This document shows, in pieces, positions 1 to 64,000 of a DNA stretch of 64,000 bases. The translations under genes and the position numbers were made by a program. Each line of letters starts with the position of its first letter. Positions within the stretch are counted from its first letter, which is position 1. Source of the stretch: Octopus sinensis. Taxonomy: Eukaryota. The stretch spans positions 124,001 through 188,000 of the forward strand of contig NW_021833018.1 of the NCBI RefSeq assembly GCF_006345805.1, written 5' to 3'. The notes below the pieces were generated by a model that was not told where the DNA came from, did not search any database, and worked only from the letters and a program-made list of their open reading frames with translations.

Positions 1-198
1 GGAAACTTTTTAATTTAAAGCACAAACAATGTTTTTTGACTCCGAAATCTCTCAATTGAATATTGGTATGCAATAAAGTTCCAAGAAATAGTTAATTATG
101 CATTTCTTCAATATAGAAAGAGAAAATGCGTGTTAAGAATAATTGGCCTTATAAAGGTAACAGTACTATATAGATCAGCGAATTATATTATTCATAGA

Positions 199-1908
199 AT
201 GGACTATAAAGATAGAAAATCAACTCAGACGAGTATTCAATCCGATGTGTCTAGAACTGTCAAGGTTCCGCCAACTAAGACTGGTATAAATTATGGAAAA
301 TGTCTTGTGTGTGGAGACAAGTCTTCAGGAATACACTATGGAGTGTTGACGTGTGAAGGTTGCAAGGTCTGGTGACCAACTCTAATCTTAGGGCTTTTAT
401 AGACGGTCATTAAACGAGAAATCTGATATTATGTCAAGAAAATGTTATTACAATAAGAATTGCGAAATCAACATACACACAAGGAACCGATGTCAGTACT
501 GCAGACTAACTAAATGCTTTAGTGTGGGAATGTCAAAAGCAGGTTCTTGTTTTTGGTTCAATTTTAGCTGCTCGGCTGGGTCGAAGGTCTAAAAAAATGA
601 AAGACGAAATGGAAGAGATGATTCTAAAGGAAAACATTAAATCAGAAATTGCGTCAGCAAACCAGGAACTCAAATTAAAATATGACTCTACGACAAATAA
701 CACTCCTAATCGACCCGAGCCTGTTAAATTCACCGACACATATTTTAACGAAACTTATGAAAGTGCGACAAACTCTTTCAAATTTAATAATCTCGATTCT
801 GTCGGTAGAGTAAGTGGGTATTATGATATGTTTCCCCATGTCAGCAGTACTGCTTTTACTAGTAGAAATGATAAGTTCCATTTAACCAATCATAATCAAA
901 TGGATTCGATTGTTTCTGGCGTTTTTGATTCGACTAACCCAAGATTTTTTAATCACAACAATGACAGTTTTGGATATCCAGACGATTATATTTTTCCAAT
1001 GAACGACTGTGATTCGTTGAGGACGTCGATAATGCAAAATATGATAAACGTGGTGGACATCAACATGTACAACTCTTTTCCCGTCGTTTTCAACGGACAA
1101 ATGGACTTAGACTACACGCTTTCTCAATATTTCATTAACAACTTTATTGACATTATCAACATTTATCAAGATAAACATATCTTCCAACCACTTCACATCC
1201 ACGTCAGTTGTTTTTTTAATTTTTTTAGACTGAGGAATCATTTTACTGTCAAGATTTTAACTACATGAGGCACACTTGGCTGACTTTTCAAAATTTCTTT
1301 ACAAATACGATTGGATCAGTGATTCGATTCACCAAATCTTTTCCTGGGTTTTCACTGTCTTTGATGGAAGACCAGCTCTACATCGTCAGGAGTTCTGCAA
1401 TCGATGTAAGCAGTTGTATTGAGTGACAAGGTTTTTCACGTTCTCTTATCGATGTGCATCAAAGAGGAGACTATCGTATACTCTTTGAATAGTTCGGGGT
1501 TTACCCTTAAAAAAGAATTTGTGAAAACTCTTGGTTTCTCTGAAGAATTTATTGAGTCCATCTGTAACCTTTCGAACATTATGAACACTTTAAATCTCAC
1601 AATGACAGAATATTCATTGTACTGCGCCCTACTTATATATAATCGTTTGTGTCACAATAGTCAAATATTTAGTAAACGTTCTCAATCTCAAGATACAGTC
1701 AGCTTTTATCGATAAAAATGAAATTTTAAGCAACTTGCGAAACAATGTTAACATGAATCGGGGAAATTCTGATGTTTACGATTGTCTAATCGTAAATGTG
1801 GTTCCCCTACTTCAGGAAATCAAAAGAGCTCACAAAAAAATGACACTTGGTGCTGTTGAATGCAAGCTGGAAATTTCAGACATTTATTCCGAAATAATCG
1901 ATTTTTAA
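199..1908 (+). CDS. Nuclear hormone receptor, NR1F (ROR/HR3)-like; multi-exon
   Basis: C4 zinc finger [22 protein letters not shown]^GFYRRS...[12 protein letters not shown]...GMSK^[10 protein letters not shown] after removing 25-nt introns 367-391 and 543-567. LBD-like exons end IYSEIIDF* (TAA 1906-1908). Confidence 0.85.
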
Positions 1909-1998
1909 TAGCGGATTAGGGTCATTAGTATTTATTTCTAATAATTTAATTTTAAATACATCATTTCTTAATTTTGAATAAGTAATAAAAAACATTAA

Positions 1999-3530
1999 AT
2001 GATTTTCCGTTCCCCTGCGTTCGTTGCTACGAATGTTATTATTCTCGGTCTTGCATTCATGTTCATCTTCACTTCGTTCACCACAGTCACTTTAGTACAA
2101 GTAAACAAATAAATTATACATGAAAGCAAACCCTCATTGATAAACTTAAATCTCACAATAATTTTAAAGGCGACGGATTTGTCAGTTTAGGAGTGACCTA
2201 CTTCACAATGATTATATTTTGTTGGGCTGCTCCTTCTATTGTCCGCTCTGTTGGGACAGTCTTGTCCATGGTCTTATCTAGTCTCTTCTTCCTGTAGTCA
2301 TGTTTTTTATGTCAAGTTTATATATCATTGTTTTTATCGACTTGACGCCAGTTTCACTTTACATTGCAGCCGCTCTGCTTGGGGTTGGGGCCTCGGGTTG
2401 GTTTAACTGTTCATTTCAAGTTCTTTGGACTGCACAAGGAGTTTATATCACGACTATTTCCGTGGAGAACACGGCCAGTAGAAACATTGGTCACTTTTGG
2501 TCATTTTTTCAAGGAAGGTTGTTTTTTAATTAAACTGGGGAAGTTACTTTTTGGGAAATCTGACTTTGTTCATGCTTCTTAGGAAAGCTGTTTTTATGGA
2601 TATTTACAAAACTCTTTTTATCTCCCTAGTTGGAATTTGTGGAATTGGAATTATTTTGCTCATTTTTTTGTTTTGTACTTTTTATCGACCGTTGCAGTCA
2701 AATGGTGGGGTGGTAAATGACTGGAAATCCCATTTAAGTATACTTATGTAGTTGGTTGATACTTAGAAGACACATTTAGGCTTTTACTTACAAAAAACAT
2801 CATTTTGATATCTTTTTCGTCATTTCAAAACGGTGGTAATTATTTATTTATTCTAGGGATGAATTTGGCACTTATTACTGGAATATTGCCAACATGTGTC
2901 ACTAGAACTAATTATTTCGGAGAATTCGGTAAGAGTTTAATCAGTCTTATGTCAATTGCTCTGGGAATTGGAGAAGTTATCGGTTTTTGACTTTTATTAC
3001 TTTAAATCCATTAGGAGGTATTCTTTCTTCCCATTGTGCGCTGATCAACAAATATGGCAGGATTTCTCTCTTGTTTATTGGCTACGTCCTGAACACATTT
3101 TGCTATTATGCAATTTCCTACACTCTCCCAGCGGTAACCACGAAGGATTCGTCCTCCACTACTACGATTGTCTTGGAATATTTAAAAGCCGATACGTATA
3201 TACTCGTAATTGCCGTTGGGTTTTTCCTTGGGGTTTCAGATGCTTTCGTCTGTACTCAAATCATGGGTTTTTTAACGAATCATTATGATCGAGATAGTTC
3301 GGCTGCATATGCCATTTTTAAATTTTTTCAGGTTTTCTATTTTTTAATACTTTCAGTCTCTGGGAACTGCCATTGTTTTTTTCACAAGTGTTTATTTCCT
3401 ATTGAATCGTCTTTTATTGACTTTTTTTTGCATCCAGACTGTCGCTGTTTTTGCTTTTTATTATGCAGAGATTCATTCAGTCCAAATAAAGGACACACAA
3501 TCTCAAAGACTTTTAGTTGATGAAAACTAA
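1999..3530 (+). CDS. MFSD11: UNC-93-like MFS membrane protein (MFSD11-like); many ~23-30 nt introns
   Basis: NVIILGLAFMFIFTSF, ALLGVGAS^VLWTAQG, RNIGHFWSFFQG, FLGVSDA, SSAAYAIFKFFQ^SLG; stop TAA 3528-3530. Confidence 0.8.
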
Positions 3531-4146
3531 TTGACCTTTTTTGTCTGAATAAAAATTGTCTAGTTTTGTTCACTTGATTTGGTTTGAGACGCTTTAATAG
3601 AATATTACATTTTTTAATATAAAGCCCATTAAATTCCGTTATGGGTTGAACTTTTTTATTGAAAATCATCAAAATATACTGTGGAGTTTTTATGTGATGT
3701 AACTCTAGAAAGTATGTCAATATATCATAAGTATGTAATAAACATCCCAGACGACTTTAAGAAATCTGATGGAATGAAGTTTATAAAAAACGACGAACTA
3801 GGAAAGCCGACAGAGGACATGAGTCAAAACGAAAAACGAAACGACATTTAGAATCACACAAAAAGCTATGCTAGAATTTTTACGACCGAACTAGTTGTAA
3901 TAAAGTTTTTTTTTCTCGGACATTCCGCTTAAAGTCCCGGACATTCCGTCGGCTCAAAAGAACTGGGACAACATTTATTGTTCTCACATAATTGAAGATA
4001 TCCGGTCACACGCCGATCAGTTTCAGTTGGCAAGCATTAATTGTGTTTGCTGGCTTTTTCAGCGGATATCGTTCGCGATATTACGTGGAAATTGCCTGTC
4101 CATCCGCTCGGCGACTCATCTAATTTAGTTAACTTCTCTATTTTAC

Positions 4147-7100
4147 TTGTTATTTATTATGCAACATGCTGCTACTGTTACGACGTGTGCACCACCTCAA
4201 ATAGATAATCTTACCAGAACTAACCTTTCTAGGGAAAGAGGCAGACCACCCGCGTTGTGCAACAGGACCTCAGATGGCAGGACTGCAATCCGCGCCATCT
4301 GTGAGAGTATTGAGTGCACGGAGCAGCAGCCATGGGCAAGACAGGCAACCTCCCAGGTGTTGGGCAGGTTTCCAAGAATGCCCAGGAATGGTTGGCCATA
4401 CTTGACTGAGCTCTTCAACAGCACCTTTAGTGCATCCCTGTCCGTTGCTGAGTTTAAAAAGTTGGCGTCCCATAAAACTGCTGCTCCGAGGGGGAGGACC
4501 AGTCAATCGGCGACTGGAGGCCCCCCGTGCAGTGTAGAGCACGAGCACCAGAGTTGTGATTTATCACTACTCAAGCATGTGTATGAGGTATTCTCTCGGA
4601 ATCTCTCTGCCTTTTTGTCTGTCCCCCTAGCGGACCGCAGAGTGACCCGGAAGATACCTGCGTGTAAGGTCAGAGGTGGAGTACTGACTGGTATCAACAG
4701 GGCAATTGCTCACCATTTGTTGAGTAAGCGGCCAGAGTCTCTAGAGGAGATTTCCCTCCTTTTGTATGTGGCTCAAGTTACCTACGAGGAATTGACGGTT
4801 AAGCCCAGACAACCTAGTAAGTGGAAGGACAACATCGCTGCAAAGATTTCTTTGCGCGAGGTAGAGCTGGAAGCACTGATTGGGCACATTTCGAATGTGG
4901 GAAACGGGGTCAAAGGCAAGACTCCCCCCTTGGTGCGTACCGTACTTCACCGACACAGGGCCGCTAAGTGGGACCTGAATGAAGTCGTTAGGGCAAAGAA
5001 TGAGGTAGAAGAGTCTATTCTTGTTTACAAGAAGAAACTCTCTACCTATGAATCGAGGTGTAAACATAATCGAGAGAACAACCTGTTTGAGTTTAATCGC
5101 AGGATGTTTTATCGTCGTTTACACGATGATGGGGTGAAGGAGGGTAGCCAGCAAGACTTGGAGATGTTAGCCACATGGGTGAGTATGTGGAAAGTCCGAC
5201 CTCGCAAAGGAAAAGTGGACTTTAGCCTAGAGTCCACCAGACCCTTGATGACCGAGTCTTGCGGTGTCTTTGACATTCGCAAGAAGTTCGATGAGGCAGT
5301 TTTACGCCTTCCAGATTGGAAAACTACCGGGATTGATAAAGTATTTAATTTCTTTATAAAACGCTGTACCTCATTGCACGATTGTATGTTTAATATAATC
5401 GAGAAGTGTATAGCGTCCCCGGATAGTATCCCAAGCTGGTTGTGCACTGGTGTTACTTATTTGATACCAAAAGTGCTTTGTCCAGCGTCTCCGGCAGATT
5501 ATCGCCCGATAACCTGCATGCCCACCTTATACAAGCTGATGACCAAGTTGGTGGCTAATGAGGTCAGAGGATTTGTTGAGGTTAATGGCATTCTATCCGA
5601 GAATCAGCTCGGAACTGTGAGGAATTGCCAGGGAGCAAAGGAGCAGGCATTGATCAACAGGTGTCTTTCTAACGCTTACGGAAACTCACTTATGTCTATG
5701 TGGGTGGATGTTAAGAAGGCATTTGACTCCGTTGATCATGCATATCTCATCGAATGTTTACACAAGCTGTGTCTGCCTGTGTGGTTCATTAGTTTTGTTA
5801 AAGCTGTGATGAGTATGTTGAGTGTTCATCTCAAGTATAACAAACACACAATCGGTGAGGTAAAACTGGAGAGAGGGATTTTACAAGGAGATAGCATGTC
5901 GCCGCTACTCTTTGTGCTCTGTCTCGAACCATTGAGTAGGCTCCTCAATGGAAGACACGAACAATTGTCAATAACTCATGAGGGACGTTTGTTTAACACG
6001 AACCACCTTGTGTTTATTGACGACATTAAATTGTTCGCTCGGTCCTCAAACCAACTCCGCTCTATGGGAGAATGTGTGAACGAATTCCTGGGGAAAATAG
6101 GATTGCAACTTAATTTTTCTACGGCGGCGACTAACTCGCAATTATGTGGCGATCTGGTCAAGGTCTTGGAAGATCACGAGGGATATAAGTACCTCGGGAT
6201 CACTGAAAGCCCCAAATCGCTCATACTCCCAGAAACCAAGATCCAAATAATAGAGGGAGTTCGGAAGCGGGCAGCAATGTTATGCAAAACTTATTTAAAT
6301 GCAAGGAATTTATTCCATGCGTTGAATGAATATGCAATATCATTGCTTAACTATTATGTAGGTATTGTGGAGTTTGAGCCACAGGAGTACGATGATATGG
6401 ATTGTATAATCCGTAGAGTACTGAGGGAAAACCATGTCCATGTGCTGGCAGCCAACAAGGAGAGGCTATATCTACCACGTGCTCAATTCGGAAGGGGGCT
6501 TTGTGGAGTGGCCCATTTAAGTGAGCGTATTCTCCTAAAGATGCATGACCACCTGGTGTCTGGTGCTAGTGTATCAGATAGGATGTACGCAATCTTGCAA
6601 ACGGAAAAGGCACGAACTAGTCACCTTGGAACCATAAAGGCCTATTTGTTGGCTAAGTAGGGTTTCGAGAGTGAACGAGTGGTAGATGTGAAGGGGTTGA
6701 TCAAAGTACAAAAAGAGTCTTTGATTAAAAAGATCAACTTAAAAGTCCTTCACAAGACCCTCTTCCAAGCTTTGGACAATCCGCATGTTGACGTTAAGTC
6801 GTCAACGACTTGGCTAAGATATGGAAATAATTCCCCTCGATCCGAAGGATTATTTACTTATCTGCAAGATCGAAACTTTTTCTGGAATCGATCTAAGGTC
6901 TGTCCTCATTGTAAATTGAGGTGCCTGTCCGTAGACTACATAGCCACGAAATGCGGTAGTATGCTTTACCACGACTATACGTGGAGGCATAACGAGGTTG
7001 TACGTAGTTTACACTTAATGCTGTGCAATAAGTATGGGATTAGACGTTCCAGAAAGTTGCGAACTCATAAGGTGCAGTCTGTGGTCGAGAATGCCAGAGT

Positions 7101-7674
7101 ATGCATTAAAGTGAATACTAGTATTCACACCTCGATACTTGTCCAGCACAATAAGCCAGACATTTTGGTACAAGATAAGGTCTCTGGCGAGATACTTATC
7201 ATAGAAGTTGGCATCACATGTCTAGATCGTTTGACCACGGTGGAAGTGGAAAAGAAGCGTAAGTACGATCTTCTTGCAAACGAGCTTGGGTTGATGCACA
7301 GATGCAAGGTCCTTGTCATTCCTTGCGTGATGACATGGGAAGGAATTGTATCTAAGTACCACAAGGGTTATCTCAGACAGTTGGGAGTCGATAGGTACAT
7401 TCAGGCCTATATGCAGTCCACTGTCCTGAAGAGAACTCTAGAGAGTGCATCTGTTGATGCACGCAGATCCAGCCCCCTAATGCCACATGGGCAGAATTGT
7501 CGGCTGGAAAATGCTCTCACAGAGCTATTCCTTCGACAAGAAGCAGAAAAGGCTGGTCTCCAGACTTCAGATGAAACGGGTCGTCGGATTAGTTTAGTTA
7601 ACTATTTTTATCTCGGGTTTTTTGTTAATTTTACTTGTTATTTTATTAAATATTGTAATAAAGTATTCTTGTAA
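4147..7674 (+). mobile_element. Near full-length non-LTR retrotransposon with RT and C-terminal restriction-like endonuclease (R4/NeSL/HERO-like); one in-frame stop
   Basis: YRPITCMPTLYK, WVDVKKAFDSV, GILQGDSMSPLLF, FIDDIKL, CPHC zinc finger, RHN, KPDI..IIEVG..KKRKY. ORFs 4147-6660 and 6679-7674 share a frame, split by TAG 6658-6660. Confidence 0.92.
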
Positions 7675-7749
7675 TAGGAAGATTTTGGTTATCCAAGTTA
7701 AAAGAATTAAAATAAAAAGTGATTAATCTAGTGACATTATATTGTAGTC

Positions 7750-8299
7750 CAGGGGTGTCAAACTCGCTCCGCTTTAGGGGCCGCATTTATAATAATTTTT
7801 AATCAAGGAAAGATTATTTATTTTAGTAAAAAACCAAAAATAAAGAAATCGAAATATGTAAACACTATCGTTCAATCGTGTTTAGACCTATTTCCTGATG
7901 ATTGACATCTTTTTTCCAATACAATTTTTGCTATGTCGGGCTCAATTATTCGTGTAGTTCCGACTTTAATTAAAGCTGACAAATTTTATCTGTAGGTCGT
8001 TTTCTATTAACAGCTTTGGTTAATTTCATAAGTGAAAAAAGTTGTTCACATGTATGTCGAACCGAACATAGCAATTATTTTGGTACAAAATTTCTAAAGT
8101 TGGTACAAAATTTCTAAAGTTTTTAACTTTTCAGAAAGATGCCTAAAAATATTTAGCCTTTAGTATAAAATCCAATCGGATCTTCAACAATTCCATTTGT
8201 AAAATTTTATCTGCATTGGAAGCATCGAAAGCCTTTATATTTTAAAGGCTCGCGGGCCGTAGCTATACATGCAGAGGGCCCCCATGTTTGACACCCCTT
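7750..8299 (-). mobile_element. Non-autonomous Buster-type hAT element
   Basis: TIRs CAGGGGTGTCAAAC / GTTTGACACCCCT; flanks TTGTAGTC and TTGTAATC; degenerate C-terminal transposase (MFGS..CEQLFSLMK) on minus strand. Confidence 0.75.
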
Positions 8300-8455
8300 G
8301 TAATCCTTTAAAATTTGATGACCTAAATTAGAGTCAGATCGGGCTCATATTCTGGTTTTTGAGTCAATTCTTCAGTTGAATGTTAGTCGAGAAATAAGAA
8401 AGAATCTTTCCGAATATAAAGAAATAAAAATTTATAAAAGAAAAAACGAACATTC

Positions 8456-8821
8456 TTAACGTTCAAGAGCAGATATAATTAATTGAATCATATCTTGTAT
8501 CTCATCATTAGAAAAGCGACTTTCTATCATCTCAATTATGGTGTAAAGCTCAACTTCCGACCGGGGCATCAAATTAATGATCATCAAAACTTCGGGTTTT
8601 TTAAGTTTAAATTTCTTTAGCGATTCTGTGAAAGAATCTATCTCAGATAACTTTACAGTGTTGGGCGTAATTTTTTCAATATAGTCCTTCGTGTTATGAA
8701 GAATTGCGGGAATAGTTTTTTTGTTTTTGGATAATTTTCTGTCGATTCTTGCAATCCTTTTAATACTTGAGACGACTTCAATGTTATTAACAAAATTAGA
8801 ATTGACTTTAACTACTTTCAT
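8456..8821 (-). CDS. CRCP: RNA polymerase III subunit RPC9 (CGRP receptor component / Rpc17); intronless
   Basis: LKKFKLKKPEVLMIINLMPRSEVELYTIIEMIESRFS matches the RPC9 HRDC-like C-terminus; ATG at 8821. Confidence 0.85.
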   Translation of the reverse strand: MKVVKVNSNFVNNIEVVSSIKRIARIDRKLSKNKKTIPAILHNTKDYIEKITPNTVKLSEIDSFTESLKKFKLKKPEVLMIINLMPRSEVELYTIIEMIESRFSNDEIQDMIQLIISALER

Positions 8822-8928
8822 CACAACAAAAAAACAAATATCAATTATTATTACTTTATTTTAATTAATTAAAATAGTTAAATTATAATATAATATTTAT
8901 TGGCTAGTAACAATAAATTAAAAAAATA

Positions 8929-9822
8929 ATGTCAATTTTGACAGATTATCAGCAAGATTTATGGTCTCAAGTCTGTTCTGGTGAATCAAAAAATACTAAA
9001 CATTTTATAGAGATTAATGGAGAGCGACCCACCGAGAGGGTTTCTCAAAAATCAACTGAAATAATCAATTTTGATCCAAGCTGTCACAATCCTGTTTTTT
9101 TTAGTTATTATTTCAATCTTGTTCAATCCGATTCATCTTTGGAGAATTTTTCTCCAGCCATTAGTCACCCATCTTTGTTAGGATATTTTGTCGACCAAAT
9201 TAAAGTCAAAAGTATAAGGCAATCTCAAAAACCTAACATTAAAAACTGTAAAATTTGTTTCTATGAAAGGAAGGTGATCATACTACATTTCTACAAACAT
9301 ACGTTTTCCCAGCTCTGACAATTGCTCTGGATGAGTTGTTGCAAAGTGCCAAAGTAGAAGGATGCTTCAATTCAACAGTATTTTTAACTCAAAAACTAGC
9401 AGCAAAGCAGGCGAAGTAAACTTCTAATGCGCCCACTAGACATTCTCATAACATGCCTGTACAAGTAAAATTCCATACAATAAAAGTAGTAACAATCCGA
9501 TGCATGAAGGAAGAACTGTATCTCAGTTCGAAGATATTCCTTTTGTTTCGTCTTTTCTTCAAAAACAGTATCCTCGTGTTGAACCTTGTCCTTAGTCCTC
9601 GAGCGCCTATACCGTTGTCCCAGCTGTGGACTCCTGATGAAGCGGCAATAAAAATCCAATCTTTTTGGAGGGGATATAGGGTTAATCACCGCAAATTTCA
9701 TCAAAAAGGCTCGTAAGGACCCCGAGATACAAGAATTGATAATTTGGCAAAGGGAGTGGAGAGCAGAAAATAGCATTAATACTGAAGTGAAAAATCTTTG
9801 GGATCAGTTAAAAAAGTACTAA
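8929..9822 (+). CDS. IQCK: IQ domain-containing protein K-like; multi-exon
   Basis: FPALTIALDELLQSAK; PIPLSQLWTPDEAAIKIQSFWRGYR^ARKDPEIQELIIWQREWRAEN; stop TAA 9820-9822. Confidence 0.75.
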
Positions 9823-10246
9823 TTATTCAGCAGTTTATTTAAAAATTCTAATAATGCTTATTGAAATATCTATAAAACTCTACTTTCCAAAATTCAATCT
9901 GTCACAATATGTGAAACAATAAAATTAATAAAAATCTGTCAATAAGCCTAAATTGATATTGCCTCGTATGTAGCTTTGATTCATCAATCGTTTTATTGTT
10001 CAGATAAGTCAGTCTAATGCCGGGATCGAGTAATGCAGGGTCTTGAGCACAAGCAAAATGTCAGATGTTAATTTCTCGATGTTTTGGTTCTGTTTGCTTA
10101 TCAGAATCTGAGTCACTGTCATCATCCTCAGAAGCTGAGACTGTTTGATATTGCCTCAACTAAGATGATTCCCGATCTTTAAGATTTCCGGTATACTTCC
10201 AAGTCTAAATTGAGAAATTTGTTTGTCATTGGATTATCAACTAGTC

Positions 10247-11941
10247 CAGGGGTCGGCAAATACTTTTGGGGAAGAGCCAATTTTGAACATTTTTGGAAAT
10301 TTCGAAAAATTGAAGAGCCACCTTTTACCACTTGTCAAAAATTTACATTCATAAAATTAAATAGACATTAATTTAAAAAATAATTAAGAATTCATTTTAA
10401 AAAATTAAATTAATTAGACGCATTAATGAGAAATGTGATTCCTCATTTCTTTGAGAGTTGGTTAATGTCTGGGTCGTAAGTCGTTAATTTTAATCTGAGG
10501 TTAGATTCCAAATTCGAATCTGTATTTTGTTCCTTAATTTCGATTTTATATAATTCACATGAGAAAAACTTTGAAGTGGACCCGAATATTGTCAAAATTT
10601 CGTATGCAAATTTTTTTAATTCATAATAAGAATCTGGAAGAGAATTCCAAGTTTCGAGAATCACATCTTCAAGTTTCTTTTGTATAACATTAATATCATT
10701 TTTAATTTTACCAGACAATGTTTCTGTTTCAAGGTTTCAAGTAATTCTGAAAGTCGAATAAATTTTGATGCCCATAATTCCTTATATGTCAAGTCCAATA
10801 GCTGCATTTCGAACTCAGCTGCGTTGATTTCAAATGGCACTAAATTTAAATTGCTGACTTTAGCACGTAGAGGGTTTATAACGAACGATAGTGTTGCTTT
10901 TTCTTTTCTAAAATCCTTAAACCTTTTTATATTTAAACATTCATTTTTAACCTGTCATTGAAAGATTCCTTCATATACAAAAGAGCATTTTTAAAATAAG
11001 TTTTACAAAAGAGCCTTTTAGAGGCAATAATGCCAAAAGTTCTTGCCTCAGGAAACCTCGAGACACATAACGAACAAACAGAGACACCTAAGTATGACAT
11101 GAACAATGATACTTGTGCAATGTCATTTATATCACATGATTCATCTATTGCTATTGAATTAGACAATTTCATGTCAAAAACTTGTTGAACAGATACATTC
11201 GAAGACATCTTAAAAGTCCTGTCGGCTACTATTTTCGCAGATAAAGGTATATTCATTATCTTATTTACGATTTCTGCCTTATTTGAAAAATCGTGAAAAA
11301 GTTCTTCAGAGGTTTTATGCCTTTATAAATTTGCCATCGGTAAATGGTTTTCCCCTTTTTGCGATCTCGTGGCTTATCAAAAAACTGGCAATATTTGCAC
11401 TCCTGGCATTGTGATACCAATATTTAAAAGCGGAATTCTCAATCTGATTATTCTTTGCAAGTTCTTCTACAGCTTTCTTTCGGGAATCACCAATTGGATA
11501 TTTTTTTGCGAAATTTGGGTGTTTTGTGTTAAAGTGTCTCTCTAAATTTGACTTTTTATTTTGATTCAAAGTTTCCTGGCAAATGAGACATTTCGGTAGT
11601 TGTTCTGAATTAGACGTGAATGCAAAAGTTTCAGTCCATTTTGATTGAAAATGTCGCGCATTATCGATTTTTTATTAATTTTTTTATTGCTAGGTATATA
11701 TCGATGTACCACAAAAAATTAATGTTAAACGTGCAAAAATTTTTTGTTATTAACAAAACAAACAAATAGTTAGAAATTGAAATCATTTATTAAAAAAATA
11801 GTTAGAAATTGACATCATTTATTAAAAAAATTGTTAGAAATTGAAATCATTTATTAAAAAAAATAGTTAAAAATTGAAAGAGCCTACCGTAAGAGTTAAA
11901 GAGCCTTCAAAGGCTCGCGAGCCTGCTTTTGCCGACCCCTG
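10247..11941 (-). mobile_element. Buster/SPIN-type hAT transposon, degenerate GTF2IRD2-like transposase
   Basis: TIR CAGGGGTCGGCAAA / TTTGCCGACCCCTG; perfect 8-bp TSD AACTAGTC; KSNLERHFNTKH, KRGKPFTDG, SIAIDESCDI, TIFGST. Confidence 0.93.
11763..11880. repeat. ~32-bp tandem repeat (about 3.5 copies) in hAT subterminal region
   Basis: Unit AAAAAAATAGTTAGAAATTGAAATCATTTATT repeated with minor variants. Confidence 0.8.
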
Positions 11942-12647
11942 AACTAGTCTATTTATGAGAGATACGAACAGTAAATTGTTTTCACGATTGTAGTTTAAAT
12001 CATGTATTTTGACTGAAACGGCACACTTATTAAAGCAAAATGAGATTTTATTTGATTTCATGTCTAGATCAAAAAAGAAATAGCAGTTATGGCCATTTGA
12101 ATCGGTCCCAGAAGTTGACCCCGATTTTAAGGGAATTCTGGTATACCAGAAGTCGGTTTAGAGGGGTTTGACTGTACTTAGAACACGGTAGATTCAAAAA
12201 ATGATAGGCATACTGTTCCACAGAAAATGAATCTAAGAACGTTCCAAATTAAAGTGAAATTACGTAATAGCAGATTTTCTATTTAGTGAGAAAGCTAAGG
12301 ATTTTCAGTCAATTGGTGGATCAAAGTATGGATGTTTGAGTATCAGAAAAATCAAAATAGTTTCAGAACAAAAACCTTAAGTTCTAAAAATAAATAGAAA
12401 GCTATCTGAATTTCCTATTCCAAAAAATATCGGTAAAGCCTTTGAGAAAACTGAAAGATTATCTTAGTTTGTAGAATAAAAATCTCAAAGATTTACAACA
12501 AAATGGAAATCCTTTCTTTAACTTATTGGGGGTTCTGCTGTAAATCATATTATCCCTTTCGGACAAAGTTTTTGAATTTTGTTTCAAAAGAATTTTTACC
12601 AGAAAGGCCATTTCAAAATGGGTTCAAGAATGAGAAATTTACATCTA

Positions 12648-13140
12648 CAGTCAAACCCCTCTAAACCGATTGAAAAAGTCGTTAAATTTACTTATAACGA
12701 AAAAGTGGAACAGTAAAATTAATAAAAATCTGTCAATAAGTCTAATTCGAGATTGCCTCGTATTTAGCTTCGATTCAGCAATCACTTTATTGTTCAGATA
12801 GATCAGTCTGTTGACAGGATCGAGTAATGCAAAGTCTTGAGTGCAAGGAAAATGGAAGATTTAGTTTAGCAGTTGTTGAAAATTTGTGCGTGTTAATTTC
12901 TTTATATGTTTTGGCTCTGTTTGCTTATCAGATCACGGTCATTATCCTCAGAAGCTAAGACTGTTTAGTATTGTTCAACTAAAGATAATTCCAATCTTTA
13001 AAATTTCTAGTAAGTAGTTCCAAGTCTAAGTAGAGAAATTCTTTTTCTGTTATTGGATTATCGACTAGTCTATTTATGAGGGTTATGAACAGTAAATTGT
13101 TTCCGGGATTGTCTTTTAAATTATATATTTTGAATAGAAT
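12648..13140 (-). mobile_element. pogo/Tigger-like element (copy 2, truncated); carries the empty hAT target site
   Basis: TA+CAGTCAAACCCCTCTAAACCG is the reverse complement of 12154-12176; uninterrupted GGATTATCGACTAGTCTATTTATGAG near 13056-13081. Confidence 0.6.
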
Positions 13141-14129
13141 GCCAAACCGAGGTATCTTTCGGGTCACTCTGCGGTCCGCAAAAGGTAAAACACGATTCGC
13201 AGAGATATGCCTACTAAATATCTCCTAAACTTGCAAGAGTAGCAATAACTCGCTACTCTGATGCTCGTAATGTTCAGAACACGAAGGGCATCCTGTCGGC
13301 GTAACCGCAGCGCCAGTTTTCCCCCACAAGCCAGGAGGAGGCGTCTTGGCCAGCTTTTGCAGTGCATTCAACAATAAGTCCGAGCTAAAGCGTCGATTGA
13401 AGCACTGAAACAGAGTAGCTTACCCTTTTCTGGGCATCCAAGAAGCTTCCCAACACTTGGAAAAGAACGGATTTAACCTACTCCCCCTGAGTCGTGCATC
13501 GCAAGAACAAAGAAAAACTTACATAGTTAATATTTCTACGTAAATTGCTGAATTAGTTATTATGGAACCGTTTATTTTAATACCTTAAAGTTAAACAACA
13601 AGAAGACCAATTTTCTACCACAGAAACTTAACAAAAATTGACGACCGAATGATTACCTCATCACCAGAATGGACATAAGCATTTAGAAGATTTTATGAAG
13701 GTGTCTCTTCAACGTCGTTTAAAACTGTTAAAAAGTTTTAATCGTGGCAAATAGATTGGAAAATCTAAACTGTTCAAAGCACAGCGCCATCAGAAATGCG
13801 AAAAAATTACAGAAAGAAGTGAATATTAGCAGCTTTCAATGAAACCTCCCGAAAATGTTAAATGTCGCGCGCCATCCGCGTTACAAATTCTACCTTGTTA
13901 CACTTTTAGTCTATTGACCTATATTTTGATCCATATTTAGACTAGTATATTGAGATGTTTCCTTTTTGTCAAAAATGCGGCTTAAAAATTTAGTACTAAC
14001 TATTAAAGAGTACAAAAACATTGTTTCTTATTTGGAAAGCAATATGAATGATGAAAGTTTAACTAAAATAAAGAAGTCAAGACTCCAGGCTAATAACCAA
14101 TGATGAAACTAAAAAAATGTAATTGTTCA

Positions 14130-15140
14130 AGATGATTTGGAAACTATAAAGTCTGAATGTCTGAATCTACATTTGAAAACGCATTATGGAATAAACAAAA
14201 TGAAAGAATACTCTGACAACTATATTTTTAGTATTAAGAGATCAATTATCCGAAAAGTTTGCTGAATGTGTGGCCTGAGCTCAAAGTCAGCCGTTAAGAG
14301 CACATATTCCTTTAATAAACATTAAACTAAAAGTTCCAAGAGAGCGTTAAGAGATGGATATGGTAGATTTGAGTCTCTGGTCTGAAGAAAATCATGATAT
14401 CAAATATATTTTTAACGCAATCAATATTTATTCCAAATTTTGCTTTGCCCGAGCTACTAATTAGAAGGAAGCATTTTTAACCTATTCCCTCTTCGCGTAC
14501 CCAGAAGATCCTTGGCGTAGTTTTCGACTCCTTAATGACGTTCTCAAGTCACGTGAAGAAGGTTCTAGCTAAAGGTCTTCGGAAGTGGAACGTCTTGAAA
14601 GCGCTGTTAAAGAAGAGTTCCTTCCCCCTGGAGGATTGTGTCAGCAAGGTCTACCAACAAGTGATTGCCCCGACGGTTGAGTATGCCTGCTCAGCCTGGA
14701 GGTTTGCAATTGCTTGTTCGAAAGCGGAACGTTTGAACTCGCTATGAAGGAAGATTATGCTCCACACTGACACCTCAGTTGGCAGCCTTGTTTCCGAGGA
14801 GGCGACGCGGAAGAATGGACAGGGTTTCCTACGTTTCTGCAAGGAACTGGGAAACCCATTCAAGGAAAAGGTGGCCCATGCAGATGAATTTCGGTCGGTT
14901 ATAAAGAAATGTACGCCGATTGAGTTCCTCTGCAGAAGGAAGAGAAGGCGTTTCCGGGATACGGTTGGGTCATCAGAAGACCATTTAAGGAGAGTCCGGC
15001 TGTTGTTGGAGGCAGGGATCACCTAATTAGTTAGTTTTGACCTATCTTTCTCGGTGATCTTGGAGTTAATAAATAATAATAAGCATTACTAATTTCTTCT
15101 GTTTTAAAAGATTTATTTTATAATTTTGGCCCTCCTCCTG
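14130..15140 (+). mobile_element. Degenerate Ginger-like DDE integrase remnant interrupted by a LINE fragment
   Basis: ER*EMDMVD..KYIFNAINIYSKFCFARA continues after the insert as ALLISSVLKDLFYNFGPP. Confidence 0.55.
14476..15080 (+). mobile_element. 5'-truncated LINE 3' fragment with (TAA)n-like tail
   Basis: KILGVVFDSLMTFSSHV..VYQQVIAPTVEYACSAW; flanked by 7-bp direct repeat AAGCATT (14469-14475, 15081-15087). Confidence 0.75.
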
Positions 15141-15616
15141 ATTCGGACTGACGAAATCGGCTACCACTTCCTTTCATAACGTACCTAAATTGGACGCTCT
15201 TCGTGACATACCGAACTAAACCAGATCATCCATTCTCACTTCGTAATGCTGGATTCCACTCTCAGCTGGAACCTACAGAGATCGTTCTTTTTTAAAAAGG
15301 AAAGTGTCTGGTTTAGAATGTCACACATGTGAGCTTCTTTTTTGCCCAGAACATGCCTGTATCACGGAAAAGCCCATCCAAACCGGCCGAAGGTAAAAAG
15401 CCTGAGAAAAATGCTGATGTCGAGTCGAAAAATCTGGAATAAATGGGCCTTCCATCGGTAGCCTGCCTGACTCATCGGGAAACATACGAAAATGGTTACC
15501 AATCCGAACACCCTGCTATCCGCCAGTAACCGAATTAAGATCACTTGTAAACATTAAATTAAAAAATGACAAAAAAGAAGACATCAAAATCAAGGAAAGA
15601 AAGTAACAAGAAAGAA

Positions 15617-16687
15617 TCAATTATCAGCGATTGTATCACTATGCTTTGAACAAGATCTTGCAGGTGAACCATTAGTCACGTCAACCCTCTCCTCAAAAGC
15701 ATTCGACTTATTTGAAACGAACGAACCACTCCTATCAGCGGGACTCCTCGACCTGCTCACACTACGCCTATTACTTCCGCTACGACTCCTTCGACCACTA
15801 ATACGCTATCATTAATCCAAAACCTTGAAGAAGAACGTGAACGTCGCCTCCTCCTGGACCTTACTGGAGATCTACTTCTAGTGCCAGAAGAATTAGAACG
15901 ACTTCTAGAATCCCTCCTATCCTCCTCACTTACTCGAATGAAAGAAGATTCACCCTAAAAATCGGAAAGAAAAATCTACTTTATGTGAACGGAACTTGGA
16001 GTCGTGTAGTTTTTTAATCGCATAAAGCATATCGTCTCTCCTCATGAATGATACAACTCCCTTTCCTCCTCCAAACACATCTGCATATGCAATATCTCCG
16101 CAATCCCGCATATGATCCTTCAAATCTTGCCAACTCCCGGTCGGCGGAAGTCCTGCAAATTATTTATAAAGACATACCCGAGACAATAACCGAGTTCTTA
16201 GATCTTCGTGGAACAAAACTCGACGTCCTGTTGGAAGATCTCGAGTATGACCCTTTCGGAAATTCAACTCTTATTCGATATCCGTCCACTGAATATCCAT
16301 TTCTGCGATGAACTGCATCGTCGGCGGCACTAGAACAGTTTGAGAGACTCCATAAGCCAATTTTGAATAACAGATCCAATTTTAATAATCCTCCAGCTAA
16401 TCCACACTTTTTAATTAATATAAAATATATGATAAGTAATTAGAGATATATGACATCGCAACTATAAAGACACTAGCCACTAGGGAATGCAGTATAATAG
16501 GTAAATAAAATTACTGTCGATGATCCATTTCCACAAATGCAAAAGGTAAACCACGCCCATTTCGAGGTTGTTTAAGATCTACATGTACAACACGTCCATA
16601 TTTTCTGAAAATGTTCTCAATTTCACTTTCTCTTATGTCTGCGGGGAGATTTCCAACGTATAATCGAGCATCATTACGATAAGACAT
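15617..16687 (-). CDS. SRSF1: SR splicing factor, SRSF1/SRSF9 (ASF/SF2) family
   Basis: RRM1 [19 protein letters not shown]; RRM2 signature [15 protein letters not shown]; RS tail; first intron 16330-16514; stop TGA 15617-15619. Confidence 0.9.
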
Positions 16688-16708
16688 CACAAAGGATACA
16701 CGCGGTAA

Positions 16709-16716
16709 CCGGAAGT
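16709..16716. promoter_or_regulatory. ETS/GABP-type motif CCGGAAGT ~20 nt upstream of the SRSF1 start
   Basis: Exact CCGGAAGT in an otherwise AT-rich upstream region; motif match only. Confidence 0.3.
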
Positions 16717-16746
16717 AAATTAAATATTATTTTATTTTAACTATAA

Positions 16747-19164
16747 ATTTTTTTAAATTTTATTAATGGGTTTTTATTAATGATAATTTAGTTAGTATTA
16801 TGTTTATGATAGATATGTAGCCTGGCGGATTACCAAACCGTTTCCCCGGATAATGGCGATCGAGAACCGTTGCATTAGCCAGTCCGCCTCCCGAGGATCA
16901 TGGGTGCGCATTGAGATTTTGGCTCCGAGGTTGCGAAGAAACTTTTCAGTTTTTGGACCGCCGCTATCGGCACCATGGAAAACTCCTCTGAGAGGGCAGA
17001 ATATTTTGATAGCTTTAAATCTTCAGCCTTCTTAGCTGCAGATTTAGCATTCAGAGCACACGAAGTTAAATGAGAAGCAGAAAAGGTGTCCCAGCAGGTT
17101 GCATCCCATAGGGGGCCTTTTCCGCCTTCAAAGGGGGCTTGCTTCCCAGACTCGCCTTCTCTCCAGTCATCAAAGTCGCACAAACAGTCTCAATGTCGCA
17201 AACATGAGAACCCAGAAGCCCAACAACTCCGTTTACGCAAAATGATCCATTCTAAACTTACCGAGGGCGGAGTCCGTGCAGCTCTCAGAGTTATTTCGTC
17301 TGACAATGGACCACTCAACCCGTCTAGGTCAGTCTTTGAGGCTTTGCTCGAAAAACATCCACTGTCTCCTGCGGACCTTCGCGTCTGTTCCTATCCGGCC
17401 AAACAACCGCCTTTACTTTTTTCGGAAGATGATGTCTCTGTCGGGATCCACTCTTTCGCTCCGTGCAGCAGCGGAGGAGCCGACGGGCTCCGCCCGGGAC
17501 ATTTGAAGAACCTTACCGCTCATACCGTGGGTGAGCCTGCCACTCGTCTGCTCAAATCTATCATTTGCCTGTTAAATGAACTGGTCCAAGGGAATCTGCC
17601 GGATACTATCCGTCGCATTCTCTTTTCAGCCAACCTCACCACTTTTGGCAAAAAATGCGGAGGGATCCGCCCAATTGCGGTCGGCTTGCAGCCAAGATCG
17701 CATGCAAGAAAATTATCCCCACCATTGCCGCAAAGCTCAGTCCAGTCCAACTCGGGATCGGCGTGCCTGGAGGATGTGAATCTGCGGTTCATGCTATCCG
17801 CACTTTCTCAGAAGCGTGCAGGAAATCACAATGTCCAAACATTCTGATCAAGCTTGACATCAGAAATGCATTCAACAGTATCCGACGGGACCGAATTTTA
17901 GAGGCCTGATCTGAGTATTGTCCTTTCTTATTTTGGCTAACTTTCCAATCATACGACCAACCATCTTCCCTTATCTTTGATTCCGACACTATCCCGTCTG
18001 CTTCGGGAGTCCAACAGGGAGACCCTCTGGGGCCACTCCTTTTCTGTCTTGGAATCTCCGAGGTGACCAAGCTTCTATCTTCTCCATTAAACCTCTGATA
18101 TCTCGACGACGCCACTCTCGGTGGCCCTTCGGACATCGTCCTGCAGAACATAATTAAAATCATTCCGGCTCTGGAGAAAATCGGCCTCATTTTAAATTTC
18201 TCCAAATGTGAAATTTCCAACCTCGGATGCTCGCAATCTATTTTCGAAGACGCTGTTTCCTCTTTCTGCGATCTTATCCCGGGAGTTCAATCTACTCCCA
18301 TTGACGAACTTTTTATCCTCGGAGCCCCGATAGCTGGCAACTCTATCGATGTGGCCCTACGCAAAAAAGAACTTTTTCTCGAGGAAGCTTTTGATCGTAT
18401 CAGACAGCTGGACTCGCACACAGCATTATTCCTCCTACGGAATTGCTTTTTGATCCAAAAGCTCTCCTATTTGCTTCGCTCTTCTCCGTGTTTTGATTTT
18501 CCAGAGAGGCTTTCAGCCATTGACCTCCTTATCCGCACTTGCACTCAGAACATATGCAATTCCCCCTTCGACGACATGGGTTAGAGACAGGCAACCCTCC
18601 CGTTGTCTTTTGGAGGGCTCGGCATTCGCTCATGTTCCGACCTATCGTTGCCTGCTTTCCTCTCTTCCGTCTCCGCGAGTCACAGACTTGTCATGGAAAT
18701 TCTACGCTCCTTTTCTGAATTTTCCTTGGACACAAATGTGGCTCATTTCAGCAAAGTCTGGAGGGAACAAGGTCTTGACTTTCCGGAAAATCGAATGTCT
18801 CAACGAGCCTGGGATCGAATTAGATGCAAGCAAACTTTCAATCTGCTGCTCGAGTCGTCCAACCAGCACCGCCGCGCTTGCCTTCTGTCGGCTGCATCCC
18901 CGGCTAGTGGAGCTTGGCTTTGTGCATTCCCGAACGCCCCATCTGGCACTCTCCTTGACGATGAAGCGGTAAGGATCGGAGTCTTTCTGCGCCTCGGACT
19001 GAGGCAATGTGTCCCGCACACGTGCCGCTGTGGCTGCACTGTTGACCCTTTCGGTCTGCACCCTTTATCGTGCAGGAGGAGTGCCGGACGTTTCCCGAGG
19101 CACTCTGCTATAAATGACATCATACGGAGGGCCCTCGACTCGGCGGGATTTCCTTCGGTCCTCG
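16747..19164. mobile_element. CRE-clade non-LTR retrotransposon, decayed, with inverted 5' segment
   Basis: Plus strand ~17140-19164: GIRPIAVG, KLDIRNAFNS, GVQQGDPLGPLLF, YLDD, LSCRRSAGRFPRH. Minus strand 16747-~17136: PFEGGKGPLWDATC..KLSKY. Candidate TSD TTTTAACTATAA / TTTAAACTATAA. Confidence 0.88.
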
Positions 19165-19269
19165 TTTAAACTATAATATTTTTAAAAAATTAATCTATTT
19201 GAAATATATTTTATTGTATTAAATAAGAATATTTTTTTATAAATATTTGGATACTTAAAGTTTTATTTA

Positions 19270-20690
19270 TTTAAACACCAAGACCACAGTAGAAACCGGA
19301 CAAATGATCACGTGATTTTGTTGCACTCTACTAGGGACCCACTCGTTGTACTTTCCACGAGCCCACAAAGATCACCGGGTGGGTGATTGGTTCCGCTGGG
19401 ATATTGGGCGATAATTTGGAGTTCTGTTTAATCAGATCCTTTAGAAAAGCCGGTCCGAAATGTTCTTTATTGTAATATCAACGTTCGATTAATCTATATG
19501 CCCTTAGTTTGGCCTTCCAGATTCTTCTCCTGCTGGTCCAAGATAGCTGCGGGCGTACGATATGGACGGTTCAGAGTATTGACAATAAATATTTCCCAAT
19601 ATCGGGGGAGAACCGTTTTTCCATAATCTGAATAAAGTTTTCAGTACATTCGTTTTTTTGTTCACATTTCCGAAGTGCAATCTCTGCGTATGTAGAGAAA
19701 CTGAGATGCCTGTTCAGAGTCACTCCTAGGACCGTCTGGCTTCTATTTAACGGTGTGGCCTATTGTTCGGCTTCAAAACGACGATCTTTGTTCCCAATCT
19801 TTTATCAGATTTGAAAAGGGACGTGGCAGCGTTCACAACGAGCCGGTTATCAGTTAGCCAGACGTTGAGCCGATCAAAGTTGACTTGGAGCCTTTCAGAG
19901 GCCTTTTGGATGTCCCGATCCCTTTAGGCCAATCCGATGTCATCCAAATAAAATAGGATAACATCATTATTGTCGGTAGGGGAGATCTTCCAGGAGAAGG
20001 TTGAAAGGACCAGAAATAAGGGGGATCTCTAAGGAACTCCGTAGGGCAGGATTCGGAATGTAAACTTAGATCTCCGAGGCACACCATTTTCCTTCGTCCA
20101 CTTAGGAGGTTAGTGATTCAAAACTTGAGCTTTTACTGGAATTTCCTTGATAGGATCTTCCTCGAAATCAAGTCAAAGGCTTTGTGTATGTCGACAGAAC
20201 AGAGGACCATCTTTAACTGTCTCAGTTTGGTGCAAATCCAATACGAATGAAATCCGTCAATGTCTCATTTTTGAACCCATGTTGAAAAGGCCTTTCCGGT
20301 AAAAATTCTTTTATTCTTCCAAGAACCAACCTCTCCAGAATTTTTGACATGGAACATAACTAGGGAAACCGGTCTCTAGGTTCGTCTTTAGGTCTTCCAG
20401 GTTTCAGTATCGGTCTTATTTCTATAATGACTGTATTACATTTTTGTTTATCGATTGGTGAAGATATTTGTTAGAAAGGTAGCTCCTTTGTCACCAAGAT
20501 TTTTAGATAGGATAACTTGGATTTTATCTGAACCATGCGACTATTTCGTTTTTTGGAATATAAAGTATCCAACGTCTCTTTTACCGAGAAAAGGAGAGGG
20601 ACTAACCATTTATTATGTCTTCTGTTTTAGGGCAATCTATCTGATTCCCTGTGCTTCTTGTGTGCTATTTTCACATAGAATTTGTTTGAT
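19270..20690 (-). mobile_element. Highly degenerate LINE reverse-transcriptase remnant
   Basis: Minus-strand fragments RPVSLVMFHVKNSG/ERLVL, VDIHKAFDL, GVPR, YLDDIG; many stops; boundaries approximate. Confidence 0.6.
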
Positions 20691-20774
20691 TATATATGGC
20701 ATAACTTATTTTAATATAGTTTATCAGCATAAAGCGATAATTTAGTTATATTTTCAGATATTTTAATAGTAATA

Positions 20775-21338
20775 ATGCTTAAAAACAACACTAAATTATT
20801 AACATATAGTTTAATGTCTCTTGTGCGTCCTAGTTTTGTGCTCTCAAAATTTATTTCTGCAATAAAACCATTTTCTCAGAGAACATTGAGTCATGAGATT
20901 AAAACAACATCAAAAGACAGATTTATCTATAAAGATCCTCATCGAGGAAAAGTCGGTATGTCCCCAAACGATATTTTTAGCTGCTGATGTGGCCGAAGCC
21001 GACGCTTTAGGTAGTTGTGTGGGCTACGAACGAGAAGAGTTGCTCCGTGAACAAATTTTTGGAGAGGTAGATTTGTACCAAATTTATTCTCATGACTAGC
21101 CAATTACAAACAACATTTTCCGTGTTAAAGCATCCGGAACAAAGTCAGATCCGACACTGGTTTACTCACCTCATGACATGATGGACGTTGGATGCATTTG
21201 TATAACATCGACTGTCATTTCTAAGGCCACGACGAGGCTGAGACTGTTCAGTGGTTTCCTCTGCACAAAGGAGAGCAGAAAAGATGTGTTTGCGGACATT
21301 GGTACCGATTGGCGGAAATTCCCGATCTAGAGTTATAA
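20775..21338 (+). CDS. COX5B: Cytochrome c oxidase subunit 5B
   Basis: Basic transit-peptide-like N-terminus; GYEREELL; GTKSDPTLV; VGCIC^..VQWFPLHKGEQKRCVCGHWYRL Zn site; three short introns. Confidence 0.85.
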
Positions 21339-21500
21339 TAACTTACTCACAATTTTTCTTACTAATTAATACATGATCGAGTCCTTAAATATTTAATTGA
21401 TTATTTCCGTTGTTTTAGTCTTTGGGTGTATCCTAGTTTTGATTTATCTGATCGGAAAATTTTTAATTATGCAGCAAATGATGTTTCTTGGCAACTTATA

Positions 21501-24500
21501 ATGTCGAGCTGGGGGAAAATATATAATTTTAAAACAAATCAATGCATCATAAGAAACACCGTAGCAGTTGGATGTTTCTTTGAAAATGCCCCTTCTTTGG
21601 CGTTTGGAAATACTTGTGGGAAGGTAGAACTCCATATAATTGATAGGTCGTGCTGTATAACTTGGGAGTAGGAAATTTGGAAAAGAATTTTGTGGAAGTC
21701 GATGTCCTTAACTTTAACAGACAAATATACGTATTATACGCATTTAGTCGGCCTGATTCGAATGACATTTTATTGGTGGGGACCTCTGATAGCATAATTG
21801 CATATGACTTAAAGTTGAATATTCAGTTATTCTCGAAAGAAGTATTATAATTTCATATCTTTTTAGGTTCTTGGGGGTTGTTGGAGTATTGGGAGTGGAA
21901 CCATTTCTGGGGATGTCGACAAGACAATTATATTATCTGGTCCTTCTACTTTGCAAGGATACAAAATGGACGGCACTTCTACTCTATGGACTGTGTTAGC
22001 TGGGAAAATCAGATCATTTTGTGTCCTCGATTTTGATTCGAACGGAAGAAACGAAATTATTGCTGGTTCAGAAGATATGGAAATTAAATTCTACGATAAG
22101 GAAGATATTGTTTGGGAGATATTTGAGGATGATGTAATCTAAACTTTAAAACCCTTAATCAGGTAGTAATTTCACTTTGCGTTTTAAACAAAACTTGCTT
22201 TGGTTATCTGCTTAAAAACGGGACATACGGAGTCTATGAGTCGACTAATAAAAAATGGTCGAGAAAGGTAGTGCTGTTCGATAATACGAGTTATGTTCAC
22301 TTTAGAATAAAATCAACCCCGTAAACATGGTTTCTTTGGATATTAACAGAAATGGACAGAAGGAAATGATTATTGGTTGGGAAGACGGAACTGTTTGTGC
22401 TTAATTTTTACATTTAGGTCTCCTTCGTCAATTCAGATATTGGTTCTGTCATTTATGAGGAAAAATTGACGGGATCAATTGCAGGGGTGGCAGAGGTAAT
22501 GTTATTCAGCTTTTTCTAGATTCTTTTTAACGGATGTGAAAACTTAAATCACCTCCTAGTCTGCACTGTTCACGGTGAAGGTATTTTTAGCCAACGATAA
22601 ATAATGTAGTAAGGACATATGGAAATTTGACTTTGAAATCTACTCAAATAAAAACTACAAAGTCGCCCAGCCAAGACAACATAAAAATTTCAACAAAAGT
22701 CGTTTCTGGACAGACAAATAGTAATTCTCAGCGTTACGAAGCAAAAGAATTGATAGAAGATGAATATTTGGAAAAGAAAACCATCGAAAATGAAAAGTTT
22801 GTCGCAACAAGTGCAAATAAATCGACTACAAAAGCATTCAATGATTTAGTTTCCCAGTTCGGGATCAGTTTGACTGATTTCTCAAAAAATTATTCAAAAG
22901 CGAACGACTTTTGGATTAACGAAGCCTTTAGAAATAACTGTAATGACGACATTATTCGTTTAATGTCAAAATTTGTCGAATTAGAGTTTTACTGGAATAC
23001 GGATGCCGATTTGACGAGTTTAATTGAAATTTTTAATGAACATTTACCATTTCTCAGAAATTTATTACAAAAATATAAACAAGAAAAAGCCATTGAATCA
23101 TCGAACACGATTTTTGAAAACATATCTAAATTAGTTGACGAATGCCAACTTTTTGTGGCAGAAAGTGAAACGATAAATAATTTTCAAAAAAAACTGACTT
23201 TATTGCAAGATATCAATAAACAGACAACTTGCATCAACATGAATCTCGATAAAATTTCAGAAGTCTGTGAGTCGTTGAGGACGGCCTTGTTTTCTGAAGT
23301 CATGAATATTTTCAACTTTTCCTCAGCAACTAAATCAATCAAGATGCCTAGTTATCTAATTGAGATCGAATATAGGTTGAGAGAAACATTGAATAGTTTT
23401 TACAAGTTCAGAAAAACCAAAAATATTAAAAAATTTATTTTGGAGGCCACTCAGTTCAACGAAAAATATGTTTCAAACTTTATTTATTATTTTACGTCTT
23501 GTTTCAAACAAATTCGGGAAAACAGCAAAAATATTATCACGATGATTGAGATGTCCCCAACTAACGAAATGGTTTTTGTTAGTGCATACCAAGAAATTAA
23601 TTTCATTTTGAATTGTTTATTTCTAGTCAGAAGATCTAACGTGAATTTTAACGTTAGCAAAGAGTATGAGACCTTAAACACAAATATATTCAACTTTGCC
23701 CAATTTATCCTTGAATCGGTTGAGAATAACCAAAAAATATCATTTGAATTAAAAACCATGTTGAATGTTGCACTTACGAATTTACAAACAGAGTTGAACA
23801 TTCATGCTGAAATTGATTTTTTTGGAGGCTACTTTTTAATTAAAAATTGCCTCTTTAAACTTGAAAAAGTCTCAAGATCTCTAATATTAAACGATAGTCG
23901 TGGTGATATGGAACAGCTTTCGAAACTGAAAGGTCCTACTGGCAAGGCTCTGAACAAATTACAAACTGCTTTTAATCTTTATGACATGCACATCCCAATA
24001 GACGAACTAAAAATATATTTTCGCCTTGTTGGGCAGACAGCATTGAAAATTTGGAAAATTTTAAAAAAACACCCAAACATATTTCAATCAGATTTGATCG
24101 AGTTAGCAAAGGACAGCATTCGAGACATTGAAAGTTGGGAAGCCAATATAAATGAAACATCGAACATTATTGAATACCAGAGGCAGCAGGAACGAAAGCG
24201 ACTAGAAGTTTTAAATGCAAAAAAACAGGTTCAAACTGCTTTTGGTTATTACAGAACTTGAAGATAGCAGTGACTCGTATCAAAGACGATGTTTCCAAGA
24301 GGCCAAATTCAGGTCTACTGGTGATTTGGTACTCAATATTTATAATAGACTGACTTTACCGTAAAATGCGAGATTCTCAGATCACCGGAGATCGAAGTAA
24401 ATTATTAAAACTTTAATTATAGGAAAGTATGAGTATTAGAGTGAGGACTAGTTCAAGTTAAATAAACTGTTGTCATTTTAAAGATGCTTTTGTTTGGGGA

Positions 24501-25580
24501 ATGATTGGTTGTGCAATCGGGGTTTTTCAGCAAGACTCGGCGATAGTTGCGTTTTTACGTTTTTTATTGTTCTTAGTTTATTGAAAGAAGAAAATGTCTC
24601 AAATGAAGTTTATTTTAATTTCGTGACAGAAAAAGATGTGGAGAGCAAACTAATGCTGGACATTTTTATCGGAGCCCAGAACAGGTTAGATCAAGCTTTT
24701 TATCTTCAAGTGACATATACGCACTTAAAAATATCGAATTGAACCTTAGAAAGTTCATTATGTACGAAGTACTGACGACCATTCCTCCTGAACCTGAAGG
24801 AACAGTAAAATTCAAAATTAAAGAACGAATAAACAGGATTATGCTTTGGATTGATGAAAATTTCGAATATTCATCCCTGAATAGAGAATCCGTGTTTTTT
24901 TGTTTCTACTCATTAAGACACAAAAATTTATTAACGATTAAGGCTAGTGAACAAGGGGAGGTACTCGAGTAGTTTAAAACTTTAAAACTGCAGATTGTTT
25001 TAAAAACTGATAATATCGGATTGGCGGCAACAGTGGTTCAATCGCTGACAAAATTCCTAAAGATTTCTGAATTAAAATCAACATGCCACTTCCCTAAAGA
25101 AGTCGATGCAATTCGTTTGAATTTTGAAACAGTAATGCCTTTATGAGAATCTTTTTAGATTGTCGGCAGTACACAAACTAATCGAAATCTTGGAACTGAA
25201 TTGTCTGAAATAAGCAGCATTGTCAAGGGTTTAACATTGCTGGTCGACCATTACAGAAGTATTGACAACATGTTTGTCATAATAAATGATAAAACTTATT
25301 ACAGGGAACTGATGCGAAATACTTTACAAGAACTGCGAATTAGCAATGAGCAAGTCTTTAGAATGCAAAAAATAAAATATGAGAATCGAACTGCTTTAAT
25401 GGAATCATTAAAAAAATTGAACGAATCAATATTTCAGTGTTCCAATCTTAGAGGTAATCGGATAAAATTGGAAATAATGTAGTGGGTGTATATAAATCAC
25501 AAGTTGTTCAAATTTGCCGAGAAGGAATTAAAAAGATGAGTTTTGATACTATTCTAAGAGGGATAACTTACGGAGAGTAA
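21501..25580 (+). CDS. BBS2: Bardet-Biedl syndrome 2 protein with a large internal insertion; many short introns
   Basis: VAVGCF..PSLAFGNTCGK, LLVGTSDSIIAYD, DFDSNGRNEIIAGSEDMEI, FGYLLKNGTYGVY, MIIGWEDG, HGE^VRTY, KKQ^NL, FKIKERINRIMLWIDENF, LKKLNESIFQCSNLR^VGVYKSQVVQICRE. Confidence 0.9.
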
Positions 25581-25719
25581 TTTGAATTGATTTTTTTGAC
25601 ATTAAATCAAGCTAAATAAAATATTTAGCTATGAGTCATAATTATTAAATCAAAATAAGTTATTTTTAGTTTGTGTTTTCGTGATTTAATGTATTTTGTT
25701 ACATCAACCTTCTCCTCTT

Positions 25720-27050
25720 AGGACCTACGTTCACTCCACGCATGGGCAGATCCATGTCGATACGCAGTCTATATTCAGAAGCTGCCCCTGAACGGACATT
25801 TATGACCTGTGCCTCGTCACAGCTTGCATGCTCTCTAAGATCTTCCGCAACACCAGTGTCTGGATATATGACTTCACTCTATCCTCTACTCCAACCCCCT
25901 CCAGATTGTTCTTTGATAAGTGTAATTGTGTTGCACGATTTGTCGTGAATAAAAATTTCGAGTTTGTTATTCGAGATAGCAGTATCCGTCGAAAGTTTTG
26001 TCTTAACCCGGATTTCTACAAATTCGTTGATGGTAACTGATTGGGCTAAATAGATTTTTTAATTTTTTCAACTTTTTTACCTGATATTGGCGACGTAGAT
26101 GCAGGTGTTTGATTACTTCGTTATGGAGTCTGAGATAAAAAGAGTTAAGCATTCTCCCACTTCTTGTGGCAAAGTGATCAACGATCTATTTGGATGAGTT
26201 GCAGTGGTTTCATTTATTTTCTTCGTTATTGAAAGCAAGTTGCGATCCTGCAGTAGGCAGAGACTTGCTTCAGTTCTGAAAGAATTGTCTTCATCTTTAA
26301 ATTAATGAACCACTAGAATTCCTTCTTTTTTAAGCAGTAATTTGCTTCATGATCCTAATCACAATAAAGTGGAAGAGCATTCTTTTCGCTTTGTTACTGA
26401 TTCCAAATGATTCCAGACCTCTCCAAATTCATTTCTTAAAGATAAAGTTTTTCTTTGTGGGTTGCAACTTCTTTTACCATCATTTCCATTACGTCATTGT
26501 AATGCGAAAATAGCTTTATATCGTCCATAAATAGGAGGTGATTACTGTCATATGCGGGTCCCCTCCCACTCTGAGTTTCCCATCATTACTTTCGGGAATT
26601 TTCCGTTGAGCATTCAGCTCAAGATGTCCTTTAACAACACAGGTGAGAGAATCTCTGCGGTATACCTATATATTGATTTTAACCTATACCAATGTTCTGT
26701 TTTTCAAATTTATACCGATTGTCAATTTTGTGGTAAGTTTCTGAATAAACACTTCCATCCAACACTGGAAGCCAAATTTTTGCAGAATCTGGATTAAGAA
26801 TTCGTAATCGACCGAGTCAAATGTTTTCCTCACATCAATCTACATAGACTTATTTACATTTGCTGGTTGATACACTGATTGACGATTGCCTGTTCCTTGC
26901 TCCCTGACACATTCTTTGTGTTCCAAGTTGATTGTTATTAATTAGGCAATATGCTTCAATATATTCAGATAGTTTTTATTCACAAACACTAAAAATTTTC
27001 AAAATTCGTGGAATATAAACACCCTCACCTTTATACTTACTTACCTGTTA
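25720..27050 (-). mobile_element. Degenerate RLE-type non-LTR retrotransposon remnant (same group as 4147-7674)
   Basis: Minus-strand QLGTQRMCQGA, IDVRKTFDSVD, LQDRN fragments with deletions; boundaries approximate. Confidence 0.65.
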
Positions 27051-27214
27051 ACATCGTCGCTTCTATTACGTTAGTCATCAAGTTTTTGATAACTAACATC
27101 GTTCCGTTGCATCATCTAGGTGGCGACAGATTTTTTATTTTTTGAGTTTTCTTTTTTTGATTTTGTAGTATCTTCTTTCCTATTTAGTTATTAGATTTTG
27201 TAGTATCTCATCCA

Positions 27215-27356
27215 GATAGGTTGCGTCCCTTACGAGGCCTTTTCCGCCCTCAAAAGGGAAAAGGGTCATCCCGTCAGGACGTTTCCCGTCACCGCGGTCA
27301 AGACCCGGTGGTTCGAGAACCTAAGGAAATCCCGCCGAGTCGAGGGCCCTCCGTTC
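27215..27356 (-). mobile_element. Short CRE retrotransposon fragment
   Basis: [39 protein letters not shown]; near-identical to 19124-19164 and 17110-17136. Confidence 0.8.
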
Positions 27357-27671
27357 TCCCAACTCAATTGAAATCTTTTGGAATCTAACTTTATTTTAAT
27401 TTGTTTTATTTTTTGGTCAATATTTTATTTGATACTATAATCAGTATAATAGAAATAGGTTTTCAAATATCATTTATCAATTAATTTTATTCTAAATTCT
27501 ACTGATTCTATAAAAATACATTTTTAGGAAAAGATCATGATTTTAAATTCCTGAAGTTACACACACTGGTTTCTGCAACTAATTAATAGATTTTCATATA
27601 TTTAAGCTCGTATTTGGAGCTTTTTGGTTTATCCAAACCAGTCTGATAAACAGGACAGATAAAATCATATA

Positions 27672-30424
27672 CAGTCAACCCTCTCTATAGTGAACCCTCT
27701 CTATAGTGAACAGGCCATATTAATGCAATCTACAATAACAAATATTAGTAATTCTCATTAATATATTTATTATAAAATGAATACCACGTTTAAAAATGTA
27801 TAATATCATTTATTTAAATATTTTTGTGTTCACTATTAAAGAATAGTGAACGTCAAATTTGTGTGAACATAAAAATATTAAATTTAATATTTTTACATAT
27901 ATATTTAAAATTCTTTAAAATGAATATACTACACGTTCTACAGTTGTTAGCATGGTGGAAAATTGAAAACGCCTGTCATTTTTTCAAAAGAAGGAAATAA
28001 TCGAATTTTATCATAAAAATAGACATTACACACAGCGCGATTTATCCCTTTATTTCAATGTTTCTCCGGGCTGCATAAACAAAATTTTGAAAAATTCTGA
28101 AGGAATACTTAATGTTCAAGATGACCAAAAAAAGAAGAAAATTTACTTGCCCAAGTCTCAACCATTCGACAGAGATCTATTTGAATGGTTCGTTAAAAAA
28201 CGATCATTTGGATTTACAATCAATGAATATCTTTTGAAGTCCATGTCTCTAAAAATGGCGAAAGTTTGTAATATTCAAGGATTTCAAGCATCAAATGGAT
28301 GGCTTGAGAAATTTAAAAATCGATATTGCATTGCTTCCCGTGCTTTATGTGGGGAAAATCAATTTGTTGAAACCTCTGTGATTGAAAATTTTACAGAAAG
28401 CCTCAATAGAAAATTAGAACAATATTGTTCAAAAAATATTTTTAATTTGGACGAAACTGGATTGTTTTTTAAACTTTTGTCGAACAGAACATTAGCTGTT
28501 GACTCGGACAAAAATCTGTCTAATAAACCGATAAAAGAAAGAGTAACTGTTATGTTTTGCGTTAGTATGATGGGAGAAAAACTTGACCCATTTGTTATTG
28601 GAAAAGCCAAAAATCCACGCTGCTTTAAAGGAAGAAGAAATTTAATTAATAATTTACAAGTGGAATACAAATCAAATAAAAAAGCATGGAAGACATATGG
28701 TTATTTCTCAGAATGGCTCATAGAATTGAACAAAAAAATAATTTTGCAAAAAAGAAAAATTCTAATTCTACTTGATAATGCGACTGTACACTCACGTGAT
28801 TTAGAGTTCAGTAACATCGAACTCTTTTTTTCCCTCCAAATACAACATCGAAGTTACAACCCCTTGATCAAGGTATGTCACGAGCCTAGGTTGTTACCGA
28901 GCCTAGGTCGTGACATTTCGCTTATTTTTCTATAAAGATTAAAAATTAATTTATCCCTAATCCTAATAAAATTATTCTTAATATTTAAAATTAATCTATT
29001 AAATATTGAAACAAAAATATCCGGATAACCATACATCTGTAATTGTAATATATATATAAAGGCGTGTTTTTCTGTGTTACTTATGTCGCGTTCTTTTGTA
29101 AGAGATATGGATGGGTATCGATTGCGTGTTCATGGGTGTTCATCAGTCAAACATTCATTTAAAATTGGAGATAAGGTAAACTCAAATTATTCTAAATTGT
29201 AGATAAGGATTCAAAAGGACTATGGTACCAATCCTTCACTTGCACTCAAGAAATTCGAAAGTCCATACGGAGAAGTTTGTACAATAAGTGAAATCCTCCC
29301 GCATAATATGGTCAGAGTTGAAATGGACGATGGAACTACTAAGAAGACGCTTATGAAAAGAATTAAAAAATTTAAATAACATAATTTGTCTTGATTGTTT
29401 TGTTAATAAAAAAATTTAAATCCTAATTAGCAGAGAAACATTTATAGCCGAACATTCAAATAGACAAAATTTTCGAATAAAATAACATTTTCTGCGTATT
29501 TTTTTTATTTGAAGCATTTTGAATTTTTCTTATTTGAACAAAATAGCAATTCATAAATTAAAATATTATTTTTAGTTAGGAAATCGATTTTAAAGCACAG
29601 ACTAGTTGGCATTAATTTTAAATTTTATCATCGAAAATATTGGCATCCAATTCCATTTTAAGTATTTGTCATTGAAATTGAATTCAAATATTTTTTTGAA
29701 TTTTTTTCTAAGTCCATAAGTGTAACGACCTAGGCTCGGTAACATCCTAGGCTCGTGACATAATAAAATCATTCAAAGACAGGTATAGACAACTCCGATG
29801 TGCACACTTGATTGAATTTTATACTAATGATGACAATGTAGATCACGAAAAAGTTACGGAAAAGTTGAAGAAATTCACTCTATTGAATTGCTTGATATTC
29901 ATAAATCAAGCTTGGTTAGAAGTGTCGGAATTAACAATTACAAATTGTTTCAAGAAAGCATTTGAAAATGCGTTAATACAGAACCTGACAGAAATAGAAG
30001 AAATAGATGATGAAAATTTTTTGATTCATGAAAATGATCAAATTGACGACGAAAACTTTATACAGAACTTTGCGAGAAAATTAACACAGCAAAACCAAGT
30101 TGAAGAAGAAGATGAAATAATTTATGTTCTGACACTATATGAAGCTAGTGAATATGCAAAGGCGCTTGAATTATGGTTTATTGAGAATGATTATGAACAA
30201 AGAGGAAAAGTATACAAAATAAAAAAAATTAAGAAATTATCAAACTAATCATTCTCAAAAATCACCGATTGCATGATTAAGATTTCTAAATAATCTTTGT
30301 AATTATAATTTAATATTGTTCATTGTTATTTTGAGTTCTTGTTCTATTTGTTTGTTCGCTATAGACAATAGTGAACATGGTGTTTTGACGTAAACATTTT
30401 GTTAACTATAGAGAGGGTTGACTG
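27672..30424 (+). mobile_element. Tigger/pogo (Tc1/mariner) transposon, interrupted
   Basis: TIR CAGTCAACCCTCTCTATAGT with TA at both ends; ASNGWLEKFKNRY, NLDETGLF, LLDNATVH, QPLDQG^IIKSFK. Confidence 0.93.
28876..29760 (+). mobile_element. Non-autonomous Ginger-like element (TGT..ACA, ~40-bp TIR) nested in the Tigger
   Basis: TIR TGTCACGAGCCTAGG.. / ..CCTAGGCTCGTGACA; interior 29130-29580 matches the reverse complement of 55680-56130. Confidence 0.85.
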
Positions 30425-30722
30425 TATATAAATTTTTAAAGAATTTTTATCGTTTTTTAAATACTCTTTTAAAAATACGAAAACGAGACGCTATATATTT
30501 GATCCCGTAAAAGTATGAAATATGATTTAAGCTTTAAAAATGATATAATAGTATTCTCAAGACGAATTTTTATGAAAATCGTAAATAATTAAAATATCGA
30601 ATAGGCTGATAAGCATAATCTCATAATTAAGATTCTAAGTTTAATTGTCTGATCGATGTCTGCATTTTAATCGTTTTTCGCTTTCATATAATTAAAGTTA
30701 TTATTGATTAAAGTAATATATT

Positions 30723-33700
30723 TTGTTTAGTGGTGTAAGGATGGTTGGTTTTTCTCAGTCTGGAAAAGTCATTTCCATGGACGCATCCACAGAATACCAA
30801 GTAAATGACGCTCAAGAAAATGTGGATTTGTCTGTTCATGGCTGTCTTAATGCCCCTGTCAAATACAATGAAACTCAGCAGCTCTCGTCAACTTTGTTAT
30901 CCTTAAAAGCTATTTGTGAGTCTATTGATTCGTCCAACCCAGGAGAGTGGATGTCATCTCTTTTGAACTATGTCAAAGATCGTCTCAAGCGAGTACCTAG
31001 GGGGGGGTGGCCACTTATGGCCAGCTATTTTAATTTAAATTTGGTAAGAAAAAATCGATATTCGAATTGAAAAAACTTGCTACTACTTTCCGCGGAAATA
31101 ATGAAATCACCAAAACTGGACATAATATGAATAGAAAATTACCTGATTTGACACTGTACAACAAAATTTTTGAAGAATATTAATTCAAATTGATCAAAAT
31201 AAATCAATACCAATCGAAGAAAGGAAGCAAACAAGAAAGATTCAATCTCAGCATGTAAATCATGAAGTGATTGAAATGATTAATAAAGCCCTAATTGAAT
31301 ACACGTCGAATAACATTCCTGCAAGTATTGAGGATATTTCGTCTTTGATATACTCAGCACAATGTGTATATCAACAGATATCAAGTAAATTGACATTCAA
31401 GTCGAATTGGAAACAAAAAATCCAAAATAAAATTGAATCTTTGATGGAGAATGATCGGTTAATATCAAAGCATTTTATGTCCACCACTAAAGATGAGGAA
31501 CGGAAGAAAGCAGTAGACATTCTCTGCTCCTACAATTATAAGAAGTCTAAAAGGGGGGAGTTTGAGAGAATATCGTCTACAATAAATGATCAAATCAAAA
31601 TAAACAAAAAGTTATCAGTTTCAGATTCAAGAAGGCAATATGGAATAGATAATAGAAACTTCGAGTTGAACAGAAGATCGTTCTACAGAAAGCTGAATCC
31701 CAATTCTGATAACAAACAAATTGCTGGTTTTGACTCGTCTGAGTGTCTCAAGTTTTGGGGTGATGTTTGGAAGAAAAGGATAAAACTGATTTGGGCCTTG
31801 GAGTGAACAAAAGAGTAACTGGAGTGGAAGATAATGCACCTGACGTTAGCGACGAGTTTATATCAAACTTAATTGAGTACCTTCCTAATTGGAAGGCTCC
31901 GGGATGTGATGCTGTGTACAATTTCTTTATCAAAAAGCTGGACTCTCTTCACAAATTTCTTTTCCAAGAGATCAGAAATATTATTAATGGTGTCAGTCAA
32001 CCACAAGGATGGTTTTACACTGGAATTACATTTTTAATCCCAAAGAAAGCAAACTCTGTTGATCCGAAGGACCTTAGACCAATTACATGCATGCCGTGCT
32101 TATATAAATTGGTCACAAAATGTGTGAACGAAAAAATCGCTGTATATGCTGATACTTACGATCTGATAACGGAGTTCCAGTTGGGATCTAAACGCCATTG
32201 CCAAGGAGCAAAGGAATTAGCGCTTCTAAATAGACGCGTTAATGAAGTTTATGGAAACAAATTATTATGTGCATGGATCGACGTAAAGAAAGCTTTTGAC
32301 TCAGTGAGTCACGAATTTCTTTTTGAAGTTTTGGAAAACTCAGGACTACCTAAATGGATAACGAAATTTATGATGTCAATAATTCCTAACTGGAGAGTGT
32401 CGTTAAGATTAGGAAAAGAGCTGCTTGGAACAGTTAATATTGATCGTGGTATACTCCAAGGTGACTCACTGTCACCACAGTTATTTGTATTGGTCTTGGA
32501 TCCATTAAGCAGGATTTTATCTTTAAAATATCCGAGTATGTCAATCAATACTGGTGAAGACAAGTCCTTAACCTTTTCTACCAATCATTTTCTATTCATC
32601 GATGATTTGAAGCTTTTTGCTCAGAAGGAAGAGACACTGGCACGCATGATGGAGGATGTGAACATTTACTTTAAACTGGCTGGTTTGGAGAAGAATTTTG
32701 AGAAATCAGCGACAAATTGTTATTTGTTGAGGAATGAAGCTACATTAATGGATGGACTACAATCAAATGAACAGCTCAAAGATTGTCACAGACGGACCAA
32801 ACTCGCTGAGTTCTACGAATATCTCAAGGATGATGAGTTTCCGAGACTAAAGAATTTTGCGATAAAGATGATTTCTATATTTGGCACAACTTACCAATGT
32901 GAGCAAACGTTTTCGAGGATGAAATATGTTAAGTCTGCCCATCGTGCAAGATTGACTGACGGACACTTAAAATCAATTCTCATGATAGGATGCAGCAATT
33001 TAAAACCAAATATTGATGAACTTATCAAAAAAAGATCACAGTTCCATAGCTCTCATTAAAATTTTTGTTTACTTTATTTTTGTTTAAATTAGTTTTTATT
33101 GTAAAAAACACACTTATGAATTTCTAGTAAAATTATAATCCTATGCACGTGCTCCGGCCCGCGTTCATTGTGTTGGGGTCAATCCGGCCCGCGAGTGCAA
33201 AAAGTTTGGTGACCCCTGGACTAGATAGCTATCGCTATCTGGGGGTGCTAGAAGACAGATGCAGTAATGTTCTTAAAGAGGATGTACTCAAAAATATTAA
33301 AGAAGAAATGCAAAAGCGTATTGGAAGACTATCGGAAACTAAACTAAATGCAGTCAATCTATTTAGAGCAATTAATGAGCATGCTCTATCGCTGATTAAC
33401 TATTATATCGGTCTACTCGATCTGGAACCATCTTGTTTCGAAGAAATGGACAAGTTTGTCAGAAAGCTGTTGGCTGATTTGAAAATTCACATGAAGCCAG
33501 CCTGTAAAGAAAGACTGTATCTGCCAAGAGATACACTTGGAAGGGGACTTGTATCAGTTGCCTTTAAGGCGGAAAAAATGCTGTTGGACTTCAAAACCAA
33601 TTTGGAAAGGCGAAAGTTAATCTCCTTGAGAAAAGCAGCAATTTTGTGGGCCGAACAGAAAAGGAAAACCCATATGGCCACAATCACAGAATTCCTGCAT

Positions 33701-34830
33701 TGTAAATATGGAACAACCACACTCGATGAGATTGCTAAATCACTACGTGACTTGCAGATAGAGTCACTGTTGCTTAGTATTAAAAAGAAAAGGTTGCATT
33801 CGAAGCTATTTGAGTCGCTTGAGAATAATACTTTTGATATCCCAACATCTTCAACATGGCTAAAGAAAGGGAATATATCTCCTAAATCTGAGGCAATGTT
33901 CTCTTTTCTTCAAGACAGAAACGTCTTTTTCAGAAACTCTGATGAAAAATGCCCACATTGTAAATCCTCGCCTAAAACCGTGGACCATCTTGCGACGCGA
34001 TGCAGTAGAATGCTAAATTCAGATTATACCAGAAGGCATAACGAGATTGTGAGGTGTTCACATGCACTTGTGTCGGAGATTTGGAATGAAGAAGTCCAAG
34101 AGACTGAAAAACCACTCCGTGCAGTGTATAATGTCGAATAGCTCTGCGGAAATTCGGGTCGATACTACAATTCCAACTGAACTAAAAATACAATATAACA
34201 AGCCTGATATATTCCTGTATGACAAGAAGGAAAATTTGATATGGATCATTGAAGTGGGTGTTACCTCGATAGATAATTTGAAATCGGTGGAAGTGGAAAA
34301 AATGCATAAATACGACATTCTAGCCAGTGAATTACAATTAATTCACAAGGCTAAGGTAAAGATTGTACCGATTGTCCTCACGTGGGATGGGATAGTCTCT
34401 ACATTCTTCAGAAAATATATGGACCTTCTTAAAATCAAAGAAAGTGTGCAAGCATACATCCAGACTGTTGGTTTGAAAAAAACAATGGAAAGCATGATAG
34501 TAGAACACAAATTTGGCTTCGAAAATATGTCTACCTCAGGTAACTCATTTGACGAAGGACGGAAATCGGTGAAGAGACGGCGAGATTCTGTAGTTTCCGC
34601 CGATGAAGGAAACAACTCCGAAGTGGGAACAGATAGCGGGAAGAGGATTCCGAGAGTAAACTTGGCGGAGCAAACTAATATGGAAAAGGAAAGTTAATTA
34701 GTTAATTAATTAAATTTCAAAATTGTGGACAATTTTGATTAAAGTTATTAAAAAGCTAGAATATTTTATAACATAGGTCAAAGCCTATGATGGGCTCGGG
34801 CAATTAACCGAGTCATAATTTTAATGTTAA
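30723..34830 (+). mobile_element. RLE-type non-LTR retrotransposon, frameshifted, interrupted by a hAT fragment
   Basis: LRPITCMPCLYK, WIDVKKAFDSV, GILQGDSLSP, FIDDLKL, LQDRN..CPHC, KPDI..IIEVG; homologous to 4147-7674. Confidence 0.9.
32760..33218 (+). mobile_element. 3' part of a Buster-type hAT (dimerisation domain plus right TIR)
   Basis: SIFGTTYQCEQTFSRMK..RARLTD..FHSSH*; TIR TTTGGTGACCCCTG followed by GACTAGAT. Confidence 0.88.
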
Positions 34831-35560
34831 AAAAAACATTTTCGAAATACTCTTATATGTAAACTACTGCAATGTCGTTTGAAGTAACATTTTTTTGTCT
34901 GTAAAACATCATCACTATCATCGGGAATGCTAATAAAATTAAAAATAATTAATATTACGGAAAAAATACTTAGTTTATGTTGATTCACAGTGAATCATTC
35001 TCTTTACCAACGTAGTTAGCACCCAAGGCAACTGATAATGGGGAAATCGATTTTTTTAATTTCAAACGCCTCTTAAAATGAATCCCCAAAAACTGACTTT
35101 TGGTAAATAAACGTCTATCAGGTTATCAATCAATGAAATTTTGGTATTTGATAAATGGTACTATCTACTCTTGCATAATACAGTAAAACATCTGCTGGTT
35201 GCCACACCTCTTATCCATAAAAATACATTTTTTAAGGAAATTTGATAAATATTCTCTTTCTCGTACTATTTTTTTGTTAAACTGTTTTTAAATAAAATTT
35301 GTTCTAACACGCTAGAGCTAATATGTGAAAGTGCACTAGATTGTTTATTAGTAAAAACTTCGTATAATTTTTTACATGAGAATAATAAAATTCCGTTGAT
35401 GAAGCTCTATTTTTTCTTTTATCTTGAGGACAAAATCTTACCTCAAGAAAGTTATCTTGAAAGTTATTAGAATCTTATAAGAAGTTGAATTTGAAAGACG
35501 GACTTTTTTACTTATTTAAAATGGAACATAGTCACAGACCAAACAATAAAAAACTATTTT

Positions 35561-35892
35561 ACAAATATGGTTTAAAAAAATTTTTTACTTTGCAAATAAT
35601 GAATGCAAAACAACGAAGAGAAGAGAAGATTGTATAATTACAAAGGATAAACAAAACAACTGAAATTAGATAAATAGTGGGAAGAGGACTATGAGAAACT
35701 TAAAATCAAAAAAAGTTTCTTAGCAATTAGTTGAAAGAAAGCATTGGAAGCATCCTTGTATGATACAAATATGGTTTAAAAATTTTTTTCAATTTGCTTA
35801 TAATGAATGTAAATCAAAGAAGATACGACAAAGTTATATAATTACAAAGGATGAACAAAACAACTGAATTTAAGAGGACTGTGAAAAACTTG
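35561..35892. repeat. Diverged direct duplication of an AT-rich segment, ~200-bp period
   Basis: ACAAATATGGTTTAAAAA..TATAATTACAAAGGAT..AACAAAACAACTGAA at 35561 and 35765. Confidence 0.7.
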
Positions 35893-36064
35893 TCTGTGGC
35901 TGTTAAACCAGAAATATTTTAATTAGTTGATGGAGTTTTGATCATTACGTTATTTTATAAAAAATTATACTGTAATTTCTAGTCTGAATAATGAGATATT
36001 AAGAAATAATTGTAAAAATGAAATAATTTTAACAATATATATTGTAGATTAACTCAGAATACAA

Positions 36065-37940
36065 TTCTAGATCCGCACCGGCAGGGGTGGGGACTACAGA
36101 TCGGAAGTCCGAGGCGGAGGCAAATGCCAAAACGGAGGGCGTCGGAGTCAAGACAGGTGTCCAAATGGGTCGAAGGAAGGCAGTTAAGCCAAGAGCCAGA
36201 ATGCGGTTGGCGGCTGGCACGGTAACAAGCCAGTCTGTGCTGGTTCAGGAGAGCCTCCAACGAGTCCGCATGATGCTTACTAAGAATTTTATCCCATTCA
36301 CGTTGGAGGGACCTATCAGAAGGGAACTCAAGCCCTTTTTCCTTCCAAAGCAAAAGTGCAGAATTAATATCAGAGTCCAAACGAGATCCGGGCGATTTTT
36401 CAAGAATCTTATGGACAAGAAGATACAATCCTGAAGACGATGAAAGGAAAGCGGGAAGAGAAATGTCGAGAGCCGAGCGGAGCCAAGCCCACCAAAGGAA
36501 CAGGAAGTTTGGCCTGACGCCAACCGACATCATCGAACTTGACGTTAAAAATAATCTCGGCTGAAGAACGCACCAGAGCGTCAAAAGACTCCAAAGCAGA
36601 GGGAACAGAAAAGCAACAGGAACTCCTTAGGACATAATTGATCCTCGGAATCAAAAGAAAGTTTTTGAGGATAAAAAAAGCGGGATGGGGATCGATGTCC
36701 ACAAGTTTATCACAAAGAGAAGCAAGAGCATTTCTCTTGGAATCGAGAATACGAGAGACCGATTGGTGGTGGATCGGGGCACCCAGGATTTCAAGTTCAG
36801 AATAAGAGGTCTGCCTCAGATCGGGCAAGAGGCCACGAAACTGGGCAAAAAGGTCTTCGAAGGTGAGGTCTTCGACGTTAAGATTAACGATTTCAGATTT
36901 TAGAGAATTGATTTCAAGACCAATAGATGACAACGCCGGAGTAGAGATTGCAAGTCGTTTAGCAAAATGTCGGGCGGACCACCAATAGTACAGTCGTCCA
37001 AATACCAAATATTAAAGGGGACGCAATCCTGCGGGCGACAAAGTCCACCGAGAGGGCAAATAATAAAGGACCCAAAGGATCGCCTTGCTGTACGCCACAG
37101 GAAGACGAAATGAAAGAATCGCCAGCAACCAAGAGGCTCGGGTTACCATAAGAAAGAAAAATGAAGGGCAGCAGAGAAGGAATTCTGGCCTTGCAAACCT
37201 CAAGAAGATGCTTTCTATTGAGCGAATTGAAAGCGTTCTTCACATCCAATTTTAATAATAACTGGGGCCGCTCTGAGAGACGAGCCGATTCAATGAAACA
37301 CCGGGCAGCGTGGACCGAGGCCTCGCACCCACCAGGAACCCCCCACCCAACTGAATGGGCTGGAGTTCGTCGCTAATAGAAGGAATTACAAGCTTGCATC
37401 CGACCTTTGCAAACAAGCGACGAAAAACGTTCCCGACGGCAATAGGTCTGATGCCGCCGTCTTTCTTCCCAAAGCAGACAGGTTCGCAGAGAAGAAGAGC
37501 AGTCTGGCATGCTCGGATATGTCCCCACGGAGAAATAGGTTACAAAGCTTGGCAATGGATTGAGAAAGACGGTTTCCAGCCTCAGCAGTATTGGAGATGA
37601 GGTCCATTAAGTGAATGGGACGGAGACCGTCAACACCACCACTACTGTTCCCCCTGAAAGATTTCAAAGCAAACCAAAGTTGTTGGACAGATGAAGAGGC
37701 GATCGAGACCTCCTCAGGGGTCCGGGCACAAAAGGCAGGGACATCGCCAGCCGGGTGCTTGGCGCTGAGAATTTTGAGGACATCCGGGGTTATCGAACGG
37801 ACGGAATCGGAAGACGAAAGAATACGGACCGCAGAGCCGACATCATGCGCCATAAGGCAGGAATTGACACGTTTGCGTAAACGAATACGATTATCTTTAA
37901 GAGTAGTTGGTTCATGGGACTTGCCCAGAAGAGGAGGCAG
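36065..37940 (-). mobile_element. CRE-clade non-LTR retrotransposon, truncated and frameshifted
   Basis: GGVDGLRPIHL, LDVKNAFNS, GVQQGDPLGPLLF, HSGSWLNCLP..LRLGLPICSPHPCRCG. Confidence 0.87.
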
Positions 37941-38223
37941 AAGAGTTATTATTTTAATTAACAATTAACTTTGTAAAAGAATGACAAAAAACGGAGAGAA
38001 ACTATAATTTCTACAAGTTTGTGTTTTGTTTCGAATCGTCTATTATTACAAAAAGAGAATAAAAAAGATGTCGTCTTTTGACTAGATGAAAGTGTTGCCC
38101 CAAGATACTTTGACCAAAATATTTGGAATTAAAAATAAAATATAAAAAAATCTAATAGATAATAAATATTTTATAATTTAACTTTAGATTAATATATTAT
38201 TAATACGAAATTTGAATTACTTT

Positions 38224-39365
38224 ATGAGGTGATTTCTTATGAAAAAATATTTTTAGATCAATTTCAGACTACGAACGTAGTTTTTTTGCTAAAATACTAG
38301 TTGATGATTCACCTTTAAAGGACCACGTCCCAAACCGACGTGAGCTAGACTTTTCTTCAGACAATTCTCAAGAAAGCCTGGTTACACTAGATACTCTAAA
38401 TTCAGCAGATAGATAAAGGTGATAGTGTCCGAATCAATGTTGAATTTCCTCAAATCAACTGTAATCTCGGAAAAGAACTATATTTTGCCAAACTTCCAAA
38501 CATTCTCAGTTTAGAAAGCAGGTTTTTGATCAAACCTGAATATGAATAGACGATTTGACCAAGCTTTATATGAAGACGAACTTGAAGAGAACACAACTGA
38601 TGGATCTTCTCGTCTTAAACTAAAAGTTTGAATTTGTATTATAAGATTGCTATTCTAGGTTGAAAATATGATTCGGTGGCGGTATAAAGTTGATCAGAAT
38701 GGAAATCCGTTAATGGACCCAGATTCGGGAACTATTTTGAAGGAATCGAACACACGTATTGTCAAATGGTCTGATGGAAGCATGACTTTACATTTGGGAG
38801 GAGAAGTGTTTGACGTGACCAATGTGAATACTGAAAATGAGTTCAGTCACTTATTTCTTCGTCAAGGAACTGGACTTCAAGGTCAGGCCGTGATTGAGCG
38901 GAAGCTCTTGTTTCGGCCAATCACAACAGACAGTGTCACACACCGGAAAATGGCCATGTCTGTCGCAGCCACACAGTTTTCCAAGCGACAGAAAATTAAA
39001 TTCATATCGATGGTTGAGGAGAATCCAGAGAGTAGTCGGGAGGAGCTCTCAAAGGTTTGAATACTTCTGTGTTTTGCCAGATAGAGGAGGAAAAGAACCG
39101 AAATGCAGCCAAACTCGAGAGTAGTCAACGACGGACCAAAAATCGTCTTTATTCTACGAAGGGGGCGAATTTTGGAATGTTCGACGGGTCTGCCAATGAC
39201 GATTACGAATCTTCTCATCGGAGACGGCAGATTAGTTCCCGACCTAGTTTCTAGATGAGTATTATATATCCACTAGTCGAGGATTCCGACGACGAGGGAA
39301 GTGATAGCTCTGGGTTCTGGCATAAGAAACGCAAGAGGCGTCTTGTCTCTTCTGACGATGATTAA
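38224..39365 (+). CDS. LEO1: PAF1 complex subunit Leo1
   Basis: KLPNILSLES, LKLK^VENMIRWR, ESNTRIVKWSDGSMTLHLGGEVFDV, HLFLRQGTGLQGQAV, TDSVTHRKM. The start assumes a 5-nt first coding exon. Confidence 0.9.
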
Positions 39366-39399
39366 TTCTTTTGTTCAATATATTTTGTTATTAAATGAA

Positions 39400-41840
39400 C
39401 ATCAGATATTAAAAGTTAACTTAACCATTCATCCGAAATGGACCCCGCCAACATTATCGACGTTGCGTTGGCTCTCACGAAGTTCCTTTTTCTTTCACTT
39501 CTTTGATTTCACGACATGTATCACAGGAACTAACAAATGATTTCGATAGCAGAAGTTTGAAATATAATGGCGTTTCGTCACAATTAAACATGTTCGTAAG
39601 TCCATAAATTTTGAGATAATGAAGGCAACAATGACCTGTCAGAAAACTTGACCTCTCCACAAAGAGTTTTGAATAATAGTTCATGCCTTTTTTGGAACGG
39701 TCCAACTAACTATTTTACGCTTTAAACCAGGGCTGGCCAACCCAAGGCCCGCGGGCCGCATGCGGCCCGCGATGGAGTTTGGTGCGGCCCGCGAGAGAAA
39801 TTTTGTATGTAGTTAACCTATAAATACATTCAAGATAAATTTTTCTTAAGTTTAATAAATAAAGATAAATTTTATAAGTTTAATAAATTTTAAAGTTTAT
39901 CTATTTTTGTAGCTGTTATCAATATGAAGAAAAGGAAAATTTTTGAAGAAAACAGGCAATTCAGCAATCATTGGGAAGAAGATTACTTTTTTATAATGCA
40001 TAATTCCAAGCCAACATGTTAATTTGCAAGGAGAAAGTATCGGTGGTGAAAGAGTACATGTAAGAAGACATTATGAAACAAAGCATTCCGAATACGCGAA
40101 ATTTAGTAAGGAATTGAAAAAGAAGGAAACTGGATTCGCTTAAATCTGAATTGAGAAATCAGCAAGACTATTAATTCATCGATACACTTCTTTCTGATAC
40201 GTTAAGCAAGCTACTCTGTTGCAATGATAATTCTGTTATGAAATGTTTATCCGACAATGGAGCGAATTAGAGACCCTTGCTGGATTGACAACAGATGGGG
40301 CGCCGGCTATGATTGGAAGAAATAAAGGAGTTTAAGCTAATAATGGATGAGATGGAGTCAAGAAGCATAAAAAATGATTTATTTGTATACACTGCTTGAT
40401 ACATCAACACAATTTGTGCGCGCAAGTGTTGTCTATGAACCATGTTATGAGTGTGGTTGTAAAAACTATAAACTTCATTCGTTCTCATGCACTTCAACAT
40501 CGCCAGTTTAAAGAATTATTGAACGAGTTATATTCTCACTATGGTGATCTTGTGTATTTTTCCAATGTCAGATGGCTGAGTCGCGGAAAATGTTTAAAAC
40601 GTTTTTTCGACTTGAGAGAAGAAATCAAAAGTTTTATGATGCATAAGAAAACGACATTAACTGAATAAAATGATGAAGAATGGATGCTAGATCTGTGCTT
40701 TTTGGTAGATATAACCGAAAAAATTAATCAATTAAACAAGGAGTTACAAGGACAGGATAATTTGATTACTAATGCATGCCATCAAGTCAAAGCATTTCGA
40801 ATGAAATTGTCATTGTTTGAATGTCAAATAAGAAATGGAAATGATCAACATTTCTCAACGCTAAATCAATTTAAAATCAGCCATTGTAAAAATTTCTTCA
40901 AGTACGCTGATGAAATAAAAAATCTTGCTGCAGCATTTGACAGTCGATTCTCGAACTAAAAATATGAGAAAATGTTTGAAACATTTTCTTCTCCATTTCA
41001 TGTTGACGTTTCTATTGTTTCAAATACTTTGCAGACGGAATAATTGACCTACAGTGCAACAGTGACTAAGACTTGTTTATCCTACTATATCCAAAATTGA
41101 CTTATAACAAATATGTGACTGCAGAAAAATATCCCAACTTAAGATTTTTGCACAAAGAGTTGTAAGCTCCTTTGGATCTACTTACGTATGTGAATCATTC
41201 TTTTCGAAATTAAAGTTTAGTAAAGTAGATATAGATCTTCTTTAACAGATAAAAACTTAGAAACCAATTAAGATGTGCAACTAGTAATTGTGAAGTTGAT
41301 TTGAAAATTAAGTGAAGATAAAGAAAAACAGATTTCTCATTGATACGTATAATTGGACTGAATGCTATTTTACTAAATAAATCTTATCTGTGTTGTTTTG
41401 ATATCTATCCTTAGTATGTACATGTATATGCGGCCCGCGGAAAGGATTCATTTGGACAAGTGGCCCGCGATGCGATTTGGTTTGGCAGGCTGCTTTAAAC
41501 GAATTCAATTGAGTCTTTCGGCAATTTTTAATGCAATATTTTTTTAACAATCTTTCCGAAACTAGAATTGAATTATCCTTTAGATCTTGGAAAGCTAAGC
41601 TTGTCTATCTCCGATAAATTAGACAAGTTCAAATCATTTTGTATTGATTGGTCCGAAAGGCACTTATCTTGACTGATCATTAAAACATGTGAGACGCTTT
41701 TAAGCCGAGAAAAAGTACCTAAAATAAGTAAATAATTTACTCTACTTTTACTCGTGTTGTACTTTCTAGCAATTTCACGTTGGGGTAAAAAATTTTGGTC
41801 AAATTATTACTGGCATGGAGCAAAATAACTTCTCATAAAG
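39400..41840 (-). mobile_element. Degenerate pogo/Tigger remnant split by a hAT
   Basis: NMFNCDETPLYFKLL and F(K)A*NS*LDRSKK on minus strand; HTH-like part at 41500-41840. Confidence 0.55.
39728..41492 (+). mobile_element. Buster/SPIN-type hAT, degenerate GTF2IRD2-like transposase
   Basis: TIR CAGGGCTGGCCAA / TTGGCAGGCTG; perfect TSD CTTTAAAC; TTDGAPAM, HCLIHQ, VRWLSRG, FGSTYVCES. Confidence 0.92.
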
Positions 41841-42047
41841 TGAGGGTATCCCAAAACTGGGTCTGGCTTTAGGCGAGGTCGGACTTTATTGATAATGAAA
41901 ACTAATCAATTTTATAGACCTCCAGCTCAAAGTTACACTTTTCTTGTAGAAAATAATATTCGGTTTGATTTTTTAATTACTATTAAATAACTTTGTATCT
42001 GTAAGAGCTAATAAAAATAATAAACGATTGTATCCTTAGCAGCACGC

Positions 42048-42306
42048 ATGGAGAATATCGACGAGTTTCCAATATTAGTAATATTTTACAATTAAAATTT
42101 AGTTGAGTCAGGCATTGAACTCAGTCCAAGAAACCTTCGACAAAATGGCAAATTCAGTCTTGGCAAGAAATATCCTTTAATTATATTATCATATATTAAA
42201 TTTATTCCTTAACTATTTACTTGACGGATATAGCAGAAAAATTGAAGACCTCGAACGGGATATAAGTGGCTTGGTCGCTCAAGCAGGGACGGATTACAGG
42301 AGATAA
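42048..42306 (+). CDS. HSBP1: Heat shock factor binding protein 1 (60 aa, 3 coding exons)
   Basis: MENIDEFPIL^LSQALNSVQETFDKMANSVLAR^IDGYSRKIEDLERDISGLVAQAG; introns 42078-42102 (GT-AG) and 42170-42220 (AT-AC). Confidence 0.88.
42170..42220 (+). other. U12-type (minor spliceosome) AT-AC intron, 51 nt
   Basis: 5' ATATCCTTT, branch box TTCCTTAAC (42205-42213), 3' TAC; removal restores the HSBP1 frame. Confidence 0.9.
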
Positions 42307-42369
42307 ATAAATTATTAACTTAAATTAACTTTTTAATTTAATGTTCATTTCTTCCTAATCTTGCCTGAA

Positions 42370-42975
42370 ACTCTTTTCCATCTTAGCGAGAGACAATTCC
42401 CGAACGAGTACGGGAATATTGTCATCCTGTCAGGCCTTTTGCCGTCTCCCCGATCGAGTCCGACCGGTTCGAGGAGGCACGAATGGCCCGTCGATTCGAG
42501 ACCGGCCTTCACGATCTCATTAAGGGTCTTGTGTCTGTGTTTCCTTCCTGCGCTCCTCTTGCAGGAAAGTGGGTGCAGTCCCTTTTCGTCAACGGCCTCA
42601 CCGCATCTGCAGCGGTGTTTTGCGCAAACATCCAGGCCGAGACGGTGAGCGACTCCGATGCGAATGGCAACATCGTCTAGCCACGTCCCGATACTGGAAA
42701 GAGGGAGAAAATTCAGCCAGCTGCCAGAGTGAGGGGCGGATGCCGCACGAAGGCATGCCAGGCGGTGTTGGTCAAGGGTTACCGAGAGCTCAGACACACG
42801 CGCTCGGCATGCGATAGTGTCCCAGGCACGTTGGGAGGAGAAATCTCCAGGCCTCTCAGAAAAAGGAACGATCCCAGGTAGTAAGCCCATCCGAAAAAGC
42901 ATCGTCCAGGCAAGATCCGAAAGGTTTGAGTAGGATCTCAGAGGCCAGGTTGTTGCACATCGAAAGGGAGGATAG
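42370..42975 (-). mobile_element. CRE-clade retrotransposon fragment
   Basis: [46 protein letters not shown]. Confidence 0.85.
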
Positions 42976-43085
42976 ATATGCCAGAAGTTTCAAATCTGGT
43001 GAAGTATCAATAACTCTTTTCCTTATTAATATATAATTAGTTGATTATTCATTGATAATTAAAATTATTGATATATATATTCGTG

Positions 43086-43768
43086 ATGGTATACATTTTC
43101 TTGTTGGTACCATTGTTTTACACAATTTCAAATTACGGTGTTCATGTCCAACCAAACTCAAAAAGATGTTTCCACGAAAATGTCGTTTCATCAGCCGAAA
43201 CCAGAATAAAGTTCAAATTCGAAGTACTTGAAGGTGGACTCCGGGACATTGATGTAACTGTATGCCTTTGTTCATAGTCAATTGTCAGTTAGTTGGCCCG
43301 AAAAAGAGTAAAATTTATTCTCAGCAGCGAAAAACCTCAGAAATTGTCGAATTTACGCCTGAATCGAGCGGTTTATATGAAATATGTTTCACCAATGAGT
43401 TCTCCACTATTTCAACAAAATATATCATGTTTACTTTCCAAGTCGAAGGTCCTAACCAACAAAATATAGAAACTAATTTTATAAACTCAAGTAACATAAA
43501 AAAATATTTTTTAGCAAAAATGATTTCATTTCTTAAACAAATTATGACGAATCTTCGACAGATAACAGATGAACAAGAATTTCTTGTAAATCGTGTCACT
43601 GGGCACTATCAGGGTATGCATCGCTGTATTCTTCTATTTGCAGTGTCTCAAATAACAAATCGGTATATCTACGCTTTCGCCATGTCAATTTTACTTATTT
43701 TGGTTTTAATGATTGGAATGCATGTTTGGTATATTAAAAGGTTTTTCGAATGTCGGCGATTTATTTAA
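43086..43768 (+). CDS. p24/TMED (emp24/gp25L) cargo receptor, TMED2-like
   Basis: Signal peptide; KRCFHE..FEVLEGGLRDIDVT^; GLYEICFTNEFSTISTK; coiled coil; TM; WYIKRFFECRRFI*. Confidence 0.85.
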
Positions 43769-45494
43769 ATAATTGTAATTAATTGGGAAATTCCTTTTAA
43801 TATAATTTTCAAAAGGAAATATGATAAAAATTATTTATTCTTGTTAGTATCGATTTATATCTCTAACATTAAACAATAAGTAAACAAGAGAACTAATGAA
43901 GTCGGTAACTTCTTATGAATAACTTTCATATTCACTACCTGATGAGAAAAACGATATTTTCAAATTTTGAATTTTTTTTCAATTGTGAGTTTGTAGAACA
44001 AAATGATAAGAGAACCATGTTTATCAGAAAATTACTGGCGAATAAATAAAAAGACTCAATTTTAAGAATGGAAAACAGTTTTCGCATGGATTAGATTGAG
44101 AAGAATATGGTGCATCAAATTTTCGTATAGTATAGTAGGCACTCGAAATTTCCTTGTTTTTATGGAATTGTTCTCAATTGTTAACATGACGTTGAGTAGA
44201 GAATCAAAAACTCGTTTTCAAGAAATCATATTTACGAAACCTCTTGACTTTAATTTGTTTTAGGCGATATTTTGAGATAATACCTACTTCAAATATGATA
44301 ATTTCCTCTTTAATTTTCTTGTGAATAAAAGTGGCTGATTTGTTGAACTAGATCTTTGTTTCAGACAGAATCGACGCATCAACTCTGATTAAAACATTAG
44401 GTTTTACGGTATTGGCTGAACCGAACTTCTTTGCAACTTTCTTGTTTTTTTTAATTCCATGGATTTGGCACAAATGAATACACTTTATAACTTCATTGCG
44501 TCACAACTTCATTGTCGCTAACTATGGTCTTCACATAGTTTACAATCCAGAGCGATATCCCAACCATCTAATGCATGAAATAGGAAATCATGATCAACAG
44601 AATTCAAGGCTTTACTAACATAACCCAAGCATGGTGAAAACATTTCTAATCTTCTTATTTAAGCGTTGATATATAGACCCCACGCCCTAGCTCGTTATCA
44701 TGAATTACCCAAACGTATCCACGAAATCTAAACGTTTTGCATTCTGATGCACCCTCGTTCTCTATGTGCTTATCATACCAGAAGTCTCCATATAAACGAG
44801 TGCGAAGATATTTTGATCACCGAATTTATTATACTTCTTCAACTTTCCACCTTTTAAGACTATAAATCATGAGCACCAATTTTCGATAATAATGCTTTTA
44901 GAACCAAATAAGGTCAACTATCAAATCATTATACGTCTGGGACAAAGCATTTAGAATTATATAAGTCATCTAATCATGCTGTTTCTCGTCTATCTGCTCT
45001 AGATCGATGGACTCTAACTGATTTGGAAACCTCGCCAAATCTAGCAATAAACAACACTGAAAGCATCAAAGAAGTTGCTAGTCGTAAATTTCCTCTATAT
45101 CGTCGATATCCAACGGAGAATTGGAGTGATGTGGAATGAAAAGAAAGTTTTTTATTCCTTCTAGATATCATAATCCTGCAAGAACGTTAAAGACCGTTAG
45201 GAGCTTTTTTGAATATCCTTAATGTCCAAAGTTTCAGAATTCTGAAAAACAATAGACAACAAAATTCCATTAACCGCAACATAGTGTGTGCTCAACTAGT
45301 ATATTGAGTGGCTTTGAAATCTCCATTTTTCTTGAATTTCAACAAATGGAATATATTGATATATGAAAAACGTGATATATGATTTTGCTCCTGAAAATAT
45401 TTGCTAAAATTCCAATCAAATTAAAAAAATTATAATTAGTTTGTGGTTATTAATATTAATTTGATTAAGTAGTTATGGTTAGATTTTAAGTTAT

Positions 45495-46251
45495 TCAAAT
45501 GAATAATGCCAAATTGTATAGTCCAAGAAGAAAGATCGTAATCTGATGTAATAAAAATGAATATCACCTTAGAAACCAGACTATTTGCATCACCTATGCT
45601 ATTAGTTTTGTAATTTTCTGGACACTCTCTTTGCTGAATGCAAAATGTTATTGACAAATTCCTAGGATCTAATTTGGGATTGGAAATATTCGCATCCTTT
45701 TCCCTGTAATGTTTATAATAAAGAATACAAACGCATTTGTCAATCCTAAAGTTTTATTATTGATGCAATCCTCACAAGATTTATATCGCTAGAATAATTT
45801 AATAGAAATAAATATCACCCTGAAACTCGGACTATTACCGTCGCTTATGCTAGTAGAATTGTAGTTTGGTGGACACTCATTTTGCTGAATGCAAAATGTT
45901 ATTGACAAATTCCTGGGATCTAATTGGGGATTGGAAGTGTTAGCATCTTCCATGCTATAATGTTCATTATGGGGAATACTAACGCATATGTTAATCCTAG
46001 AGTTTTATTATTGATGCAATCCTCACAGGATGAATATCGCTAAAATAATTTAATAAAAATACATCTCTGTTACGATTTTGATTAGTGTTCTAACGATTCA
46101 GTTAGAATAGACAAAATTACCCGAATGTTTTCTGTCTATGAATTAAAATTTACAAAATGAAAAAAACTTTGCATAAATAAGAGATTAACAAAATTCCTGA
46201 AAAGTGATTAACAAAATAATTACCTAAAATGATATTCATTTGACAAGACAT
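45495..46251 (-). CDS. Orphan 9-exon secreted, probably GPI-anchored, protein with two 64-aa Cys modules (~172-176 aa)
   Basis: Eight GT-AG introns of 23-32 nt give a stop-free frame: MNIILGILLISYLCK-TENIR-NTNQNRNRD-[RYxSCEDCINNKTLG..FCIQQxECP..]x2-ITIFLLGLYNLALFI*. Confidence 0.72.
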
Positions 46252-46369
46252 TTAATTGAAAATTTATTACACTTTGTGTTAACCAATTAAAAATTAGTTT
46301 AAAAATTCAATTGAAATTTTTTATTTAAATAAATTAAGCGTTCTATTATTAGTTTCACTAGAAAAAAAT

Positions 46370-46955
46370 GCTTGTTGGCGGATTGGCAGGGTATTACTTC
46401 GACTATAGTTAAGGAGACTCGTTCGCGCAGATACTCTTTACAAAAGTGACCCGATGTATTGTAGTAGGTTCTGAGTAGAAATTCCCTATATTCTAGACGT
46501 CTCCACTGCTAGAGGGACAAACGCTCTGCCATTCTTAATATCAGCATACTTTTCGCGCTTTATCCCTTCGACCGGTTCGGATGGGGCGCCAGGACTTTTG
46601 ACTGATATAACAAACATGTTTTGGGCGGAAAAGGAGTTCACGCACGTGATATCTTAAACCAAAAACTTTTCTCTTTAAAGGGAAAGCTTGTCATTCCGTC
46701 GGGCCTTCTGCCTTCCCCTGGAAAATTCTCCTAGGTTGCAGTTAGAGTAGAATTCAGCGATACGGAGACTACGAAGGATGATTAGTTCTGCATGTCTTGA
46801 CAAGCATCCAATTCCGCGACGGCATGGGAGGGGGTGTTAGCTGAACTCGTCATTCTGCACGCAGGGTTGGCATTGGTGCTTGCCCAATACGACTAGACCG
46901 AGGCGTAGGAAGATTCCGATCCTTACAGATTCGTCGTCCAGAAGCCAACCAGCAT
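46370..46955 (-). mobile_element. Degenerate 3' fragment of a CRE retrotransposon
   Basis: Minus strand EGRRPDGMTSFPFK..DITCVNSFSA..KREKYAD..QSVCPSSSG-like decayed RLE region. Confidence 0.7.
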
Positions 46956-47187
46956 TTTTTAATTTGTTAAATCACAAGCAGAAATTGGCAGAAAATTCTA
47001 GAAAGTTTATTAACCTAATCAAACAATGTTCTAAAAACGTAAGGTAACTATTAAAGTAATGTCACATCACTTTTAAAATACCATGACAGAATCGAATGAG
47101 TAAGAACTAAGTCCAATGCTAGCAAGAGTAAATGTGTGATAGAATAGTCGAAAGCCTAGGGGTATCATGACTAAAAATAAATTGTTT

Positions 47188-49886
47188 CTAACGGAAAAAA
47201 CGTGCAAGAAAAACAAAAAATAGTTTTTCCATAAATAATTCATTGTCGATGGATGCAATATGTGCCTTAAACCCAAAATCGGGAATTGTAGAAAGAAATG
47301 CTTGACTCGAAGCGCTGTATCTTATAAAGACACATCGACCGGCAGTCAGCAAAAATGATTCAAGAATGTTCAGTCTCATTTCTTCGTACACTTTAGCTAT
47401 AAATCAGAAAAAAGTCAAAAACCGAGTCGGGACGACTTGAGATTTGAGGGAAGAGGATCAAGACGAGCAGAGTGATAAGGAACATACTTGTCCTGGGGAA
47501 TGGACAAAAATATGACTGTTCGAAACATAGAAAGATTTTCCTGCATGCTCAACCGGTATAAAAGGCACTTCCGAGGGTCAGAATGATCTCTCAACTGTAG
47601 TTCATAAATTGACTGAGATTTTTTGTAATGTTGAATGAGATTTAAGCCTAACAATAACTTTTTTAAATTTGAATAAATGCTTTAATCATGAATATAATTA
47701 AAACTATTGCACTTATAGCAAAGCTTATAAATAAAAAAATTATAACCAGCATTTACAATCCAACTAGTATGTGGGATCAGCCCAAGGTGAGGACCAGCAA
47801 GAGATACGAATGTGTGCAGTAAATGAGTGAACCGAGCAAATTGGGGAAGAGAAACAACAATACGAGCAACAACACTGCCCATCGAATGGGCAATAAATGA
47901 AATACGAGCAGGAAAATGCTGCTTGCTGTCAATAAAATTAATAATTTCGTCCAGTAACAAATTAGCAGAATACTCCAATCCAAACAAACTTTTATTCTAC
48001 AATATAAGCACTGTAAATACATTTTGTATTCCGGTACAACAATAAAAAAGTAAAGGAATGGCTTCACCACACGACATTCTGGCATAAGCCTTGAGAAGAG
48101 ACAAGTCCCAACACGACCCTTTAATGAGTAATCGAAATAAACCCCCAAGTCCATGAATGGCAACTACAAGGTGGTATTCCGCAGTGATTTCTGTGTATAT
48201 CGAGTTATTAGTGAAGGAGGGTGGGTGGCAAGTAGATTTGTAGGAAAATCCGTCAAAGGTCATTCCTTCCGCCGATATATCAACGTTGTCCAATTTTCTA
48301 TCCTCGAATTGCAGTATTTTGGGGAGATGGCAATCCAACAGTACTTAAAATAAACTAACAATAATTATACTGTTAGACGCGTCGAAAGGCTTTCCTGGGT
48401 CGGGGGGCGACACATTTGTCAGTCGAGTGAGATGACCAGGCTTATCAGCAGTAGGGGTTAATGACAGAAAAGAGCAAATATTTCGCTTTTTCAGTCCATC
48501 AGCTTGCCAATGTGATATTACAGGTCGATGTAAACGATTAAACATATTCGAGAGCTCTAGTCATAATAAAATTCGAAAAGATTGATTAAGATAATATTAA
48601 CAATTGAAACACCTTTTGGAATAAATATTTCTTCCAAAATAACAATATCTCGCGACAAATCTACGTCAATCGACGAGAATGGCTGCTTTTCAATAGTTCT
48701 TGTTTGTCGGACTAAGAATTCCAACGAGCTGTCTACTCCTTCAATCAATTTGTCGAGAGACCTGCAGTTAAAAGCAATATTTACATAATTTTAAAAAAGC
48801 AGCCGTTCATTAGCCAATTGACCTTAAATTAAAAAATAAGGACAACTCTTATATAATGAGACTTTTGATTTAAATAAGCGCGACATGGCCAACTGGTGAG
48901 GTTGACCAATTGTTTCCAATAGTCATGGCTCATAGCCAAATAGTAGGAAGAATGTTTTATCAGAATCGAATACACTTCCTCTTCAGCTTTACCCTAAAAT
49001 TAAGCAAAGCACAATTTAAACGACGAGAGAGTTCATAATGTTGTTAACCATTGCATTCTTGTCTCCTATCACTATAAAATAGTTTGTCGACGGAATACTA
49101 CCAATTGGAGGGACATCATCCTTCAGGCCAGCAACAGTCAAAAGTTGTCGCAGAAACACGGACAGGAAAAAGAAGGCTGACAATATTCGATCAAACAATA
49201 TTCTGTAGGAGCTAACTAGTTGGTGCGTTTCGTTGTTGGGAACACTAAGAGGACATGAATGAAGAACACAACGGGCTAATCCCAATAAAGGTCCCATATA
49301 GACACATGTCAATCATGGAGGTCATTCTGCATTCGGGGAAGACTATGACTTTCCGATAATATAAAGTATGGTCGAGGAGTTGGTCCACGGTAAAGGATTT
49401 GTCGTACAACAAACTATCCGAGTTCATAACTGAGCCATGTCTAAAGAATAATATTAAACGAGTCATTCCTTGGGGCGTACAAAAGTGATATTTTAAAATT
49501 GAATGATAATTTATTGGCCTATAAATTGTTAAAATAATATTCACTTCGAGACAAGACATTGGCAAAGTAATTTCAAAATAGATTGGAATAAATCGTTTTA
49601 ATAAAGCGTTTCCTTCACTCTTATCGTGATAAATAACGTTTGAATACGCATGGTAAAAGTCACATTCCCGAACTTATGTTTAGTTTATAAAATTTTCACC
49701 TTTTCTAGATTCGGAATAGGAAGAATGAGAGGAGATTTGACACGTCCGTGGAATAAAAACTTCCACATAAAACCCATAATTACTTTTAAGTTTAAAATAA
49801 AAACTAAACCCAGCAAATAGTTGATCAATTAGAATCAGACGGTCTATGTTAATTTGTAAATAATAATTTGGAACGAAGGGATGCAT
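47188..49886 (-). CDS. FAM135: FAM135 family protein (C-terminal DUF676 alpha/beta-hydrolase); many short introns
   Basis: HLVVAIHGLG, ISFIAHSMG, LHTFVSLAGPHLG, LQLRDHSDPRKCLLYRLS, QDKYVPYHSAR, GFKAHIASIDNELFMEK; start tentative. Confidence 0.85.
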
Positions 49887-50179
49887 GCAACAAAATGAAA
49901 TATATTGGAAAAAGTCGATTAAATGTTTATTCCAAACTTGTTTTTCAATAATTTAAGAAATATTTAGTAATATATATAAATAATTATGAAAAATATTTTA
50001 GAAGATACATTAACAAAATCAATATAATTCTTATTTGCTTGATCTTTCTTATGCTACACATTAATCAAGAATGTCAACTGTGCGGACCTTTTATTTTTCC
50101 ATTCAAATGCCGTAATCGATAAATCAAAATTAAATTTGAAATTGGAAAAACCATTTTTTAACATAAACTTGAATAATAT

Positions 50180-51007
50180 TCTATTACGCCGGCTTCTCTA
50201 GTATGTAGGAAGCCGACTGCGATCAGGTAGCAAGAAGCAGAGATTGGGCGCCCAATAAGTGGTGACAGATGAGGAAGTCAAGGACAGGGAAAAAGATCTT
50301 CAGGGGTGAGGGAGCAGTGTGTTTCAAAAATGAGTGGATGATGTACCGAGCGAAGTTGTGCAAATCTGGACACGGAGGTATCTGTTGAGTAATTGCTCTG
50401 AAAGAAGTTTGTTATATTTGAGAAGTTTGTTATACGAAATGAGATGTCGTTTCTTCCCAGTTTTCCCATTGTTTGTCAGAAGTATTTTTGAGAGACATCT
50501 TTATTGATCGGCCAGAGTAGTGATATGTCGCGAGCCGAGAGTGAAACCGAGCCCAGACTGAAAAATTTGACAGCTGTAAAACACTCACAGCTCGCTATGA
50601 AATAAAAATCCACGTTAAAATAATTATTTTAGCCTAATGACCCAAATGAGGATGTTTGTCAAAGATGATGCAGAGTACAATCTACTTAAATCAGTTCTTG
50701 AAGCTCAAGACGTGGATTTTTCGAAAGTTAAAAAATTACGTTCAGCTTTCGTTTGACTTTGGTGGAAAATGAACTAAACGTGTTGCGTAAAAGATAGGCA
50801 TTGCGATTCCAAGGATTTTCGGGTTTTTTACAACAGGAATTCTTTCACCGGCCACGTAGAGGGTTAAGTTTAGGTTGAATTGTCGTTTATCAGAGGTAAA
50901 AACAGTGATGGACAATTTGGACGCCGAAGGAATCATATGGTTAAATGTTAGCCATTTGGTCAGAAAGTCTACCTGAGTTTGGAATGAACTAGTTGTTAAT
51001 GATATTA
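50180..51007 (-). mobile_element. LINE remnant (post-RT and 3' part); outermost host of the nest
   Basis: SKLSITVFTSDKRQFN..IPVVKNPKILG; ISRSVCHHLLGA and FAQLRS-like 3' fragments. Confidence 0.55.
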
Positions 51008-51146
51008 TGTCACGAGCCTAGGTCGTTACCGAGCTTAGGTCGTTACACTTATGGACTTAGAAAAAAATTCAAAAAAATATTTGAATTCAATTTCAAAATC
51101 GACTTTGTCAAAATAAATATTATAAAATGACAAATACTTAAAACGA

Positions 51147-54100
51147 ACGAAGAATTTTATTGTAAGAAAGAAGAGCGAGACAGAAAATTAGTGCGGAAAG
51201 TAATTTTGACGAGACGATTGCTTTGGGCATTCGAGCTCTTCCATGGTTCGTCCGCTTTGTCTGTCTATGAGCAGGGACACCTGCTATTCTCCACGATCGA
51301 TGAATAGGTCAGTTACTTTAGAGCGTTTCCGAAAAGTTCGGATAGAAGCCTCGATGGCCTGCCGTAGCTCTGGAGACTTGCTCTCCGCCCAGCTTGGGAC
51401 AGGCTCCCATGGATTTAGCATATAGGCTAGTTTTAGAGCGTATCTCCGTATTTTTTCGCATTTTCGCAGAATTTTCTCATATTGTTTCGAGTAGAACCAA
51501 GCTTCCATACCATACAGTAGGCTGGGCAAGATTGTTGCATGGTATACAAATAGGAAGGTATTTGGATTCAAGTGCATGCTTCTTAGGAGTCGGAGAGCGG
51601 CGATGGCTTTCCCTTTTCTCCGTTTGAAATGCAAATGGTATCTCGAGTTTGCGTCGATTGTGAGCCCCAGGTAACGTATGCTCTCAGGGCGAGCAATTTC
51701 CACCAAAGAGCCGGGTTTGCGATCTTGCGACTTTCTTGGGTTAATTTGGAGATATGCAGATTTGTCCATGGCCAGCGAGAGTCGCTTACCAATGCACCAA
51801 TTCTTTATCTCCTCAATGTAGCCGGCAAGTCGTTTCTCCGAGGCATTGTGTTCATCGAGGTGTCCAGAACGAGAACATCGTCCGCGTAGAGGAGTAGGGA
51901 TGTCCTGGGATCGGAGGGTGTGGGGAAACTGCTCATTACCAAATTGAAAAAGATTGGGCTGAGACAGGACCCCTGCGGAACCCCCCTTCGGAGCGAAATA
52001 TATCTTGAGAAGAAGCCCGACTCAGAGATAAAAGAGTAGCGATTTGAGAGGAAGCAGCGCATCCAGAGGAAGACTTCCGCTGTTGGCTCACAGAGTTCGA
52101 TCCTTTCCAGGAGGTCTCTGTGCCAGACGCTGTCAAAAGCCTTTGAGATGTCCAGACATACAAGAGATAAAGTTTCTTTAAACTCCGTTGCTCTCGAGAT
52201 GGTGGACTGTACCGTAATGAAACAGTCACCGCAGCTACGTCCAGAGCGAAAACCCCATTGCTGCGGGAGCAGCACTTTCTTCTCTTCGGCGTGGAAGTCG
52301 AGGCGCTTGGCCATAATTTTCTCTCATCAGCCTTGAGATAGTTGGGATTAGGCTTATGGGACGGTAGCTGCTAGCGAGATTCACCGGTTTCGCAGGCTTT
52401 TTGATCATCCGGACCTCTGAGATTTTCCATTTTTCCGGCACATGGCCCCATTTGAGACTTGCCGTAAACAGATCCGCGAGGAACACATGTAGGTCTTCGG
52501 GTGCTTCCTTAAACAATCGCATCGGTATTTTGTCATGGCCCGGTGCGTTGCCTTTTGACGAACGGATGGCCCAGGTCACCTCTGCAATGGTGATCGGGTG
52601 ATGGTCCGGCGACAGTGGGCGCGGCAGTGGCTCCGACTCCCGGTTTTGCGACGTTTCCGGATTGGCCTCCTGGATAGTGGCCAGGTGTTCTGCAAATATG
52701 TTTGGCATCTCTTGTGGCGAGGCGGGCATACCAGACTGGTTGCACAACCTCGGGGGTGAGGATTTTCCTTCGAGGTTAGCCACTTTGTGGAAACAGTCCC
52801 AGAAATTTGGGTTTCTGTAGTCCAGGTTTTGACAAGCCTTCTGCCATTTCCTGGCTGCTTCCAGCTTTGTCGCGACGTGGACCTTATAACCAATTTCCGA
52901 GATCATGTTCCTAAGTCTTCCCCTGTCAGCTGGGTCCACACAGCGTTTGAGTTTATTTCTCAGCCGCTTCCTTTCGTTGAGGATGATCTTCACTTTCACG
53001 CTCAGAGTGGTCCTCCGTGCGCGGTCTGCACTTGACAATTCTCCGTACGACGTTAGATACTGAAGCATGAATTTGCTTAGCTTATCGCTTGCGGAGTCGA
53101 TGTCGAGGGCTGAGTTATACCCAACAGGGCGACCGTTGTCGTGCAGGAATGCACTTATGGAGCTCCTGTAGTGTGGCCAGTTGATCTTTGAGAGATTGTA
53201 GTGAGAGGAAATGTGTTCTTGTCTAACAATGCTAGTGTGAATTTTGATCTCCATTGGTAGGTGGTCACTTCCGATATCGTCAAGGACTGTAGGCTTTTCC
53301 ATAAGGTTAGCGACAGAGTGAGAACAGATGCACAGGCACAGGTTGTCCCCGCCAAAGGGCGAGTGGTGGTTCGGGTCTTCGGATGTCCTGACGAAAACAC
53401 CAAGCTTGTCAGTGACCTTCTTCAGTGTTCGACCATCTTGGTTGGTTAACCGACATCCAAACGCCGTGTGCTTCGAGTTTAAGTCTCCGATAAGAAGGCA
53501 ATGAGCTGTGCTTGAGAAGAATTCGTCAATCAATCTGATGCAGGGGGGGAGATATTTGCAATATATTCCACCGACCTTTATCCAGAAGGAATCAGTTTTC
53601 ACCTCAAGAGAGAGGAATTCGCACACCGTGCTCTCGATGATGGTGAGGTTACGGATTTGGAGGTTTTCGGCGTAGAAGATGCTCGAGCCAGTCCCTGGCG
53701 TAGAGCAGCTTCCCCATTTTAGGTCCACTGACCGGTAGCCCGGAAGTTCGTACGAGTGGTTTTCTTTGAGCTTAGACTCGTTGGACGACAATAATGTCTG
53801 GATGGCCGCTGTTTACCATCTCAACGAAGTCCTGGTGCCGTCTCTTGATAGATCGGGCATTCACAGCGATGATTTTGACTGGGGCTATGTTGCTGGCGTG
53901 CTCCCCTCTAATAGGAGCCGTTGCAGCACCTCAGGTTCCACACCAAGTTTGGTTAGAGCTCCCACACAACGATGAAAGAATTCCATAAGGGAGTCTCTGT
54001 TGTGCAGGTCTTCGTCCGAGAGGGCACCTCTTTGCGATGAGATATTGTCTGGAGGGGTGTTTGTCTTCTTGCGAACAGCAGCCGTGCGGCCAGCTCTGGT

Positions 54101-55673
54101 ACTGGAACAAGTGTCAGCCGTCGGCTTCGGGTCGAGTTTAAAATCAAAGTCGGAGTCCGCCGATGTCTGAATGCAGACATCAGTCTTGATCGGATTCACA
54201 ACTGGCCTCTTTGTCCAGATCGACTCTGTGCGTTCGGCTTTCACCCAGCGAGCTGGGTTGCTGGCCGGCGGATTTCTCACAGCCCGTAAGGCTGCAGACG
54301 CGGCTTTGGCGAATGGGCATCCACCGTAACATGCCCAGTGTCCAGGACTGTTGCAGTTTATGCAGGTCTTGACAGCGGGTCATTTGGTCTGGGGTCTGAG
54401 TTCGGACACCTATTGTGTCGGTGTTCGCCACCACAGACCAAGCAACGAACTTTTTCGGTGCACTTATGGGACGTGTGTCCAAATTGGTGACACCGAAAGC
54501 ATCTGACTGCCGGGGGCTTGTGCCATTCACATCGGATATGGCTGAAGCCCGCAGTTATTCCAAAGCGGATGAGGGAGTTGGCCTCTGCTCTGGAATCCAG
54601 GGTGAGTCTGCCGACAGGCATGTCTGTTCCATTGCGAGAGAATCTTTCGAACTTGAAGTCCGATTCTAGACTTTCTCTCAAGTGGAGGTTAAGATCCTCT
54701 GTCGAGATCCAATGAGGGATTCCTTTAAGGATCAAGACTGAGGCCTTCTCAGCTATTGAGGCAAGTTTATGGCCGCCTTCGCCAAACATATTCGATTGAG
54801 TCAGCTCTGCTTTGAACGCAGCAGCATCCTCGGGCGATCTGAATTTTAGAATGAAGGTGCCGGACTTCTGCAAAGTTATCCGAGCTTTGGAGGCAGTTAG
54901 CGACTTGGATAAGAGGTTAAACCTCTTGATCAGTGATTCTCAAGCTTTTTTGCTCAGGGGCCGCAAATTAAAAAAAAAAATTTACAGGGGCCGCAAATAA
55001 TTTTTAAGAATTATTTATTAACCAAATAATCAAAATTAGGTTTAATTCTACTTGTTGAAGTACGTAACAAATCACTCAGATGAGTATCAGTCAATCTGCT
55101 GCGAAACTTTGTTTTAATTCGAACGAGTTTACTAAATGTCGATTCGCAGACATATGTTGATCCAAACATTGCTAAATTTTTCTTTGCATTATTGACTAAA
55201 TTCGGAAATCGGTTCTCTGGAATTCTCGAATAAAAGTCAATTATTGAAATGTTGTTGAACAAACTTTTCAGTTCAACATCATTTTGCAAATCAATCAATT
55301 CCAGTTGGTAAATCCCGGAAACCTCCTCACTTTTCATAATTTTTCTTCCCAGATGTGTTGAAAAATCCTATTTTCCTCGGAAAGTTTTCGACAACGTTTA
55401 GAATCAGACATCACAACAACAAATAAAAAACGTGACATTTTTTTATTCATAAAATTTAAAAATATTAAATTAAAAAATAAAACATTTATAAAACCTAGGG
55501 GCCGCAAATTAAATCCTAGGGGCCGCACTTGAGAATCACTGCTCTTGATCTTTCCAAGCGTCGGGTTTTCAATACTCAAGGAATATGTGAGGGTCTCATG
55601 GGATTGGGTCTCACTCTGTTTTTGGGGCCCAGTAGGCTTCGGCAGTTCTGTGGGATCCTCAGCTTTGATTGTA
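51147..55673 (-). mobile_element. Near full-length LINE (Jockey/I-like): gag ORF1 and frameshifted APE-RT ORF2
   Basis: Three CCHC-type knuckles (CFRCHQFGHTSHKC), GDLNSKH, GSDHLP, YRPISL, LDISKAFDSV, GVPQGS, YADD; 3' AATAAA then TTCGTTCG; flanks share AAAACGA. Confidence 0.92.
54931..55541 (-). mobile_element. Internally deleted Buster-type hAT inserted in LINE ORF1
   Basis: TIR CAGTGATTCTCAA; perfect TSD CTCTTGAT; AMFGSTYVCESTFS..RSRLTD. Confidence 0.92.
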
Positions 55674-57039
55674 AAAACGATTCCCGAACTAAAAATAATA
55701 TTTTAATTTATGAATTGCTATTTTTTTCAAATAAGAAAAATTCAAAATGCTTTAAATTAGAAAAATACGCAGAAAATGTATTTTTATTCGAAAATTTTGT
55801 CTATTTGAATGTTCGGTCATGAATGTTTCTCTGCTAATTAGGTTTTGAATTTTTTTATTAACAAAACAATCAATTATGTTATTTAAATTTTTTTAATTCT
55901 TTTCATGAGTGTCTTCTTAGTAGTTCCATCATCCATTTGAACTCTGACCATATTATGCGGCAGGATTTCAGTTATTGTACAAACTTCTCCGTATGGACTT
56001 TCAAATTTTTTGAGTGCAAGTGAAGGATTGGTACCATAATCCTTTTGAATCCTTATCTACAATTTAGAATAATTTGAGTTTACCTTATCTCCAATTTTAA
56101 ATGAATATTTTGACCGATGAACACCCATTCTCCTGTTCATTTTTTGGAAATATGGAGATGTCACATCGGTGGGCGGAAAGTTGAAAGAAAATTCTATGTT
56201 TTTCGAATCTATTCTATATATTGCGAATTTTAACTAACCATCTGAATTGTCACTCTTCATCTCAGTGTCTTTTTCAGGAATGAAGTTGTTCGATCCTCTA
56301 ATCCCACGATATCTATGAAATGGGGAATCTCCTAAAAATGAATAATTTTAAGAAAACCAGTAGAAGAATGTTTACTTAAATTATAAAAATAAACAGCTTC
56401 ATCTATATACTTCGTCCAACACTTATCTTCATCATTAGCCATCATTTTAGATAGCGACCTTGTAACCGTTTGGTTAAAACGCTCGATGATCCCTTGACTT
56501 CTGGGATTGTTTGGCCTACTGTGTATCTGTTGAATGTTGAAAGATTCACACAAGGCAGTCACATGTGGATTTTTGAATTCAGTTCCATTATCCGATTGCA
56601 AATATTGACACGGTCCAAAACGTAGAAAAATTTTTTTGAGATTTTCAGCAACGTCAATTCCGCTTTTATGTTTTAGGTTTCGAGTGAATGCGAACTTCGA
56701 GTAGACGTCAATAACCGTTAAAAGCCATGCTATAGTTTCATTTGTTTGTTTAAATCTTTATTATATAATACAAAAAATTGATACCTCTTCAGATCAATTA
56801 AGTCCATCTGGAATTTTTCATTGGGACGATTGGCAATCACATGATTTTCTTCATCCCCTAGTTTCAAGGGAGTTGAAAATTTGCAAATTTCACAATCGGC
56901 AACAATTTTTCGGATTATTTGTCGTTTTACAGTGAAATATCTTTCATGGCACATGTTCTCAAGAGTGTTATGTCCACAATGCGAAACGAGATGAATTTGG
57001 CTAGCCACCAATTTCATCTCGTCAACGTTGTCCGTCGAA

Positions 57040-57700
57040 ATCACTAATTCGAGGATTTTTGATAGGACAAATACAAGTGAGATTGAACGAGGCGGCGTCG
57101 TAAGGATTCTTGTTGAGCTTTAAAATTGGAATGATAATCGATTTTTTCAGACCATAGGTATTATACCAGAGTTTTGCGATGTTTTGAAAATATCCGTCAG
57201 TGCATTCAACCCATTTTGGCCAAAATTTTTCAGATGGTATGTGCAAAGACCGCCGGATCCACAAGTGTGAGAATTCTTAGCGTTTTTAATAAGTTGACTT
57301 ATTTCCGAAATTGATACTGTGATTTCTGGAGAGAGGAAGTTTTTGTCAAGTTTGAGTTTTCGGCAACGGTTGTCGTTATCCATCCTCATGTGACTGATCT
57401 TCGCATAGTGGTTCATGAGAGTATTTGCGTGCTCTCTGAACGATTTCGTTTGCCTTTTTTAGTTAAGGCCAAAGGCGTGTGAAGTTGTGTCGGCTGATTG
57501 TGATGTATGGATTCTTTTCAGAGCTTTCCAGAAATGCGAGAGCTTAGTTCTGTGGTCGAGAGAGGAGATAAATTCTACCATTTATTCCTCTTAAGCTTTG
57601 CGGTCATCTGATTGATTTTCTCGTCTTTTTTGACGAGTTCTACTATTTCTCTGTTGAAAGAATTAGATAGCGGAGTCAATGTGGGTCACCTTCATGTGGT
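57040..57700 (-). mobile_element. LINE remnant (pre-RT region)
   Basis: LDHRTKLSHFWKALK, EISQLIKNAKNS..HLKNFG, IIPILKLNK. Confidence 0.6.
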
Positions 57701-58059
57701 GTTGTTTGGATGCTGTTCTAACACCAACTAAAGATTTTCAACAATCTCCCCATATGATCGTTTCCGAAGTTCCCGTGCTTTTCGGAAAAATAAAAAAATT
57801 CAATTCAATAACTTTTAAAATTATTATTTTCAATTTTTAAAAATAACAGTTTTTATTAATAGCTCTGTCTCCGATTTGCAGAAAATGAAAAGAGCCTTTG
57901 GGGATTTACATAACGGCCGGTGTTCAGAGTATAAAAAGGTTAAATTTATATTAAAAAGACTTTAAAAAAAATTGAGACCGTGTAAAGCGCCCGGTATATT
58001 CAGCGGCAGGTTTTGACAAGTTCAATTGTATCAATGTGCCAATTGAAAATAAGATATGT

Positions 58060-58580
58060 TAAGTCATATTTAGCCAATTCCAACCACTGTGGATTTTATT
58101 GATAAAATTTCTCTACGAATCCCTATCTTTGACGAGCTCTTCAATTTCCAAGAAACGATGTCCGACTATTTTGACAACTTGTGATGTCTAATTTAATTTT
58201 GGTCTCCGCCTTCAAGTAAACGCAGATAGCAAAATTTTCTTTTCTATGCAATCACCTCGAAGTACGTGTCCCAAGCATGATAATTGTTGTTTTTATATTT
58301 TCGCCACAAACGACAATGATGGTTTAATTTTTCCAAGAATTTTTTCATTTGATATTTTTTCGTACCAATTTATTTTCAAAAGATTACGCCAGCACCACAA
58401 TTCTAATAAATCCACTTGTCTGTTGTCAGCTATAAACAATGTCCAGGTTTCACAATTATAGAAAAAGACTGGAAACACAATCGCGTTAACAAATCTTATC
58501 TTTGTCTTGAGACGGATATCCTTGCTACTTTAAATCCGGTTCAGTTTTATCATCGTACTTCTGCAGATAGCAATGAGTAG
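58060..58580 (-). mobile_element. RTE-clade LINE 3' remnant
   Basis: KIRFVNAIVFPVFFYNCETWT..ELWCWRNLLKINW..ISNE..LGHVLRG. Confidence 0.75.
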
Positions 58581-58928
58581 AATGTGTTGAAAGCAATTTC
58601 TTTCTGTGTAGTTTGATAACTAGAGATGATAGTTTAGATCAAAAATAGCTAATAATTGTCGTAAGTTATAATGTCTAGGCCCGTTCTAAGTGTCCGGAGT
58701 GATAAATCGGATTTATCACTCCAAATCATCTAAATTCTTTGTTTAAGATCTGAAATTCTTAATGATTACTTTTGTTAATTCAATAATTTTTTAAATTATT
58801 AAAATTTGAAAAAAGTAACTCAGTTAACAAGAACGCGGAAATTAAACAAAGAAATTTTCATCAATCAAGTGATTGAGCGTCATAGTAACGAACATAAAAA
58901 TGTAAGATTACTCTATGCGTATTTTTTT

Positions 58929-61300
58929 GAACGAACGAACAGATTTTATTGACTTAGCAACCGAAAGAGAAGAGTTATATGAAAAGGTTTTATTAAAATC
59001 GAGACACCGAAAGCCTCCTCCTTGCTTTCCTTTTCACTTCTCATGCCCTTTGCAATGAGCAGAGGACTTGCCGAATGTTTTGAGTTTGTTCGTCTAGCTC
59101 TCTGGGGAGATTCTGATCAAGCCGTAGCTTATACGCCAGTTTAATCGCAAAGCGCCTTGTTTTCTCCAGTTTGGTGATTATGCGATTTCTCTCGTCTGTA
59201 GGGTACCAACCTTCATGTCCATAGATAAGGACTGGTTCTACAGTCGCCTTATAGATGAAGAGAAAGGTGTCTGGGGAGAGATGGAAGCGTATAAGGCTTC
59301 TTAGGATCCCGGAACATTTCCTTCTTCTAGATTCCACGAACTTAAGAAACGATCCGTCAGCCCCGATCGTTACCCCAAGGTAGCGTAGGTCGTCAGAGAT
59401 TCTTAGTCCCATTGTCTCCAGAAGTGGTTCTTTTCCTTTTCGAGTTTTAGAAACCCACGTGATGGTGGACTTGTCTCGTGCTAAGGAGAGGGCTTTCTCC
59501 ATAGCCCAAGACTCAACCCTCGCTATATATTCCCTCAGCCTTTTCCAAGAGAGGTCCTTGGATCGCGACAGATCCGTAACCAATATGTCGTCCGCATAGA
59601 TAATTAGTAGACTCTCCGGATTTACTCGTTTCGGGATGTCGGCAACGTATAAGTTGAAAAGTAGAGGGCTCAGGACCGACCCTTGAGGCACTCCCCTCCT
59701 TAGATTGATTGTATCCGAGGTCCGGTTACCACATCTGATAAAAGACTTTCGCATGTGTAAGAAATTCTCTAGCCATTTGACAGTCCTTTGCCCCGGATGG
59801 ATACTGATGATCCTTTCCAGGAGGCCTAGGTGCCAAACGCTGTCGAACGCCTTTGAAATGTCCAGACAAACAGCTGTCATCCCCATCTTGTGTGTAAGGG
59901 CCCTCGAGATTTGCGTTTCCAGTTGGGCAAAGCAGTTTCCACATGACTTCCCACGTCGGAAACCCCATTGTTCTTTAGCCAGGTAACCTGACTCCTCCAC
60001 GAGAATAGATAATCTGTTAAAGATTATACGTTCCATGATTCTTGATATGGAGCAGATGAGACTTATGGGTCGGAAATTTTCTGCACGGTCTTTAGGTTTC
60101 CCTGCCTTTGGAATCATTCGTACCACGGTTTTCTTCCATGCATTCGGGACGTATCCAGTCTCCCAACTGGCATTGAAAAGTATCGTTATTATCTTGACTA
60201 GGCTTATCGGGGCCTCTTTGAAGGCTCGGATGGGTATGTAATCAAAACCCGGTGCGTTGTCCTTGCATCTTTTAATTGCTAGTAGGGTTTCATCCAGGGT
60301 GACAAAGTCGACCAGGGGACATTTTCGCAGAGGCTATTGCCCTCTTTTTATCGTCCATTATATCTGTCGGGACAAAACAGCTCGGGTCGACATCTTGAAT
60401 TTTCGCCAGTTGTTGACGTAAAGCGTCAGGTACATCGTCTCGGTTGATGGCATAGCCATTTTCTGTGGTTAAATTGATTTCATCTCCTTTGCATTCCGTT
60501 TCCTTTAGGCGATTATATGCCTTCCAGAAACTTGGGTGTCTTCGATTAAGCTTAGAACATTCCAATCTCCAAGCTGAGTCAATGTTTTCTTTAGACCTTT
60601 TGTCGATCCTCTTTTTAAGAGAGGAAATCATTGCTCGTAGGCGTGTGCAGTCTGTTGGGTCAAAACATCTGCGTAGCCTCTTCTGGTATCTTGCTTTTTC
60701 TTTCAGGAGACTCACTACTGTGTCGTCGAGTTCATGAGTCCCTCCACCAGAGTGTTTAATGAACTTTTTCCTGGAGAACTTCTCCAAAGAAGTGTTGATA
60801 AGATTCCTAACGAGCTGGTCCAGACTTTCAATTTGTTTTGTCGTGTGAACTGCTGCCCGATGTATGAGTGACTCTAGCGAGGTTGTCAGGAATAGGGACA
60901 CAAGGGGCCAATTCGTTTGATTGGTATTGTATCCAATAAATACTTCATCTTGCAGAACTGAGCTTGCACGTAACACCATTGTTTGAGGAAGGTGATCGCT
61001 TCCGATATCAATTTCAATGCGTGGGCGGTCACAGAGGGGAGCTAAGCAGTCCGCCACGAGAAACACACCGAGTCGATCTTCTCCGTAACATGAGAAGTGG
61101 TTCGTTTCGTCAGAGGACCAGACCTCAAAACCGTGTCTCGCCGATAAGGTATGAAGTAACCGTCCTTCACTGTTTGTTGATACGCATCCATATAGCGAGT
61201 TCTTTGCGTTTAGGTCTCCGACTAGAATCGAGGCCGGTTGGCACAGTGCTGCCAATGGTATTGTGTACCGGCTAAAAATGTCGAATAGTGCCACTCCTTG
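58929..61300 (-). mobile_element. 5'-truncated LINE (partial APE plus RT)
   Basis: GDLNAK, GSDHLP, FRPISL, LDISKAFDSV, GVPQGSVLSPLLF, YADD; AATAAA plus (TTCG)n tail; candidate TSD GCGTATTTTTTT. Confidence 0.9.
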
Positions 61301-61642
61301 GTATTGTGAGACCGATTCAAAAAAATGGGCGCGTATTTTTTTGGTATTGTGAGACCGATTCAAAAAAATGGGCGCGTATTTTTTTTCACAATTAACCTCA
61401 ATTAATTCAATTCAAATCCTTTAGTTTTATAACTATTTGTTGATTGCTAAAAAGACTATAAAATATAGATATTGACTAAATCGAAAACCGAAACTAAACA
61501 TAAAAATAGATAATAAAATTTACAAACATTGTCCCAAATAGTCTCGTATAATATAAATTCAGTTTTCAACAGAGTCTGTATTCAACCGCTACATATGATT
61601 CTGTGCAAACTCTTCCGGTCCTTATTTATGTGACGAAAAGGG

Positions 61643-62429
61643 GGTACTTTTGTAGTAGTCTACAGCCACTTTTTAGCGAGTTTCAAAATAATACTATTTT
61701 TTCCAGTGATAATATATGTGTTTTATAATTAATTACAATAAAATAAAATAATAATCCCACGTGTTATAAATTTAAATGAGACGTGAACTCAACTTGTTCA
61801 ATTTACCAAAAGACACCACCGTTATGGTATTGTCACAAAAGATAGTGCAGAACTAGTTCTGGATTGAAAGCCGGTATAAAATACGTTGTAAAAATGTACA
61901 GGAACTTGGCTAGAGGGAGCCAGAGTACCTTTGGAGGATATCATAAGATTTATTTTCTTGTGGGCCAATAACATATCATCGGTCAAAGGAAAGGATATTC
62001 TTCGGAATTCCTTGAAAGTGCAGGATATCATCATTTAACTGTGAATCACAGATACCACTTTGTCGACTCTACTACGGGAGCACACACACAACACATAGAA
62101 TGTGGGGGAGCGCAAAATGGCACAATAAGAGACAGAGAGGGACTGTCCGCAGGCATATGAATAGCTACTTCTCAGAATTTATCTGGAGGCAAGAACACAA
62201 GAAACAGGAATTTGAGAAACTTGTCGAAGCTATATCAATATGCTGGCCACCTCAGACCAAAGTGGAGGATAAATTAGTTAAATATTTAAAAAAAATAAAT
62301 ATTTAAAAAAATTAGTAAATAATTCATTTTTTATAGTAATTAATTATAAAACACATATATTATCACTGGAAAAAATAGTATTATTTTGAAACTCGCTAAA
62401 AAGTGGCTGTAGACTACTACAAAAGTACC
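61643..62429 (+). mobile_element. Merlin (IS1016/ISXO2-like) non-autonomous transposon
   Basis: ~92-bp perfect TIR beginning GGTAC; perfect 8-bp TSD GAAAAGGG; YHHLTVNHRYHFVDSTTGAHTQHIE..WGSAK..SYFSEFIWR. Confidence 0.93.
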
Positions 62430-64000
62430 GAAAAGGGTTTAGACGAGATCACCTTCTTCCAGTATAGAAGCAACGTCTCCTATGTCGAATAAAACAAAGC
62501 AAAAGTTCACTTATATTATGAAACAATTTTTAAAGAAACATTACAAATTGATTGAATATAAAATGAAAATGTAATTTTTTAAAAGTTAATTTTTTTAATC
62601 ATTGACTTTGGAATTGTCTTCCTTTCACCAGATGTGCAATTCTCAACGAGAACGGAATGCAGAGAAACTTCTTCCACTACTAGAAATTGTTCCTTGCTAA
62701 AAAAACTAGTGAGTGGATATTTTCTTGTTTTTATATTTTTATCGAAATCAATTTTAATTGTAACATTATCTCCAATTGTGATATCTTTTTTTCGAAAATT
62801 TTTATTTGCGTCTTCTGTAACTTTTCTTTTATACTTTTCATTATGAGTTTTTACTTCTAAGGATAATTCCGTTTCTTCCGATTCTGAGTTAATCTCTTCT
62901 TCTGCGCCTCCACATGGCAAAATATTAAAACCCGTTATTCCGTAAAATAGACTGGGTAAATAAAAAGAGACTAACCAAAATGGTGACTTTCCAGTTGCGC
63001 GATGACAAGTTATGTTGTATTTATACACCACCTTCTGTAGAATTTCTCTCCACCTTATAGATTCTGTTGCGAACAAAGTCTTCCCCAACCAACGTTTGAG
63101 AGTTTGGTTATATCTTTCTATTTGTCCTTGAGATTGTGGGTGCCTTGGTCTTCCATATATCGGAGTTATTTTCCAATCATCAAAAAGTTTTGAAACTTCT
63201 TTGTTGCGGAATTCCTTTCCATTGTCCGAATGAAAATAAATTGGAGGACCGACAGTCTGGAATAAACTCTCAATTGCATTATAGATGCTTTGTGATGTTT
63301 TATTCTCTAACGCGAATGACCATGCAAACTTTGTGTATGCATCGATGACAGATGATAAATCCGATTTATCACTCCGGACATTTAGAACTGGCCCGGACGC
63401 TATAACTTACGACAATAATTAACAAACAATAGAGAAGTAAAGACACTTGGCAAACAGATTAGCTCGCAATTGCACAGAAAATTCAAACCAAAAAAAGTTA
63501 ACAATGTTGATGTCAAGGAATCTGATATAGAAGGCAAATAGCAAATTTCAACCCAAATGATCTCCACCCCTCTTTTGCATGTATAGTGCTGGAAAGTTTT
63601 TCCCTAAGAGATATAATTATAAGAGCATTTAATTTTCTTAATTTTTAAACCACGTTGGCCGTGATATAGAATTGAATGCATTTAGTTAATTAATAAATGA
63701 TGATTATTTTCAAGGACATGTGATCAAACAAATAATTCTGTCAAGTGTTCATGCTGTCAACAGTTGGAGTAACTAGTGTTAACTTGATTTTAAAACTATC
63801 ATTTTTACTATTAAATTCAAAATGTATAATACGAATTATATATTAAATGAATGACTAAAAAATTTAAACCCAAGTTCACTTCATTTCAATAAAAATATCC
63901 GACATATCAACAGGAATTTTAATCTGTTCCACGGATTCGTTCCCAAGTGATGAACTAATCATAGATTTTTGAGGAACCTAAAATTAAAAACCAAGTCAAT

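Follow-up and report, generated by a model that had tools for sequence, protein, structure and literature searches.

We describe a 51-nt intron of HSBP1. In our preferred reading, which as a whole has a probability of about 80%, it is an ancestral U12-type AT-AC intron in an animal with tiny introns, the animal is likely a dicyemid, and its own minor spliceosome likely excises the intron and likely refuses introns much shorter than 50 nt. The gene lies within 64,000 nucleotides of the Octopus sinensis assembly that we analyzed (the window). We refer to the octopus as the host and to the organism whose DNA the window represents as the cobiont. The features of the gene are as follows.

42048..42077, + strand: HSBP1 coding exon 1, 10 codons from a putative start ATG; the frame is open once spliced
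42078..42102, + strand: major-type GT-AG intron, 25 nt; its acceptor leaves a next exon of 67 nt, as in the host gene
42103..42169, + strand: HSBP1 exon 2, 67 nt (22 codons plus 1 base), equal in length to host exon 2
42170..42220, + strand: U12-type AT-AC intron, 51 nt, phase 1; orthologue of the host's 6,396-nt AT-AC intron
42170..42178, + strand: U12 donor ATATCCTTT, predicted to pair with the 5' end of the cobiont U11 and with the AAGGAGAG box of U6atac
42179..42204, + strand: spacer from donor to branch box, 96% A+T, no other signals seen
42205..42213, + strand: U12 branch box TTCCTTAAC, predicted to pair with the cobiont U12
42219..42220, + strand: AC acceptor, read from the sequence
42221..42306, + strand: HSBP1 exon 3 through the stop codon, matching Pfam PF06825 at positions 33-51 (E 0.0042)

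First, the signals and the reading frame identify the intron. As the sequence-only reading had reported, 42170-42220 has a U12 donor (consensus RTATCCTT) and, close to its acceptor, a U12 branch box (consensus TTCCTTRAC), with 7 nt separating the box from the intron's end. The predicted branch A is at 42212, which is position 43 of the intron. The computed duplex energies are -6.5 kcal/mol for the donor with the cobiont's U11, -6.4 kcal/mol for the donor with its U6atac, and -8.2 kcal/mol for the branch box with its U12. The combination of donor, branch box, and acceptor did not arise in any of 300 second-order Markov simulations of the window. Removing both introns from the three-exon gene (42048-42306) gives an open frame of 60 codons (...SVLAR-I-DGYSRKIEDLE...), and the frame requires removal of the 51-nt intron: if it is retained, translation reads RNIL-stop, that is, it stops after 3 codons. 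The claim that excision joins AR to the rest of HSBP1 agrees with this frame and with the Pfam match of exon 3, which is weak for this 27-amino-acid piece and falls below the cut-off; however, the intron lies in phase 1 inside the Ile codon, so the junction is not exactly R|I. When exon 2 was searched alone against Pfam, there was no match. We consider it nearly certain, from these signals, that this is a real U12-type intron, and its identity as a minor intron is supported by an orthologous AT-AC intron in the host and by predicted complementarity to the organism's own U11, U6atac, and U12. Directly upstream of the HSBP1 start, a 39-nt GT...AG stretch (42001-42039 of the window, ending in GTATCCTTAG) is a possible 5'-UTR intron.

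Second, the window comes from a different organism than the octopus. The assembly (G000) has 13,516 contigs totalling 2.72 Gb; an unplaced contig of 256 kb contains the window. The large host chromosomes carry their own LEO1, HSBP1, CFA20, 25K, and PLC-gamma, all with long introns, which implies that the window belongs to a second organism; the LEO1 proteins of host and window are only 47-59% identical. We assigned contigs by a tetranucleotide score (the host and cobiont ranges touch at their edges), by shared repeats, and by genes with tiny introns. The three contigs with candidate cobiont snRNAs (C1794, C6303, and C8703) have window-like tetranucleotide scores, and their repeats are common to cobiont DNA, with none common to 501 kb of host-like DNA. 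One of them, C6303, has 3.5 kb in common with the window at over 99% identity. If the window and the second set of snRNAs were instead host DNA, such as retrocopies or odd paralogs, then they would say nothing about a tiny-intron organism. All of this DNA does come from one assembly, U6atac occurs dozens of times in the host (43 matches), and the score ranges touch; but the host's separate long-intron genes on chromosome-size contigs, the low LEO1 identity, and the lack of any repeat common to the tested cobiont loci and the host-like loci largely refute this idea, and we find it barely credible.

A nuclear-receptor zinc finger marks the cobiont as an animal, and all 12 of the LEO1 homologs that were named, among 22 matches, are from animals. 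It also has ciliary genes (BBS2 and CFA20), a GC content of 37%, and many LINEs. Dicyema japonicum is reported to have 36.7% GC and 49% repeats and to be rich in LINEs (PMC6736024), and the 10%, 50%, and 90% quantiles of its intron lengths are 22, 24, and 32 nt (supplement of PMC13644364); the cobiont's intron quantiles, GC content, and LINE abundance agree with these values. According to the accessible text of PMC13644364, only myxobolid myxozoans and D. japonicum among animals have introns this short, and Myxozoa are listed as having lost the minor splicing system (PMC10639083). Given the animal and ciliary genes, the GC content, the LINEs, the intron sizes, and the loss of minor splicing in myxozoans, we think that the cobiont is likely, if unproven, a dicyemid. 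A search of the assembly with universal 18S primers found 18 matches, all 18 of host type, and no cobiont 18S; no named dicyemid appeared among the homologs listed.

Two other features of the window concern its gene content. BBS2 (21400-25600) seems to be interrupted by an open frame of 556 codons (22591-24261) without tiny introns, which could be an insertion or a nested gene; a homolog search for BBS2 found nothing. At 32840-33230 and 28800-29760 there are nested transposons, with hAT-like and other DNA-transposon pieces inside a LINE and a transposase gene.

Third, the intron is conserved in position. In the host's HSBP1, an AT-AC intron of 6,396 nt comes after the 67-nt exon; it carries a U12 donor and branch box and shares its codon and phase (1) with the cobiont's intron. 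Comparison with HSBP1 orthologues, which had been proposed as a check, thus came out in favor of a minor intron. Judging from this shared codon and phase, the cobiont's intron is an ancestral U12 intron that has shrunk about 125-fold. A literature search on U12-type introns in HSBP1 returned nothing relevant.

The assembly also contains a second compact HSBP1 (G000:C8338:51298-51452, locus L028, and four other contigs; the coding sequence is identical on all five). At the site and phase of the 51-nt U12 intron, its intron is GT-AG, 23 nt long, and devoid of U12 signals. Because LEO1 and CFA20 are each present as one cobiont type, the second HSBP1 is probably a paralog in which the intron was converted from the U12 to the U2 class, although we infer the direction of this change. 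The region with the second HSBP1 also holds CFA20, and near-identical copies of it are found on at least five contigs. The idea of two cobiont species is unsupported, because there is one cobiont LEO1 copy and the CFA20 copies are of one type; a partly assembled second species is conceivable.

The paralog raises the question of whether it does the work, the HSBP1 in the window being a dying duplicate in which splicing of the intron has ceased. The paralog has the higher Pfam score and is on five contigs, and the window's copy was absent among the 12 HSBP1 matches in the genome search. On the other hand, the window's copy has an unbroken frame of 60 amino acids, an exon 2 of the same length as the host's, and full splice signals, and the same kind of intron occurs in three other genes. 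A dying duplicate is therefore very improbable.

Fourth, the cobiont seems to have its own minor spliceosome. Rfam searches of the assembly gave 43 matches for U6atac, 4 for U12, 5 for U11, and 2 for U4atac, and since host and cobiont were assembled together, most of these are the host's. The top matches lie on chromosome-size contigs and belong to the host, and we rejected them as the organism's own. (U6atac-like copies number at least 39 in the host, versus 1-4 of each other minor snRNA.) Cobiont-like genes that pass the Rfam gathering threshold were found for U11 (C1794, 63 bits), U12 (C6303, 56 bits), and U6atac (C8703, 52 bits). Their sequences differ from the host set, and they retain the segments that are predicted to pair with the donor and branch box of the HSBP1 intron. 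Sm-type sites are kept in the cobiont's U11 and U12, and the U-run end is kept in U6atac.

Some parts of these snRNAs are altered. The cobiont U6atac (L013:4987-5073 on C8703) is just 87 nt, with a U-run end, and is missing the 3' stem-loop that the Rfam consensus has. A second copy (L015:4937-5048 on C12470, also a cobiont-like contig) has the same 5' half and also passes the gathering threshold, but is likely dead or chimeric. Where an AGC triad is expected, as in the consensus and in the host, both cobiont copies read GGC. (A literature search on the U6atac triad found nothing relevant.) The cobiont U12 begins with GUGCCC rather than AUGCCU and could pair with the GGC of U6atac; the computed energies are -11.4 for the cobiont U6atac/U12 pair and -11.0 for host U6atac with cobiont U12, a difference that does not single out the cobiont pair. 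The CUACUUU hairpin loop, which we take to be the RNPC3 site, is kept in the cobiont U12 as in the Rfam consensus.

Among the proteins, U11/U12-25K (SNRNP25, PF18036) is encoded on cobiont-like contig C8594, where two exons match above the Pfam cut-off (E 0.02 and 0.15); the frame is intact, and introns of 24-25 nt lie at the positions of host introns. No cobiont U4atac was found. The Rfam search for it scored the best 51 of about 95,000 candidates, yielded two host matches, and is insensitive to a divergent copy; two patterns derived from pairing (32 and 44 matches) gave no credible cobiont match. Five of the pattern matches on unplaced contigs were inspected: four had no U4atac score when rescanned with Rfam, and the fifth was host-like. 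For CENATAC, all seven matches in the genome were the host's, and neither CENATAC nor 48K was found in the cobiont by exon-by-exon searches, which are weak for short divergent exons. Zinc-finger matches to 48K on cobiont contigs are from a double-finger protein, not 48K. One cobiont protein (L121, G000:C12463:352530-352739), small and with a pair of CHHC zinc fingers, is presumably GTSF1-like; the genome is rich in transposons.

The prediction that the organism keeps U11, U12, U4atac, and U6atac thus held for the U11, U12, and U6atac genes but not for U4atac; the search with Infernal that went with it gave the same result once the matches, which unfiltered are mostly the host's, had been sorted. 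We think it highly probable, from these genes, that the cobiont has its own working minor spliceosome. Alternatively, the minor spliceosome might be decaying, so that the major or a hybrid machinery cuts the HSBP1 intron as a non-canonical AT-AC intron. The short U6atac with its altered triad fits with decay, as does the failure to find U4atac, 48K, or CENATAC in the cobiont, although the searches behind these missing components favor host-like sequences. Also, the full U12 donor and branch consensus is kept in four genes, and the intron-pairing segments of U11, U12, and U6atac, the Sm-type sites, the U-run end, and the frame of 25K are all kept. Because the cobiont's major donors are degenerate (GT), a major-spliceosome route would not preserve the U12 motifs. 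Overall, decay is improbable.

Fifth, the cobiont's minor introns are about twice as long as its major introns. We searched for minor introns with eight genome-wide consensus patterns, covering lengths of about 23-95 nt; degenerate introns would be missed. The patterns had 36, 15, 14, 30, 115, 43, 67, and 33 matches, and 100 of the 115 were listed. Among the matches listed, at least four are minor-type introns within genes on cobiont contigs:

HSBP1: 51 nt, AT-AC, phase 1
PLC-gamma (L064:4959-5010, - strand): 52 nt, AT-AG, phase 2
GGPS1: 55 nt, AT-AC, phase 1, with gapless placement against homologs
MyTH4-RhoGAP gene: 57 nt if AT-AC or 54 nt if AT-AG, both in frame; the MyTH4 match is weak (E 0.12)

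In the host's PLC-gamma, a 1,599-nt AT-AC intron lies at the codon and phase (2) of the cobiont's 52-nt AT-AG intron. For the latter, the frame is kept only with the AG acceptor: an AC two bases further on shifts the frame, and the host orthologue ends in AC. In the host, a U12-like branch box and AC also lie ahead of a PLC-family exon (G000:C2:58598162, L182), in a comparable part of the Y domain. A 50-amino-acid exon query did not find GGPS1 in the host.

In all four cobiont introns, the distance from the donor to the branch A is 43-48 nt and the distance from the branch A to the intron's end is only 8-12 nt. Their spacers of 26-31 nt are without signals and 80-96% A+T, and their lengths fall within 7 nt of each other.

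For comparison, we collected 37 major introns of the cobiont, 32 from a length-neutral spliced aligner and 5 by eye. They range from 22 to 33 nt with a median of 25 nt, which bears out the description of this genome as one of ~25-nt introns. Intron calls made without homologs were ambiguous and were left out of the results. Five aligner calls of 61-86 nt were also excluded from the major set: for four of them, short introns that preserve the frame offer an alternative, and one (72 nt) cannot be split into short introns. The lengths of minor and major introns are completely separated, with a ratio of 2.1 (exact p = 1e-5, or p = 0.006 if the five calls of 61-86 nt are included).

We found no cobiont minor-type candidates of 23-36 nt in 30 matches (both of the matches on unplaced contigs were host-like) and none of 62-95 nt in 14 matches. 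U12-like matches of 24 and 25 nt lie in host-like non-coding DNA, and on cobiont contig C13496 a match of 49 nt, which had no convincing frame, was dropped by eye as non-genic. Minor introns of the GT-AG type were not found on cobiont DNA in 15 plus 43 pattern matches, and the seven unplaced contigs that were inspected were host-like; C10308, which has the same repeat as C8663, was left out of that inspection. The other unplaced pattern matches that we inspected were host-like as well, with a few matches of known host repeats left out. An initial U12 pattern with 292 matches was discarded, as a host repeat dominates the first 100 of the 292. In this host repeat (for example, C1:9790324-9790354), a string of 31 nt mimics a complete AT-AC U12 intron and would mislead scans for these motifs.

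How might the difference in length arise? We propose that deletion pressure across the genome would shrink each intron until its own spliceosome no longer accepts it. The major spliceosome would have been remodelled for introns of ~25 nt. U11/U12 binds both ends of the intron as one particle; the minor spliceosome, serving just a handful of introns and holding the donor and branch box together at once, would still need about 43-48 nt from the donor to the branch A. The signals alone need about 24-28 nt, and each of the four minor introns has a further spacer of 26-31 nt; this signal-free, A+T-rich spacer would be kept because of that need. Only a class switch would take an intron position below the limit, as may have happened with the 23-nt GT-AG intron in the HSBP1 paralog. 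We lean toward a mechanical or efficiency limit as what sets the length of the minor introns, a limit inferred from four cases.

Instead, the minor introns could be real while their length reflects no limit of the spliceosome: with ~24-28 nt of obligatory signal, they would tolerate fewer deletions and lag behind, or there could be a soft optimum. There are just four introns, and several lineages that have few minor introns also have minor introns longer than their major ones, for which there is no consensus on the cause (PMC10639083). In plant mini-genes, the efficiency of U12 splicing increases with length (PMC5932401), and in Blastocystis the median minor intron is down to 39 nt. However, a lag would be expected to scatter the lengths, and all four introns hold a spacer of 26-31 nt and cluster within 7 nt of each other even though the host orthologs are 1.6 and 6.4 kb. 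A soft optimum or slower shrinkage is the less likely explanation but a serious rival. The claim of a floor at about twice the size of major introns stands as a ratio of 2.1 on four introns, with a spliceosomal limit as the more probable cause; as a universal rule it fails, since the Blastocystis median rules out a minor-intron floor of 50 nt in all organisms.

More tentatively, and with the odds somewhat against the picture as a whole, two dicyemid spliceosomes with unequal minimum sizes may share one nucleus. The major one would handle introns of ~25 nt. A stripped-down minor one (an 87-nt U6atac without the 3' stem-loop, a GGC triad, and a matching U12 5' end) would serve perhaps a dozen or two introns, all kept from shrinking further by a steric minimum of ~43 nt between donor and branch. 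Escape would be only by class conversion, caught in the act between the HSBP1 paralogs.

The factor that limits minimum intron length is still debated, and a 2026 study of the shortest animal introns closes by asking how such introns are recognized (PMC13644364). A genome with every intron at its lower limit is a natural measurement for both spliceosomes side by side, and here there is an internal control: one intron position that is 51 nt and U12 type in one paralog and 23 nt and U2 type in the other. The cobiont would also add a phylum that is missing from the pan-eukaryotic survey of minor introns (PMC10639083), and it contrasts with the myxozoans, in which the introns shrank and the minor system disappeared. 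Its altered U6atac would test which parts of the snRNA are dispensable.

We found no report of minor splicing in dicyemids among the papers listed by our literature searches; subscription papers, such as Ogino et al. 2010, lie outside that search. The term U12 had no matches in PMC6543705 or in the supplement of PMC13644364, nor did "spliceosom" in PMC6736024; in its accessible text, PMC13644364 discusses only U2-type splicing. Dicyema had no matches in the text and supplement of PMC10639083 or in the main text of PMC11347168. The accessible text of PMC2483917, the only one of the listed papers to mention U12, mentions the minor spliceosome and Dicyema without linking them.

Taken by itself, the intron is an ordinary ancestral U12 intron; what is unusual is its setting. 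It resembles known U12-type AT-AC introns in its ATATCCTT donor, its TTCCTTAAC branch box, its short distance from branch to acceptor, its phase (1), and its position, which is kept in another animal. It differs in its length: 51 nt versus 6,396 nt in the host ortholog, and shorter than the low end of 68 nt that is cited for U12 introns of Arabidopsis (PMC5932401). The probable class conversion resembles the U12-to-U2 conversion described in PMC7367187, in that the U12 intron of one gene has, at the orthologous site of another, a GT-AG counterpart that lacks U12 signals, but here the two genes are paralogs of seemingly one genome and the converted intron is down to 23 nt. The major introns are like the miniature introns of dicyemids (PMC6736024, PMC6543705, PMC13644364), with medians of 24-27 nt and degenerate GT donors in a LINE-rich genome of ~37% GC.

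Blastocystis is a partial precedent. It has 253-346 minor introns with a median of 39 nt (introns under 30 nt were excluded) and all four snRNAs (PMC10639083; PMC5608401); in Blastocystis ST1, over half of the major introns are 30 nt, and the minor introns are mostly AT-AC (PMC5608401; PMC10639083). Like the cobiont, Blastocystis ST1 is a parasite with ultra-short major introns that has kept the minor spliceosome, and its minor introns are longer than its major ones. The ratio of minor to major length is ~1.3 in Blastocystis versus ~2.1 in the cobiont, which is an animal, in which just four minor introns (51-57 nt) and no U4atac were found. On the sequences analyzed here, a likely dicyemid is likely to maintain a minor spliceosome, divergent in sequence, that serves very few introns, each of them roughly twice as long as its major introns.
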